DNA from: Akkermansia sp.
GTDB lineage: Bacteria > Verrucomicrobiota > Verrucomicrobiia > Verrucomicrobiales > Akkermansiaceae
Reading direction: 5' to 3'
Assembly (NCBI GenBank): GCA_030525455.1
Contig: JAUNER010000007.1
Span: 23,110-87,109 of the forward strand
DNA length: 64,000 nt
This document shows positions 1 through 64,000 of the stretch, one piece after another. The notes beneath the pieces are model-generated. The model was not told the origin of the DNA, did no database searches, and worked only from the letters and a program-made list of their open reading frames with translations. The number at the start of each line of letters is the position of its first letter. The first letter of the stretch is position 1. The position numbers and the translations under genes were made by a program.

Positions 1-369
1 TCGTTTGGTGGGCATGAGGAAGTAGTGAAAGCTCTTCTACAAGCCGGAGCTGATGCGAATGCGAAAATCGAGGATGGCAGGACAGTATTGATGTGTGCAT
101 TGGATAAAGGTCATGCAGAGATAGGCAAAGCCCTCATTGCAGCCGGTGCTGATGTGAATGCGAAAGATAAGAAAGGCTGGACAGCGTTGATGAAAGCATC
201 ACGAAGAGCTGAAGTGGAAATAGTCAAAGCCCTCATTGCAGCCGGTGCTGATGTGAATGCGAAAGGTAAGGGTGGCTGGACAGTGTTGTATTGTGCTACT
301 AAAGATAACTATGGTGCTCTTCGAGAAGAACTCGTCAAAATTCTTAAAGAAGCCGGAGCTAAGGAATAG
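1..369 (+). CDS. Ankyrin-repeat protein, 5'-truncated by the window edge
   Basis: Frame 1 is open from base 1 (SFGGHEEVVKALLQAGADANAK...). It has tandem 33-aa GADVNAK..G.TAL..A repeats and ends REELVKILKEAGAKE*. Confidence 0.9.
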   Translation, partial: SFGGHEEVVKALLQAGADANAKIEDGRTVLMCALDKGHAEIGKALIAAGADVNAKDKKGWTALMKASRRAEVEIVKALIAAGADVNAKGKGGWTVLYCATKDNYGALREELVKILKEAGAKE

Positions 370-470
370 TTGTTATTTGTAGTAAACCTAGCCAGATTTG
401 CCGGAATGGTTTATAATGTCATTCCGGAAAATCTATTTAATGTAACATTATCAGAAATTATGAGAACAAA
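321..470 (+). repeat. 150-bp direct repeat, copy 1 (ankyrin 3' end + intergenic leader + ATG)
   Basis: tcgagaagaactcgtcaaaattctt...tcagaaattatg(a/g)gaacaaa recurs at 1476-1625 (offset 1155) with only a few substitutions. Confidence 0.95.
389..417 (+). promoter_or_regulatory. sigma70-like promoter inside repeat copy 1
   Basis: TAGCCA-17 bp-TATAAT, with an ATG 43 nt downstream at 460. Confidence 0.6.
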
Positions 471-1524
471 CAATTATATTAAAACGACAAATTCAATGTT
501 GATAGGATTGATAACATTGATGGGGGTGCAAGAAGTTGTAGCTAATGATATGCTTACGGTGTATACTCCCGATAAAATGAAGGAGGCTATAAAAAAAGCT
601 GATTTAAAATACTTGAAAGATGCACTTGAGGGGGGAGCTACTGTAGATATGGATATAAGGATGGAAGCTTATAGACAGCCTAATAAAATAATATTGAGAA
701 TGTTTGAACAGATTGGTGAAGGTGTAAATGTAAAAGACAAGGAAGGTCGAACAGCATTAATAATTGTTGCTAGAGATGGGCGTGAAGATGTAGTAAAAAA
801 TTTGATCGCACTTAAAGCAGATGTGAATGCGAAAGATAAGGATGGCATTACAGGGTTGATGTATGCATCGGTGCAGGGGAAAGTAGAGATAGTCAAAGCC
901 CTCATTACAGCCGGTGCTGATGTGAATGCGAAAGCTAAGGATGGCATTACAGGGTTGATGTTTGCATCGGCTTCTGGTAACGTAGAAGTAGTAAAAGCTC
1001 TCATTGCTGCCGGTGCTGATGTGAAGGCAAAAGATAAGGATGGTATTACATGGTTGATGCTTGCACCGGAAAAAGGTTACGTGGAAGTAGTCAAAGCCCT
1101 CATTGCTGCCGGTGCTGATGTGAATGCGAAAGGTAAGGATGATAGTACAGCGTTGATGTTGGCATCGTTTTCTGGTAACGTAAAAGTAGTAAAAGCTCTC
1201 ATTGCAGCCGGTGCTGATGTGAATGCGAAAGAGAACGATGGCACTACAGCGTTGATGGGTGCATTGGGTTTTGGTAACGTAGAAGTAGTCAAAGCCCTCA
1301 TTGCAGCCGGTGCCGATGTGAATGCGAAAACTAACTATGGCGTTACAGCGTTGATATTTGCATTGGCTTCTGATAACGTAGAAGTAGTAAAAGCTCTCAT
1401 TGCCGCCGGTGCTGATGTGAATGCGAAAGATAAGGATGGCGATACAGCGTTGGATTATGCAAAAAATAGCGATCGTCGAGAAGAACTCGTCAAAATTCTT
1501 AAAGAAGCCGGAGCTAAGGAATAG
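460..1524 (+). CDS. Secreted ankyrin-repeat protein (~8 repeats)
   Basis: The ATG at 460 gives a signal-peptide-like N-terminus (MRTNNYIKTTNSMLIGLITLMGVQEVVA). Near-identical 99-bp repeats follow. The ORF-track TTG start at 370 falls in the repeated leader. Confidence 0.9.
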   Translation: MRTNNYIKTTNSMLIGLITLMGVQEVVANDMLTVYTPDKMKEAIKKADLKYLKDALEGGATVDMDIRMEAYRQPNKIILRMFEQIGEGVNVKDKEGRTALIIVARDGREDVVKNLIALKADVNAKDKDGITGLMYASVQGKVEIVKALITAGADVNAKAKDGITGLMFASASGNVEVVKALIAAGADVKAKDKDGITWLMLAPEKGYVEVVKALIAAGADVNAKGKDDSTALMLASFSGNVKVVKALIAAGADVNAKENDGTTALMGALGFGNVEVVKALIAAGADVNAKTNYGVTALIFALASDNVEVVKALIAAGADVNAKDKDGDTALDYAKNSDRREELVKILKEAGAKE

Positions 1525-1625
1525 TTGTTATTTGTGATAAACCTAGTCAGATTTGCCGGAATGGTTTATAATGTCATTTCGGTAAATCTATTTAATGTAA
1601 CATTATCAGAAATTATGGGAACAAA
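1476..1625 (+). repeat. 150-bp direct repeat, copy 2
   Basis: Near-identical to 321-470. Confidence 0.95.
1544..1572 (+). promoter_or_regulatory. sigma70-like promoter inside repeat copy 2
   Basis: TAGTCA-17 bp-TATAAT, with an ATG at 1615. Confidence 0.6.
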
Positions 1626-2529
1626 AACGAAGAAATATGTGGTTGAACCGGGGAAGCGTAAGCTAATTAGTGAAGATAGAGTTTGGTGTAATATCAATCC
1701 CTATAAATTGAGCAAAGCGGCAAGTGAGAAAATGCCGTATCAATTTAGGTTTTATATTGGTGATGAAATTTTTAGTTACTCTGTAGATTCGGCATTACTT
1801 GAAGAAAAATTTAAAGAAAAGGAAGTCCGTATTAAGCACAATAAAAGTGGTGATATGTGGGACTTTTTTGTCGATTGGACTAGTGGCAAGGTATATAGAA
1901 CTAAAAGCCCTTATGATATACAAGAAGTTTGTAGCATAGAACCAAGTCAAGGGGAAGAAATACCTATACGCAAGGAGACTCCGTGTGAGAAACAGGAAGA
2001 GCCAAGGCGAAGAAACAAAGGTGAAATAATACGCTATGTGGGAGCGGAGAAGCTAAATGAAGTGATAGATGAGCTGAAAATAGACCTTGTGCAGTTAGTC
2101 GCTAAAACAGCCATTTGGGCACCGAGAGAAGCTCACGAAAAAGCCGGTAGTGGAGCAAACAATCCACACGTCAGACGAGGACGGCCAAATGAAGAACCGG
2201 TTGAGGGAATCAGATTTGATTCTAATAACTATCCTAATGCTCAGATGAAGGCGATGGCAAGGCGATATTATGGGATTATGCCGGAAGGGTATGAAGTTTG
2301 CCATGTATGGGATAAAACTTGTTATGATGAACGCTATCATACGTGTTTTGCCAATTTAGTATTATTGCCAAGAGGAGTTGCCGCTCTAAGTGACCACAAT
2401 GAACTGATAAAACAGGTACTCCAATATAGAGCATACGAATTGTATGATTGGTATCCGGAAGATTTATTCCCCAAACCGGAGAAACCGAGTGTGTATCCGG
2501 AAAATTGGATAAATCATCGGGAAGTGTAA
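1615..2529 (+). CDS. Hypothetical protein with a C-terminal HNH-like nuclease motif
   Basis: YEVCHVWDKTCYDERYHTCFANLVLLPRGVAALSDH resembles the beta-beta-alpha H..N..H/D pattern. The start is the ATG inside the repeated leader. Confidence 0.5.
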   Translation: MGTKTKKYVVEPGKRKLISEDRVWCNINPYKLSKAASEKMPYQFRFYIGDEIFSYSVDSALLEEKFKEKEVRIKHNKSGDMWDFFVDWTSGKVYRTKSPYDIQEVCSIEPSQGEEIPIRKETPCEKQEEPRRRNKGEIIRYVGAEKLNEVIDELKIDLVQLVAKTAIWAPREAHEKAGSGANNPHVRRGRPNEEPVEGIRFDSNNYPNAQMKAMARRYYGIMPEGYEVCHVWDKTCYDERYHTCFANLVLLPRGVAALSDHNELIKQVLQYRAYELYDWYPEDLFPKPEKPSVYPENWINHREV

Positions 2530-2548
2530 GGGGCTTTTTAGAATAAAA

Positions 2549-2602
2549 AAACTCTGTAGCCTAGAGGGGCACGCACAAAACCGCTCGTGGGCTACAGAGT
2601 TT
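2549..2602. terminator. Probable bidirectional terminator between convergent genes
   Basis: 13-bp inverted repeat aaactctgtagcc / ggctacagagttt with an A-tract on the left. Confidence 0.7.
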
Positions 2603-2657
2603 GGGGTGTTGTTAGACACACACACGATTTATCCAACAAGAAAGGCGGTGGGGAGAG

Positions 2658-4055
2658 TTAGGAGTGGTGGAAGGCTTGGCCGTCAGCAGGGGACATTTGG
2701 TGGGTGACGGGGTGAGATTTGAAAAAAGCGAGCATACGGCGGAAGTCCTCTAGGAAGAGGGAGGCGAGGTCTTTGGAGAAGCCTTGGCGAACCATGATAC
2801 GCATGACGGTCGTTTGCTGACAGTCAGCAGGGAGAGTAAAGGCCGGGACCTGCCAGCCACGGGTGCGGAGTTTGTCTGACAAATCAAAGAGATTATAGGG
2901 CAGAGTGGAGCCGGGTTTGATAAAGAAGCAGACGGCAGGGATGCCGGATTTTTCATCGCCTGTGCAGATAAACTCGTAAGGGCCTAGTTTACTAATCTCT
3001 GCGGTGAGGAACTTAGCGACTTGGTAGGCCTGGGTGTGGATATTGGTATAGCCCTGACGACCTAGACGGATGAAGTCGTAATACTGACTGATGACCTGCC
3101 CGGCGGGGCGAGAGAAATTAATAGCAAAAGTAGGCACTTCACCGCCAAGGTAGTTGACGTTAAAGACGAGTTCTTGAGGCAGGACGGAAACATCTCGCCA
3201 GACAATCCAGCCACAGCCCAGGGGAGCTAAGCCGTATTTGTGACCGGATGTGCTGATGGATTTTACACGCGGAGTGCGGAAATCGAACTCAATTTCCGGG
3301 GCACAAAAGGGGGCAAGGAAGCCACCGCTCGCGGCATCGACGTGAATATCGACACTAATGCCCGTGCGAGCCTCGAACGAATCGAGAGCCTTGGCGATTT
3401 TATCCGGGAATTCAAATGCACCTGTATAAGTTACGCCGAAAGTAGGCACGACGACGATGGTATTTTCGTCTACTTGCTCGAGCATACGCTGCTCATCCAT
3501 GGCCCATTTGCCCTCTGCCATTGGAATTTCACGCATTTCTACGTCCCAATATCGGCAGAACTTATGCCAGCAAATCTGCACCGGACCGCAGACGAGGTTG
3601 GGCTTATCGGTGGGTTTACCGGCAGCCTTTCTGCGGGCACGCCATCGCCAAAGAGCCGCCATACCGCCAAGCATACAAGCCTCGCTGGAACCAATGGTAG
3701 AGCAACCGATAGGCGTTTCTGAGGGGGAAGCATTCCACAAGTTTGCCAGAATAGCCGCACACCGCATCTCGATAGCGGCGGTTTGGGGGTACTCGTCTTT
3801 GTCAATCATGTTTTTATCGATGCTCAGATCCATGAGCATACGCACTTGTTTTTCATCCCAAGTTTGGCAGAAAGTTGCTAAATTTTGGCGAGCATTGCCA
3901 TCGAGCATTAGCTCATCTGAGACAAGTTGAAAGGCTTCCTCCGGTCGCATCATTTGCTCGGGGAAGTGGTGGCGAGGCAGACTGTTGCAAACTTCAGGAG
4001 AACCGAAAATGGAATGTTGAGCGGTCGCTTGCCGGGGGGGAGTAGGAGTATTCAT
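2658..4055 (-). CDS. gadB: Glutamate decarboxylase
   Basis: [33 protein letters not shown] and the PLP lysine motif STSGHKYGL. Confidence 0.97.
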
Positions 4056-4167
4056 CGTGGTATTTCTATTTCATTGAAAGCCGGGGAAGGGTAGTCCCTG
4101 CATTTAGGGGAATAGAGCCGCTTTTATATAAAGCCGTTCAAAACCGCTGTGTCAGCTTAGTATTCCG

Positions 4168-5232
4168 GGGTGATTAGCGGTGAAGAGTAAGGGGTGTATT
4201 TCTTCCCCCAACCGCAAGCGAATGGGCGAGAGCCTAGTTACAGAGAAACGGAGAGATAGCCCGGTATTTCTCCTAAAACCACGCTCGACACCCAAGCGTT
4301 CACCCGCTGGGAGCACGTAAAGGTCTCCTGACTTTAGCGGTGAGGCTAATCAAGTTTTTATTTGGAACCGGAGCGTTAGCTCCTATTACTTGGAGAAAGG
4401 GCTAATTTGCAGAGATGGCTAGGGCTGGTTATACGCTATTGCTAAAGTCAGGAGACTTTAGCTCCCAGGTAGGCAGCGTGTGCGTTGATTTCTAGGGGAA
4501 TTAGCGTGGGAGCGTGAAGTTTGTAATTTGTCCTCTAACCGCAAACGAATGGGCGTGAGCTTAGTTACAGAGAAACGGAGAGATAGCCAAATATCGTCTT
4601 AAAAGCCTTAGCCGACATCCAAGCGACGAGCACTGGGGACTTCGAGCTCCTGCTCGTAGCAGTGAGGTTAATCAACGGTAAATCTACAGAAACAACCATT
4701 CCCTAGTGACTCCAAACTGTGATTCTCCCTCTGTGGGTATACCTCTGTTGGTTTGGCCACTTTGTGGCAGTTCCGCTTTTGGAGAAGCGGAACAACTAAA
4801 GTCGGGAGACTTTAGTTCCCAGGGATTCAGCGTATGCTCTGTGTTCTTAGGTAATTAGCGGTGGAACGTAAGTGGTGTATTTTGTCCTCTAACCGCAAGC
4901 GTATGGGCGTGAGCCTAGTTACAAAGAAACGCATAAAAACCCGATAAAGCTATCTATCCACGCTCGACACTCAAGCGTTCATCTCGCTGGGAGCTAAAGT
5001 CTCCTGACTTTAGCGGTGAGGTTAACCCAGCTTTTATTTGGAACCGGAGCGTTAGCTCCTATTACTTGGAGAAAGGGCTAATTTGCAGAGATGGCTAGGG
5101 CTGGTTATACGCTATTGCTAAAGTCAGGAGACTTTAGCTCCCAGGGATTCAGCGTATGCTCTGTATTTTTAGGTGATTAGCGGTGAAGCGTGGAGGGGGT
5201 ATTCTGCCCCCCCAACCGCAAGCGACGAGCAC
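4168..5232. repeat. Non-coding tandem array of ~320-355-bp units, each with inverted REP-like hairpin pairs
   Basis: The anchor aaccgcaa occurs at 4210, 4537, 4891 and 5213. The 28-mer ctgggagctaaagtctcctgactttagc or a variant is at 4307, 4633 and 4987, and its reverse complement at 4441, 4795 and 5117. 4356-4469 is identical to 5032-5145. Confidence 0.95.
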
Positions 5233-5303
5233 TAGTGAATACTGTCGAAAGGGGGGAAAGGTTAGGATTGATTTTTAGTGAGGACTTAGGTAGTCTGCAA
5301 AGC

Positions 5304-6092
5304 ATGGATTGGGAGTTAGTACTGGATATACTCCGTGCAATAGTTGAGATAGTGATATTGTGGGTGTTTTTGTACCAAGTGTACAGAGCATTCCATGCTA
5401 CACGAGCCGCACGCATCATGGTAGGGCTATTTGTCTGTTTCTTAGCCTTGGTTGTATTAGCCGGGTTATTTCAATTAAACGTTATTTCGTGGTTATTGAC
5501 GCGAATATTTGGTCCGGGTTTGGCCTTAGCCTTGGTGGTGATTTTCCAGCCTGAATTGCGAGTAGGTTTGGCAAAGCTGGGGAGTCATCCGCTTTTATCC
5601 TCATTTGCGACGTTACACAGAGATGATTTTCTTGATGATTTTTGTAAAGCCGTCAGTAAGCTTTCCAGTCTACATACGGGGGCGATATTTGCCTTTGAGA
5701 GAGGAATTAGTATGAAGCAGATTGAAAATACAGGCATCAAGGTAGATGCTATATTTTCACCGGAGTTGGCCCATACGATATTTTACTCAAAGACGGCTCT
5801 GCATGATGGCGGGGTAGTGATAGCCGGGGATAGAATATCGGCGGCAGGTTGTATCTTCCCTGTATCAAATAAAGAACTCCAAGACAGAACCCTAGGGCTA
5901 CGGCACAGAGCCGGTGTAGGGATGAGTGATGAGGCGGATTGCGTCGTGGTTATCGTCTCTGAAGAAACAGGTTCCATATCAATAGCTTTGGCTGGTAAGC
6001 TAGAAAGAAATTTGACCATAGACCAGCTGAAAGGTCGGCTCCAAGAACTGCTAAACATATCATCGAACAATGAAAAATCTACTGTTGCTTAA
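5304..6092 (+). CDS. cdaA: Membrane diadenylate cyclase CdaA/DacA
   Basis: Three N-terminal TM helices, ALVVIFQPELR, HDGG (DGA-like) and GLRHRA motifs. The likely start is MDWELV at 5304, since the ORF-track start lies in the repeat array. Confidence 0.93.
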   Translation: MDWELVLDILRAIVEIVILWVFLYQVYRAFHATRAARIMVGLFVCFLALVVLAGLFQLNVISWLLTRIFGPGLALALVVIFQPELRVGLAKLGSHPLLSSFATLHRDDFLDDFCKAVSKLSSLHTGAIFAFERGISMKQIENTGIKVDAIFSPELAHTIFYSKTALHDGGVVIAGDRISAAGCIFPVSNKELQDRTLGLRHRAGVGMSDEADCVVVIVSEETGSISIALAGKLERNLTIDQLKGRLQELLNISSNNEKSTVA

Positions 6093-6222
6093 CTGGCCGG
6101 CAAAGCTGTGTTGCTTGATTTTGGCCATTATTATATGGGGAACCATTCGAGAATGGGGGGCAGAATCCCAAGCTACGTCTCCCTATACTAATAAGGAAGA
6201 AATTCGTCGTTCACATCCATAA
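6070..6222 (+). CDS. 50-aa membrane protein resembling the N-terminal anchor of CdaR/YbbR (not in the ORF track)
   Basis: I translated this by hand as MKNLLLLNWPAKLCCLILAIIIWGTIREWGAESQATSPYTNKEEIRRSHP*. It overlaps the cdaA 3' end, and NW..KL..L.LAI..W is the typical CdaR anchor. Confidence 0.7.
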   Translation: MKNLLLLNWPAKLCCLILAIIIWGTIREWGAESQATSPYTNKEEIRRSHP

Positions 6223-6242
6223 GTGAAGGGGGGGAAAATCGT

Positions 6243-7013
6243 ATGAGAAATTTTGCCATCGTCGGAACAGACGCAAGTGTAGGGAAAAGCTACATTGCCA
6301 AGTTGATAGTCAATGATCTAAAGTCCAGAGGGCTAAGTGTGGCGTATTTCAAGCCAATAGCTTGCGGAACGCGGCAGGACGTGCGTGAGCTACGGGAAGT
6401 ATGTGGCATAGACGAGTCATTAGAACTGTTGAATCCCTATTATTACCGTAGTAGTGTGAGTACCGCCGCAGCGGCAGAAGTAGAGGGTAAGGCTGTCAAT
6501 GTAGACGAGATAAAAGCTGCCTATGCACAACTAAGTGCTAAGTATGACTGCGTGGTTGTCGAAGGCGGTGAAGGTGTCAACGAACCATTGAATGCGAATG
6601 GATTAACGGCAGGTGCTTTGATGCAAGAGTTGGGCGTGCCATCAGTATTGATTATTGGCAATAAGAGAGGAGCTGTCAACCATGCTCTGATGAGTACAAA
6701 GATGATAGAAAATCTAGGCGGGAAGCTCCTAGGCGTGATATTTAACACCCGGCAGGACGAATGGGATTTAGCCTGTGTGACCAATCGAAGTGTGTTTGAA
6801 AAATGCAGTCCCGGCATCCCTGTAATAGATGAGCTGATACATGGGCAGGATACTATCGATATAGAAATCCTGCTCGAACACATCATGGAAGACAAAGATT
6901 TCAGCTCTGTTGAAACTGTGTTACATACCCCACTAGCCGGGCGTCCCCTTAGTGAAGTGTGCAATGAGCAAGCCCACATCAGCTTTGAGGATGATGATGC
7001 TCCGGCTCATTAA
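6243..7013 (+). CDS. bioD: Dethiobiotin synthase
   Basis: GTDASVGKS P-loop, YFKPIACG, VVVEGGEG. Confidence 0.88.
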   Translation: MRNFAIVGTDASVGKSYIAKLIVNDLKSRGLSVAYFKPIACGTRQDVRELREVCGIDESLELLNPYYYRSSVSTAAAAEVEGKAVNVDEIKAAYAQLSAKYDCVVVEGGEGVNEPLNANGLTAGALMQELGVPSVLIIGNKRGAVNHALMSTKMIENLGGKLLGVIFNTRQDEWDLACVTNRSVFEKCSPGIPVIDELIHGQDTIDIEILLEHIMEDKDFSSVETVLHTPLAGRPLSEVCNEQAHISFEDDDAPAH

Positions 7014-7018
7014 GGGAA

Positions 7019-8407
7019 CTACCCCAAGCGTGAGGAAGTAAACGCCTCTATAATAGCCCGGTGTACATCCATCGCTGAGTGAACATCAGGCAGTGAGGGC
7101 GGGCAAATAAAAACGGGCTCTTGGTGCGGAGCTACATTATCTCTGCCGTGAGAGCCCTTGACCTGCTTGCCATTAAGAGCAATGACTTTCATTAAGGCAC
7201 GGAAGCCCAGCTTTTTCTTTAATAAAAACCAAGCGGCATGAAGCAGGGGGAATTTAATCTGCGGGTCGAAAAACATTTCTGCCGGGTCATAGCCCGGTTT
7301 GCGATGAATGTCTACACAGCGAGCAAAATCCGGTGCTAGGGCATCATCCAGCCAGTAATAATAGCTGAACCATGTATCGGGTGCGGCAATAGCTGTGAAA
7401 TCCGGTAAGCGGTTTTTTGCCACAGGTGAGAGGGTAGAAAAATCAGTTTCTCTTAGCTCGTCGATACCCGGGGTGTTGAGTAAGAGTTTTTTTACTTCAT
7501 CTTTGATACTTAAATCATTGATATACACGTAGGCTATTTGATGGTCTGCAACGGCAAAGGCTTTTGACGCACCACAATCGAGCATTTCCGTACCCAGCTC
7601 CGGTTTAATGGAAATCCAGCCTTTTTCGCGGAAAAGTCGATTGAGAGCCACATCATGAGTCACGTCACAGATGCCATATTCGCTCACAATGAGAGGAGTA
7701 ACCCCTGCATTTTCCAGAAACTCAATGAGAGACATGACCACATCATCCATTTTTTCTGCCGCTTTTCTTGCCTCGTCAGAAGAGGGACCAAATTTCTGTA
7801 AATCGTAATCTAAGTACGGTAAATAAATGAGAGACAAATGCGGATGATGTTTATCTTCAATCCGGCGAGCCGCATTAGCAATCCACTCTGTAGCCGGCAT
7901 TCCGGCCATAGGCCCCCAAAATGTGGGGAAAGGAAATTCCCCCAGCTCAGCCTTGATGGTCTCTCGCAAATTCATCGGCTGGGTGTAAATGTCAAAAACC
8001 TTGCGTCCATCAGCCGGGTACATTGGGCGTGGGGTAATGGTCCAGTCTGCATCTGCGTACATATTGTACCACCAGAAGAGTTTGGCACAGGTAAACTCTT
8101 TGCCATAAATCTCTTTCAGTTTATTCCAGATACGAGGTCCCTGAACCAATTTATTTGACTGTTTCCAGAATTGGATTTCGCACATTTCGCGGTTATACCA
8201 ACCATTCCCGTAGCAAGCATGGTCAAGAGGTGAGAGCCCGGTGATGTATGTGCTTTGAGTAGAAGTTGTAATAGCCGGGAACGCCGGAGGAAAACTACAC
8301 ACCTTTCTCTGAGCCGCCCAAGTCGACAATCGAGGCATATAGGCTAGAATTTGTCTCGAAAGAGCCACTACGTCGAGAACGGCAACACGTGGAATAGATG
8401 TGCTCAT
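7019..8407 (-). CDS. Alkaline-phosphatase/nucleotide pyrophosphatase family protein (EboF-like)
   Basis: FPAIT..TQ.TY.TG, FWWYNMY, TPRPMYPADGRK, FWGP and RCVDIHRKPGYDPAEMF motifs. Confidence 0.8.
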   Translation of the reverse strand: MSTSIPRVAVLDVVALSRQILAYMPRLSTWAAQRKVCSFPPAFPAITTSTQSTYITGLSPLDHACYGNGWYNREMCEIQFWKQSNKLVQGPRIWNKLKEIYGKEFTCAKLFWWYNMYADADWTITPRPMYPADGRKVFDIYTQPMNLRETIKAELGEFPFPTFWGPMAGMPATEWIANAARRIEDKHHPHLSLIYLPYLDYDLQKFGPSSDEARKAAEKMDDVVMSLIEFLENAGVTPLIVSEYGICDVTHDVALNRLFREKGWISIKPELGTEMLDCGASKAFAVADHQIAYVYINDLSIKDEVKKLLLNTPGIDELRETDFSTLSPVAKNRLPDFTAIAAPDTWFSYYYWLDDALAPDFARCVDIHRKPGYDPAEMFFDPQIKFPLLHAAWFLLKKKLGFRALMKVIALNGKQVKGSHGRDNVAPHQEPVFICPPSLPDVHSAMDVHRAIIEAFTSSRLG

Positions 8408-8485
8408 GGCGTCATATTATTCAAATAATGCAGAAAATCCATCTTTCCATTTGAAAAAGGAAGGTTTTTCCGTCATCATAGGGAC

Positions 8486-9271
8486 ATGGAACGACAGGAT
8501 AACAGACAAGCGGACCAGTTACGCCCGATTGGGTTTCAGACGGGAATCGCCCCCCATGCCACAGCTTCTGTGCTAGTGAATTTCGGGAACACAAAAGTGA
8601 TTTGTGCTGTAACGATAGAAGACGATGTGCCTAGATGGATGAAAGCACAACGCGTAGAAGGTGGCTGGATTACGGCAGAATACTCCATGCTGCCATATTC
8701 CACCCTAGACCGCAAACGTCGCGATATTACAGCCGGTAAGTTAGATGGACGCTCCAGCGAAATCCAGCGTTTGATTGGGCGCTCGCTCCGAGCTGCTGTA
8801 GATTTAAGTAAGTTAGGCTCACGCACGATTTGGATTGACTGCGATGTATTACAGGCAGATGGCGGTACTCGTACAGCCTCTATTACCGGGTCATCCGTCG
8901 CACTAGCCATCGCATTGAATAAGCTAGTGGCAGAAGGTAAATTGGCGGAATCACCGATGAAAAAGCTCGTAGGTGCTGTATCTGTCGGTATCTTAGAAGG
9001 GGAACCATTGCTCGACCTTTGTTATGTAGAAGATAAAGACGCTGAGGTAGATATGAACCTAGTGATGACTGATAGCGGTGAGTTTGTAGAGGTTCAGGGC
9101 TCCGGTGAAGAAGCTGTATTTACCGCTGAACAAATGGCACAAATGTTGGCCTTGGGTAAAAAAGGCTTACAAGAAATTGCTGAACTCCAAAGACAAGCCA
9201 TCGCCGCCGCAGATGTGCCGGACCCGGAAAAACTGGTAGAACTAAGAAATTTCTTTCAAACTAGCAAATAA
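8486..9271 (+). CDS. rph: Ribonuclease PH
   Basis: GWITAEYSMLP, RSSEIQRLIGRSLRA, DVLQADGGTRTASITG. Confidence 0.97.
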   Translation: MERQDNRQADQLRPIGFQTGIAPHATASVLVNFGNTKVICAVTIEDDVPRWMKAQRVEGGWITAEYSMLPYSTLDRKRRDITAGKLDGRSSEIQRLIGRSLRAAVDLSKLGSRTIWIDCDVLQADGGTRTASITGSSVALAIALNKLVAEGKLAESPMKKLVGAVSVGILEGEPLLDLCYVEDKDAEVDMNLVMTDSGEFVEVQGSGEEAVFTAEQMAQMLALGKKGLQEIAELQRQAIAAADVPDPEKLVELRNFFQTSK

Positions 9272-9443
9272 TCAAACGTTTCTATTTGCGTACCGGATGC
9301 GTGGCGGCAGGGCGGTGTCAGAGATAAGTGAAAATTTATGAAGAATATGCTTGTCCTGCACGCAATTTCTAGGTACAAATAGAAACGAACAACAGATAAC
9401 CGCGTGCGGTTTTTCTCAAAATTGTCAACATTAGATAACTCAT

Positions 9444-10202
9444 ATGAAAGTATCTTTCAACACTCGTAAGTTACGTCAAGGGTTCACATTGATTGAACTT
9501 TTGGTTGTTATCGCCATTATTGCTCTCTTGGCATCTGTATCATACGGTCCGATTCTAGACCAGTTAAACAAAGGTGAGCAAATGCAGGCACTGCAGAATA
9601 TGCGAAATGTGTCTACAGCAATGGATGAGTTCAAGAACAATAGCAAGTTGAACAACTTCCCTGACGACATAACAGCTGATCGCGTAGTGAAGATGCACAC
9701 CTACATGGCAGGTTTGGGTAAGTTGAGCGGTGAAACATCAAACGATTACTTCCGTCAGCTTTTCAGTAGTGAATCTGTTTCTGAAAATAACTTCTATGCC
9801 AAGGTTCAAACCGCTTCCGGTGGTTCTACTATCACCGCAGACAATGATATCTATGATGGCAAAGCTTTGGTAGCCGGCGAAGTTGGTATTTCCTATGTAT
9901 TACGCAAGGGCGATGCCGGTAAGAAAGTTGGTTTAGGGAGCTTCGTTGGTGACTATCCTTTGATGGTTACTTCCATATTGCCGGCAGAGGATGGCGGTAC
10001 TGCTGTATCAGCTAACCAGGTTCGCTTTGATGAAGAAAGCTTCCGTGGCAAGGTGCTTGTACTTACCACATCAAAGGCTGCAAAGACAATGAGCCTTAAT
10101 GAAAACGGTAACCTTATCGATACTTTCATTCCTAAGCGTCGCGGTCGTGACATTAGTGATTCATTCATTATTGTAACACCTGATTTCAGCGGTCAGGAAT
10201 AA
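9444..10202 (+). CDS. Type IV pilin / pseudopilin with prepilin cleavage-methylation motif
   Basis: RQG|FTLIELLVVIAIIALLA class III signal. Confidence 0.88.
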   Translation: MKVSFNTRKLRQGFTLIELLVVIAIIALLASVSYGPILDQLNKGEQMQALQNMRNVSTAMDEFKNNSKLNNFPDDITADRVVKMHTYMAGLGKLSGETSNDYFRQLFSSESVSENNFYAKVQTASGGSTITADNDIYDGKALVAGEVGISYVLRKGDAGKKVGLGSFVGDYPLMVTSILPAEDGGTAVSANQVRFDEESFRGKVLVLTTSKAAKTMSLNENGNLIDTFIPKRRGRDISDSFIIVTPDFSGQE

Positions 10203-10223
10203 GGTAAAACCCAGTGGTTTTCT

Positions 10224-10259
10224 AAAAGATGCACTCGAATTTCGGGTGCATCTTTTTTT
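10224..10259 (+). terminator. Intrinsic terminator of the pilin gene
   Basis: aaaagatgcac...gtgcatctttt followed by a T-tract. Confidence 0.8.
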
Positions 10260-10276
10260 GTTACCAAATTGTAACA
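10259..10276. promoter_or_regulatory. Candidate operator TGTTAC-N6-GTAACA upstream of the VWA gene
   Basis: A perfect 6-bp palindrome, also readable as TGTTAC/TGTAAC direct repeats 11 bp apart, ~35-50 bp upstream of the start. Confidence 0.35.
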
Positions 10277-10309
10277 CATGAAGAGAAATTTTGTGCTAGG
10301 ATAATTGGC

Positions 10310-11626
10310 ATGAAGAAGTCTATCATTTTTTCTACTATTGGTCTCTTGAGCTGTGCATTTGTCAATGCTGAAGATGTTCAGAGAAAAGCCCCTGTATCAA
10401 AAATTGCACCTAAGCCACCAGTGGAGGTAATTAAGCCGTCTCAGTCAGATGAGGATGCTCAGAAAGAGACAGAGAAATCTATTGAGAAAATCGTCAATCA
10501 AGCCACAAAAGACGACCATGCCGTCATTCAAGTAGCCTTGCTATTAGACACGTCTAATAGTATGGATGGTTTGATAAACCAAGCTCGCACTTATTTGTGG
10601 AAAATCGTCAACGAGCTGTCGAAAGCTCAGCAAAAAGGGAAACTTGCCAAATTGAGCATTGCTCTGTATGAATATGGCAACTCCGGGACCGGTGATAGAG
10701 ATGGGAATTGGGTGCGTCAAGTGATGCCTTTTAGTAATGATTTAGACACGGTGTCTGATAAATTATTTAAGCTACGAACCTGCGGCGGTCATGAATATTG
10801 TGGGGCCGCGATGTCACAAGCAATTAAAGGACTTAAGTGGGAAAAGGAAAATGCCAACGCATTAAAAATGATATTCATTGCCGGTAATGAACCTTTTGAC
10901 CAAGGGAAAATAAACTATGCAGAAGCCATAGCAGATTGCAAGGAAGCCGGGGTGGTGGTGAATACAATTTACTGCGGTGAGGATTTAGGCCATGTTTATA
11001 ATAGTCTACGCGGCGGTGGTAGCGAAACAAAGCTTTGGAAAGATGGTGCAACTTTAGGCGGTGGTGACTTTTTTATCATTAACCATAATTCATTACCCAT
11101 AGACCCGGAAACCCCATACGATAAAAAAATCGCAGAATTAAGTGTATCTATTAACGCCACATACATAGCTTATGGAAGTGCAGAAGTGCGAGTAGCAAAG
11201 AAAAATCTGCAAATGGCTCAAGATGAAAATGCTAGGTCATTAGCACCGGCCGCAGTTATGGGACGAGCAAAGGCAAAGTCAAGCAAGAGTTCATATAGCA
11301 ATAGTTCATGGGACGTTGTTGACTATTGTGATGCCGAAGGTATTGAAGTCCTAGCAGAACTGAAAGAAGAAATGCTACCGGAGGAACTGAAAGGGAAATC
11401 AAAAGAAGAAATGCAGGCTTATGTGAAAGAACAAGCAGAGAAACGCGAAGCAATTCAGAAAGAAATACGCGAATTAAGCAATCAGCGAGATGCCTGGATT
11501 CTCAACTGGAAGAAAGAACAAAAAGCCGCCGGTAAAAAGGTAGAAAGAACTCTGGATGATGTCGTCATAGAGTCTATTCATAAACAGGCTGATAAGAAAG
11601 GCTTTACTTTTGAGGATAAAAAATAG
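10310..11626 (+). CDS. Secreted VWA-domain protein
   Basis: Signal peptide from MKKSIIF, MIDAS motif LLDTSNSM, TCGGHEYCG and IAGNEPF. Confidence 0.85.
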   Translation: MKKSIIFSTIGLLSCAFVNAEDVQRKAPVSKIAPKPPVEVIKPSQSDEDAQKETEKSIEKIVNQATKDDHAVIQVALLLDTSNSMDGLINQARTYLWKIVNELSKAQQKGKLAKLSIALYEYGNSGTGDRDGNWVRQVMPFSNDLDTVSDKLFKLRTCGGHEYCGAAMSQAIKGLKWEKENANALKMIFIAGNEPFDQGKINYAEAIADCKEAGVVVNTIYCGEDLGHVYNSLRGGGSETKLWKDGATLGGGDFFIINHNSLPIDPETPYDKKIAELSVSINATYIAYGSAEVRVAKKNLQMAQDENARSLAPAAVMGRAKAKSSKSSYSNSSWDVVDYCDAEGIEVLAELKEEMLPEELKGKSKEEMQAYVKEQAEKREAIQKEIRELSNQRDAWILNWKKEQKAAGKKVERTLDDVVIESIHKQADKKGFTFEDKK

Positions 11627-11642
11627 CCCTAGTGCATAATAT

Positions 11643-11700
11643 GGAAGTGAAGGTTGCGGTGGTGGGCGTGATGGTTCGCCATCGTAACTTCTTCCTTTTT
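11643..11700 (+). terminator. Long hairpin with T-tract after the VWA gene
   Basis: gttgcggtgg pairs with ccatcgtaac (two G-U pairs) inside ggaa/ttcc, then ttttt. Confidence 0.55.
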
Positions 11701-11793
11701 GTACATAGAGCCATACTTTATCAAAATTCTTCAGAGTTGAGTCAAAAGAGGATTCCTCTACGATGGAAAATGTGTAGAATGTAGTTATCATTT

Positions 11794-12483
11794 ATGCAAC
11801 GATACCGAATATTTGTTGTCGAGGATGATGCCGCCATCCGCAAAGGGCTGTGCGATGCTCTACGGGTGTCCGGTTATGATGTGCTTGTGGCAAAAGATGT
11901 GCCTGAAGCACAGAAACTCATTCACGCCGAGGAGTTTGATTTAGCATTACTAGATGTAGTGCTACCCGGGGGGACGGGGTTTGAATTGTTAAAAGAAATA
12001 CGCACAGAACGCTCTGTGACCCCGGTGATGATGCTCACTGCCAGGGGGAGTGAAGATGATAAAGTGTATGGACTAAAGAGCGGAGCTGATGACTATGTGG
12101 TAAAGCCATTTAGTATCGTTGAGTTATTGGCAAGAATAGAAGCCGTCCTGCGACGCTCACCGGAACGCCCGCGAGCAGTGGAGCGAGTGCTTTTGCCCAA
12201 TGGGTATCTAGACTTTAAGCTACGGGAATTAGTCGTAGGTGAGAATAGAGTAGTGCTGACGACACGTGAATTTGAATTAGCCCGTCATTTGGCAATGAAT
12301 GCAGGGCGAATCATTTCTCGCGAAGAAATTTTATCGCGTGTTTGGAAAATGGACCCACGCATGGTAGAAACTCGCACGACTGATGTCACAATGGCCAGAT
12401 TGCGTGAGAAAATGGGAACAGAAAACGCAGGAATGATAAAAACCCTCAGAGGTCAGGGGTATGTATGGGGGGATGTTTTATGA
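11794..12483 (+). CDS. OmpR/PhoB-family response regulator
   Basis: VVEDD, LALLDVVLPG (phospho-Asp), GADDYVVKPF and a C-terminal winged helix (IKTLRGQGY). Confidence 0.95.
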   Translation: MQRYRIFVVEDDAAIRKGLCDALRVSGYDVLVAKDVPEAQKLIHAEEFDLALLDVVLPGGTGFELLKEIRTERSVTPVMMLTARGSEDDKVYGLKSGADDYVVKPFSIVELLARIEAVLRRSPERPRAVERVLLPNGYLDFKLRELVVGENRVVLTTREFELARHLAMNAGRIISREEILSRVWKMDPRMVETRTTDVTMARLREKMGTENAGMIKTLRGQGYVWGDVL

Positions 12484-14486
12484 AATATAAGTGGTTCATG
12501 TACGGTTTGTTGGGCTGCTGTGTGTGCATTGTGTTGGCTATCATGGCAGGGCTGAGTATTTATGTATTAGTCTCTGAATATGACCGAGTAGAGAATGTAA
12601 GGCAAGTTCGCTTAGTGGAACAGAGTAGGCTTGCTTTATGGCGAATGGACTCTTTACTCTCTGCTATGTTTGTGGCAGAGAATAACAGAGCTCCAAAGGA
12701 ATTTTTATCTGCAAAAACGCAAGAATCCGATAAAAAAGCAGAGGGGAAAAAATCACAGGGTTTAGAAGATTTTACCTTACTTTACTTTCAAATAGGACCG
12801 GATGGAGTGATTACTTCTCCCCAGCAGGGCGAGGAGAGAGACCTGCGATTATCACGCGTAAGGCAATGGCAGACCGAGGGGGTACTTAAAGAGTTTCAGG
12901 AAAACGTACCACAAAGCCTATCTATTCCCATAGCTTTATTGGAAGAAGGAACGGACGATGAAGCCGATGAGGAAGTAAATGTATGGAGTTTTCAAGAAGA
13001 AGAATCACAGAGTCGTGCGGCATTGAATAGTGTTCTTGAGCAAGTTTCAAAAAAACAGGCTTTAGATGATTATGCGATGCGGATGAATTCGTATCAAGAA
13101 GCGGTGGTGGTACCTGAAGATTTAAGTGTGCGTAGCCGAGTGTCTCGTTTCTCTAAAAAAGAACTTACTAAACAAGCCGTTGCTAAATCTGCTAAAAAAA
13201 GAATAAGCAAAAAAAAGGTAGTCCCGGTTACTGGTAATGGAAAACAAAATGAATGCTTACCCAGTATGGCACCGGTCCCCCGGAGTGTGCCTGCTGATTT
13301 TGCCGTGATGCCCGATGCCATAAATGATGAGGAAGTTGCCGAGTTAAGTCGGCCACCATCTGCAGAAATAGTCAAAAAAGAAAACAAAAATTCGCAAACT
13401 GAGAACCAAAAACCAACGCAATTATTAGGCGAGACTTCAATTTCACCCTATGAGGCAATATGGACACCCGAGGGCGAATGTATCTTGATTCGTCGTGTTT
13501 CAGAGGGGGCACAGCTTTGGTTGCAGGGGATTTGGCTGGATTGGCGGATTTTAAGTAAATTTCTACTCTCATCGATACAAGATATTTTCCCCCATGCACA
13601 ACTAGAACCATGTGCGAGAGACGAAGTAGATTTTTCAAACCTAGCAGGACTGCCGGCACGCTTGGTGCCATTAGAATATGGTACAGGTGGAGAGGTGAGT
13701 GATGAAGTGCTTTATTCATTACTACTGGCATGGGGGTGTGGAATTTTGGCTCTTGGTGGGCTTGGGGTGTTTTTCATAGGAGTCATTCGCTTAAGTGAAC
13801 GGCGAGCTATTTTTGTATCTGCGGTGAGCCACGAATTACGCACGCCGTTAACCACATTTAATTTGTATACAGAAATGCTTGAAGCCGGGATGGTTCCGAC
13901 CGGTGAAGAGAAAAGCTATTTAAGCACCTTACGCAGAGAATCATCTCGATTGATGCACCTAGTGAATAATGTTTTGAGTTATTCGAGAGTCGAGAGAAAT
14001 AAAATTTCTCTTTCGCTTGAAAAAGTAGCCCTGCATGATTTATTAAAAGGCTCAATCGAAAGAATTTCCGGTCGTTTAAATGCGGGCGGTATGGATTCAT
14101 TGATGAAGTTAGACCCGGATTTAGAACACAGCATGGTACTGGTAGACCGAACCGCCTTCGAGCAAATTGTTTATAATTTGGCAGATAATGCTGTAAAATA
14201 TGCCGGACAAAGTGGAACAATTTTGCACATTGATGTAGAAAGGGAAAGGAAATCAGTTTTGATACGCATCACAGACGAGGGGAATGGTATTCCTAAGAAA
14301 CTAAGAAGAAAACTCTTTCTCCCATTTTCGAGGTCGGCAGAAGAAGCCGCCGGGAAGCAACCCGGAGTGGGCTTAGGTCTAGCCTTATCTAGGCAGTTGG
14401 CTCGCAAAATGAAAGGCGACCTTCGTTATGAGCCATGTGACAAAGGGGCGTGTTTTGTCATCAAATTACCAATTTTCAACAAATAG
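12480..14486 (+). CDS. Sensor histidine kinase
   Basis: Two TM segments, H-box VSHELRTPL, N-box NLADNAVKY, G-box GVGLGL. ATGA overlap with the regulator. Confidence 0.95.
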   Translation: MKYKWFMYGLLGCCVCIVLAIMAGLSIYVLVSEYDRVENVRQVRLVEQSRLALWRMDSLLSAMFVAENNRAPKEFLSAKTQESDKKAEGKKSQGLEDFTLLYFQIGPDGVITSPQQGEERDLRLSRVRQWQTEGVLKEFQENVPQSLSIPIALLEEGTDDEADEEVNVWSFQEEESQSRAALNSVLEQVSKKQALDDYAMRMNSYQEAVVVPEDLSVRSRVSRFSKKELTKQAVAKSAKKRISKKKVVPVTGNGKQNECLPSMAPVPRSVPADFAVMPDAINDEEVAELSRPPSAEIVKKENKNSQTENQKPTQLLGETSISPYEAIWTPEGECILIRRVSEGAQLWLQGIWLDWRILSKFLLSSIQDIFPHAQLEPCARDEVDFSNLAGLPARLVPLEYGTGGEVSDEVLYSLLLAWGCGILALGGLGVFFIGVIRLSERRAIFVSAVSHELRTPLTTFNLYTEMLEAGMVPTGEEKSYLSTLRRESSRLMHLVNNVLSYSRVERNKISLSLEKVALHDLLKGSIERISGRLNAGGMDSLMKLDPDLEHSMVLVDRTAFEQIVYNLADNAVKYAGQSGTILHIDVERERKSVLIRITDEGNGIPKKLRRKLFLPFSRSAEEAAGKQPGVGLGLALSRQLARKMKGDLRYEPCDKGACFVIKLPIFNK

Positions 14487-14563
14487 AGGCAAAAAATTGT
14501 CAAAATTTAGTCAATACGTTAATATGGATTGACGTAAAACTTAAAAAAACGTAAAAAAATCTC

Positions 14564-15091
14564 ATGAATCGTACTATTATCGTTTCTATACTTGTATCCG
14601 GGTTCTTTGGTTTTTCTAACGCTCAGGAATCACCTGTGCCTGTGCAGTCACCGGTAATGCCAACTGAAACAGAAGTAAAATTAGAAGTTTCTCAGGAAGC
14701 AAAAGACATTGCCAAAAAGTTGGTTGAATTGATGAAACAAATCAATCAAATCACTTCAGAAGTAAAAGATAAGGCAACGGCAGATGCTGCTGCTTCTAAG
14801 ATTGAAAAACTTAACGAGGAAGGTGAAGCTGTTTCTGAAAAAGGTCAAAAGATTAAGGAAGAAATTGACCTGGCCATGCAGGAATATGCTACAGAAATCC
14901 TCCCAATCTTCATGGGCATGATGCAAAATATGCAACGCTTGCAAGCAGAGGAATTTTACCAGAGCGAAGCTCTAAAAAAATCCTTAATGCCGGAAGAAGC
15001 TGAGATCCTAGAAGAGATTTCTGAAGATATGGAAGAAGAGGGTGAAGTCGAAGAAGAGCCCGAAGAAAAGGAAAGTGCTGAAAAGGAATAA
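14564..15091 (+). CDS. Secreted hypothetical helical protein with an acidic tail
   Basis: Signal peptide, helical content and a Glu-rich C-terminus. Confidence 0.7.
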   Translation: MNRTIIVSILVSGFFGFSNAQESPVPVQSPVMPTETEVKLEVSQEAKDIAKKLVELMKQINQITSEVKDKATADAAASKIEKLNEEGEAVSEKGQKIKEEIDLAMQEYATEILPIFMGMMQNMQRLQAEEFYQSEALKKSLMPEEAEILEEISEDMEEEGEVEEEPEEKESAEKE

Positions 15092-15115
15092 TTTTTACTC
15101 AAACAAGATATTATC

Positions 15116-15198
15116 AAAGAGAGGTTCCTTAAATGGGAGCCTCTTTTTTTATCCCTATTCTCAAAAAAAGAGCTTCCTAAATGACAGGAAGCTCTTTG
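15116..15198. terminator. Two back-to-back intrinsic terminators for convergent genes
   Basis: gaggttcc/gggagcctc plus T7 on the + strand, and A-tract plus agagcttcct/aggaagctct on the - strand. Confidence 0.75.
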
Positions 15199-15226
15199 AA
15201 AAATTTAGAGAAAAGGAAATTTCTAA

Positions 15227-16387
15227 TTACTTAGATTTTTTCTTTTTTGTTGCCTTTTCAGAAGATTTGGCTTTGGCAGTTTTAGCGGCTTTTTTTGCCG
15301 GTTTCAGAGCAGCAGATTGGTCGATAGCGACGGCATTCCATGACCAGTCCCATTTTTCGACGTTTTCGATGCAGGCAGCAAGCAGAGCTACTGAGGCATC
15401 TAAGTCATCCTTGTGAGCCATTTCGATGACCTGGTGAACGTTGCGAGTTGGGATAGAGATAGCACCGCAGATAGAGCCCCCCGGAGTGAACTTTTGCATA
15501 GCTCCGGCATCAGTACCACCGGCAGGAAGCATTTCTGTTTGCCACTTAATCTTATTAGCATCAGCTACTGCCTTCATGAACTGCACCATGCGACGGTCTG
15601 CAATGACGGAACCATCATAGAGCTTGATGGCTGTGCCTTCACCTAGGCGAGAAACTTGGTCATGTGGAGCTGAACCGGGAATGTCGCAGGCAATGGTAAT
15701 GTCTAAAGCGATAGCGTAATCCGGCTGAATGTCGAGAGTGCTGACTTGAGCACCACGCAGCCCTACTTCTTCCTGAACAGTAAATGCGGCTACAAAATTG
15801 CAAGCCGGTTTTTTACCGGACTTTTTCAATTCACGCAATGCTTCGATGAGCACGTAAACCCCGGCACGGTTATCCAGAGATTTGACGTTAATGCAGTCGC
15901 CCATTTCAACCAAATCGCGTTCGCGAGTAACGGCATCACCCACGGATACGTATTTTTCAACTTCTTCCTTGGGCATGCCAAGGTCGATGAAAAAGTCTGT
16001 TACTTCCGGCATTTTGGCACGTTCTGCGGCAGACATAACGTGGATGGGCTTAACGCCCATGACACCAACTAAATCTTTTTTGCCGTGAACGATGACTCTC
16101 TGAGCTGTGAGAGTTTTCGGGTCAAAGCCACCCAGAGGAAGGAATTTGATAAAGCCTTTATCGTCAATGTGACGCACCATAAAGCCGATTTCGTCCATGT
16201 GAGCAGCGGCCATCATAGTTTTGGCTGTATTTTCACCTTCGACCACAGCAATGACATTACCGATGTTATCTACACGGATGGCATCACAGAGTGGAGCAAC
16301 TTCTTGGATGATGAAGTCACGGATTTTATCTTCAAATCCGGGAGCCCCCGGAGTGACGCATACTTGACGTAGAAGTTCCAAATTCAT
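15227..16387 (-). CDS. M42-family aminopeptidase with a Lys-rich C-terminal tail
   Basis: AAHMDEIG, KSLDNRAG, VQEEVGLRGA, ALDIT, GGTDAG, SIPTRNVH. Confidence 0.92.
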   Translation of the reverse strand: MNLELLRQVCVTPGAPGFEDKIRDFIIQEVAPLCDAIRVDNIGNVIAVVEGENTAKTMMAAAHMDEIGFMVRHIDDKGFIKFLPLGGFDPKTLTAQRVIVHGKKDLVGVMGVKPIHVMSAAERAKMPEVTDFFIDLGMPKEEVEKYVSVGDAVTRERDLVEMGDCINVKSLDNRAGVYVLIEALRELKKSGKKPACNFVAAFTVQEEVGLRGAQVSTLDIQPDYAIALDITIACDIPGSAPHDQVSRLGEGTAIKLYDGSVIADRRMVQFMKAVADANKIKWQTEMLPAGGTDAGAMQKFTPGGSICGAISIPTRNVHQVIEMAHKDDLDASVALLAACIENVEKWDWSWNAVAIDQSAALKPAKKAAKTAKAKSSEKATKKKKSK

Positions 16388-16471
16388 AATAATTAATTTT
16401 AGTGATTTTTAGAGTCTTTGACCAGCCCATAATGTGGAATTATGGGCATAATGAAGATTTTGTGAGTAATT

Positions 16472-18178
<1,707 letters not shown>

Positions 18179-18985
18179 TTACAGCGATTGTTTTTGAGGC
18201 GGTGAAAGTTGGATTGTGCCGTCGTTGATGTGGATACCCATGCCATTTTCTTCTATTAGCTGGACAATCGGGAGGCAGGCATTTAAGAGATTTTCGTAAG
18301 CCGGTAATAAAAAGTACATATACCCCTGTGGTACAGAAAGTTGACCAATGGTGCCCCCAATGCGAATGCCCCCAATGAGAAATTCATCATTGCAAAAATC
18401 TAGGGTGGTTTGTAAGGCCATGTAATTGTGAGGGTCCATGTGTTGGGTTGGAGTGAGATAGAGAGAAATTGTCTGCTTAGTGTCCACTCCGGTAAAGCGT
18501 TCGATGATGATTTCCAGATAGCCGTGGCCTGTGGTTCCATTGGGATTTTTGTGCCCACTATGGAATTTGATGCCTACTCCCGGATTTGTGGCTAATATAG
18601 ACATGGCTCCTTGTTGACGTGGGTGTAAGGAGTAGGCTAGATAGCGGTTGATGTCTTCTTCTGTCAGTGAGATGGTGGCATCTCGCTCAAGGGCTTGCTT
18701 GATGATTTTTGGCAAATCCGGGGCGTTTTCTGCTTGTCTAAACCCAGGAATGGTAGAGGTGTCTAGCGGACACCATGATAAATAAATCAACCAAGAAATA
18801 CCGATGAGAATGCCCAGAGTGAGTAAAAAAAGTAGGTTCCCAATGAGAGAAAACGGCTTTTTTTCGAGGGGCTTATTTTCTTTGTCCTCCGGGAAAAACA
18901 TTTCCTCATCGTGGTCGGGGAAAGTTTGTTCAGTTTCCCCGACAGAGCGGAAGTTTGAGTCAAACTCTTTTGATTCCTCACTCAT
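18179..18985 (-). CDS. Hypothetical single-pass membrane protein
   Basis: 268-aa ORF with an acidic N-terminus and one TM segment. Confidence 0.65.
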   Translation of the reverse strand: MSEESKEFDSNFRSVGETEQTFPDHDEEMFFPEDKENKPLEKKPFSLIGNLLFLLTLGILIGISWLIYLSWCPLDTSTIPGFRQAENAPDLPKIIKQALERDATISLTEEDINRYLAYSLHPRQQGAMSILATNPGVGIKFHSGHKNPNGTTGHGYLEIIIERFTGVDTKQTISLYLTPTQHMDPHNYMALQTTLDFCNDEFLIGGIRIGGTIGQLSVPQGYMYFLLPAYENLLNACLPIVQLIEENGMGIHINDGTIQLSPPQKQSL

Positions 18986-19016
18986 AGAGCAGTATTGTGT
19001 TTTAGACGTTTATTGA

Positions 19017-19841
19017 TTACGGGAGGCGTGGGTATTTAGAAAAGTCCGGACTGCGTTTTTCTACAAATGCGTTGCGGCCTTCCTTGGCTTCTTCGCTCAT
19101 GTAATAGAGCAGGGTGGCATTACCTGCTAAATCCAGCAGCCCCATTTGCCCATCACAGTCTGCATTCAAGGATGCCTTTAAGCAACGTAGTGCCAGTGGA
19201 CTGTGACGAAGCATCTGGCGACACCATGAAAGCGTTTCTTCTTCGAGTTTATCCAGCGGCACAACGGTATTCACCAGGCCCATATCGAGAGCTTCTTGGG
19301 CGTTGTACATACGGCATAGGTACCAAATTTCGCGGGCTTTTTTCTGGCCTACGATGCGGGCTAAGTATGATGAGCCTAAGCCACCATCAAATGAGCCGAC
19401 TTTTGGCCCTGTTTGCCCGAATTGTGCATTTTCTGCGGCGATAGTTAGGTCGCAAACGACGTGTAGAACGTGACCGCCCCCCACGGCATAGCCTGCCACC
19501 ATAGCCACCACCGGTTTGGGGAGTGTACGGATGGTGCGCTGTACGTCGAGGATGTTTAAGCGGGGTACACCATCGTCGCCAATGTAACCTGCATTACCAC
19601 GTACTTTTTGGTCACCACCGGAGCAGAAAGCATCCGGTCCTTCTCCGGTGAGAATGATGACGCCTACGCGAGAATCTTCGTGAGCCGCATTAAAGGCATT
19701 GAGTAATTCATGAACCGTTTGCGGACGGAAAGCATTCCGTACATGAGGGCGATTGATGGTGATTTTGGCAATACTACCATTATCTGTGGTTTCGTACTTA
19801 ATGTCAGTATATTCTCGTTCGGTTGTCCAAATAGTACTCAT
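19017..19841 (-). CDS. menB: 1,4-dihydroxy-2-naphthoyl-CoA synthase
   Basis: [47 protein letters not shown]. Confidence 0.97.
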
Positions 19842-19913
19842 AGAGCAAGTTTAATCATTTTCGTTATCGGATGGAAGTATAAAGTATGTTTGTTTCAATA
19901 TATGAGAGTAAAG

Positions 19914-19950
19914 AAAAACCACCTCGGGGGCACTAGTCCGCCGAGGTGGT
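19914..19950 (-). terminator. Intrinsic terminator
   Basis: accacctcgg/ccgaggtggt stem with an A-tract on the + strand. Confidence 0.7.
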
Positions 19951-19972
19951 CGAGGAAGTGGGATGATGATGG

Positions 19973-21196
19973 TTAAATAACTTGAAGAGCCTTAGCTTGT
20001 TCTTCGGTTAATTCTACATACTGCCACGGAAGTCCTCTCTTATTGAGTTCTTCCATAAAGGGATCCGGGTCGTTTTGCTCCATATTAAAGACCCCTGCAC
20101 CGGACCATTTCCCGGTGAGAATCATTTGTGCCCCAATCATGGCAGGTACACCTGTGGTGTAGGAGATTGCTTGGGAGCCTACTTCTGCAAAGCAGTCTTC
20201 ATGGTCGCAAATGTTATAGACGTAAATTGCTTTGAATTTGCCATCTTTCACACCGGTGATGACGTTGCCAATGCACGTTTTGCCCTTTGTTGATTTGCCT
20301 AAATCGCCAGGGTTGGGTAGAACTGCTTTTAGGAATTGAAGCGGAATGATTTCTACACCATTGTAGACAACAGGGTCAATGCGAGTCATGCCGACGTTTT
20401 GTAATACTTCCAGATGTTTGAGATAGTTTGGTGAGAATGACATCCAGAATTGAGCTCGGCGAATGGTAGGGATGTGTTTGACTAAGCTTTCCATTTCTTC
20501 GTGATACATACGATAGATCTCGTATGTGCCAACGCCTTGAGGGCACGTGAAGCTTTGGTGCATGCTCATGGGTGGTGTTTCTTGGAAATCACCATGTTCC
20601 CAGTGGCGACAAGGGGCGGTTACTTCACGGATGTTAATTTCAGGGTTGAAGTTGGTGGCAAATGCTTTCCCGTGATTGCCACCATTGACGTCGATGATAT
20701 CTAAGGTGTGGATTTCATCGAAGTGGTGCTTTAATGCCCATGCAGTGTAGACATTGGTTACGCCCGGGTCAAAGCCGGAGCCTAACAGGGCATAAAGCCC
20801 GGCGTTACGGAATTTTTCTTGGTATGCCCATTGCCATGAATATTCAAACTTTGCAACGTCGCGTGGCTCGTAGTTCGCGGTATCCATGTAGTTGACCCCT
20901 GCTTCTAAACAGGCATCCATGAGAGGAAGGTCTTGGTAGGGAAGGGCTACGTTGATGAGTAATTGTGGTTTTATTTCGCGGAGTAGGGCTACTGTGGCCG
21001 CTACATCGTCTGCATCTACAGCGTGAGTAGTGATGCTAATACCTGTTCTTTGTTTTACATCTGTAGCGATGGCATCGCATTTACTTTTTGTGCGTGAGGC
21101 TAGATGGATGTTTTGGAAAATATCCGAGAGTTGGGCACATTTGTTTGCCACTACGTGTCCCACTCCGCCTGCTCCAATGATTAAAACCGTGTTCAT
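19973..21196 (-). CDS. Saccharopine dehydrogenase family / carboxyspermidine dehydrogenase
   Basis: IIGAGGVG, YMDTANYE, GSGFDPG, FATNFNPEINIRE, SYTTGVPA. Confidence 0.9.
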   Translation of the reverse strand: MNTVLIIGAGGVGHVVANKCAQLSDIFQNIHLASRTKSKCDAIATDVKQRTGISITTHAVDADDVAATVALLREIKPQLLINVALPYQDLPLMDACLEAGVNYMDTANYEPRDVAKFEYSWQWAYQEKFRNAGLYALLGSGFDPGVTNVYTAWALKHHFDEIHTLDIIDVNGGNHGKAFATNFNPEINIREVTAPCRHWEHGDFQETPPMSMHQSFTCPQGVGTYEIYRMYHEEMESLVKHIPTIRRAQFWMSFSPNYLKHLEVLQNVGMTRIDPVVYNGVEIIPLQFLKAVLPNPGDLGKSTKGKTCIGNVITGVKDGKFKAIYVYNICDHEDCFAEVGSQAISYTTGVPAMIGAQMILTGKWSGAGVFNMEQNDPDPFMEELNKRGLPWQYVELTEEQAKALQVI

Positions 21197-21373
21197 GTAC
21201 TCTCCATATAATGGAATCGCTCACTAAAATCAATCCTTGAATTTGCCCTATCTATTTACTAGGGATTTGTGAGGTGATAAAGGGGATAACTTTTTGAAAG
21301 AATGAAGAAAGTTTTATGAATAATTGAACGTATTATTGACGACATAGGTCAAAAGATATAGATTTCAAACATC

Positions 21374-22342
21374 ATGATTAAGCAATTAGTGACATTAGCA
21401 GTGGCCGCATACGTAGCTCCGTGTTTTGCGGCCGAGGGGTGGATTGTTGATGATTTAGAGGCTGCTAAAAAGCAGGCTCTGGAACAAAACAAGGACTTGA
21501 TTATTGAATTTACAGGGTCAGACTGGTGTCCTCCCTGTAAGCATTTGCGTGCTACAATTCTTACTACTCCGGAATTTATTGAGGCCGCTAGTAAGAATTT
21601 CGTGCTTGCGGAATTGGATTATCCGCAGAAAAAACAACAAAGCCCGGAAGTGAAAGCAGCCAACGATTTATTGGCTCAGAAGTATAATGTCTCCGGGTTC
21701 CCAACCGTAGTGTTTGCGGATGCCAATGGGAAGCCTTTTGAAGCTTTTGTCGGTGCTCCAAGTAAGGCAGAGGTAATGGCCGCTCTTACAAATTCTTTAA
21801 AGAAAAAGCAAGAGTTAAAGGACCTTCAAGCAAAGGTCGAAAGTGCGAAAGATAAGGATGCTAAGATGGAAGCCTTGTATGCCATTATTAAGGCTGCTCC
21901 CAAACCTTTTGTTAATAGTTTCTATGGTAACGTCAAAAATGAATTGATGGCATTAGATAGAGACGATAAGTATGGGTTTAGAGCCGCTGAGGAAAAGGCT
22001 GAGAGGTTGAAGAAGGATGAGGCTGCGCTTAAGTCTTACATGCGTCAAAACATGAAGCAAAATATGTCTCCTTCAGAAGCTGTAGAAATCTTAAAAAAAT
22101 TCCCGAATCGTGAACAGTTATTGCCGGAAAGCCAGCAAAGATTGTTGATGATGGAATTTGGTGCTACAATGAATGCCATGGGTGATGTGGATGCCGGTGT
22201 GGCTATTTTGGATAAGCTCATTAGCATTGACCCGAATAGCAAAATTTCTAAGCAGGCTGAATATACCAAGAAAAACATCATCCTGAATCGTGATAAGATT
22301 AAGCAACAGCATGAGCAACGTCTCAAGGCTCAAAGTCTTTAA
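21374..22342 (+). CDS. Secreted thioredoxin-family protein
   Basis: FTGSDWCPPC (CxxC), YNVSGFPT, signal peptide. Confidence 0.9.
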   Translation: MIKQLVTLAVAAYVAPCFAAEGWIVDDLEAAKKQALEQNKDLIIEFTGSDWCPPCKHLRATILTTPEFIEAASKNFVLAELDYPQKKQQSPEVKAANDLLAQKYNVSGFPTVVFADANGKPFEAFVGAPSKAEVMAALTNSLKKKQELKDLQAKVESAKDKDAKMEALYAIIKAAPKPFVNSFYGNVKNELMALDRDDKYGFRAAEEKAERLKKDEAALKSYMRQNMKQNMSPSEAVEILKKFPNREQLLPESQQRLLMMEFGATMNAMGDVDAGVAILDKLISIDPNSKISKQAEYTKKNIILNRDKIKQQHEQRLKAQSL

Positions 22343-22367
22343 TCTGTTGTAAAATTGCTTTTATTTC

Positions 22368-22414
22368 AAAGCCACAGTTTAGAGTTGTTTAGGCTCTATA
22401 CTGTGGCTTTTTTT
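22368..22414. terminator. Bidirectional terminator
   Basis: aaagccacag / ctgtggcttt followed by a T-tract. Confidence 0.75.
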
Positions 22415-22416
22415 CT

Positions 22417-22896
22417 TTAGAGTTTTAGGAGAGAATTTGCCCCATGGGCAAAGCCGGAGAGCAGTGAGCCATAGGCTCCTGTTTTTTGGGCTCGGGCTTG
22501 TGAATGTCCTATGTACTCTTCCGTTTGAGCTTGAGAATATAGAGAATGAGTTTTTCTCAATGCTTCTGCGGTTTCATCTTGTATTTCTGTTTGCAAACGA
22601 GTAGCGAGTGCTTGTTCCATGATGGGAACACTCCCTTCTCGGAGGAGCGAGGCTGTGGCTGTGTGTAAGCGAGCCGCACCTATTTTTCTCGTGGCATCCT
22701 GTTGCAGTCGGCGTGCATTTTCTAATCCTGCTTTGTATTGCAGGTTGGCTTCTGCTCGTAGATTATCTGCATTGATTTTGGCCGCATTTTCGGTAGCTTT
22801 GGCAGATTGTCGTTGAGCAGATGCAGATGCCGCACCGCTGGCAACAGTTGTTGCCGCCATGGCAAGTGTGCCTAATGTAATTGGATCAAATCCCAT
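22417..22896 (-). CDS. Hypothetical protein resembling phage internal-virion/ejection proteins (T7 gp14-like pattern)
   Basis: MGFDPITLG.. Ala/Ser-rich N-terminus, Q/A-rich coiled region, A.A.L..EGS motif and Gly-rich C-terminus. Pattern recognition only. Confidence 0.45.
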   Translation of the reverse strand: MGFDPITLGTLAMAATTVASGAASASAQRQSAKATENAAKINADNLRAEANLQYKAGLENARRLQQDATRKIGAARLHTATASLLREGSVPIMEQALATRLQTEIQDETAEALRKTHSLYSQAQTEEYIGHSQARAQKTGAYGSLLSGFAHGANSLLKL

Positions 22897-22984
22897 ACCC
22901 CCTGATGGTGTCGGCTCTCTGCGGAAAAATCAACTCGCCTAAAATGAGATACTTTTTTTGCGGTGAGTTGAAGTGTTCGGACAA

Positions 22985-23899
22985 TTAGGAAAATAAGCCA
23001 CAGAGGAAAAAGAAAAAGTCTTTGACCAGGAACCACAACGTCCGTGTGTTTGTTACACAATCGCTGAAAAATTGTGGGATGTCGATGACCTTAAATATCC
23101 CCATAAAAATGAGGAAGAGTAGCTGGTTGATGAGGTAAATTAGAAGTAATGAGAAAAAGACTCCGTTTTCGGATAGGTCGCTCTGGTCTTTGGGTATCAT
23201 CCATGCCGTCCAGAATAAATGAAAAGCCCACCAAAATCCTAGCCCTGCATAGAGAAGGGCTTCGCAGGTATAGCTCGGGTAAAAATAATAGACTATGCCT
23301 GCTAGTATGGCCCAAATAACTCCGTAAATAGGTATAAAATAGGGTGAGAGGGCTATGAATAAATTATTCTTGTTTGTCTGGATGTAGCCACCATCTAGCG
23401 ATGTGTTAAAATCACTTACCCTCCCACGACTGCAATAAACAGCGATGGCGTGGGTAAGCTCGTGCCCAAAGATGTAGGTGTAGAGTAGTGAGGTCGAAAC
23501 CAGCTTGCTAGACCCTAGAATTATCCAAACAATGGCTCCCAGTAATGTGTACCAAACAGGAATAGAAAATAATATCCCCATAGGGTCTGTGGCTTTGGTG
23601 AGCTGCTCACAGAGAGATAGAGAAATAATGAGGGTTAGTGGTAATAGGATGAAAAGGGCAATCCCATGGCGAAGTAATCGAGTCCATAGGGGTAATTCCA
23701 TGTATGGATCCGGCAGAGCGTATTCTTCATCCCAGTATTCAGCAGTGGCCTGTACTCGGTAGGTCTTTGTCCATGCATTTTGGTTGCATCGTTTGACAAC
23801 AGACCTGAAATTGCTATGTTTTCGGGTACAAGAATTCTCCTTTTTTGTCGGTTCCGGCCATGGTGGCATTTTACCGGGCTGTTTAGGAGATGGTGCCAT
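22985..23899 (-). CDS. M50-like membrane metallopeptidase
   Basis: Multiple TM segments with HELTH (HExxH) and NLFIALSPYF. Confidence 0.7.
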   Translation of the reverse strand: MAPSPKQPGKMPPWPEPTKKENSCTRKHSNFRSVVKRCNQNAWTKTYRVQATAEYWDEEYALPDPYMELPLWTRLLRHGIALFILLPLTLIISLSLCEQLTKATDPMGILFSIPVWYTLLGAIVWIILGSSKLVSTSLLYTYIFGHELTHAIAVYCSRGRVSDFNTSLDGGYIQTNKNNLFIALSPYFIPIYGVIWAILAGIVYYFYPSYTCEALLYAGLGFWWAFHLFWTAWMIPKDQSDLSENGVFFSLLLIYLINQLLFLIFMGIFKVIDIPQFFSDCVTNTRTLWFLVKDFFFFLCGLFS

Positions 23900-23951
23900 A
23901 GTTGATTTCGTTTGGGAGGGTATTGTAATGATTTCTCAACAAAAAGCGAAC

Positions 23952-25628
23952 CTAATTTTTTCTTTGGAATAGCTCTGATTTGATAAATCTTACACCATCA
24001 ATTTGCGTGGGGTCGTATGGCTTTAATTGTATGGCTTCTGCTAAACTTCGTTCTTTACCTATATCAATACCATGCTTGCCTGATTTTGACATAATAAGCT
24101 CAATGTTTTCCTTATACAAAAAGTTGCAAGCATAGTCACTTTCGAGAACTTGATGGCAGGCGTTAATGGCTTGACAGGATAAATGTGCCATTGCCAGAGT
24201 AAATGCAGTCATGTTTTTATGAATATCATCTAGGCAAACATCATGCTCTTTTGCAAGGAAATCTATATCTTTTATCATTTCTATAAAGCTTGGCCCTATA
24301 TTCCCTAGTTGTGAAGAGCGTGCATTTAACATTGTGATTCCGGCATCGCCGGCGTCAGGGCTGGTGACTGTAATGGTGCCGTTAGCCGGCAATGTGACCC
24401 TTGTATCAGTTGCTCCGTGACATAATGAATTTAATAGCGTACATTGACGATTGGCGAATACCTTGTCAAGGTTGTAAACAGGTCTGCCAATTACCGTACC
24501 TATTTTCATTTTGTTTTCATAAATTTCATCAATACGTGCTAAATCATGACGAATTTGTTCTACTAATGTTTTATGATTAGCAGGCACTAGGGATATGATT
24601 TTTTCTAATGTCCTAGGTGTTGTTTGTATGTATCGAGAGTATAAATCATATTTGAAGCGGGATTGTTGAATAATTGGCAATAAATTGGCTAAAAGTGATT
24701 TTCTTTGTTTTGTGTCCAAGTCTTCTCTTTTTAATGCTTTGATGAGCAATGTGACTTGTTTGGAATGTTTTTTCATTCCGGGTTCAGTTAATAACCGCTC
24801 TGTATCATTTAATAGATTTATCCGTTCATGGTTATCATTTGGTAAATCTATGAGTGATTTTAGAATATTTGCTTGTTCTTTTTGTGGTAAAGTATTAATT
24901 AATTTTAAATATAAAAAATTAGTTTCCTGTTTGATTGAAGGAATGAATAATTCTTGTTCTGCTCTAAGAAAGAATTTGCGTGGGAAATATCGCCCCATTA
25001 AGTTTCTTTTGTTGACTTCTTTTATTACATCATGGAACCAGAAAAAGCGTTCACCATAGAAAAAATGGAAGTTTTCATTTAATACAGAAGCATAGTCTGT
25101 TAACCAATCACGTTGTTCTGTGGTTAGTTTATTATTGGTTTGTTTTTCTAGTGTTCGTAAAAATTGAGGTGTTAGTTCGAAATAAGGGCGATTCGTTTTT
25201 TTGTTTATTGCTGCAGTTCTTTGAAGCTCAAATGCCATGTCTTCCGGTCGATTGAGCATAGTTCTTTGAAAGTGAATAGTTGAGCGTTCAAGTCCGGCAG
25301 CTAAGATGTGTATCCCGTTTTCTTTGTCCCAATATAAACTATAAATTTCAAAATCTACTTGGGCAAAATTCTTTTTGTTTTTTAATACTTTAGAGCGTAA
25401 TTCTTTATCTAATTTTTCCCAATCACGAGAATTTTTTATTACTTTGTAAATATGGGTTGGTGATGCTGCTTCAAATTTTTGCTGAGTTTTTTTTGAAAGA
25501 GTCAAATAAAAAGGAAGTTTCTCAGAAGTTGGATTAAAAGGGTAATCAACGGGGTATACCACGTCCGCCATTGATGGCTGAGTTATTAAGAAAGTCGTTG
25601 TTAAAACTTTAGCCAATTTATTGAACAT
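23952..25628 (-). CDS. AT-rich secreted hypothetical protein
   Basis: 558-aa ORF with a signal-peptide-like start and no recognised motif. Confidence 0.65.
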   Translation of the reverse strand: MFNKLAKVLTTTFLITQPSMADVVYPVDYPFNPTSEKLPFYLTLSKKTQQKFEAASPTHIYKVIKNSRDWEKLDKELRSKVLKNKKNFAQVDFEIYSLYWDKENGIHILAAGLERSTIHFQRTMLNRPEDMAFELQRTAAINKKTNRPYFELTPQFLRTLEKQTNNKLTTEQRDWLTDYASVLNENFHFFYGERFFWFHDVIKEVNKRNLMGRYFPRKFFLRAEQELFIPSIKQETNFLYLKLINTLPQKEQANILKSLIDLPNDNHERINLLNDTERLLTEPGMKKHSKQVTLLIKALKREDLDTKQRKSLLANLLPIIQQSRFKYDLYSRYIQTTPRTLEKIISLVPANHKTLVEQIRHDLARIDEIYENKMKIGTVIGRPVYNLDKVFANRQCTLLNSLCHGATDTRVTLPANGTITVTSPDAGDAGITMLNARSSQLGNIGPSFIEMIKDIDFLAKEHDVCLDDIHKNMTAFTLAMAHLSCQAINACHQVLESDYACNFLYKENIELIMSKSGKHGIDIGKERSLAEAIQLKPYDPTQIDGVRFIKSELFQRKN

Positions 25629-25812
25629 AGAATGAGTTTAGTAAATGGAGTTTTGATATGTCAAGTTTATTATGTATGGGATAATGTACTTAGGTGTATA
25701 GCCTATAAAGTACAGTATTATCTAATTATTTAGAGTGATGTTGTTTTGGAGAAATGCGTGGACATTATGCAAGAAATAAGGATTCCCCGAACTGGTGAGA
25801 GGTGGTAGACTG

Positions 25813-26487
25813 ATGGGTATGGAGGACGCTCTTTTGGTATTAGAAACATCATGTGTACGATGCTCTGCCGCATTGTGGGTAGGGGGAGAGTTGGTAGAGC
25901 AGGTGATGTGGGAAGCTCAGCGGAATCGTGCCGCCTTGATTTTTGGAGAACTCGAAAAGTTCATGCCAAAGTTAAGAGTGGCAAAATTAACGCATATTAT
26001 CGTTGGTAGTGGGCCGGGAGCATACAGCGGTGTACGACTAGCCCTGGCGGTGGCTGATGGTTTGGCATTGGTACATGATGCCGCCGTGTGTGCCCTAGGG
26101 TCGTGGAATGGTTTAGGTATTACAGAACCGGAGGCATGGGTGATTTCTGATGCACGGCGTGGTGGCTGGGCATGGGGGTGTTTGATAGATGGGGTACTTC
26201 AAGCTGTGCCGGAAGTGCTTAGTCTGGAGGAAAGCGTGGCAAAGGTGACAGCATTGCAACAAAAACAAGTGCCTATTTACAGCACAGAAAGCCCGGAATT
26301 GCTAGAAGCACGAGGGATATTGGGGGTAATGCAATTAGAACCAAGTGCAGAGAATTTAGGAAAGGTGTGGCTAAGTATGACGGCAGAGCAAAGAGCCAAT
26401 CTGATGAGTAAACCGGCAGAGCCTATGTACATAAGAGCCCCACATATCACAAAATCCAAACGCCCGGCCTGGGCTGTGAAGCCGTAA
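25813..26487 (+). CDS. tsaB: tRNA threonylcarbamoyladenosine biosynthesis protein TsaB
   Basis: LVLETS, VGSGPGAYSGVRLALA, DARRG. Start position approximate. Confidence 0.85.
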   Translation: MGMEDALLVLETSCVRCSAALWVGGELVEQVMWEAQRNRAALIFGELEKFMPKLRVAKLTHIIVGSGPGAYSGVRLALAVADGLALVHDAAVCALGSWNGLGITEPEAWVISDARRGGWAWGCLIDGVLQAVPEVLSLEESVAKVTALQQKQVPIYSTESPELLEARGILGVMQLEPSAENLGKVWLSMTAEQRANLMSKPAEPMYIRAPHITKSKRPAWAVKP

Positions 26488-26556
26488 TTTGGGTTTGACT
26501 TTAAAAGAAATTGTACTATCTTAATTCGTCTTTAGTTATAACGAATAAATCCGCTC

Positions 26557-27699
26557 ATGTCTGACGAAACAAATATAAATCAACCAACATACACAAAGGG
26601 CTTGAAGGGCATTGTGGCTAATGAATCCGCACTGAGTGACGTGCGAGGAGAGGAAGGGCGTTTGCTGTATTTGGGGTATGATATTGATGATTTGGTTGAA
26701 TTATGTTGTTATGAGGAAGTGGTTTACCTTCTGTTAAATAAGCGTTTGCCTCGACGTGATGAACTGGAAGGGTTTAAGAAACGCTTGCGTTCTGACCGTG
26801 ATTTGCCACAGCCTATTTTAGATTTCTTTAAGACAGCTACAAAGACGGCACGCCCTATGTCGGCTTTGCGTACGGCTGTATCGATGTTGGGGATGTATGA
26901 TGACCGAACCAAAGACTCTTCTCAACTCAAAGAAATCGGTCTAAGTCTCATTGCCAAAATGCCGGTGATGGTTGCTTATTATTACCGACTTTGCATGGGC
27001 TTGGATTTGCCACCTGTGCGTGAGGATTTAAGTGAAGCTGAGCATTTCTTGTATTTGCTAAAAGGGACTGTCCCTTCCCCGGAAGAAGCTCGCATTCTTG
27101 ATGTGGCTTATATTCTGCATGCTGACCACGGGATGAACGCCTCGACCTTTGCGGCTCGTGTGTGCATAGCGACCCTATCTGATATGTACTCTGCCATCAC
27201 TGCGGCTATTGGTACTCTGAAAGGTCCATTACATGGTGGTGCTAATGAAGGGGTGATTGAAATGCTTAAGGAAATCGGCGAAGAAGAAAACGTCGAAGCT
27301 TACATTGAGCGGAAGCTAGCCAATAAAGAAAAAATCATGGGCATGGGGCATCGTGTTTATCGTGTACTTGACCCTCGTGCCCCGCACTTACGCCGCATGG
27401 CTATTCGCTTAACTGATAAAATCGGCGAAACAAAATGGCTCCGAATGTCCGAGCGCATTGCTAAGATAGTTCGTGAACGTAAGGGACTGAATGCTAATGT
27501 GGACTTTTACTCTGCTACGGTATATTACAGCATTGGGATTCCGTCTCGGTTGTTTACGGCTATTTTCTCTATTGCTCGTAGTGCCGGGTGGGTAGCTCAA
27601 GTGCTTGAGCAAATGGAAGATAATACCATTTATCGCCCATTGACCCGCTATACTGGTCCCCGCGACCGTATTCCGGTGCCAACGATGGATATGCGATAA
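26557..27699 (+). CDS. gltA: Citrate synthase
   Basis: LHADHGMNASTF, GPLHGGANE, GMGHRVY, NVDFYSA. Confidence 0.95.
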   Translation: MSDETNINQPTYTKGLKGIVANESALSDVRGEEGRLLYLGYDIDDLVELCCYEEVVYLLLNKRLPRRDELEGFKKRLRSDRDLPQPILDFFKTATKTARPMSALRTAVSMLGMYDDRTKDSSQLKEIGLSLIAKMPVMVAYYYRLCMGLDLPPVREDLSEAEHFLYLLKGTVPSPEEARILDVAYILHADHGMNASTFAARVCIATLSDMYSAITAAIGTLKGPLHGGANEGVIEMLKEIGEEENVEAYIERKLANKEKIMGMGHRVYRVLDPRAPHLRRMAIRLTDKIGETKWLRMSERIAKIVRERKGLNANVDFYSATVYYSIGIPSRLFTAIFSIARSAGWVAQVLEQMEDNTIYRPLTRYTGPRDRIPVPTMDMR

Positions 27700-27781
27700 T
27701 GTTGTTTGTTAATTTTTAAGTTTAGTCATCGACAAGACTTTGTGTTTTGGCGATTTTTTTTATGAGGTGCTGAAAGATTAA

Positions 27782-28330
27782 ATGATTGACGAGAAAGGAT
27801 AGGATGCTCAAGGGAATTCCTATCTCTATACACAGTGCTATGACTCATCGGGAAATGTCGTTGCGAAGGTTTCTGATTATGTCTCTACATGGGATAGTTT
27901 GGTCGTGCTTGATGGACAGAACATCGTGACTGTGCAGGATGGCGAAATTAATGCACAATATGGGACTTTGCAAGATTTGCACGCAGCCGGATGGGAATGT
28001 AATGTCGATGACCCTACAAATCCGGAGAATTATACAGGGAATGAGATTCAGTATGACCCTGATAGACGCTTTAGTCTAAATGGTGAGGTAGGGGTTCACA
28101 TTGCTGCCATTCCGCTGGAAGGGGATATGTTAGAACATTTGAGCTATGATGATGGGACGAATGTGCTTGGCCCTGGTGGTACGGAGAATTCTGTTTTTAG
28201 CGAAAACGATTTACGTGCTTTAGAGATGCTAGGCTGGAGTGTGAATCGGGATAGTGTGCCTGAACCAACAAGTGGCGTGCTTATCATGCTAAGCCTTATG
28301 GGGCTTGCATAGCGACGTCGACGAGCTTAG
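27782..28330 (+). pseudogene. Degenerate PEP-CTERM protein gene
   Basis: The frame reads MIDEKG*DAQGNSY...VPEPTSGVLIMLSLMGLA*RRRRA*. In-frame TAGs lie at 27800 and 28310, and there is no signal peptide. Confidence 0.7.
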
Positions 28331-28355
28331 TTTTGAAAAGGAGCTGGGCATGGTT

Positions 28356-28820
28356 CTAGTTACTTGTTTGGCGAAGACCTTCGTAGAGGACGATAGCAAC
28401 AGCTGTGGAAAGATTTAGACTACGAGCCCCTTCACCCGGCATGGGGATGATGATAGCATTATCTTTCTCCTGCATGAGCAAGCTTTCCGGGAGCCCTTTA
28501 GATTCAGGACCAAATACAAGGTAATCACCCTCGCGAAATTCAGCATCCCAGTGGGCTTTTTTTGCCTTGGTGCTTAGGTAAAAGAATCGGGCATTTTCAC
28601 CGGCATGGGTTTTTAACTCGTCTAGAGATTCCCATACGCTGAGGTCTACGTGTTCCCAGTAATCCAGACCGGTTCGACGCACGTGTTTTTCATCCAGGCT
28701 AAAGCCAAGAGGTTTGATGAGGTGGAGTTTTGAGTCTGTGGAAATGGCCAATCTGCCGGCAGCTCCTGTATTATGTGGAATTTCCGGATGAAAGAGAACG
28801 ATGTTGAAGCGTGGCGTCAT
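28356..28820 (-). CDS. trmL: tRNA (cytidine/uridine-34 2'-O)-methyltransferase
   Basis: PEIPHNTG, RRTGLDYW, VFGPESKGLP, RSLNLS. Confidence 0.93.
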   Translation of the reverse strand: MTPRFNIVLFHPEIPHNTGAAGRLAISTDSKLHLIKPLGFSLDEKHVRRTGLDYWEHVDLSVWESLDELKTHAGENARFFYLSTKAKKAHWDAEFREGDYLVFGPESKGLPESLLMQEKDNAIIIPMPGEGARSLNLSTAVAIVLYEGLRQTSN

Positions 28821-28898
28821 GGCTGTATTTGTACACAAAAGTGAGTAGTATTCAAGTGAGACTTGTTCCTGTGGGATAAATAATGTACCTTTTCCGTG

Positions 28899-29462
28899 AT
28901 GAGAGACATTGTGTATTTTGACTTAGAAACACGCCATTCTGCCGCTGAGGTTGGCGGTTGGCATAATACGGCAGATATGCGGCTCTCCGTGGGGGTGACT
29001 TATTCGACTGCCACAGAGCGGTATGAAATATACACAGAAGACACCGTGGATGCTCTCATTGCTCAGTTGCGAAATGCAGACCTAGTAGTGGGCTATAATC
29101 ACGAGCACTTTGATTATGGTGTATTACAACGCTATACGATGTGGAATATGATAGATATCACTCGCAATTTGGACTTGTGTAAAGATATTGAATTGCGTGG
29201 CGGTACTAGAGTGAAGTTAGATTCCGTAGCAGCGGCATCTATCGGATGTACGAAAACGGCGGTAGGAACGCAAGCTCTTAAGTGGTGGGCTGAGTATGTA
29301 AAAACGGGCAATCATGAATTACTTATGGAGATTGCTCGCTATTGTTGTTTTGACGTCAAGGTTACACGTGACGTCCATTGGTTTGGTGTCAAAAATGGCT
29401 TTATCAAATATGATGATAAAAAAGGGGGAACGGTAGAGCTACCTGTGGATTGGTCGCTTTAG
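28899..29462 (+). CDS. RNase H-like / DnaQ-type exonuclease domain protein
   Basis: YFDLET, VVGYN..HFD, YCCFDV (DEDD-type motifs). Confidence 0.8.
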   Translation: MRDIVYFDLETRHSAAEVGGWHNTADMRLSVGVTYSTATERYEIYTEDTVDALIAQLRNADLVVGYNHEHFDYGVLQRYTMWNMIDITRNLDLCKDIELRGGTRVKLDSVAAASIGCTKTAVGTQALKWWAEYVKTGNHELLMEIARYCCFDVKVTRDVHWFGVKNGFIKYDDKKGGTVELPVDWSL

Positions 29463-29469
29463 TGTTCTC

Positions 29470-29928
29470 TTATCGGCGGTTGATACGAGCGACTTCTCGC
29501 TGAGCTTCTCGCATTTCAGCCCTTGCTTTGAGGTCGTAGCGTTGGTCGCGGTGGGTTTTCCCTTTACCTAGACCGAGGGCGACTTTTACTTTCCCGTTTT
29601 TCCAGTAGAGTTTCAGGGCGACGAGGGTACAGCCTTTTTGAGAAACGTGTTGGTCGAGTTTTAGGATTTCTCGCTTATGGAGCAATAATCGACGAGGGCG
29701 GCGAGCTTTGTGCTGGAAAAATTCACCGGCTGTTTCCCATGGTTGGATGTCGCATCCATATAGTAGCATTTGTCCATTTTCGACACGAGCAAAGGCATCG
29801 GAGATATTGACTTTCCCAGCACGGATAGATTTTACTTCTGTGCCTTTTAGTTCCATGCCTGCTTCGTAGGTATCGAGAATCTCGTAATCTCTGCGGGCTT
29901 TTTTATTGCTGGCGATGTCTGAGCTCAT
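29470..29928 (-). CDS. smpB: SsrA-binding protein
   Basis: NKKARRDY, EAGMELKGTEVKSIR, KLYWKNG, GKGK. Confidence 0.97.
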   Translation of the reverse strand: MSSDIASNKKARRDYEILDTYEAGMELKGTEVKSIRAGKVNISDAFARVENGQMLLYGCDIQPWETAGEFFQHKARRPRRLLLHKREILKLDQHVSQKGCTLVALKLYWKNGKVKVALGLGKGKTHRDQRYDLKARAEMREAQREVARINRR

Positions 29929-29949
29929 TGTTGTGTGAGTAGGGGGATG

Positions 29950-29980
29950 AAAAAGCCCCTGTTATAAAAACATGGGGCTC
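29950..29980 (-). terminator. Terminator after rpoZ
   Basis: agcccc/ggggct stem with an A-tract on the + strand. Confidence 0.6.
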
Positions 29981-30038
29981 GTTTGGCGTAAAGCTATCAG
30001 TTAGAAAAACTGATAGCTTTACAGTAAGAAAATCGGAA

Positions 30039-30260
30039 TTATTTATTTTCTTCTGAAGAAAGCTCAGACTCGGTCTTGTAAACAAGCTTGCCTTCAATGA
30101 TTTCTGTTAGGGCGATGTTCGCATTACCCATGTGTGGGGTAGTGGGAATTAAAGGAGATTGCCCGTTATTAAGTTGCTGAACACGACGAGATACTACGTT
30201 TATCAGCAACTGTGGTTCAGGAATAATCTTAGAGGCTTTTTCGATGAGTTCAGCTTTCAT
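30039..30260 (-). CDS. rpoZ: RNA polymerase omega subunit
   Basis: 73 aa, LINVVSRRVQQL and IALTEIIEGK match the omega pattern. Confidence 0.85.
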   Translation of the reverse strand: MKAELIEKASKIIPEPQLLINVVSRRVQQLNNGQSPLIPTTPHMGNANIALTEIIEGKLVYKTESELSSEENK

Positions 30261-30327
30261 GAGAAAAAAATCTTTCAGAAGTTAGGCGAATTATTAAGCC
30301 TGTTTTGTTATAGAAATCAAGCTTTTA

Positions 30328-30894
30328 TTATGGCATGAGTAGCTGTCTTTCTCGCTGAGTTAGTTCTCGCCATGTGCCGGGTGAAATATCTGTAGGTGCG
30401 AAGTGCCCAATTTTTTTTCTGATGAGTCGAAGGGTGGGGAAGCCAATGGCGGCTGTCATACGGCGAACTTGGCGGTTTTTGCCTTCGATTAAGGTGAGTT
30501 CTATCCAGGTGGTGGGTATGTTCGCTCGGAAGCGAATGGGTGGCACTCGCTCTGCTATGTCGGGCTGTGGGGTGACAACCCGTGCTTTGCAGGGTAGGGT
30601 GCGGTAGCCTTGGATGAGGAGTCCGCCACGCTGAAGCGGTGCTAAATCAGCGGATGTCGGTGCTCCCTCAACTTGGCTCCAGTAGGTGCGGGGATGTTGG
30701 TTTTTGGGGTTGAGGAGTTTGTCGACAAGTGGCTTTTCGTCTGATAATAAGAGTAATCCCTCTGAGTCTGAGTCTAACCTGCCTATGGGGTACACCTGTG
30801 CCGGAAATCCAAATTCTGCCAAGGTGCGGTGATGTGGTGCTTCCTTGGTAAATTGCGAAAGGACTCCGTATGGTTTGTGAAATGCCAGAATCAT
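30328..30894 (-). CDS. rluE: rRNA pseudouridine synthase (RluE-like)
   Basis: FHKPYGVL, GRLDSDSEGLLLL, EGKNRQVRRM, TLRLIR. Confidence 0.85.
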   Translation of the reverse strand: MILAFHKPYGVLSQFTKEAPHHRTLAEFGFPAQVYPIGRLDSDSEGLLLLSDEKPLVDKLLNPKNQHPRTYWSQVEGAPTSADLAPLQRGGLLIQGYRTLPCKARVVTPQPDIAERVPPIRFRANIPTTWIELTLIEGKNRQVRRMTAAIGFPTLRLIRKKIGHFAPTDISPGTWRELTQRERQLLMP

Positions 30895-30986
30895 TTAGGT
30901 GCAGGAACTGAAAGCCTACGTTGAGGCTGAAAAATGATGCTAATGAATGGGCGGAAGATTCGCGGAATTTGCTAGATGCTCGGGTT

Positions 30987-32504
30987 TTATTTAGCTCCGG
31001 CTTCGGTGAGGATATTTACTACTTCTGTATGGCCTTTTCTCTTTGCCTGATGTAGGGCTGTATAGCCAAACATATTCGTCATATTTACATCAGCTCCGGC
31101 TAGAATAAGGGTTTTTACCGCTTCTACATGGCCATGTGTGGCTGCCAATATCAATGCTGTATTGCCCGTTGTGCTAACGGCGTTTATATTGGCCCCGGCT
31201 TCCAGAAGAGTGCTGATTATATCTGAATGCCCCATTGTGGCGGCACTGTGTAACGGGGTCATATTCAGGAAGTCAAGGATATTGACATTGGCTTTGTTTT
31301 GGACGAGGTAGTCAACTGTTTCTACATGCCCATTTTCGGCCGCCTTATGTAAGGCACTTGTGCCATATTTGGTTGTTGTGTTGATGGTGATATATTCAGG
31401 GAAATGTTTTATTCTTTTTGATTTTGCTTGAAAAATGGCATCTATATCCCTCCAATGTCCTTTGCCCATGGAGTCAACTAAAGCTAATGGGTCACAGAGG
31501 TCAATTGTATATGGAGCTAGAAATTGGACTATTTCATGATGACCTTTCTCTTTAGCCCACTCACTTGGCTTTTTGCCTCCTGAGGCAAGGTAATTTGCTC
31601 CTGCTCCGGATTGAATAAGTTCTTTTACTACATCTATGTGCCCTCTTTGAGCGGCATAGTGAAGTGGGGTATCTCCGCAGTATTTAGCAGCATTTACATT
31701 AGCCCCTGCTTGAATAAGGACTTTCACAACTTCTAAATGCCCCGGAGATGCCGCATGATGTAATGCAGTAACATTATTTCTATCAGAAAGGTTTACATCC
31801 ACGCCGGCATCAAGTAGCCTTTTTATGGCATAGGCATACCCTTTCTCAGCGGCATTTGATAGGTATTTATAGCAGAGCGATGAGTTTTTTCTTGTGGTAA
31901 ATCCCGGACTTGATATAAAGCCATCGACAATTTTTATGTATTCTTTTTCAGCATCGCTTAATTGTTGATCCTGTATTTTAGTTTCATTTATTTGTGTATT
32001 CTGATTTAAGGGGTCAAAAATTTTTACTATTTCAGTATGACCATTTTTTGAAGCTAGCTTAAGGGCGTTTTGCATTTTGTTTGCATCAGCCCCGGCTTGA
32101 ATAAGAGTTTTGACAATTTCTAGATGACCATTTTCTGAAGCTAGTTCAAGAGGGGAATATCCTCTATTTGTCTCTGCATTGACATCAGCCCCGGCTTGAA
32201 TAAGGACCTTGACAACTTCTAAACGACCTCGAGATGCTGCCTTATGTAAAGCAGTAGCTTTGGTATAATCAGATACATTGACATCTACACCGGCATCAAG
32301 TAATTTTTTTACAGTATTGACATAGCCACATTCAGCGGCATACGGTAGGGATTTATGGTAATTTTTAGCACCTTTTGATATTGCTTCTTCGATATTCTGA
32401 ATGAATTTTTTTTCGGTATCACTCATTTGGTAGGCATCGCCATAGGAAAACAGACATGATGCGAAAGTGAAAGTGGTAATTGATATTATAAAAGGAATCT
32501 TCAT
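30987..32504 (-). CDS. Secreted multi-module ankyrin-repeat protein
   Basis: Signal peptide, many TALH.AA..GH.EVVK.L..AGA repeats and an internally duplicated module. It ends AGAK* like the ankyrins at 1-1524. Confidence 0.9.
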   Translation of the reverse strand: MKIPFIISITTFTFASCLFSYGDAYQMSDTEKKFIQNIEEAISKGAKNYHKSLPYAAECGYVNTVKKLLDAGVDVNVSDYTKATALHKAASRGRLEVVKVLIQAGADVNAETNRGYSPLELASENGHLEIVKTLIQAGADANKMQNALKLASKNGHTEIVKIFDPLNQNTQINETKIQDQQLSDAEKEYIKIVDGFISSPGFTTRKNSSLCYKYLSNAAEKGYAYAIKRLLDAGVDVNLSDRNNVTALHHAASPGHLEVVKVLIQAGANVNAAKYCGDTPLHYAAQRGHIDVVKELIQSGAGANYLASGGKKPSEWAKEKGHHEIVQFLAPYTIDLCDPLALVDSMGKGHWRDIDAIFQAKSKRIKHFPEYITINTTTKYGTSALHKAAENGHVETVDYLVQNKANVNILDFLNMTPLHSAATMGHSDIISTLLEAGANINAVSTTGNTALILAATHGHVEAVKTLILAGADVNMTNMFGYTALHQAKRKGHTEVVNILTEAGAK

Positions 32505-32716
32505 TTTTTTTAGATGATTTAGCAGAGATTGTATCGGTTCACCAAAGGTGCGAGTAGACTTTTTACCTATGAGTATCCGATATTTTCTAGCATTTTTTGT
32601 GTTCCTTAGTCAATCTTATATGAGTGCAGATGTGAAGTATTGGCTGTGATAAAATTGTAATTGGCAAGAAGCAAAAGAGAATTGACCCATGGGGAAAAAA
32701 TCAGAAAATAGCGGAC

Positions 32717-33496
32717 ATGAAGTGGATTGTATGTGTATTGATGAGTTTATGTGTGATTTGCCATGAGGTATCCGGGCAGAGCACGGCAGAAATTCGTGAA
32801 AAAATAGCTAGGCAAATTTGGAAAAATGAATGTGGTGGAACTGTGCAGGGCTTGGTAACGTGGAACAAAGGCGAGAACTTCCCCTCGTTGGGGATTGGGC
32901 ATTTTATATGGTATCCGCGAGGGGTAAGAGAAAAGTTTGAAGAAAGCTTCCCTGCATTTATTGCATTTTGTAAGCAAAAAGGGATTCGTCCAATGCCTAT
33001 TTTGCAAGGGGCGGCTCCGTGGAAAGATAGAACCGCCTTTCAACAAGCTGATGTGAAAGGCGGCCTGCCTGCTCAAATCCGCCAATGGTTGGCAAGTAAA
33101 AAACTAATGCAAGTGCAGGGGGAGTTTATTATGCGACGTTCTTTAGCGGCCTTGGAACGAATCAAACGAGAATCTGATTCTCCCAATGAACTGGCAAGTA
33201 AATACTATGCGGTGGCGGCAACTCCGAATGGGACTTATGCCTTGATAGATTACGTAAATTTTAAGGGTGAAGGGGTTAACCACGATGAACGATACCAAGG
33301 GAAAGGCTGGGGACTGATGCAAGTGCTGGAAGAAATGAAGCCTGTTACACGCGGTCCGGCGGCCGCCGTTGAGTTTGCTGAAGCGGCCAAGCGAGTACTG
33401 AGTCGACGAGTGGCCAATAGTCCGAAATCAAGAGGAGAAAAACGTTGGCTGGTCGGATGGCATAATCGATGTGATACTTACAAAAAGAAATTGTAG
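32717..33496 (+). CDS. Secreted hypothetical protein, possible lysozyme-like fold
   Basis: Signal peptide. NE...WNKGENFPSLGIGHF resembles the T4-lysozyme E...YKDTEGYYTIGIGHL pattern. Confidence 0.5.
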   Translation: MKWIVCVLMSLCVICHEVSGQSTAEIREKIARQIWKNECGGTVQGLVTWNKGENFPSLGIGHFIWYPRGVREKFEESFPAFIAFCKQKGIRPMPILQGAAPWKDRTAFQQADVKGGLPAQIRQWLASKKLMQVQGEFIMRRSLAALERIKRESDSPNELASKYYAVAATPNGTYALIDYVNFKGEGVNHDERYQGKGWGLMQVLEEMKPVTRGPAAAVEFAEAAKRVLSRRVANSPKSRGEKRWLVGWHNRCDTYKKKL

Positions 33497-33607
33497 TAAT
33501 CTGACTTTCTGTATCATGAGATGGGGATTTTGAACAATTCTCCTTGACCTGAGGAGAATTAAAGTGTATTCCTCCGCAACTACTAACAATAGTTTATTTT
33601 TATATTT

Positions 33608-34048
33608 ATGTCTCGAGAAGAAACAACATTGATTTTGTTCAAGCCGGATTGCGTTCGCAAGAACCTTACCGGTATTGTCTTGAAGCGTTTGCTTGACCAA
33701 GGATTCCGTATTAGCGGTATGAAGTTGGCTCAGTTGAATGAAGACGTTCTTAAGGAACACTATGCTCACATTCTTGATTTGGTGATTGATGGCGAATTGC
33801 TTTTCCCTAAGCTTTCTAAGTTCATGCTTAGCTCACCGGTAGTTGTTTTAGCATTAACAGGTCCTGGTGTAATTACACGTGTTCGTTCATTGATTGGGCC
33901 AACCAATTCCCAGAAGGCTGATAAGGGTACTATTCGTGGTGATTATGGTACAGATAGCATGATGAATATCTGCCATGCTTCTGATAGTCCTGAATCTGCT
34001 GAAGTGGAACTGAAGCGTTTCTTCAAGGACGAAGAATTGTACTTCTAA
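33608..34048 (+). CDS. ndk: Nucleoside diphosphate kinase
   Basis: LFKPD, GTIRGDYG, NICHASDS. Confidence 0.97.
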   Translation: MSREETTLILFKPDCVRKNLTGIVLKRLLDQGFRISGMKLAQLNEDVLKEHYAHILDLVIDGELLFPKLSKFMLSSPVVVLALTGPGVITRVRSLIGPTNSQKADKGTIRGDYGTDSMMNICHASDSPESAEVELKRFFKDEELYF

Positions 34049-34077
34049 GTTTAATTACGAAAGTATTCAGATTTAAT

Positions 34078-34119
34078 AAAAAACCTCTGAAGTTCATAGT
34101 GAGCTTCAGAGGTTTTTTT
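34078..34119. terminator. Bidirectional terminator
   Basis: aaaaaacctctgaag / cttcagaggtttttt. Confidence 0.85.
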
Positions 34120-34152
34120 GTGTGATAAATAATAAATTAATAGGACGAGGGA

Positions 34153-34980
34153 TTACTTTTCCCACGGAGTCGTGAAGTAGAGAACTGCTTTTTTCATTCG
34201 ATAAACTTCACGTAAAATACCATCAAGAATGTTGTTGAGGCTGTGTTTTGAGAATGAATAGCCGTAAACGCGTTTAATGGCTGCATCTTCGCGATGCTGA
34301 GCCTGGCGTTTGAGTTCTGCTGTCATGTCTGTTTGCTCTAAGTTCGGGGCACTGAGGTTGTCTCCATGCCAGCGGAAATCTGCCAGTAATTTATTGAAAT
34401 GCACAAATTTTTTCTTTGCCAAGCCTAAACGAGCATAGAATTCACCATCCATATCATAACGGAAGCGTTCGTCTAACAGGATGCCTTGGTCAATGGTGGT
34501 TTCTCTGCGTAAAAATAGTGCGGTAGAGGCAACATAGGTGCCATACCAAATGTGCATTCGGGTACTGAAGGGTAATGCCTTCATGGGGCGTTGAATCGAA
34601 CCATCGGGATTGACGAAGTTCCAAGCTCCATGAATGATGTCGGCTTCCGGGTGTTTTTCGGCAAATTCTTTTACAGCGGCTAATGCCCCCGGTAGTAATC
34701 GGTCGTCTGTGTTTAACCACATCACCCATTTGCCTCGTGCTTTTCGGAATCCTCGATTGATGCCCTCTGACATACCGGAATCGCTTTCTACAAAAAGCTT
34801 GAGGTGTGGATATGAGCGTAAAATATCAAGTGTGCCATCAGTAGACCCTGCATCTTGGACGATGTGTTCAAATGTTACACCTTCTTGGGTGAGTACGCTT
34901 TCAATGCACTCTCTTACATATTTGGCGTAGTTAAAGCTAGGTGTAACGATGGTAAAGTCAATTTGTTCTTCTTCCGACAT
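34153..34980 (-). CDS. GT2 glycosyltransferase
   Basis: TIVTPSFN, QDAGSTDGT, WLNTDD. Confidence 0.9.
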   Translation of the reverse strand: MSEEEQIDFTIVTPSFNYAKYVRECIESVLTQEGVTFEHIVQDAGSTDGTLDILRSYPHLKLFVESDSGMSEGINRGFRKARGKWVMWLNTDDRLLPGALAAVKEFAEKHPEADIIHGAWNFVNPDGSIQRPMKALPFSTRMHIWYGTYVASTALFLRRETTIDQGILLDERFRYDMDGEFYARLGLAKKKFVHFNKLLADFRWHGDNLSAPNLEQTDMTAELKRQAQHREDAAIKRVYGYSFSKHSLNNILDGILREVYRMKKAVLYFTTPWEK

Positions 34981-34992
34981 AAGTAAGTATTG

Positions 34993-35922
34993 TTAAATGG
35001 AGCGTTCTTTAGAGATGTAAATGGGGCGTTTTTTTACTTCGGTGTAGGTTCGGGCTAAATACTGACCTAGTATCCCCAAACATAGCAGGATAATGCCACC
35101 CATGAGGCAAAAAATACAGACCATAGAGGTCCAACCATAGGCGGAATGATGCCAAATTAATTCACGGATAACGAGGATAACAATAGATAGAAATGAAAAC
35201 CCAGAGAGAAGAACCCCCATGATAGAGGCAAGTGCCAGCGGTGCAGTAGAGAAAGCGACTATCCCCTCGATGGAATAGAGAAATAGTTTGAAAAACGACC
35301 ACTTTGTTTCACCTGCGACACGTTCGATGTTTTCGTATTTAAACCATTTAGTACGAAAACCTACCCATTCGTAAAGGCCTTTGGAAAATCTGTTGTATTC
35401 CTTAAGAGAAATGAGGGCATTGACCACCGGACGAGTCATGAGTTTATAATCACGTGCCCCGTCTACAATCTGAGTTTTGGAGATTTTGTTAATCAGTTTA
35501 TAGAATGAGCGGGCAAAAAATGAGCGAATGGGAGGCTCGCCGGAGCGTGAAACACGACACGTGCCAGCACAATCATAGCCCTCTTCTTCAATGGCACGAA
35601 TCATTTCCGGCAATAGCGAAGGAGGGTCTTGTAAATCAACGTCCATGACGGCGGTGTAATCCCCGGTAGCAGCTTCTAAACCGGCATAAATAGCTGCTTC
35701 TTTACCGAAATTGCGTGAGAAAGAAATGAATTTTACATCGGGGGAGTTAGTAGCTAACTCTTTGATGATTTGTAGGGTATTATCTGTAGAACCATCATCG
35801 ATAAAGATCAGTTCCTTTTCGTATGTGGGTAACTCTGTTGCAAAAACTGCATCGAGAGTTTGTTTGAAGATGGGAATCGCCTGCTCTTCGTTGAGGCATG
35901 GTACAATGAGTGAAATACGCAT
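34993..35922 (-). CDS. GT2 polyprenol-phosphate glycosyltransferase (GtrB/YkcC-like)
   Basis: VPCLNEE, IDDGSTD, FSRNFGKEAA, MDVDLQDPP and two C-terminal TM helices. Confidence 0.92.
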   Translation of the reverse strand: MRISLIVPCLNEEQAIPIFKQTLDAVFATELPTYEKELIFIDDGSTDNTLQIIKELATNSPDVKFISFSRNFGKEAAIYAGLEAATGDYTAVMDVDLQDPPSLLPEMIRAIEEEGYDCAGTCRVSRSGEPPIRSFFARSFYKLINKISKTQIVDGARDYKLMTRPVVNALISLKEYNRFSKGLYEWVGFRTKWFKYENIERVAGETKWSFFKLFLYSIEGIVAFSTAPLALASIMGVLLSGFSFLSIVILVIRELIWHHSAYGWTSMVCIFCLMGGIILLCLGILGQYLARTYTEVKKRPIYISKERSI

Positions 35923-36053
35923 GGTATACTACAGTTCAAAAAGATTATAGTGGAAGTATTGTACAATGACCAGAAAATAAATTTTGCAAGGATTTGGCTC
36001 GACAGAGAAGTTTTTTTTACATTAGAATATGGATAAATTATAGGCATTGAGAT

Positions 36054-37853
36054 ATGAAGTTAAGTAAGATTTTTGTAGCGATGATGGTATTTGGTAGTAT
36101 GGGATATGCCCAGAAAGAGGCAACATACGAAGAACCTAAAATAGTTGGCGTGCCGCCATCGGATGCAGGGCGTGGGCTTGTGCGTATTAGTGATAAAGAA
36201 ATTCGTCACTATTCAGGGACTCGTGCAGATGTAGCAGATTATTTGGCAAGTGAGGATAATGGGCTGACGTGGACGATGAAAAAAGCCCCACAATCATACC
36301 CGAAAAATTATGGTGGCATCCCTAAAGAATCACCGGCTATCGTAGAAAATCCTAATAAACCGGGGGAATTTATAAGAGTGCAGCCTATCAATGGGTTTGT
36401 ATTTATTAGCGAAGGGGGAATTGATGGTACATGGCGTGCCGTGACTAAGGATGGTAAGCTGGAAAGCAATTGGAAAGATGAGGCTGTGCGTAAAAATTTG
36501 CTAACGCTTGAAGGGATTATGCGAACACCTCTCTATGTGAAAAATGGCAAGCGTATTATTATACCTTATCATGTGATGGCTAATGGCACGAAATTTCATA
36601 TTTCTGATGATGGCGGTAAGACTTGGCGAAAGTCAAAGGGGACGATTGTTTCTCCCAGACATGAAGTAAAAGCCCCTCATCAGGGGGTGCGATGGTTTAA
36701 TAATGCCGTAGAGGCAACGGTCGTTGAGTTAAAAGGGGGAAAATTGTGGGCTTTGGTGCGTACTTCAATGGACCAGGCATGGGAATCCTACTCTGCTGAT
36801 GGTGGTGATACGTGGTCAAAGGCAGAACCCTCGCGGTTCTTTGGTACTTTGACGATGAATACATTGGCTCGATTGCAAGATGGTGCTTTGGTTTCTCTTT
36901 GGACAAATACAATGGCTTTGCCGGAGAATGCCAAAGCCGGGAATGGACGGTGGGAGGATGTTTTCACGAATCGTGATTCTCATCACATTGCCATGTCGAA
37001 AGATAATGGGAAAACATGGTATGGATTCCGTGAAATTATCATCGACGAACATCGCAATCATCCACAGTATGCGACCTTGAATGGGCCTGAAGACCGTGGA
37101 AAACATCAGAGTGAAGTGATTGAGCTCGATGAAAAGAGATTACTTATTTCTTTAGGCCAGCATAAGAACCATCGTCGATTGGTGATTGTGGATAGAAAAT
37201 GGGTAGAGGCTACCGGTAGAAAGTCTCAAACCGGATGTGATATGGAAACTCAGTGGACAACTCATACCTACATTCCTAAAAAGGCCGGGCATTGCAGTTA
37301 TAATAGAAAGAACTCTGTAAGTTTAGTGCCGGACCCGGCAGATGCTTCTCGACAGGTGATGCAGATTCGTTTTTTAGATGATGATTCTCTGATTAATAGA
37401 GATGCAAACGTTGATTACAGAAATGGTGGAGCTACATGGAATTTCCCTAATGGAGTCGAGGGGCGTATTGAGTTTAGAATCCGCGTGGCGGAAGGCTCTC
37501 AAACCGCAGAGTCCGGTGTGCAAGTGTCTCTTACAGACCGATTGTTTAATGCGTGTGATGTGACGACTAAGGATTATGCTTTGTTTACATTCCCCATTAA
37601 ATTATCACCGAAACCACACATCCTTGTAAAAGGAAAAAAAGCGGCTTTGAATCCTAATGATTGGAATAAGGTAATGATGGTTTGGAAAGATACGAAATGT
37701 AAGGTGTTACTCAACGGAAAAGCTGTGGGTATTATTGATATGGTTAATAAATCCCCTAATGGTGCCAGTTATATTCACTTTATCAGTACGGGGAATTCTC
37801 CTGATTCCGGTATCTTGCTGGATTCTGTCAGGGCTAGTGTCAAAAGGAAATAG
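36054..37853 (+). CDS. Secreted Asp-box sialidase (resembles the A. muciniphila GH181 enzyme)
   Basis: Asp-boxes SEDNGLTW, SDDGGKTW, SADGGDTW and SKDNGKTW plus a signal peptide. As I recall it, the sequence closely resembles AmGH181. Confidence 0.8.
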   Translation: MKLSKIFVAMMVFGSMGYAQKEATYEEPKIVGVPPSDAGRGLVRISDKEIRHYSGTRADVADYLASEDNGLTWTMKKAPQSYPKNYGGIPKESPAIVENPNKPGEFIRVQPINGFVFISEGGIDGTWRAVTKDGKLESNWKDEAVRKNLLTLEGIMRTPLYVKNGKRIIIPYHVMANGTKFHISDDGGKTWRKSKGTIVSPRHEVKAPHQGVRWFNNAVEATVVELKGGKLWALVRTSMDQAWESYSADGGDTWSKAEPSRFFGTLTMNTLARLQDGALVSLWTNTMALPENAKAGNGRWEDVFTNRDSHHIAMSKDNGKTWYGFREIIIDEHRNHPQYATLNGPEDRGKHQSEVIELDEKRLLISLGQHKNHRRLVIVDRKWVEATGRKSQTGCDMETQWTTHTYIPKKAGHCSYNRKNSVSLVPDPADASRQVMQIRFLDDDSLINRDANVDYRNGGATWNFPNGVEGRIEFRIRVAEGSQTAESGVQVSLTDRLFNACDVTTKDYALFTFPIKLSPKPHILVKGKKAALNPNDWNKVMMVWKDTKCKVLLNGKAVGIIDMVNKSPNGASYIHFISTGNSPDSGILLDSVRASVKRK

Positions 37854-38527
37854 TGTTTTCAGAATACAAAATGCCGGAACTTAACGAACGATACGACAAG
37901 GCTCTGAGCTCGTATTTAGGTGATGGGTTGATATGGTTGCCGTGGGTTGGGAAGAATTATGATTCTGTAGCTAGAAAGTTGCTACTGGTTGGGGAATCTC
38001 ATTATTATGATGAGGCTCGCATAGCTGTGGCATTAGATTCAGGATTTACTCGTCTATGCATAGAGGAGAGTATTTTTCAAGAATGGTGGACAAATCGCAC
38101 ATATACCAATGCAGTAAAGGCTGTCGTAGGTCGGGAGTTTGTCGATTTTAAGGAGGTTTGGAGAAACATTGCTTTTTTAAATTTTATCCCAAAAGTTATG
38201 TTAAAAAAAGGAGAGCTCTGCGAACGTCCGCAAGCAAATGACTTTAGGGCAGGGTGGGCTTCATTTGTCAATGTAGTGAGAGTTCTAAAGCCGGATGTGT
38301 GCGTGTTTATAGGAGTAACGGCATCGAATTTTTTTGTGGATGAGATGACTCGCTTATCGGTGCCTTTTAGGTATGAAGTAGATAGAGCGGTGTGCATTAA
38401 TGGCATTTTTCCAAGGCGTGCGGTTTTGAATTTAGGAGGGCATGAAGTTCGGTTGGTCTTTATTAAACATTGTGGTAGTTTCTTTTCCTGGCAGGTATGG
38501 CATGATTACTTGAGGAAAATTCTTTAA
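37853..38527 (+). CDS. Hypothetical protein, uracil-DNA-glycosylase-like fold
   Basis: LLLVGESHY, FLNFIP, RPQANDF, LKPDVCVFIG and the C-terminal IKH pattern. Confidence 0.5.
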   Translation: MFSEYKMPELNERYDKALSSYLGDGLIWLPWVGKNYDSVARKLLLVGESHYYDEARIAVALDSGFTRLCIEESIFQEWWTNRTYTNAVKAVVGREFVDFKEVWRNIAFLNFIPKVMLKKGELCERPQANDFRAGWASFVNVVRVLKPDVCVFIGVTASNFFVDEMTRLSVPFRYEVDRAVCINGIFPRRAVLNLGGHEVRLVFIKHCGSFFSWQVWHDYLRKIL

Positions 38528-38594
38528 GTTCGGAAATTTGAATAGATGCTATAATCAATCTTGACCTAGGGGGGATTGCATATAGAATAATACC

Positions 38595-48079: not shown

Positions 48080-49348
48080 TTAACCCATCTTTTCGATAAC
48101 CTGCAAGAGAGGAAGGAACATAGCGAAAACGATACCACCAACAACTACGGCAAGGAACACAATCATGATTGGTTCGAGCATGGAAGTCATGGCACCAACT
48201 GCATTGTCCACTTCATCATCGTAAACATCAGCTACCTTTAGAAGCATGGTGGGAAGCTGACCGGTTTCTTCACCCACATCAACCATGGAAATAACCATTG
48301 GAGGGAAGAGTTTGGAAGAAGACATCGGTGTAACGACGGATTCCCCTTCTTTTACAGAGTCATGGATAAGCCCGATGGCATCGCCCACAATCATATTCCC
48401 CGCAGTGTCTTTAGTAATGGTTAAAGCTTGGAGGATGGGTACGCCGGAAGTTACCAGAGTACCGAAAGTTCTGGCAAAACGAGCAATGGCACTCTTACTC
48501 TGAACATTGCCGATAACCGGCATGGTAAGCAAGATGGAATCAAGCTGACGGCGGCCTTTAGGATTGCGAGCCATGACCGTAAAGATGGCGTATAAGAGAC
48601 CAATGCCGATGGCAGCATAGCCTGCATTTGGGATGTAGTAAGGAGTAGCCATGAACCAGTCACTGATACCGAATACAAATTCAGAAACAGCCGGAAGTTC
48701 ATTGCCTTGCTCAGCAAACATTTCTTTAAATTTAGGCACAATAACCATCATGAGGAATACCACGATACCAACGGCAATAAATAGCACGATGGAGGGGTAA
48801 ACCATGGCGGAAATAACTTTGCTCTTTAGTTTTTGTGCTTTTTCTTGGTATTCTGCCAATCGATTTAGTACGACTTCCAGCACACCACCAAGCTCCCCGG
48901 CTTTGACCATGTTTACGAATAAGCGGTCAAACATTTTTGGGTGTTGTGCAAGGGCTTCGGAGAATGTAGCACCGCCTTGCACGGCTTCACCAAGTGCTTC
49001 AATCGTTACTCGAAGGGTTGGGTTTGCCTCTTGCTTAGCTAGCACGTTGAGACTCTGAAGGAGCGGTAAACCTGCATCAATAAGTGTAGCCAGCTGACGG
49101 GTAAAAATCATGAGTGTTTTTGATTTTACCTTGCCACCGACTTTGCCTTTCTTGGCTTTTGCGGCTTTAGCTTTTTTCTTTTCAGAGGCAGAAATTTGAA
49201 GCTTACCCTTGCCGTCCTCTACAATTTGAGTTGGGTAGAGACCATGAGCACGGATTGCTTCCATTGCCTCGGTTTCGGAATTGGCTTCGAGCGAGCCGGT
49301 TTTCTGGTCGCCTTTGTGGTCGAGAGCTGTGTAATGGTATTTAGGCAT
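48080..49348 (-). CDS. pilC: Type IV pilus/T2SS inner-membrane platform protein (PilC/GspF)
   Basis: FTRQLATLIDAGLPL, MVKAGELGG, GEETGQL, LEPIMIV. Confidence 0.93.
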   Translation of the reverse strand: MPKYHYTALDHKGDQKTGSLEANSETEAMEAIRAHGLYPTQIVEDGKGKLQISASEKKKAKAAKAKKGKVGGKVKSKTLMIFTRQLATLIDAGLPLLQSLNVLAKQEANPTLRVTIEALGEAVQGGATFSEALAQHPKMFDRLFVNMVKAGELGGVLEVVLNRLAEYQEKAQKLKSKVISAMVYPSIVLFIAVGIVVFLMMVIVPKFKEMFAEQGNELPAVSEFVFGISDWFMATPYYIPNAGYAAIGIGLLYAIFTVMARNPKGRRQLDSILLTMPVIGNVQSKSAIARFARTFGTLVTSGVPILQALTITKDTAGNMIVGDAIGLIHDSVKEGESVVTPMSSSKLFPPMVISMVDVGEETGQLPTMLLKVADVYDDEVDNAVGAMTSMLEPIMIVFLAVVVGGIVFAMFLPLLQVIEKMG

Positions 49349-49395
49349 ATATGTTAATGATTAAGTTGTTAAGAAAATGAATGATTTGAATCGGC

Positions 49396-51054
49396 TTAGG
49401 TGTATTTGAGCACTTCTTCGATGGTAGTATGACCATCATAGATATTTCTAAGACCATCTTCTCGCAGGGTCGTCATGCCGAGTTCGATGGCTTTTTGTTT
49501 AAGCACTACAGAGGGTGCTCTATCTGTAATCATATCGCGAAGTGTGTCGTTGATGTCGAGAAGCTCATAGATACCTTTACGACCTTTATAGCCGGAATTT
49601 GAACATTTTTCACATCCGCGACCGGTAAAGAATCGCTTGTCACCGAGTTCGTACGGAGAAATACCCAGTTGAGAAAGAATGCTGGAAGAGGGTTCGTACG
49701 GAGTTCGACAATCTGCACAAATGGTACGAACGAGACGCTGGGCTAATACCCCTTCGAGTGAGGCTGCTACAAGGAATGGTTCACAACCCATGTCTACGAG
49801 ACGAGTAACCGCACCGGCAGAGTCGTTTGTGTGTAGAGTGGAAAGAACCAAGTGGCCTGTAAGTGATGCCTGAATGGCAATCTGTGCCGTGGCCATGTCT
49901 CGCATTTCCCCAACCATGATTCTGTCAGGGTCCTGACGAAGGAAAGCACGAAGCACCATGGGAAAGTCAAGGCCGATGGCTTCGTTAATGGGGATTTGGA
50001 CGATGCCGTCGATGTCGTATTCCACCGGGTCTTCGGCGGTGAGAACCTTTGAATCGATGGTGTTAATTTCACGCAGGGCAGCGTAGAGGGTGGTGGTTTT
50101 ACCGGCACCCGTTGGACCTGTAACGATGAATATACCATTCGGTTTATGAACAGTATCGAGGATATATTCGTGGATGTGAGTAGGTAGCCCCAGGTTATCG
50201 AGATTGAGGTTGACAGATGAGCGGTCAAGCACACGAAGAACCACAGATTCGCCATACTGAGTAGGGAGGGAAGAAACACGCATATCCACAGAGCGGTCGC
50301 CCACCTGCTTAACGATTCGGCCGTCTTGGGGAACTCGACGTTCTGCGATGTTCATGTTTGCCATCACTTTTACACGAGAAATAACTGGTACAGCCAAGTG
50401 TACGGGCGGTGGTTGCATCTCGTAGAGAGCCCCATCAACTCGATAGCGAATTTTGAATTCTTTTTCAAATGGCTCAAAGTGTATGTCAGATGCTTTTTCT
50501 TTAATAGCCTGAGTAATTACCAAGTCTACAAAGCGAATCACAGGTGCAGCCGCAGAGTCTTCTGTTTCATTGCTGACCTGCATGTTGTTCAGCTCTTGCA
50601 TGAGGTCTTGCATGGCTGCTGATTCACCACCGTAGAGTGAATTGATAAGGTCGGCAATTTGATTATCCGGTGCTACCAGAACATGAACATCTTGACCAAG
50701 AGCAAAGCGTAAATCTTCTAATGTCTGCGGATTTAAGGGGTCAATAAGGCACACACTCAAGCCTTCCGGACCATAGCGAACGGGTAAGGCACCATGTAAG
50801 CGGACGAGCGTAGCCGGAATCATGTTTTGGATGTTGGGCTCCGGCTGGAAGTTGTCTAATGAGATAAATTCTGTACCGAGGTCACTGGCAATCATGTGCC
50901 AGATGTCGTTTTTACTGGCGATGATGCCGAAGTCGATAAGAACATCCGGTAGTTCCTTGCCGGAAGCAGACATTTCTTCCTTGATGTCTTTGGCTAGGCT
51001 CTTATCAATCATGCCTCTGCCAATGAAAAGTTCTAACGTGAGGTTTGTATCCAT
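49396..51054 (-). CDS. PilB/GspE assembly ATPase
   Basis: ASDIHFEP, PQDGRI, Walker A GPTGAGKTTT, TAEDPVEY, LRQDPD, CxxC-CxxC motif. Confidence 0.95.
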   Translation of the reverse strand: MDTNLTLELFIGRGMIDKSLAKDIKEEMSASGKELPDVLIDFGIIASKNDIWHMIASDLGTEFISLDNFQPEPNIQNMIPATLVRLHGALPVRYGPEGLSVCLIDPLNPQTLEDLRFALGQDVHVLVAPDNQIADLINSLYGGESAAMQDLMQELNNMQVSNETEDSAAAPVIRFVDLVITQAIKEKASDIHFEPFEKEFKIRYRVDGALYEMQPPPVHLAVPVISRVKVMANMNIAERRVPQDGRIVKQVGDRSVDMRVSSLPTQYGESVVLRVLDRSSVNLNLDNLGLPTHIHEYILDTVHKPNGIFIVTGPTGAGKTTTLYAALREINTIDSKVLTAEDPVEYDIDGIVQIPINEAIGLDFPMVLRAFLRQDPDRIMVGEMRDMATAQIAIQASLTGHLVLSTLHTNDSAGAVTRLVDMGCEPFLVAASLEGVLAQRLVRTICADCRTPYEPSSSILSQLGISPYELGDKRFFTGRGCEKCSNSGYKGRKGIYELLDINDTLRDMITDRAPSVVLKQKAIELGMTTLREDGLRNIYDGHTTIEEVLKYT

Positions 51055-51084
51055 GTTATTATGTTTTGGTTAATTGTTGGCAGA

Positions 51085-52731
51085 TTAGTTAGCGTCGCCC
51101 ATGGTTACATTGAGCACTTCTTCCGGTGAGGTGAGACCGGCAAGAATCTTACGAACACCATCTTCACGAAGAGTTCTCATGCCTAACTCACGAGCACGTT
51201 TGCGGAGCTGTGGTGAGGTGAGATTTTCGTTAATCATACGGCGAACTTCATCATCGATTTCAAAAATTTCAAATAAGCCCATTCGGCCTTTGAAGCCACC
51301 GCCACGGCAGAAGTCACACCCACCCGGTGCTTTGATTTGCCCCGGAGTAAGTCGGGAAAGGTCGATATTAAGGGTTTGGGCTTGCTTGGGTGTAAGAGCC
51401 CCATCGACTTTACAACGATCGCAAAGTTTACGAACAAGACGCTGTGCCATAATAGCTCGTACAGCAGAGGCAATAAGGAAACGTTTAATGCCAATATCTG
51501 CAAGACGGGCTACGGCACTAGGAGCATCGTTTGTGTGGAGGGTGGAGAATACCAAGTGACCTGTGAGAGACGCATTGATAGCGATACTAGCTGTTTCTAA
51601 GTCTCGAATTTCCCCAATCATGATGATGTTTGGGGCTTGACGAAGCATGGCTCTCAAGGCAGCAGCAAAAGTCATACCAATGTCTGCTTTAACCATCACT
51701 TGGTTGATGCCGGAAAGTTCGTATTCCACCGGATCTTCAACGGTGATAATCTTTTTGTCCGGGCGGTTGATGTGGTTTAGACAGGCGTAAAGTGTGGTCG
51801 TTTTACCGGAGCCGGTAGGACCTGTCACCAGAATAATACCATCAGGGAGGGTAATGAGCCGGTCAAATACTGCTTCATCGTCAGAGAAAAAGCCCAATTG
51901 AGGCAGACCAAGAACGAGTGCTGATTTATCCAGAATACGCATAACGATACTTTCGCCATGGTTGCTGGGAACGGAAGAAACACGGAGGTCTACTTGTTTG
52001 TCTCCCATGGTAAGCTGAATGCGACCGTCTTGAGGAAGTCGTTTTTCTGCAATACTCATGGTTGTACTCATCACTTTTAGTCGAGCGATGATGGGGCTAA
52101 GTAGTTTTTTGGGATGAGTGGCGACCTCAACAAGTTTGCCGTCAACGCGGTTGCGTACTCGTAGTCTGTCTTCCATCGGTTCAATATGAATGTCGGATGC
52201 TCGCATTTTGAAGGCATCGACAAGCATTTGTTGAACAAGACGAATGATGGGAGCATCACCATCTTCTTCAATGGAATTCTGTGAGCTATCCGGTATTTCG
52301 ATTTCGTTGTAAAAGGCATTAAGGCGTTGCTCCACAGCACTGCGAGTTGCAACGCTAAACATGACATCTCGCCCCATAAGCTGTGGCAGACTGTCTAGAG
52401 TTTCCAGATTTAGTGGGTCGTCAATGGCCACGTTGATAGAAAACCCATCATCCTCAAAGGGAATGGCTCTGAATCGGCGTGCTAGCTCAGGTGATATGAG
52501 TTCTCTGACCTCTTGAGGTATGTTCATAGCACCTAAATCAATTACCGGAAGTAATGAATTAGAGGCTGCTACTTGAGCAATAATATCTTCGGTAAGATAG
52601 TTTTGCTGAATGAGAAAATCAATTAAATCCTGCGTTGGTGATTTCTGACTCTTAGCATATTGCAAAATCTCATCATTGAGATAGCCTGCTTGAGAGAGAA
52701 GCTCTGTGAGGTATGTTTCGTTAGAATACAC
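51085..52731 (-). CDS. Second PilB/GspE assembly ATPase
   Basis: ASDIHIEP, GPTGSGKTTT, TVEDPVEY, LRQAP, CxxC-CxxC motif. GTG start. Confidence 0.95.
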   Translation of the reverse strand: MYSNETYLTELLSQAGYLNDEILQYAKSQKSPTQDLIDFLIQQNYLTEDIIAQVAASNSLLPVIDLGAMNIPQEVRELISPELARRFRAIPFEDDGFSINVAIDDPLNLETLDSLPQLMGRDVMFSVATRSAVEQRLNAFYNEIEIPDSSQNSIEEDGDAPIIRLVQQMLVDAFKMRASDIHIEPMEDRLRVRNRVDGKLVEVATHPKKLLSPIIARLKVMSTTMSIAEKRLPQDGRIQLTMGDKQVDLRVSSVPSNHGESIVMRILDKSALVLGLPQLGFFSDDEAVFDRLITLPDGIILVTGPTGSGKTTTLYACLNHINRPDKKIITVEDPVEYELSGINQVMVKADIGMTFAAALRAMLRQAPNIIMIGEIRDLETASIAINASLTGHLVFSTLHTNDAPSAVARLADIGIKRFLIASAVRAIMAQRLVRKLCDRCKVDGALTPKQAQTLNIDLSRLTPGQIKAPGGCDFCRGGGFKGRMGLFEIFEIDDEVRRMINENLTSPQLRKRARELGMRTLREDGVRKILAGLTSPEEVLNVTMGDAN

Positions 52732-52828
52732 GACAGTCTCTAGGTCTGATGTTCTGGAATAGAGCCGGCGAGAGCCAGCATGATACTCCCCTATTTCTTA
52801 CATTATCTGAGCGTAAAGTCAACTAAGC

Positions 52829-53866
52829 TTATTGCGATGAATCAATTTTTTTAGGCATTTTAGACATTAATTCGTGCATTGACGCTTCTAATTCCGCCAG
52901 TGAGGAGGTTTTTACAAGTTTTGAACGCATATCTTTTGCTCCGGGGAAGCCTTTTGTATATGCTAAAATTCTCGACCGCATGTGTCGCATGGTATGAAGC
53001 TCGTCTCCATAATGACCGGAATCGAGTGCCATTTTTGCGTGGCGTAAGAGGAGATTAATTTTTGATTCCGGACTGCGTTTGGGGGGAAGCGTGTGGTGCG
53101 TGAGATAGTAGCGGGTATCGGCAAAAATCCATGGATTTCCCATAGCGGCTCTACCAATCATGATACCGCTGACGGCTGTGTTTTCTTTGACGGATGCTGC
53201 ATCTTGGGGAGTGCATATATCGCCATTGCCGATGATGGGGATTTTTGCTGTGGTTGCACATTCGTTGATGATTTCCCAGTTAGCAGTGCCACCATATTGT
53301 TGCGAGCGGGTGCGTCCATGAATAGTTATCATGGAAATTCCTTCCTCTTCGAGTAAGCGACAGGTCTCATGGGCACAGATATGTTGAGCATCCCATCCGA
53401 TACGCATTTTTGCAGTCACAGGGATTTTATCGCCTACGGCTTTAACGACGCCGCGTGCTACAGAGGCTAGTAGCGGTAGGTCTTTGAGTAGCGAGGAGCC
53501 TCCATTCCTGCCTACAACTTTTGGCACAGGACAGCCAAAATTAATATCGATGAAATCAGGGCGGTCATGGTCAAGTATGATTTGAGCCGCTTTACCCATA
53601 TTTTCTCCGTTTGAGCCAAAAAGCTGGATGCCTATGGGGCGATGTTCCTCGCAGAGTTTTGTGTATCGCTTGTTTCGCTCCCATGCTTGTAATATCCCCT
53701 CAGCGGATACAAATTCTGTTACCATGACGTCGGCTCCAAGTTCTTTGCAAATAGTGCGAAATATTGGGTCTGTTACACCGGCCATCGGTGCTAAAAATAA
53801 CGGGAATTCTACCTTGATAAAAGGTAGAGTGGAAAATTTTGCGGAGGGGGTGGCTAGTCTCGTCAT
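52829..53866 (-). CDS. dusB: tRNA-dihydrouridine synthase (DusB-like)
   Basis: LAPMAGVTD, DINFGCP, TAKMRIGWD, IHGRTR, NGDI, GRAAMGNPW. Confidence 0.92.
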   Translation of the reverse strand: MTRLATPSAKFSTLPFIKVEFPLFLAPMAGVTDPIFRTICKELGADVMVTEFVSAEGILQAWERNKRYTKLCEEHRPIGIQLFGSNGENMGKAAQIILDHDRPDFIDINFGCPVPKVVGRNGGSSLLKDLPLLASVARGVVKAVGDKIPVTAKMRIGWDAQHICAHETCRLLEEEGISMITIHGRTRSQQYGGTANWEIINECATTAKIPIIGNGDICTPQDAASVKENTAVSGIMIGRAAMGNPWIFADTRYYLTHHTLPPKRSPESKINLLLRHAKMALDSGHYGDELHTMRHMRSRILAYTKGFPGAKDMRSKLVKTSSLAELEASMHELMSKMPKKIDSSQ

Positions 53867-53964
53867 GTGATTATGCTCTCACACTAGCAAAATCCTACCG
53901 CGAAATCCAGCCGCTTCTGGGTTCTTCCCATAGCTTTGTGCATTTGTGAAATATAATCGGAAAT

Positions 53965-53995
53965 AAAAAACCGTTACCAACAAGGTAACGGTTTT
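53965..53995 (-). terminator. Terminator downstream of tRNA-Glu
   Basis: aaaaccgttacc / ggtaacggtttt. Confidence 0.8.
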
Positions 53996-54002
53996 AGAAA
54001 AT

Positions 54003-54078
54003 TGGCATCGTGTACGGGACTCGAACCCGTGTTGCCCGCGTGAAAGGCGGGAGTCCTAGACCGCTAGACGAACACGAC
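54003..54078 (-). tRNA. tRNA-Glu (TTC)
   Basis: The reverse complement GTCGTGT TC GTCTAGCGGTCTAGGAC T CCCGC CTTTCAC GCGGG CAAC ACGGG TTCGAGT CCCGT ACACGAT G CCA folds as a cloverleaf with encoded CCA. Confidence 0.97.
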
Positions 54079-54154
54079 ATCTAAGCTTGCACTAAGTGCT
54101 GAAGATTTTTTATCTTAGTGGTAACAAAATGTCAAGCAAAAGTTTTAAGAAAAT

Positions 54155-55573
54155 TTAGTTTTTTTGATTTTCTTCGTTTGTTTTTTCGAATTCACAAGCA
54201 TCTAATCTATTCTGCCATAGATAATATCTAGTTTGTTGGATGAGGACTCCAGAGAGAGCCAGAAGAGATATGAGATTAGGTATAGCCATGAGAGCATTAG
54301 TGCAATCGGCAAAAAGCCACACCAAATCGAGTTGAGAAACGCAACCGATGTAAACAGTAATAATCCACAAAACACGATAAGGGATGATGAATTTTACACC
54401 GCCTAAGTATTCGAGAGCTTTTTCCCCGAAATATGACCACCCCAGAATGGTAGAAACAGTAAAGGTGACTAGGCTAAGAGTAAGAATAGGGGCTCCGACT
54501 AGGGGGATTTTGCTGAAAGCTAACGAGGTTAGTTTAGCACCGTCTGAGCAAGAGATGTCAGGATAGGCTAGAATACTGGTAGTAAGAACGATGCCGGTAA
54601 GGGCACAAATAATAACAGTATCCCAAAATGGTCCACTGGAAGAAATAAGAGCCTGGCGTACAGGATTACGATTCTGAGCTGCTGCCGAAGCAATAGCGGC
54701 AGAGCCTAAGCCGGCTTCATTAGAAAATAAGCCTCGAGCAACACCTGTTCGGATAGCTGTAAGTATAGCCGCCCCCACGATGCCGCCAGTTGCCGCTTCA
54801 CCGGTAAAAGCACATTCAAGGATGCATTGAATAGCCGGGATGATATAATCGCATTGAACGTAAAGAATCCACAGACACCCTATAATGTAACAAGCAGCCA
54901 TAAAGGGAACAAAAATGGCACATACTTTAGCGATGCTTTTGATACCACCTAGTATGACTAGAGCTGTGAGAATTGTAAGTGTTATGGCGGTATAAGTATT
55001 AGAAATATCGAAGGAATGTTGGAGTTGTACAGCGGCTGCATTTGCTTGGGTAAGGTTACCGATACCAAAGGCGGCAATCGCTGTAAATATAGCAAATAGA
55101 ATGGCTAACCACTTGCACTTCATGCCGTGTTCTAGTACATACATAGGACCACCGGAAATGAGTCCTTGTTTATTTTTAACGCGGTATTTGATAGAGAGCA
55201 ATCCTTCTGAATAACGAGTAGCCATACCTAGAACCCCTGTAAGCCAGCACCAGAATATGGCACCTGGACCTCCAAGTGCGAGGGCTACGCCTACGCCTAT
55301 GATATTGCCGGCACCAATGTTGGCGGCTAAAGCAATCATCAATGAACTAAAGGGGGAAATATCTCCATCTTTTGCGTGGTCTTTGACAAAATATAGTTTG
55401 ATGGCTTTGATGATGAATCTTTGCGGGAATCTAAGAATGCAGGTGAGATATAGGTGCGTTCCTAAAAGTAAGATAATCAATGGCCAGCCCCAGAGATAGC
55501 CGCTAAGTTCAGATAGGAAACTTTGCAGATGGTGGCTAAGTTCAGAAAATTTTTGACAAACGACCTCAAACAT
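54155..55573 (-). CDS. Alanine/glycine:cation symporter (AGCS family)
   Basis: LAANIGAGNIIGV, GGPGAIFW, GGPMY, RGLFSNEAGLGS. The likely start is MFEVV at 55573. Confidence 0.93.
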   Translation of the reverse strand: MFEVVCQKFSELSHHLQSFLSELSGYLWGWPLIILLLGTHLYLTCILRFPQRFIIKAIKLYFVKDHAKDGDISPFSSLMIALAANIGAGNIIGVGVALALGGPGAIFWCWLTGVLGMATRYSEGLLSIKYRVKNKQGLISGGPMYVLEHGMKCKWLAILFAIFTAIAAFGIGNLTQANAAAVQLQHSFDISNTYTAITLTILTALVILGGIKSIAKVCAIFVPFMAACYIIGCLWILYVQCDYIIPAIQCILECAFTGEAATGGIVGAAILTAIRTGVARGLFSNEAGLGSAAIASAAAQNRNPVRQALISSSGPFWDTVIICALTGIVLTTSILAYPDISCSDGAKLTSLAFSKIPLVGAPILTLSLVTFTVSTILGWSYFGEKALEYLGGVKFIIPYRVLWIITVYIGCVSQLDLVWLFADCTNALMAIPNLISLLALSGVLIQQTRYYLWQNRLDACEFEKTNEENQKN

Positions 55574-55663
55574 GGTGAGCCGCATTCTAGAAAAAATTTT
55601 TGAAGAGACAAGTCTACACCATATTCTATTATAGCATACGCAGAAGCCCTTGGTAAAAGGAGA

Positions 55664-55714
55664 GGGGCAAATCCACGAACTCTTCATCTCCCTCCTCAAT
55701 CATGGATTTGCCCC
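55664..55714 (-). terminator. Probable terminator after gadC
   Basis: 12-bp inverted repeat ggggcaaatcca / tggatttgcccc. Confidence 0.55.
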
Positions 55715-55781
55715 ATATTCCCGGCTTTGTTCCGGGAAAATTTGCTGTAATAAAATTTGGTAGTGGAAAGGGAATTTTTGT

Positions 55782-57293
55782 TTATGATTTGTTGACCGAA
55801 GCAGGCTTTTCCCAGCCGAATGGTTCAAATTCCTCATTTTCAGGGAGCGGTCTCTTCCATGAAGGATTAGCAAATAACTGAATCACAAATGGAATACCTG
55901 CAAAAAGGAAGGTCCCTCCAATCAGTAAGAGAACATAACTTGTTTTACTGCCAATGTCGATTTGCCCCGGTGGGATGAAACTAACAATAAATGCAAGAAG
56001 GGAAGCTAAGAACCCCAATCCACCGATGAGCCACATACCGAAGTATTTGCCACCGGGGATGCGGAATCCACGAGGTGTGTTTGGTTCACGATAACGTAAG
56101 TAAATAGCGGCTGCAAACATCATCATATACATGATGAGATAAAGGATAATGGTCAACTGAGAAATGATTTGATATGCGGCTTGAACAGATGGCATGATGA
56201 CAAACATGATGGATAATAAGGTGACAATGATGCCTTGAATGATAAGTATGCCAATTTGTACCTTGTTTTTATTCCGAGCCTGCATTATAGGTGGTAAAAG
56301 CCCTGTAACACCTACTTGATATAAACCTTTCGATGGACCGCCCACCCAGGCAGTTACTTGGGCTAAAACACCTAGAGCAAGAGCAAAGGCTAATAACCAA
56401 TTAAGCCAGCCTAACCCAAAAAAGTTCATGTATGTATCGTAGGTAACGAGTAGACTTTGAACAAGGTTCACTTGAGATTTTGGGATAATGAGAGAAATAG
56501 CCAGTGTGCCTAGTACAAAAATGCCAACTGTCATAATGGCAGATATGAAGATAGCCAGAGGGTAATCTTTTGAGGGATTCTTTACGTCCTTGACGTGAAC
56601 AGCAGACATTTCCATCCCGGCATAAAATAGGAAGATGCTGGCCGCAAGTACAATGTTATTGAAATTGCTTAAATCGGGGAAAAAACTATTCGGATTTGTA
56701 TTTAAAAGAACCGGATTCCCCAAAGCATAGTAAATAAGTCCTAAAAGAATAAGAAGGGCGGCCGGAATGACTGTGCCAATGATAGTTCCCCATTTAGTGA
56801 CTGTAGCAGAAGTTTGCATTCCTCGTAAATTAAGTAATGTCGCTCCCCAGTAAACACATAAAACGATTAATAAAATGTACCATTTGTTTGACGCTAGTGC
56901 TTGGTCCCACGCTTGGTCAGGCCCCATAAAAGCAATAGATACAGCCGCAAATGTAAGAACTGTCGGGAACCAAATAGTGCTTTCTATCCATTGTAACCAA
57001 ATGGCCAGAAAGCCCCATTTTTTGCCAAAAGCTTCCCCAACCCAGCGATAGACCCCACCTTTTTGAGGCCAGCCGGTAGTTAGCTCTGCGGCGACTAGTG
57101 AAACGGGGATTAAAAAGAACAAGGCCGCAAAGATATAATAAAAGGCAGAGCTAAGACCATAGGTGCTTTCTGCTGACATGCCACGTAAACTGACGATGGC
57201 AGAAACATTAATCATGGCGAGTGTAAAAACTCCCATGCGAGCCGCTGTAGAGGGGAGGGCAGAGCGTTGCCCAGAGTGAGATGTAGTTTTCAT
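55782..57293 (-). CDS. gadC: Glutamate/GABA antiporter (APC family)
   Basis: AELTTGWPQKGGVYRWV, YAGMEMSAVH, KDYP and ~12 TM segments. gadB is in the same window. Confidence 0.8.
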   Translation of the reverse strand: MKTTSHSGQRSALPSTAARMGVFTLAMINVSAIVSLRGMSAESTYGLSSAFYYIFAALFFLIPVSLVAAELTTGWPQKGGVYRWVGEAFGKKWGFLAIWLQWIESTIWFPTVLTFAAVSIAFMGPDQAWDQALASNKWYILLIVLCVYWGATLLNLRGMQTSATVTKWGTIIGTVIPAALLILLGLIYYALGNPVLLNTNPNSFFPDLSNFNNIVLAASIFLFYAGMEMSAVHVKDVKNPSKDYPLAIFISAIMTVGIFVLGTLAISLIIPKSQVNLVQSLLVTYDTYMNFFGLGWLNWLLAFALALGVLAQVTAWVGGPSKGLYQVGVTGLLPPIMQARNKNKVQIGILIIQGIIVTLLSIMFVIMPSVQAAYQIISQLTIILYLIMYMMMFAAAIYLRYREPNTPRGFRIPGGKYFGMWLIGGLGFLASLLAFIVSFIPPGQIDIGSKTSYVLLLIGGTFLFAGIPFVIQLFANPSWKRPLPENEEFEPFGWEKPASVNKS

Positions 57294-57396
57294 GGTTTCC
57301 TATTAAGGGTGAAGGTAACAAGCGAGGGTGCTTGTATTTCTTCAGACCTTAATAGGAATTTCTTCGTTGAAATAATGACGAAGGTGTGGCCATTAC

Positions 57397-58989
57397 TTAA
57401 TCGTCTAAAGGAAGTAAATCTCTAGTATCTGCCGCACTTTGTGGTCTGCGGCGAATTTCATTGAGTTTAGCTTCTAGTTTTTTGCAAATATCGGGATGTT
57501 TTTTTGCTACGTTATGTAATTCTTTCGGGTCGTCTTTTAGATTAAAAAGACTTCCACCTTTAGGGGATTTAGTTATTTTTACCTGGAATGACCCACCATT
57601 GATACCATCGCGAATCACGACTCCTTCAGGGATGTATTTCCATTTACCATGGCGAATGGCTAAAGATTTACCGGTACTGTTGATGACATGATACTCTCTG
57701 CCGTGTTGGCTTTTTCCAAGGATGGCCGGGAGGACATTTTGAGAGTCTTTAAATGAATTGCTAACACCAGGGGAAAGTAGTTGCTCTAGTGAAGCTGCCA
57801 AATCCATTTGGTTAATGAGGGCGGTACTTGATTGACCCGGTTTAATGACAGCGGGCCAACGAACAATAAATGGAATGCGAGTGCCCCCTTCTAGGATACT
57901 GTATTTTCCTGCTCTGAATGGACCGGCCGGTTTGTGAGAGGCATTGTCTCTCACAGCAAAGTCTTGATAGCCATCATCAAGAACAGGCCCGTTATCACTT
58001 GATAGAATGAGCAAGGTGTCTTTTGTTAATCCATGTTTATCTAGGGCTTTGGTGATACGACGAACGCAGTCATCAAATTGAACAGTAACATCCCCACGAA
58101 TGCCACATTTGCTGGCACCTACAAACCTTTGATGTGGTGTGCGAGGTACATGAATATCGTGAGCCGCAAACATAAGGAAAAATGGTTCTTTAGCGGATGC
58201 ACTTTTATCAATGTATTCGATGGCTTTTTTGGTGATGACATCAGCATTATCTTCATCTACCCAAAGGGCAGATTTGCCACCTTTCATAAATCCAATGCGC
58301 CCGATTCCATTAATGACAGCTTGGTTGTGCCCATGGCTCCACATCATCTTTAGTAAATCTTTATTATCTTTGCCATTGGGAAGCCCGGGGAAGTTTTTTT
58401 GATATGAGATCTCAATAGGGTCATTAGGGTCTAAATTGAGCACATTGCCATTTTCTAGTAAAACGCATGGCACTCTGTCGCCTGTTGCCGCGAAGATAAA
58501 GCTTTCATCAAACCCGATTTGATTAGGGCATGGGGAAATAGTCTTGTTCCAATTGATTTTTTCACCCTGACGACCAAGGCCTAGGTGCCATTTGCCAATC
58601 ATATAGGTTTTGTAGCCATGTGATTGAAGCATTTTCGGGAGAGTTGTTCGATTGGTGTCAATAATGAGTGCCGCGTCTCCCGGAAGAATTCCTGTGCCTT
58701 TTTGACGCCATGGATATTCACCTGTCATGAGAGCATATCGAGATGGTGTACAAACAGATGTAGTAGAATAGGCGTTTGTGAAACTCAGCCCTTGTTTGGC
58801 AAGTTTGTTGATGGAGGGTGTTGGAATTCCTTTGGCTCCATAGCAACCAACGTCTCCGTAACCTAAGTCATCTGCATAAATGAGTACAATGGCTTTGGGC
58901 TTTGGTAAATTAGCTTTTTCTTTAGCAAAGCTTAAAAATGCAATGTTGGTGAATAGCATTAATAACGATATGACGGATGTAAGCTGCAT
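57397..58989 (-). CDS. Secreted S1-family sulfatase
   Basis: ADDLGYGD, formylglycine motif CTPSR..L.TG, GKWHLG, SSDNG, EGGTRIP. Confidence 0.95.
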   Translation of the reverse strand: MQLTSVISLLMLFTNIAFLSFAKEKANLPKPKAIVLIYADDLGYGDVGCYGAKGIPTPSINKLAKQGLSFTNAYSTTSVCTPSRYALMTGEYPWRQKGTGILPGDAALIIDTNRTTLPKMLQSHGYKTYMIGKWHLGLGRQGEKINWNKTISPCPNQIGFDESFIFAATGDRVPCVLLENGNVLNLDPNDPIEISYQKNFPGLPNGKDNKDLLKMMWSHGHNQAVINGIGRIGFMKGGKSALWVDEDNADVITKKAIEYIDKSASAKEPFFLMFAAHDIHVPRTPHQRFVGASKCGIRGDVTVQFDDCVRRITKALDKHGLTKDTLLILSSDNGPVLDDGYQDFAVRDNASHKPAGPFRAGKYSILEGGTRIPFIVRWPAVIKPGQSSTALINQMDLAASLEQLLSPGVSNSFKDSQNVLPAILGKSQHGREYHVINSTGKSLAIRHGKWKYIPEGVVIRDGINGGSFQVKITKSPKGGSLFNLKDDPKELHNVAKKHPDICKKLEAKLNEIRRRPQSAADTRDLLPLDD

Positions 58990-59007
58990 AGTAAAAGATA
59001 GAATAGG

Positions 59008-60264
59008 TTATGAAATTGCGGTGGGTTCTGGTAGATTCTCTTCGTCTTTAGTAGGAAGAGTTTCGGATTTTTTCCAGATGTAGCGTTTGTAAAGAACTTT
59101 AATGGCGGCTGTGAGTGGAACAGCGAGCAGGGCTCCGGTTAACCCTCCTAATATGAGTGTCCAGATAAGTACAGAAAACATAACGGTAAGCGGATGTAAG
59201 CCTACGGAATCACCAACGATTTTTGGTTGAATAATCCATCCATCAAATTGATTACAAGCAAGGAAGATGCCTGATACTATGAGAACGTGTTGGAAGTCCC
59301 CCCAAGTAAACCAGGCAAGAAGAACGGCCGGAACAAAAGCACTAATGATGCCAAGGTAAGGAACAATACCCAACACGCAAATGGCCGCACCAATGGTAAT
59401 GGCATAGGGAAGTCCAAGTATTTTTAGACAAATGGCAATCATGATACCCTCGATGATGCTTACCAACATTTGCCCGCGGAAGAAAGAAATAAGGTAGCCG
59501 TTAATTTCTTCCATCGTTTCCACTACGTCTCCGCGGAATTTTGAGGCTTTCAAAGGTAAGATACTGGACCATTTTTCTTTGATTTTATCTGCCTCCAGTA
59601 AGAAATAGAATAAGAAAATAGGAGTAATTAATGCACTAATGGAAATTCCTATGGAACTGTAAATAGCTCGTCCACCAGAAGTCATCCAAGATAAGATACG
59701 CTCCATATAAAAGCCAGAATTAATGGTCATGTATGCACCTAGTTGTTCACGAGGCGTGGTAGCCTCGCGTAGTTGTTTTTGTTCTTCTGGTGTATAATTG
59801 GCAGTATTTATTTCACGCAGACTTGTTTTGTAGATATTATCAATCGTGCGTGCAATAAATGGAATTTCTATAGTAGAGTTTACCAGCTCAGATGTTTGAT
59901 TCCAGAGTTGAGTGCGATTATCTATCAATTCATCCGTTTGTTTGATAAGGGGAGGAAGAATAGTAAAACCAAAAGCAATGACTGCTCCAACGGTAGTTAA
60001 CATTACTGTGATAACTGCCCAGGTGTGAGAAAATTTGTGTTTGACTAACCATGAAACGAATGGCTCAAGTAAGTATGCCAGAACTCCTGCAACAAGGATG
60101 GGTAAAAGTACCGGCTCCAGATAAGCCAAGATTTGTGTAATGCCATAAATGGAGAAAATGCCAATAGCGATGAGGGTTAAAATGGCAATTCCGGTTAGGG
60201 CATTCCAGCAGGTTTTTTTCTGAAAAACGGAAGGGTATTTAGATGTTTCGGTGGGGGTGTTCAT
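59008..60264 (-). CDS. AI-2E family transporter
   Basis: Multi-TM protein with FFRGQ, VPYLG, QPKIVG..VGLHP. Confidence 0.9.
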   Translation of the reverse strand: MNTPTETSKYPSVFQKKTCWNALTGIAILTLIAIGIFSIYGITQILAYLEPVLLPILVAGVLAYLLEPFVSWLVKHKFSHTWAVITVMLTTVGAVIAFGFTILPPLIKQTDELIDNRTQLWNQTSELVNSTIEIPFIARTIDNIYKTSLREINTANYTPEEQKQLREATTPREQLGAYMTINSGFYMERILSWMTSGGRAIYSSIGISISALITPIFLFYFLLEADKIKEKWSSILPLKASKFRGDVVETMEEINGYLISFFRGQMLVSIIEGIMIAICLKILGLPYAITIGAAICVLGIVPYLGIISAFVPAVLLAWFTWGDFQHVLIVSGIFLACNQFDGWIIQPKIVGDSVGLHPLTVMFSVLIWTLILGGLTGALLAVPLTAAIKVLYKRYIWKKSETLPTKDEENLPEPTAIS

Positions 60265-60296
60265 GATGCGTGAATTTGTAGAAAGGATTAGATAAA

Positions 60297-61526
60297 TTAA
60301 TTGGGTTGAGATTCTAGTGAATTTAGTTGTTTTAGATGTTTTTCAAATTCTTCTTCGGTGATTGCTTCCGGGGTGGGGTAGTATTCTCCTGCCGGTGGTG
60401 CATCTGGAACTTCCCAATGAATGTGATGTTGTTTCCCATTGCGAAGAATGATAATATGGGCTTTCGCTCCGTGCTGTGTGGTAATGTAGTCTATGAGATC
60501 CTGATATGGTTTTTTTCGACCATTGATAGAGACGAGCGTGTCTCCGGTACGCAGACCATTATCCCAAGCAGGTGACCATTTTGCAACGTAAGCTTTCATA
60601 GGACCAGAACCATCGCTATTGGGGATGAATGTACCCCCCATGATATTAAGCATTTGAGGTGGTGGAGTAGCGTAAGTTTTTGAACTGAAGTAGAGGGTAT
60701 TACCTGGACCATCAATCCAAAATTCGCGGTCGGCAAGAGCTCCAATACCTAGAATAATATCTATGTCTTCGGGAATGCCGATAACGTTTGGGTTTGCAAA
60801 ACTCTCACAGAGTAAAACATTTTTTAGTTTCAGAGATCCGAGCTCGAATGAATGGACGTGCATACATTCGTGTGCATAATATCCCCCAGCGGCAGGGCTA
60901 TAGCCGGAATAAACGCTCACAAAGGCATCCGGATAAGCTAATTTGATGGCATTCCAGCGTTTCTTTGAAATGTAAACAGCATGGGGGGCTCCGGTGTCTA
61001 AAATGATACGACGCTTTAGTGAGTCGTTTAGTTGCGGATAATCAGAGTTTGGAACGAGTTTGATGGCATTCCACTTTTTTATGTGTTTTGGAAGCTTGTT
61101 AAAAAATCTGTGTTTTGCTTGAGGGAAATTGATATTCCAGACGTATTTTCGGATGCTTTTCCAGCCGATAAGACCATCGTATGGGGCTTGTTCTACCATG
61201 ACGACGTCTTGTTTGTTTTCAATAGGGGGAGCACCTTGTTTGAGAGAAATGGGGATGTAGGCATGACGCATCATTCCTTTACCACGGATTCGGTAGTTAA
61301 GGGATTCTACTGCCGGGGAAAACATTAGAGATGATTGAACAGCCCCTGTATCTACCCCCATCATGAGTTGAGTATCATCGTTCCATGCAATAGCAATAGG
61401 AGTGCCCTCGAGAGGTGTGGTGGCCTCAATGGGGGGGCTGGTGCTGTCCAGAACAGGTTTTTGGGAGGTACAGCCGATTAGGAGCATGGTGCAACTAATA
61501 GCTACTATGAAATTCGGACGAAACAT
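60297..61526 (-). CDS. Lipoprotein with two retropepsin-like aspartyl-protease domains and a PDZ domain
   Basis: Lipobox LLIG-C, VDTGA and LDTGA motifs, C-terminal SPAW..GLRTGDTLVSING. Confidence 0.75.
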   Translation of the reverse strand: MFRPNFIVAISCTMLLIGCTSQKPVLDSTSPPIEATTPLEGTPIAIAWNDDTQLMMGVDTGAVQSSLMFSPAVESLNYRIRGKGMMRHAYIPISLKQGAPPIENKQDVVMVEQAPYDGLIGWKSIRKYVWNINFPQAKHRFFNKLPKHIKKWNAIKLVPNSDYPQLNDSLKRRIILDTGAPHAVYISKKRWNAIKLAYPDAFVSVYSGYSPAAGGYYAHECMHVHSFELGSLKLKNVLLCESFANPNVIGIPEDIDIILGIGALADREFWIDGPGNTLYFSSKTYATPPPQMLNIMGGTFIPNSDGSGPMKAYVAKWSPAWDNGLRTGDTLVSINGRKKPYQDLIDYITTQHGAKAHIIILRNGKQHHIHWEVPDAPPAGEYYPTPEAITEEEFEKHLKQLNSLESQPN

Positions 61527-61581
61527 GGAAATGCTAACCTTTTAACAGATAAATCAGGGAATGACAAGCATTCTATTGAAT

Positions 61582-63165
61582 TTAGCCTGCTGATTTTGCC
61601 TTGCGATTTAATTTGTTTATCAAGGCATGAAGTTCAGGGCTACGAAGCATATAGGCTAGTCCCAGATAGGAGATGCCCCCAAAGGCACAAGCCGCTATTA
61701 ATGCAGAACCGCGGTAGAAGATGTTCCAAGTGAGGAAATCCGTGAATAGATAGGATTTAGCTACCCAGCAAATAAGAGCTAGTGGGATTGCTGCCAGACA
61801 GATTTTTAGTAGTCCGGGAATGAGATTCTTTTCGTCCATGTTTCCGAGTTTTTTTCGGAGATAGCCAAAGTAGAATAGGAAGTTAAAGGTCGTGACAATG
61901 GATGTCGTCAATGCCAACCATGAGGCATCTGCGTGTAGGTAATAGACGAAGTAATAGTTTAAGCCAATACTAATGCAGAGTGAAATGGAGGCAACAATGA
62001 GAGGAACCCAGCGTTTTTCTAAAGCTAAAAATAGGGGTTGCACTACTTTTGAGCCAGCATACCCAAGTAACCCGATAGAATAGGCAGAAAGAACTGACCC
62101 TGTATAGTAAACGGCATCTGAATCAAAGGCACCCCATTGGTAAACGGTGGAAATGACTTCTGTCCCTAGTATCGCAAGTATGACAAATGCAGGAATTGCA
62201 AAAAATGCTACTAAACGGAGTGCTTCTGCTATATGAGAGGGTACTTTTTGTTTTTCTGCCGGATTGACCATCATCCGAGAAATTGCCGGTAAAACAACCA
62301 TTCCCGTGGCTACTCCAAACAGCCCGACCGGTAATTGCCAAATGCGAAATGCCGTTGTGAGGGCTGTGACTGAGCCTTCTTGTAGGTCAATGGCAAAGCC
62401 TGTATTGATAAAAACGGTAAATTGGGTAATCCCAGAGGCCATAATGGCCGGGAGTGTAAGTCCCCAGATTTTTCTTATTTTTTCATCTTTCCAATGGAAG
62501 TTCGGAGAAAATCGAAAGCCTTTTTGTCGTAGTTTAGGAATTTGAACAAATAGTTGGGCTACGCCACCAAGGGTAACACCAATGGCAAAACCATAAAGTG
62601 CATCAGGTCCAAAATTGGGGTCCATCCAGTATCCTATGAGGAGCCCCATAAGAACTGAGGTAACATTAAATGCGGCAGAGGCAAGCATAGGTAAGCCAAA
62701 AACCCCAAATGTATTTAGGGCTCCCATGCTTAGAGCGGCTAGAGAAGCCAACCCGATAAACGGCCACATATAGCGACTTAGTTCTGTTGCCAGTTGTTGG
62801 TTTGCAGGTGAAGAATTTTGACCATAAAGGAGGTCCATAAGCGGTCCCGCAAAGCAAATCCCTAAGGTGATGATGACGGTCATCAGCGTGCTAAGCTGAG
62901 TCATCAGTCGGTTGGTGAGTACCCAGGTGGCACTGTCTCCATCTGTCTCTTTTGTTTTACTAGCTACGCTGGTGTAGGATTGAGATAATGCCCCCTCAGC
63001 GAATAAATCGCGGAGGAGGTTGGGAACGCGAAATGCGGTATAAAATGCGTCTAATGCTCCCGTAGCTCCGAAAAGTGAGAGAAAAACAATTTCTCTGACC
63101 ATGCCGGTCATGCGACATGCAAAGATGGCAGCGGAAGTTATTAAACTATTTTTTAGTAAAGACAT
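61582..63165 (-). CDS. murJ: Lipid II flippase MurJ/MviN
   Basis: R..G.VRE, AFRVPNLLRDLFAEGALS, QLPVGLFG. Confidence 0.93.
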   Translation of the reverse strand: MSLLKNSLITSAAIFACRMTGMVREIVFLSLFGATGALDAFYTAFRVPNLLRDLFAEGALSQSYTSVASKTKETDGDSATWVLTNRLMTQLSTLMTVIITLGICFAGPLMDLLYGQNSSPANQQLATELSRYMWPFIGLASLAALSMGALNTFGVFGLPMLASAAFNVTSVLMGLLIGYWMDPNFGPDALYGFAIGVTLGGVAQLFVQIPKLRQKGFRFSPNFHWKDEKIRKIWGLTLPAIMASGITQFTVFINTGFAIDLQEGSVTALTTAFRIWQLPVGLFGVATGMVVLPAISRMMVNPAEKQKVPSHIAEALRLVAFFAIPAFVILAILGTEVISTVYQWGAFDSDAVYYTGSVLSAYSIGLLGYAGSKVVQPLFLALEKRWVPLIVASISLCISIGLNYYFVYYLHADASWLALTTSIVTTFNFLFYFGYLRKKLGNMDEKNLIPGLLKICLAAIPLALICWVAKSYLFTDFLTWNIFYRGSALIAACAFGGISYLGLAYMLRSPELHALINKLNRKAKSAG

Positions 63166-63170
63166 TGCTC

Positions 63171-64000
63171 TTATCTAAAGAGTTGTCTGCAATAGGGTTC
63201 AATACTCTTCATTGCCGGATTTGCAGAAACAGCCGCATCTCTATCTTCCTTTGATTCAAAGAGGTAGAGAGCATATCCACCGTGCCCACCACCTAGGTAT
63301 TTCTTCCCGATAGATTTTGGTACATCTGGTAATGCCTTCATCCCTTCATCGAGTTGTACACTGTAGTAGAGAGCGACGCCTGCGGCAAGTGTATTGATGT
63401 TTCTTTCCAGAACCCCTGTGCGGGCAATGAGAGATGATTGGGCAATGCGTACATAATCACGGTCTTCGTCTGCCATTTTCGGGGTGTTGTGTTCACTCCC
63501 TGTGTAGAGAATAGCCATGCGTCCCTCTAAAAAGTCGCCTGTGCCTTTGACGTCTAGAACGGGAGTCGCCCCGGAACGCCATACACAGAGACCTGTTTCT
63601 GCAATGACTGCCGGGTCTTGCCAGCCTACTCCAAGGTCGAGCTCTGATTGTATCGGGTCGCGACCCTCAAGCATTGCCCATGCCCCGCTACCGCCTAAAC
63701 CGGCTCGTTTTTCGTACGGCCAGTCACAGAGTGAAACCATCGGAGTAATGGCACAGTTGACAACGTATGCCCCCTCGCGTGCGTGACGCGGTACGTCTAA
63801 CCAACCACCTGCAAAGTCTACTCGAAGAGGAACTGCTGAAGGTGCCTTAATGCGGTTGACAAGCATTGTGGTAGACACCGGTTCAAATCGTGGCGGCGTT
63901 TTCGGAAGCACAACGTATTGGGCCCCAATGCGAGCACAAAGTTCTCGTTTGATGTCGCCATAGAGGTCGTCTTCTGTAACTGCCAGAATGTCCGGCTTTT
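63171..64000 (-). CDS. Nucleotidyltransferase + GHMP-kinase-like fusion, 5'-truncated by the window edge
   Basis: The frame is open to the edge (KPDILAVTEDDLYGDIKRELCARIGAQYVVLPKT, like a cytidylyltransferase C-terminus). PLRVDFAGGWLD, RAGLGGSGA and KYLGGGHGGY (GHMP motifs) follow. Confidence 0.7.
   Translation of the reverse strand, partial: KPDILAVTEDDLYGDIKRELCARIGAQYVVLPKTPPRFEPVSTTMLVNRIKAPSAVPLRVDFAGGWLDVPRHAREGAYVVNCAITPMVSLCDWPYEKRAGLGGSGAWAMLEGRDPIQSELDLGVGWQDPAVIAETGLCVWRSGATPVLDVKGTGDFLEGRMAILYTGSEHNTPKMADEDRDYVRIAQSSLIARTGVLERNINTLAAGVALYYSVQLDEGMKALPDVPKSIGKKYLGGGHGGYALYLFESKEDRDAAVSANPAMKSIEPYCRQLFR

Follow-up and report, generated by a model that had tools for sequence, protein, structure and literature searches.

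The noncoding array between gadB and cdaA is very probably a cluster of REP-type sequences, arranged as inverted doublets, that belongs to a family made and moved by a RAYT/TnpA-REP-type enzyme whose gene lies elsewhere in the genome, on contig C16. The array lies in a window of 64,000 nt, the whole stretch of DNA analyzed here (C20:23110-87109), taken from a 2.15-Mb assembly of 40 contigs. Published definitions of REP/REPIN-RAYT systems comprise tagged extragenic hairpins in inverted doublets, a single-copy flanked Y1 gene, and over-represented 16-mers (PMC3116915, PMC3337134, PMC5581495). At the level of sequence we find each of these features in this genome, which makes the system one of the REP/REPIN-RAYT kind, with unusually large composite units.

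The original prediction had proposed a REPIN-like family embedded in a larger frame and served in trans by a RAYT, and had suggested looking for a RAYT/TnpA gene between the same hairpins. We found such a gene, in single copy, on C16, and its position between these hairpins supports the proposal. The family had also been called undescribed; this holds for the particular family but not for the kind of system, which is well described.

Architecture of the array

The units of the array follow one another head-to-tail in 3.3 copies, spaced 327, 354, and 323 bp from start to start in a repeat search of the window (for coordinates, see Table 1). Repeat search of the window also finds inverted arms of 45-48 nt, 81-82% complementary, with inserts of 68-130 nt between them. 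The window has four sites with the core CTAAAGTCnnnnGACTTTAG where 0.02 would be expected, and each of them is inside the array. These data bear out the predicted number and periods of the units (3.3 units; 327, 354, and 322 bp), the predicted lack of a credible ORF, and the predicted pair of inverted 28-mers around an insert. The array was also placed correctly, at 4168-5232, but homology is slightly wider, from ~4143 to ~5233. Tandem Repeats Finder reported nothing in the array, because its copies are only ~80-88% alike. A decayed protein-coding repeat was ruled out: The stretch of ~1.1 kb is without a credible ORF (the largest are 44-54 aa, and none is longer), and the copies differ by indels whose sizes are not multiples of three.

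Table 1. Features of the array and its two flanking genes, in window coordinates
Feature	Position	Strand	Remarks
Left flanking gene, PLP-dependent (glutamate-type) decarboxylase	2658..4055	-	Divergent from array
Whole array	4143..5233	+	Three inverted-hairpin doublets between four linker copies, of which the first and the last are truncated
Linker copy 0	4143..4306	+	Begins where sequence just 3' of a right hairpin would
Boxes of linker copy 0	4173-4180; 4210-4220; 4224-4242; 4286-4298		ATTAGCGG; AACCGCAAGCG; F box GGGCGAGAGCCTAGTTACA; CGACACCCAAGCG
Unit 1 left element	4307..4338	+	Tag CTGGGA, variant hairpin GC-ACG-TAAAGGTC-TCCT-GACTTTAGC
Insert type 1, unit 1	4339..4440	+	Both ends match RAYT gene flanks on C16; small hairpin GGAGCGTTAGCTCC at 4370-4383; most conserved block of the unit, GCAGAGATGGCTAGGGCTGGTTATACGCTATT, at 4409-4440
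Unit 1 right element	4441..4468	+	GCTAAAGTC-AGGA-GACTTTAGC + TCCCAG; inverts the left element, tag and hairpin readable on the minus strand
Linker copy 1	4469..4632	+	
Unit 2 left element, second type	4633..4661	+	Tag CTGGGG, A-CTTCGAGC-TCCT-GCTCGTAG-C
Insert type 2, unit 2 (133 nt)	4662..4794	+	Terminal hairpin GTTCCGCTTTTGGAGAAGCGGAAC at 4770-4793
Unit 2 right element	4795..4822	+	ACTAAAGTC-GGGA-GACTTTAGT + TCCCAG
Linker copy 2	4823..4986	+	
Unit 3 left element	4987..5014	+	CTGGGA + GCTAAAGTC-TCCT-GACTTTAGC; -8.6 kcal/mol as ssDNA
Insert type 1, second copy	5015..5116	+	
Unit 3 right element	5117..5144	+	Part of doublet 4980-5150
Linker copy 3	5145..5233	+	Truncated after AACCGCAAGCGA (5214-5225)
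Right flanking gene, diadenylate cyclase CdaA	5304..6092	+	ATG at 5304; a longer frame opens at GTG 5190

Each array unit consists of a left hairpin, an insert, an inverted copy of the hairpin, and then a conserved linker of ~165 nt. In the hairpins, an unpaired 5' tag (CTGGGA or CTGGGG) precedes a 9-bp stem with a TCCY loop; the right element, as the inverted copy, reads on the plus strand as stem, AGGA or GGGA loop, stem, and TCCCAG. There are two hairpin types, alike in tag and loop and with different stems (GCTAAAGTC/GACTTTAGC vs. CTTCGAGC/GCTCGTAG). The second type has a conserved T.T mismatch and compensatory changes in the stem, and the first also has a weakly folding variant. The two insert types, of ~100 nt and ~135-140 nt (133 nt in unit 2), are unrelated save for a GTGAGGYTAA box. 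Over the arrays of the whole genome every combination of hairpin and insert type occurs, and the units are therefore mosaics; in unit 2 of the present array, for example, a first-type hairpin forms the right element, a slot usually taken by the second type. The conserved blocks of the linker are ATTAGCGG, AACCGCAAGCG, the F box GGGCGWGAGCCTAGTTACAGAGAAACG, and CGACACCCAAGCG, with variable stretches between them. The linker belongs to the repeated unit as much as the doublet does. In the last, truncated linker copy, the 8 nt after AACCGCAAGCGA (CGAGCACT) correspond to what stands before left hairpins of the second type.

For the doublet at 4980-5150, with arms of 48 nt that are 81% complementary, the predicted ssDNA fold is a single long hairpin (-43.3 kcal/mol, z -8.6), and single hairpins of the main types reach -8.5 to -8.6 kcal/mol. 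The claim that every 28-mer is a hairpin needs two corrections: The left element of unit 2 is of the second type, and that of unit 1 is the weak variant, in which an ACG insertion and a bulged G leave a fold of -2.9 kcal/mol (z 0.17). Among the aligned units, mean pairwise identity is 0.90-0.98 in the hairpins and in the 32 nt beside the right hairpin, and 0.65-0.77 in the variable parts of the linker.

Stable hairpins with compensatory stem changes between the two types would also be seen in a tandem locus of structured RNAs, in which the units are transcribed and the hairpins act as RNA stabilizers, as terminators, or as regulators of gadB or cdaA, the Y1 gene being incidental. Several arrays start just past intrinsic terminators, in the direction of the upstream gene, and REPs of Escherichia coli affect mRNA stability. 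Compensatory changes are, however, equally expected of DNA hairpins. The Rfam search proposed with the original prediction gave no match in the window array at E up to 1, or in five other array loci at E up to 0.1, and a promoter scan of 3900-5500 found no sigma-70-like site. The hairpin predicted in the conserved frame ("ttagcggt...aaccgc") failed to give a consistent structure (z -0.1 to -2.8). The presence of an enzyme gene in the insert slot and of homologues with the same tagged hairpins across phyla (see below) also argues against an RNA locus. The structured-RNA or cassette locus that had been offered as the second reading of the array thus finds neither an Rfam match nor a promoter-like site, and we consider it very unlikely.

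The hairpin family and the enzyme gene on contig C16

Outside the window, the unit belongs to a family of about ten arrays, with two each on C16 and C24 and others on C7, C12, C13, C19, C20 (the present array), C26, and C38; fragments of the unit are found on C28, C30, and C40. The array ends are heterogeneous. The flanks of the ~10 loci are unrelated, apart from three loci with a common left flank. All arrays are extragenic, in that no convincing gene is overlapped, with the exception of one ORF start at the end of the C7 array. Four arrays lie at contig ends; the repeats therefore break the assembly, and in practical terms the arrays are to be regarded as assembly break points.

We counted 27 hairpins of the first type, 10 of the variant, and ~16 of the second type in the genome (~53 tagged hairpins in all), and in the counted hairpins the tag is always on the 5' side of the TCCY loop. 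The tagged-hairpin pattern has 26 copies in the genome, and a reversed control pattern has none. It had been noted that the 28-mer was not seen elsewhere in the window, which is correct, yet these 26 tagged copies are present genome-wide. A third hairpin module, CCGGACCA-TTGGGC-TTTA-GCCCAA, is present in ~11 copies. Between loci, the units are mostly 85-89% identical, with a few pairs at 93-96%; most copies are not recent, because the units differ by 11-15% between loci. Plasmid and phage collections, searched by BLAST with the units, gave no match, which makes an identity with the known IS or phage ends of these collections unlikely. Scans of JGI metagenome contigs for exact patterns of the tagged hairpin and the F box also found nothing.

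The gene at C16:3705-4298 encodes a 197-aa HUH/Y1 protein (Pfam Y1_Tnp PF01797, E 5e-10). Its top NCBIfam model is the REP-associated tyrosine transposase NF047646, with 71.3 bits (under the cut-off of 80), and the IS200 model scores 29 bits. In an alignment of 38 homologues, H107-V-H109, Y167, and N171 are invariant, and the spacing from HuH to Y is ~58 residues. The Y-motif reads Y167-I-R-K-N171-I, with the N kept and the P replaced (homologue consensus YIHxNPV). A Y---NP signature marks RAYT proteins or TnpA-Y1 class 2, as opposed to the Y---Q of IS200 (PMC6006769). The closest PDB match by sequence, with both motifs aligned, is 4ER8, the E. coli TnpA-REP bound to a REP hairpin. This entry is also the top Foldseek match (E 2e-6) of an AlphaFold model of the protein (pLDDT 84.5), before the IS608 and ISDra2 transposases, with ~16% identity in the structural alignment.

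The enzyme gene is single-copy (one genome match of its type). Three other Y1_Tnp genes, on C34, C28, and C15, are distant paralogues, and they were rejected as partners of the family since none adjoins the hairpins. An autonomous insertion sequence of the IS200/IS605 type was likewise rejected, given a single-copy gene and hairpins that are inverted copies of each other.

The gene is flanked by a TCCT-loop hairpin at C16:3551-3572, which has a left-type loop and right flank, and by an AGGA-loop hairpin with TCCCAG at C16:4365-4392; array units go on at both sides. Insert type 1 retains ~20 nt of the left flank of the gene and ~60 nt of its right flank. With both ends retained, the doublets are internally deleted copies of the gene module, and so non-autonomous, MITE-like derivatives whose short insert is what is left of the module. 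An enzyme gene that shares its slot with a non-autonomous insert shows directly the origin of the doublets from the gene module. In this genome, 16-mers from the flanks of the enzyme gene have 22-24 occurrences, and only a CRISPR repeat is commoner. One of the papers that define such systems gives the frequency of flanking 16-mers as ~5 in the case of housekeeping genes and as 25-32 in that of insertion sequences.

The nature of the enzyme and its position bear on two further explanations. Units whose inserts vary and are enclosed by imperfect inverted repeats able to fold in ssDNA are reminiscent of an integron-like cassette array, in which the hairpin pairs would be attC-like sites for a tyrosine recombinase. 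However, the inserts are without genes, the arrays are spread over ~10 loci instead of lying beside one integrase and attI, the HUH/Y1 protein is the only enzyme inside any array, and there is no integrase among the flanking ORFs examined. Such a system is extremely improbable here.

The units could alternatively be a passive satellite: Slippage and unequal crossing-over would have formed the arrays, homologous recombination or segmental duplication would have dispersed them, and the Y1 gene would have landed in one of them by chance. Units that are 85-89% identical between loci (93-96% in a few pairs) and a left flank common to three arrays fit such a history, and hybrid hairpins (described below) could stem from recombination between 22-bp direct repeats. 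A passive origin is at odds with the unrelated flanks of ~10 loci and with the concentration of conservation in the hairpins and right-hairpin block (0.90-0.98 vs. 0.65-0.77 for the rest). It is also at odds with a gene fitted exactly between a left and a right hairpin, with its own flanks kept in the insert, and with the recurrence of the pairing of gene and tagged hairpin in a second species of the genus (G138) and in other phyla. We therefore give the passive satellite very little credence, and favor a family maintained by its own enzyme.

In the enzyme-driven reading, one RAYT encoded on C16 would make, move, and reshuffle the whole hairpin family. If it acts like E. coli TnpA-REP and the transposases of IS200/IS605, it would attach to ssDNA, most likely the lagging-strand template, at the folded hairpin and its tag, and would then cut and rejoin beside the hairpin; it is from these relatives that we infer cutting of the present hairpins. 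The top strand of the array is the G-rich strand in 11 out of 13 loci (binomial P ~0.02), a count in which three loci share a flank and are possibly not independent. This bias fits weakly with action on the lagging-strand template.

There are also signs of rearrangement at the hairpins. Two hybrid hairpins, at C16:3551 and C24:80494, have the left flank of a right element joined to the right flank of a left element. Exact matches to the enzyme protein in public assemblies are found only on short contigs that end at repeats, one of them (L119) informative. In a second public sample, a 903-bp contig encodes the identical protein with an intact left element directly to its left and a hybrid hairpin to its right; the side of the gene on which the hybrid lies is thus reversed between this sample and the present genome. 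Opposite placement of the hybrid around an identical gene indicates that the locus was rearranged at the hairpins between the samples, an indirect sign of mobility.

Since the linker is part of the repeat unit, simple transposition of a REPIN is insufficient to explain the unit. At six loci the right ends of arrays are at the F box GGGCGAGAG, within 2-3 nt, whereas left ends are found at various places in the unit. In C19, this F-box point is also where a copy of the third hairpin module has been inserted. Because the right ends and the third-module insertion share this point while the left ends are scattered, there is a hint that the composite unit of 330 bp, rather than the doublet, might be the replicating entity, with one-ended, rolling-circle-like copying into the F box GGGCGAGAGC. 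Polar copying into the unit's own site would build head-to-tail arrays directly. We regard this version as unlikely.

Distribution in the genus and in other phyla

Unit DNA is absent from 40 related genomes, and of 151 species sampled in the genus only one has the tagged hairpin seen here (26 matches, with none elsewhere). The enzyme is found in two of the 151 (E up to 1e-10). In the second species, G138, a 45%-identical gene lies between hairpin units of that species' own (GAAGGCC-GGGA-GGCCTTC-aTTCCCAG, ~95 nt, TGGGAAC-AAGGGCC-TCCC-GGCCCTT), and the G138 hairpin has 59 dispersed copies, counted in the G138 genome only. An enzyme present in two out of 151 species, each with its own hairpins, argues for acquisition or repeated loss. 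Long vertical inheritance has been described for the RAYTs of Pseudomonas, and the pattern seen here argues against such inheritance in this genus. A comparison with the closest relative (G007), which has a different gene upstream of cdaA, gave no orthologous empty site.

Other homologues of the enzyme, 35-45% identical, occur in Acidobacteriota, Planctomycetota, Chloroflexota, Verrucomicrobiota, and further phyla. For the 79 homologue loci with enough flank, we searched for a YGGGA-tagged hairpin within 450 nt of the gene, using windows 2 kb away as controls. Such a hairpin is found upstream of the gene in 40 out of 79 loci, downstream in 33, and on both sides in 24; the control windows have four upstream, three downstream, and none on both sides. 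An alignment of 17 homologue hairpins has an invariant CC in the loop and covariation at each of the nine stem pairs. Since pairing was a requirement of the script that selected these hairpins, the independent observations are limited to the loop, the spacing of the tag, and the length of the stem. One complete homologue-bearing genome has 16 hairpins, 10 of them clustered around the gene. Another has 13 hairpins at five loci, mostly in inverted doublets ~133 nt apart (one ~77). The enzyme and its own hairpins thus go together within the genus, and the layout around homologues in other phyla is alike, which lends further support to the predicted REPIN-like family with a RAYT acting in trans.

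To our knowledge, REP/REPIN-RAYT systems have so far been studied almost entirely in Proteobacteria. The present genome offers a clean example in what appears to be a small-genome member of the Verrucomicrobiota, a placement suggested by its PEP-CTERM proteins and its relatives. The tag, 9-bp stem, and TCCY loop common to hairpins across phyla point to a broad, little-described clade of RAYTs with recognizable substrates.

Relation to known systems

The system described here resembles the REPs and REPINs of E. coli and Pseudomonas and their RAYTs (PMC3116915, PMC3337134, PMC3479197): In both, tagged extragenic inverted doublets fold into one hairpin, a single-copy HUH/Y1 gene lies between the same inverted hairpins, and the hairpin families are species-specific, with over-represented flanking 16-mers. 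There are also several differences. The tag here is CTGGGA or CTGGGG (YGGGA in homologues), which is similar but not identical to the canonical GT[AG]G. The stem is AT-rich, the spacers of the doublets are much longer than usual (100-140 nt), and there are only ~50 hairpins. The host appears to be a member of the Verrucomicrobiota, and the enzyme scores under the NCBIfam cut-off.

BIME-2 arrays of E. coli consist of alternating inverted REPs with two kinds of conserved linker. The likeness to the present arrays is one of architecture only, in the alternating orientation, the two conserved kinds of spacer, the tandem layout, and the mosaics of subtypes; there is no sequence relationship. The unit here is about three times the scale (~330 bp vs. 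~100 bp), and one of its spacer slots can house the enzyme gene.

With IS200/IS605 elements and their hairpin-ended derivatives the system shares a Y1 HUH enzyme, subterminal ssDNA hairpins, internally deleted non-autonomous copies, and the suggested bias toward the lagging-strand template. In contrast to these elements, in which the hairpins are same-strand copies, the hairpins here are inverted copies. The gene is single-copy and has no tnpB, and its Y-motif keeps the N of the REP type (Y---N), though not the P that follows it in Y---NP, as opposed to Y---Q.

Outside the Proteobacteria, RAYT-like genes flanked by inverted repeats have been described as TIRtrons or TIRYT (Di Nocera et al. 2013; PMC3733652). 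These are alike in that RAYT-like genes, notably of Acidobacteria and Planctomycetes, are associated with inverted repeats that occur in small families, as dimers and in clusters. In the classification of TnpA-Y1 proteins (Quentin et al. 2018; PMC6006769), no REP-like structures were found beside the genes of the large subclass 2.1, whereas the clade of the present enzyme clearly has tagged hairpins. Proteins of subclass 2.1/TIRYT have a C-terminal HTH, and the enzyme here, of 197 aa, is without one. An HuH motif and a Y---N motif, both features of class 2, lie ~58 residues apart in the enzyme, with the P of Y---NP replaced, and its W..DR..R block is similar to that of subclasses 2.5 and 2.7 (PMC6006769).

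A third hairpin module and interrupted hairpins

Besides the two tagged REP-like hairpin types, the Akkermansia sp. genome (G000) carries a third hairpin module, CCGGACCA-TTGGGC-TTTA-GCCCAA, in about 11 copies, which are often located at the end of an array or solitary. A left hairpin and a GTGAGGCTAA box often precede it, and in the C19 copy the insertion point is exactly the F box of the conserved array linker. At two separate loci, the 3′ arm of a second-type right hairpin is broken by an identical 19-nt insertion (GAACCGCAGGTGAGCGTGT).

Coordinates of the features described in this part
Feature	Genome	Position
Third hairpin module (among other sites)	G000	C19:647; C24:86090; C28:58144; C36:59396; C38:46608; C15:104236; C34:9477
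Interrupted second-type right hairpins	G000	C30:22918-23100; C40:20180-20307
CRISPR-like array	G000	C24, ~7289-9382
Shared contig start	G000	C7:1-70; C13:1-78; C26:1-73
228-aa ORF	G000	C7:1732-2418
Y1_Tnp gene, open frame 346 aa	G000	C34:34419-35459
Y1_Tnp gene, open frame 371 aa	G000	C15:8039-9154
Y1_Tnp gene, open frame 523 aa	G000	C28:41102-42673
RAYT, locus L121	G138	C20:38700-39800

Array surroundings and other repeats

Three contigs share their first ~60 nt (cctcatggtagaaatactatgaggctcgttctgtttt..., a terminator-like hairpin), and in each an array comes next. The common start probably stems from a larger repeat, for example an rRNA operon, of which it would be the collapsed end. At the end of the C7 array, the ATG of a 228-aa ORF falls within gcagagATGGCT, the block conserved in insert type 1, and the array may be the source of, or a replacement for, the 5′ end of this gene.

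Local GC skew is strong in the 20-kb flanks of 13 array loci (absolute value, 0.07-0.18), so that replication strands would be assignable given a closed assembly. The most frequent 16-mers of the genome lie within a CRISPR-like array outside the window, in which a 36-nt repeat (GTTTTGCCTTGAATCCAAAGCTTAGTAAGGTATAAC) occurs 30 times with a period of 66 bp.

Other Y1_Tnp genes and the RAYT of a congener

Besides the single-copy HUH enzyme (RAYT), three further genes in G000 encode a Y1_Tnp domain, and none of the three adjoins the hairpin families. The longest frame continues into an rsmH-like methyltransferase frame. Weak sequence matches in some congeners hint at orthologues.

The GC-rich congener G138 encodes a RAYT of its own (45% identity). 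Flanking this gene are ~120-bp tandem units, each comprising two tagged hairpins face to face with a 95-nt linker between them; 59 tagged hairpins of this kind are dispersed through its genome.

Follow-up and report, generated by a model that had tools for sequence, protein, structure and literature searches.

Two hairpin classes linked to two RAYT genes point to a REP/RAYT system in mosaic intergenic arrays of an Akkermansia-like verrucomicrobium

Tandem arrays of short hairpins in a 2.15 Mb Akkermansia-like genome, together with RAYT genes found beside such hairpins, very likely constitute a REP/REPIN-RAYT system of the REPtron or BIME kind. The hairpins come in two main versions, which are two REP classes, each linked to its own RAYT gene, and add a further case to a type of bacterial repeat already described, not an element of a new kind. 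One of the arrays lies in the 64,000-nucleotide stretch of DNA analysed here (the window), where an initial annotation had drawn attention to paired stem changes, and what had been a puzzle of compensatory hairpins becomes an identifiable REP/RAYT system in a verrucomicrobium. That REPs are read by RAYTs is an established principle; to our knowledge no such system has been described in this group.

The array occupies positions 4171-5240 on the plus strand of the window as a mosaic 325-360 nt repeat of three full units and a partial one, and an nhmmer search recovered it at C20:27281-28334 (window 4172-5225). It fills the divergent gap between a PLP-dependent, glutamate-decarboxylase-like gene (2658-4055, minus strand; Pyridoxal_deC, 289 bits) and cdaA, the diadenylate cyclase gene downstream (5304-6092, plus strand; DAC, 119 bits, and CdaA_N, 34 bits), both of which are context and not part of the element. 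Each unit consists of a 166-nt frame and an inverted REP doublet, with one REP tagged on the plus strand and one on the minus strand. Tandem Repeats Finder did not detect the array because its period is variable and its units are mosaic. Across the genome, the same mosaic repeat makes up about 12 arrays, intergenic without exception and many of them at contig ends, in which the REP stem measures 7 bp (9 bp in class A), the doublet spacer 85-135 nt and the frame 165-168 nt.

Unit 1 (4171-4497, plus strand) is of type A'-S-A, with a short cargo S between its hairpins. The left one, of class A' (4317-4337, plus strand; C20:27426), reads GTAAAGGTC-tcct-GACTTTAG, contains a bulged G and is preceded by the tag CTGGGAGCAC; the right one is an inverted class A (4442-4461, minus strand), which on the plus strand reads CTAAAGTC-agga-GACTTTAG and has the tag CTGGGAG on the minus strand. 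Unit 2 (4498-4851, plus strand), the unit named in the initial annotation, is a B-L-A chimera. Its left REP, of class B (4634-4659, plus strand), comprises the tag CTGGGG, an A and CTTCGAGC-tcct-GCTCGTAG, in which pair 3 is a T.T mismatch, and folds as single-stranded DNA at -8.5 kcal/mol; the long cargo L (4660-4794, plus strand) holds a conserved 9-bp hairpin, GTTCCGCTT-ttggag-AAGCGGAAC; and the right REP (4795-4816, minus strand) sets a class-A core, CTAAAGTC-ggga-GACTTTAG, in class-B flanks with an outer A-T pair (-8.1 kcal/mol, z -3.5). Unit 3 (4852-5174, plus strand), of type A-S-A, contains a class-A REP (4986-5013, plus strand) in which the tag CTGGGAG precedes CTAAAGTC-tcct-GACTTTAG (hairpin 4994-5013; -8.6 kcal/mol, z -3.5), the short cargo (5014-5117, plus strand) and an inverted class-A REP (5118-5137, minus strand; C20:28227). 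As single-stranded DNA, unit 3 folds into a single long REPIN-type hairpin (-43.3 kcal/mol, z -8.2) whose 48-nt arms are 81% complementary. The terminal partial unit (5175-5240, plus strand) joins the head of a frame to the flank that precedes a class-B REP hairpin (CAAGCGACGAGCACT) and stops where the tag would start, a junction also present in the conspecific contigs L077 and L078.

Throughout the genome, 53 tag-oriented hairpins fall into three discrete classes with no intermediates (27 in class A, 15 in class B and about 10 in the bulged class A'), and as short, extragenic, multi-copy palindromes they display this feature of REPs. Classes A and B differ at five adjacent stem positions: at pairs 4-7 both bases are replaced and Watson-Crick pairing is preserved (A-T to C-G, A-T to G-C, G-C to A-T, T-A to G-C), and pair 3 goes from A-T to a T.T mismatch. 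The four adjacent compensated pairs that had been reported between the hairpins at 4994-5013 and 4640-4659, with the TCCT loop kept, are thus borne out; the T.T mismatch had gone unmentioned. If five changes fell independently on each arm, at least four of five pairs would be compensated by chance with p ~0.045, so the A-versus-B comparison taken singly is no more than suggestive. Constraint on the hairpins, claimed from the outset, is evident in the full set, with 3 substitutions in ~850 stem positions despite whole units being only ~80% identical to each other, so that stems vary over 50-fold less than the remaining unit sequence. The T.T (or A.A) mismatch of class B is likewise retained in all 15 copies and in the metagenome contig L049, and class A' retains its bulge.

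Two further details of the original description change under this classification. The outer A-T pair of the unit 2 right hairpin is present, but it is not an independent compensatory event: A-T belongs to the normal class-B flank (caaCTACGAGC...GCTCGAAGtcc), and the hairpin is therefore a chimera of B flank and A core. Nor is the unit 2 left stem an altered canonical copy; it is class B, found 15 times and in both orientations. A stepwise compensatory origin of this stem within the array was rejected, class B being a recurrent module, with what appears to be its own enzyme and with no intermediates.

Among the 53 hairpins, the loop is TCCT in 32, TCCC in 18, TCCG in 2 and TTCG in 1. The tag is CTGGGAG in class A and GTCGGGA or CTGGGG[GAT] in class B; the typical REP 5' foot GT[AG]G is absent at these hairpins, with CTGGGR instead. 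Many doublets are heterotypic (B-L-A, A-L-B), which often makes a long REPIN stem impossible and leaves local hairpins alone.

An HUH enzyme had been proposed as one possible reader of the hairpins, and it is the best candidate. RAYT-A, a single-copy Y1_Tnp gene of RAYT type (G000:C16:3705-4298; 197 aa), lies within an array of the same units, with a class-A hairpin (TCCT loop) upstream and an inverted class-A hairpin (AGGA loop) downstream. Its product scores 40 bits against Pfam Y1_Tnp (cut-off 23); the best NCBIfam match is REP_Tyr_transpos (NF047646, E 7e-20) at 71.3 bits, below the curated cut-off of 80, and the best PDB sequence match is the TnpArep structure 4er8, at only 16% identity. 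An AlphaFold model (pLDDT 89.5) has the RAYT-REP complex 4er8_A as its top Foldseek match (E 3e-6), followed by IS200, IS608 and ISDra2 transposases. The HUH histidines H107 and H109 and the catalytic tyrosine Y167 are invariant in a family alignment of 34 homologues, and the family consensus YIxxNP appears as YIRKNI in RAYT-A and YIKSNI in RAYT-B. An ~85-aa N-terminal part precedes the core, and database homologues carry the name 'REP element-mobilizing transposase RayT'. Three other Y1-like genes in the genome (C34, C28, C15) were rejected as partners, there being no hairpins near them.

RAYT-B (P0002), seen only on the metagenome contig L049, is 57% identical to RAYT-A and is bracketed by class-B sequence, its gene lying between the L cargo in reverse complement and a class-B hairpin; L049 positions 1-97 and 788-832 match L cargos and the B hairpin at 84-91% identity. 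The long cargo L is, on this comparison, the RAYT-B locus reduced to a miniature by deletion of its gene. The short cargo S stands in the same relation to the RAYT-A locus on contig C16: compared with the sequences that flank the RAYT-A gene, its left 46 nt are 80-96% identical and its right 66-81 nt 96-97%, and ~25 nt stand in place of 717 nt of that locus. The RAYT-B gene was not found in this assembly, which leaves the 15 class-B hairpins without a partner enzyme here unless the gene dropped out during assembly or RAYT-A serves both classes.

Hairpins of the same design occur beside RAYT homologues in other genomes. Of 24 RAYT-homologue loci, 7 contain the arrangement CTGGGA, 2 nt, 7-bp stem and 3-4 nt loop, at 16 sites in all where 0.2 would be expected; the loop is TCC or TCCY in four and different in four, so that a TCC-type loop is present in about half of the loci, and the stem sequence changes freely as the fold and the 5' CTGGGA tag are kept. 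When these hairpins are aligned, with an N placeholder in the loop of 3-nt examples keeping the stem ungapped, double-sided changes appear at 7/7 stem pairs, and 93% of stem cells are paired, compared with 52% after shuffling and 29-39% in slid controls, the first percentage being inflated by the pre-selection of rows with at least 6 of 7 pairs. At locus L036, REP and inverted-REP copies alternate in arrays beside a single RAYT homologue gene. This wider sample lends stronger support than the A-versus-B comparison does, stems being near-invariant within a class and changing on both sides across species. The proposal that fold and loop are recognised, and not the stem sequence, stands insofar as stems vary freely between species under a constant fold and tag, but it is not borne out within the genome, where stems are invariant per class and the fourth loop base varies. 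Each stem class being tied to its own RAYT paralogue, stem identity is therefore probably a determinant of enzyme specificity and not irrelevant.

The repeat unit was absent by BLAST from 24 same-genus and 16 same-order genomes, and the RAYT gene was absent from 36 same-genus species; repeat and gene therefore co-occur only in this species. The pattern GCTAAAGTC-N4-GACTTTAGC gave 14 single matches in unrelated taxa among 185,579 species genomes, none of them multi-copy and with ~17 estimated by chance, and a metagenome scan with a 19-mer of the L cargo returned 8 chance matches and no units. Between strains the arrays are polymorphic: in conspecific contigs with a 98.8% identical flank, the last hairpin at the cdaA array is of a different class, and array content varies between strains with an identical CdaA protein.

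Under the REP/RAYT explanation, the 20-nt palindromes would be REP-type hairpins formed in single-stranded DNA, each laid out as a 5' CTGGGR tag, 2 nt, a stem of 7 bp, or 9 bp for class A, and a TCCY loop, and would serve as substrates of RAYT enzymes of the HUH/Y1 family. Inverted, REPIN-like doublets would enclose a cargo and be spaced by the constant 165-168 nt frame into BIME-like tandem arrays with a period of 325-360 nt, class A pairing with RAYT-A and the short cargo and class B with RAYT-B and the long cargo. Whenever the DNA is single-stranded, for example at a replication fork, the hairpin could extrude and be read strand-specifically by a RAYT through its tag, its loop and the shape or identity of its stem; the enzyme would then cut and rejoin the DNA close by, thereby copying, deleting and recombining doublets. 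Such events could give rise to mosaic units such as the B-L-A unit 2, to hybrid hairpins and to array differences between strains. Binding, cleavage, the assignment of enzymes to classes and any effect on cdaA are, at this stage, predictions from sequence.

IS200/IS605 elements and their PATE miniatures share with this system the catalytic fold, single-stranded hairpin ends and gene-less miniatures with both ends, and the repeats might be an autonomous insertion sequence of that type accompanied by non-autonomous, PATE- or MITE-like miniatures. They would then form a selfish transposon family of the usual sort and not a domesticated RAYT with its REPs. In the manner of MITEs, the S and L cargos derive from the enzyme loci by internal deletion, the low GC content of both RAYT genes (31% versus 44% for the genome) suggests recent import, the repeat family is confined to one species, and IS200/IS608/ISDra2 transposases come next in the structure search. 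This reading is nonetheless unlikely, as the transposase gene is single-copy where several near-identical copies would be expected, no tnpB adjoins it, and profile and structure searches both rank RAYT ahead of IS200. The flanking hairpins are moreover mutually inverted, with loop and mismatch reverse-complemented, instead of being left-end and right-end hairpins on the same strand, the homologues are single genes amid alternating REP and inverted-REP arrays, and tandem arrays with a common frame set the system further apart from IS200/IS605.

The units might alternatively encode a structured non-coding RNA, as a series of tandem sRNAs or as a cdaA leader, with the hairpins kept as RNA stems. 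The frame itself brings this to mind: its consensus adopts a three-stem fold with strand-biased pairing (alifold -11.2 on the plus strand versus -3.8 on the minus strand), including on the plus strand a GGC-GNRA-GCC mini-hairpin with loops GAGA, GUGA and GAAA, G.U pairs (at one position, 5 U.G versus 1 C.A) and covariation at one or two pairs. The window array is also co-oriented with cdaA, and REPs, once transcribed, act in mRNA. Functional RNA nevertheless has little support and is quite improbable, given that every unit carries the hairpin in both orientations, that the arrays point either way with respect to the genes beside them, that HUH enzyme genes are physically linked to the hairpin, and that array content varies among strains sharing an identical CdaA. 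No Rfam 15 family matched positions 4000-5400, where the best hit at E up to 10 (E 1.8) was among chance miRNA and CRISPR-DR matches, and at gathering thresholds the sole match in the whole window was a tRNA elsewhere; the same interval has no promoter-like site and only two weak terminator-like hairpins, within shuffle expectation. The asymmetric tag and loop seen across species fit strand-specific recognition of single-stranded DNA, and this asymmetry also argues against double-stranded sites of a dimeric DNA-binding protein, or palindromy kept by neutral template switching or gene conversion, with no enzyme reading the hairpin. In favour of such an origin, the two arms of any dyad-symmetric operator would also change in pairs, a single event of quasipalindrome template switching can produce several 'compensatory' changes, and the genome holds discrete classes only, without stepwise compensation. 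It is still highly improbable: the class-B T.T (or A.A) mismatch and the A' bulge break the duplex dyad symmetry, the stems vary far less than the other parts of the unit, and the same design recurs beside RAYT homologues in unrelated genomes.

Read as a REP/RAYT system, the arrays resemble several described systems in part. The E. coli REPtron (TnpA-REP, YafM, PDB 4ER8; Nunvar 2010, PMC2817692; Ton-Hoang 2012, PMC3333891, as cited in PMC6006769; Messing 2012, PMC3479197; Corneloup 2021, PMC8266576) likewise has a single-copy HUH/Y1 gene amid its own extragenic palindromes, alternating REPs, mosaic tandem clusters and conserved inter-REP motifs. Its recognition determinants have been established experimentally as the tag, the loop and stem irregularities (PMC8266576, PMC3479197), features that have counterparts here, and 4er8 is the top structural match. 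It differs in its tag, which is GTAG and not CTGGGR, in its loop, which is TCCY here, in copy number (~53 here) and in its protein, RAYT-A having 197 aa with the ~85-aa N-terminal part and little identity to 4er8. The period of 325-360 nt, made up with an 85-135 nt spacer and a 166-nt frame, is also much longer than in E. coli BIMEs (~80-100 nt). The frame finds no explanation in REP biology. REP families typically exceed 100 copies (PMC2817692), and 53 is below that.

In Pseudomonas REPIN-RAYT systems (Bertels & Rainey 2011, PMC3116915; PMC3337134; PMC5581495), inverted REP doublets can fold as one long hairpin, as unit 3 does, each REP class has one RAYT, and several classes and paralogues may coexist in a genome. 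Here, in contrast, the doublet spacer is long and traceable to a RAYT locus, and heterotypic doublets are common; REPIN-RAYT systems are also described as mostly vertically inherited, whereas this one is not common to the 36 congeneric species. REPtron-like loci whose hairpins lack GT[AG]G and have another 5' foot are known from TnpA-Y1 subclass 2.6 and class 3, whose loci are described as having 'atypical secondary structures' (PMC6006769; Quentin et al. 2018); CnGA is an example of a class 3 foot, and loci of both groups occur in Planctomycetes, Bacteroidetes and others (PMC6006769). Unlike class 3, with its Y....Q, RAYT-A has NHVH and Y...N (family consensus Y...NP), which resembles the class-2 signature Y...NP. 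Counting against the REP/RAYT reading are the CTGGGR tag, the NCBIfam score of 71.3 against 80, Y...NI for Y...NP, the low copy number of 53, the missing RAYT-B gene in this assembly and the frame.

A more specific version of this reading, which is rather doubtful, has two RAYT paralogues with distinct stem specificities sharing the 166-nt frame and shuffling gene-less miniatures into it, which would yield fast-turnover mosaic 'REP satellites'; the cargos would preserve the step from enzyme element to REPIN, and the frame would be a functional ssDNA or RNA module, such as an enzyme loading or target site, and not just a spacer. REP doublet spacers still recognisable as an enzyme locus minus its gene are relevant in any case to the proposal that REPINs arose from IS200-like elements. 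The 57%-identical enzymes, with stems that differ at five adjacent pairs and a shared tag and loop, form a natural specificity pair suited to tests of substrate discrimination. The arrays break the assembly, giving many contig ends, and differ between strains, and could therefore serve as strain markers.

A tandem array (4171-5240) fills the 1.25 kb that separate cdaA (5304-6092) from a decarboxylase-like gene (2658-4055, minus strand). It consists of three full units plus a partial one, and its periods are 327, 354, and 323 nt. The names of CdaA homologs point to an Akkermansia-like member of the Verrucomicrobiales as the source of the window. The same family is dispersed through the 2.15-Mb, 40-contig genome, where nhmmer and BLAST recovered ∼32 units, complete or partial, that make up ∼12 arrays, located on contigs C7, C12, C13, C16 (two), C19, C20 (the contig of the window array), C24 (two), C26, C28, C30, and C38, along with solo unit fragments. 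All arrays are intergenic, and several lie at contig ends.

Units are modular mosaics of a frame and a doublet of REP hairpins around a cargo, and the hairpins fall into three discrete classes. Class A (CTAAAGTC-N4-GACTTTAG) is present in 27 exact copies, the bulged class A' (GTAAAGGTC..GACTTTAG) in ∼10, and class B (CTTCGAGC..GCTCGTAG) in 15. Every class occurs in both orientations, and a unit's right hairpin reads as a left hairpin in reverse complement, loop and mismatch included. The two hairpins enclose one of two cargos, S (short, ∼100 nt) or L (long, ∼135-145 nt), and many combinations of class and cargo exist, including A-S-A, A'-S-A, B-L-B, A-L-B, A'-L-B, B-S-A, and, in unit 2 of the window, B-L-A. 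Folded as ssDNA, homotypic unit 3 forms a single long REPIN-type hairpin (-43.3 kcal/mol, z -8.2); heterotypic unit 2 can form no long hairpin and keeps two local ones (-38.1 kcal/mol, z -4.0). Because heterotypic units are common, the conserved object is the local hairpin, not the long stem.

The frame, which separates one doublet from the next, is constant in length (165-168 nt). Frames such as those at 4852-4990 and 4462-4633 gave a consensus fold on the plus strand, with stems CTCTGT/ACAGAG (covarying variant CTTTGT/ACAAAG, five U.G pairs) and GCGG/CCGC and a mini-hairpin GGC-GNRA-GCC (loops GAGA, GTGA, and GAAA). Alifold gave energies of -11.2 on the plus strand and -3.8 on the minus strand. 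Both the constant length and the strand-biased fold of the frame are unexplained by REP biology.

The initial annotation had described three hairpins of the window array, and their positions agree with those read here: the canonical left hairpin CTAAAGTC-tcct-GACTTTAG (4994-5013), the unit 2 left hairpin CTTCGAGC-tcct-GCTCGTAG (4640-4659), and the unit 2 right hairpin A-CTAAAGTC-ggga-GACTTTAG-T (4795-4816). All three are predicted to fold as ssDNA (-8.6 kcal/mol, z -3.5; -8.5 kcal/mol, z -2.1; and -8.1 kcal/mol, z -3.5, respectively). Between the canonical and unit 2 left stems, four adjacent pairs are indeed altered on both sides and all remain Watson-Crick; pair 3, which that annotation did not mention, goes from A-T to T.T. 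Since the hairpin classes are discrete and recurrent, the unit 2 left stem did not arise by mutation of the canonical one but belongs to the second class, B. The A-T outer pair reported for the right hairpin is present, but it is the ordinary class-B flank, and this hairpin is therefore a chimera with an A core within a B flank.

Within the genome, whole units share a mean identity of 80%, and only three substitutions were found in ∼850 stem positions. One of these repairs a mismatched pair, and each of the other two, of which one lies in a degenerate solo copy, reads as G.T or A.C depending on the strand. No intermediates between classes exist among the hairpins of this genome, and its stems are conserved in sequence as well as in fold. 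The loop bases TCC are kept in 52 of 53 copies with a variable fourth base (TCCT 32, TCCC 18, TCCG 2, and TTCG 1), and on the strand whose loop reads TCCY every hairpin is preceded by a tag, CTGGGAG in class A and GTCGGGA or CTGGGG[GAT] in class B.

A Pfam Y1_Tnp search of the genome identified a single-copy gene, RAYT-A (C16:3705-4298), between two arrays of the same units, with an A hairpin (TCCT loop) immediately upstream and an inverted A hairpin (AGGA loop) downstream. The 197-aa protein scores above the Pfam cut-off (40 versus 23 bits); its best NCBIfam match, REP_Tyr_transpos, reaches 71.3 bits, below the cut-off of 80. The best PDB sequence match is TnpArep (4er8), and database homologs carry the name "REP element-mobilizing transposase RayT". 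An AlphaFold2 model (pLDDT 89.5, built on 34 homologs) has as its top Foldseek match the RAYT-REP hairpin complex (4er8_A, E 3e-6), followed by the IS200, IS608, and ISDra2 transposases. Residues H107, H109, and Y167 are invariant across the RAYT family alignment, and the family signature Y..NP reads Y..NI in RAYT-A. The gene was found in 0 of 36 same-genus species searched and the repeat in 0 of 24; thus, among these, gene and repeat co-occur only in this species.

The closest non-self homolog of RAYT-A, P0002 (RAYT-B, 57% identity), lies on an 851-bp ENA metagenome contig, L049. Its gene has the right-hand part of cargo L, reverse-complemented, upstream and a class-B hairpin, cccaccg-CTACGAGCAGGAGCTCGAAG-tcccc, downstream, flanks that are 84-91% identical to L cargos of the Akkermansia genome. 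From this adjacency, class B and cargo L probably belong to this second RAYT. The RAYT-B gene was not found in the genome assembly; it may have dropped out of the assembly, have disappeared from the genome itself, or reside in a relative. The RAYT-A locus (C16:3540-4400) aligns to the S-type doublet on both sides (left 46 nt, 80-96% identical; right 66-81 nt, 96-97% identical), with ∼25 nt in S standing in place of a 717-nt gene-holding segment, and cargo L bears the same relation to the RAYT-B locus. By these matches between cargos and enzyme-locus flanks, the doublets are gene-less miniatures of the enzyme loci. Both RAYT genes (L025 3705-4298 and L049 195-779) have 31% GC, versus ∼44% for the genome and ∼45-48% for the surrounding repeats, which suggests import of the genes or a different compositional pressure on them.

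Hairpins of the same layout (5′ CTGGGA, 2 nt, stem of 7 bp, and loop of 3-4 nt) with differing stems flank RAYT homologs (30-45% identity) in other genomes and metagenomes. The stem is GCCGACG with loop tcct in L032, GCCGACG (tccc) and GCCAACG (tcct) in L036, GGCGGGC (taa or tga) in L039, GCGGACA (tcc) in L072, GCGACGC (tcca) in L073, GCGGGCG (gct or gcc) in L074, GCGACAG (agcc) in L075, and GCCGAGC (ccca) in L076; the loop is thus TCC or TCCY in four of eight loci (L032, L036, L072, and L073). An alignment of 17 distinct hairpin sequences had two-sided changes at all seven stem pairs and a covariation score of 1.03 versus 0.28, reached by none of 500 shuffles. Paired cells made up 93.3%, versus 51.7% in shuffles and 29-39% with the partner column slid, a percentage inflated by the choice of rows with at least six of seven pairs. 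That selection affects neither the range of pair types nor the enrichment of the strict pattern, which has 16 sites in 7 of 24 loci versus a mean of 0.2 and a maximum of 2 in shuffled sequences. From the covariation and this enrichment, stem-breaking changes are less common than compensatory ones. Four homologs from other families of the order (L036 (G026:C56), L040, L042, and L046) lie within multi-module tandem arrays, and in L036 REP and inverted REP alternate at a ∼175 nt period on either side of the gene. Such large composite arrays seem common in the clade of RAYT-A.

This system is built like a REPtron with BIME-like clusters, and is one more example of an established REP/RAYT-type system. 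In REPtrons, the RAYT gene is single-copy and lies among alternating REPs, which are recognized by their 5′ tag, their loop, and irregularities in the stem (PMC2817692, PMC3479197, PMC6006769, PMC8266576). Unlike typical REPtrons, the tag here is CTGGGR rather than GT[AG]G, units are long with a frame of constant length, and two stem classes are intermixed at low copy number; some TnpA-Y1 subclasses have been described with non-GTAG feet (PMC6006769). The HUH-enzyme reading offered in the initial annotation is supported by the RAYT-type gene lying among the arrays, bracketed by inverted A hairpins. Its further proposal, that stem sequence is not recognized, agrees with the free variation of stems across species, but within the genome each class is fixed and, to judge by adjacency, has an enzyme of its own, a pattern pointing to the identity of the stem as the specificity determinant.

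Against an IS200/IS605 element with its miniatures, the enzyme gene here is single-copy and its flanking hairpins are inverted. That the units encode a structured RNA draws some support from the weak plus-strand fold of the frame, with its GNRA loops and G.U pairs; against this, hairpins occur in both orientations, arrays are oriented both ways relative to neighboring genes, and Rfam gave no match in the array region (4171-5240). A duplex operator, or neutral maintenance of palindromes, is at odds with the conserved mismatch and bulge and with the asymmetric tag and loop.

Arrays also differ between strains. Two contigs from other samples (L077 and L078), 98.8% identical to the window over cdaA and its downstream flank, both end inside the cdaA array, and before the last frame both carry a class-B right-hairpin flank versus class A in the window; in one, a B hairpin is interrupted by an insertion. 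At C16:3552 and C24:80495, hybrid hairpins fuse a right-hairpin flank to a left-hairpin flank. Array composition is therefore polymorphic within the species. The insertion variant of the class-B right hairpin, with 18-24 nt (GAACCGCAGGTGAGCGTG...) in the 3′ arm, occurs at three loci (C30 ∼23071, C24 ∼31330, and L077 17-60, in the conspecific cdaA array). A third small repeat, ACCGGACCATTGGGCTTTAGCCC, has ∼12 good copies outside the window (contigs C12, C15, C19, C24, C26, C28, C29, C36, C38, and C40), often at an array's outer end, where it immediately follows a left-type hairpin, and may represent a target site or an additional module.

Several other genes were observed. A 520-aa ORF (L027, C28:41111-42673), with no hairpins nearby, has an N-terminal Y1/HUH-like segment (QNHVHVLL) that, read by eye, appears fused to an RsmH (MraW)-type 16S rRNA methyltransferase. 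Two long Y1-like genes encode 341 aa (C34:34434-35459; HYH, Y..NP) and 369 aa (C15:8045-9154). Within the window, a 99-nt tandem repeat (820-1452; 6.4 copies, 83% matches) inside the ORF at 370-1524 codes for ankyrin-type repeats.
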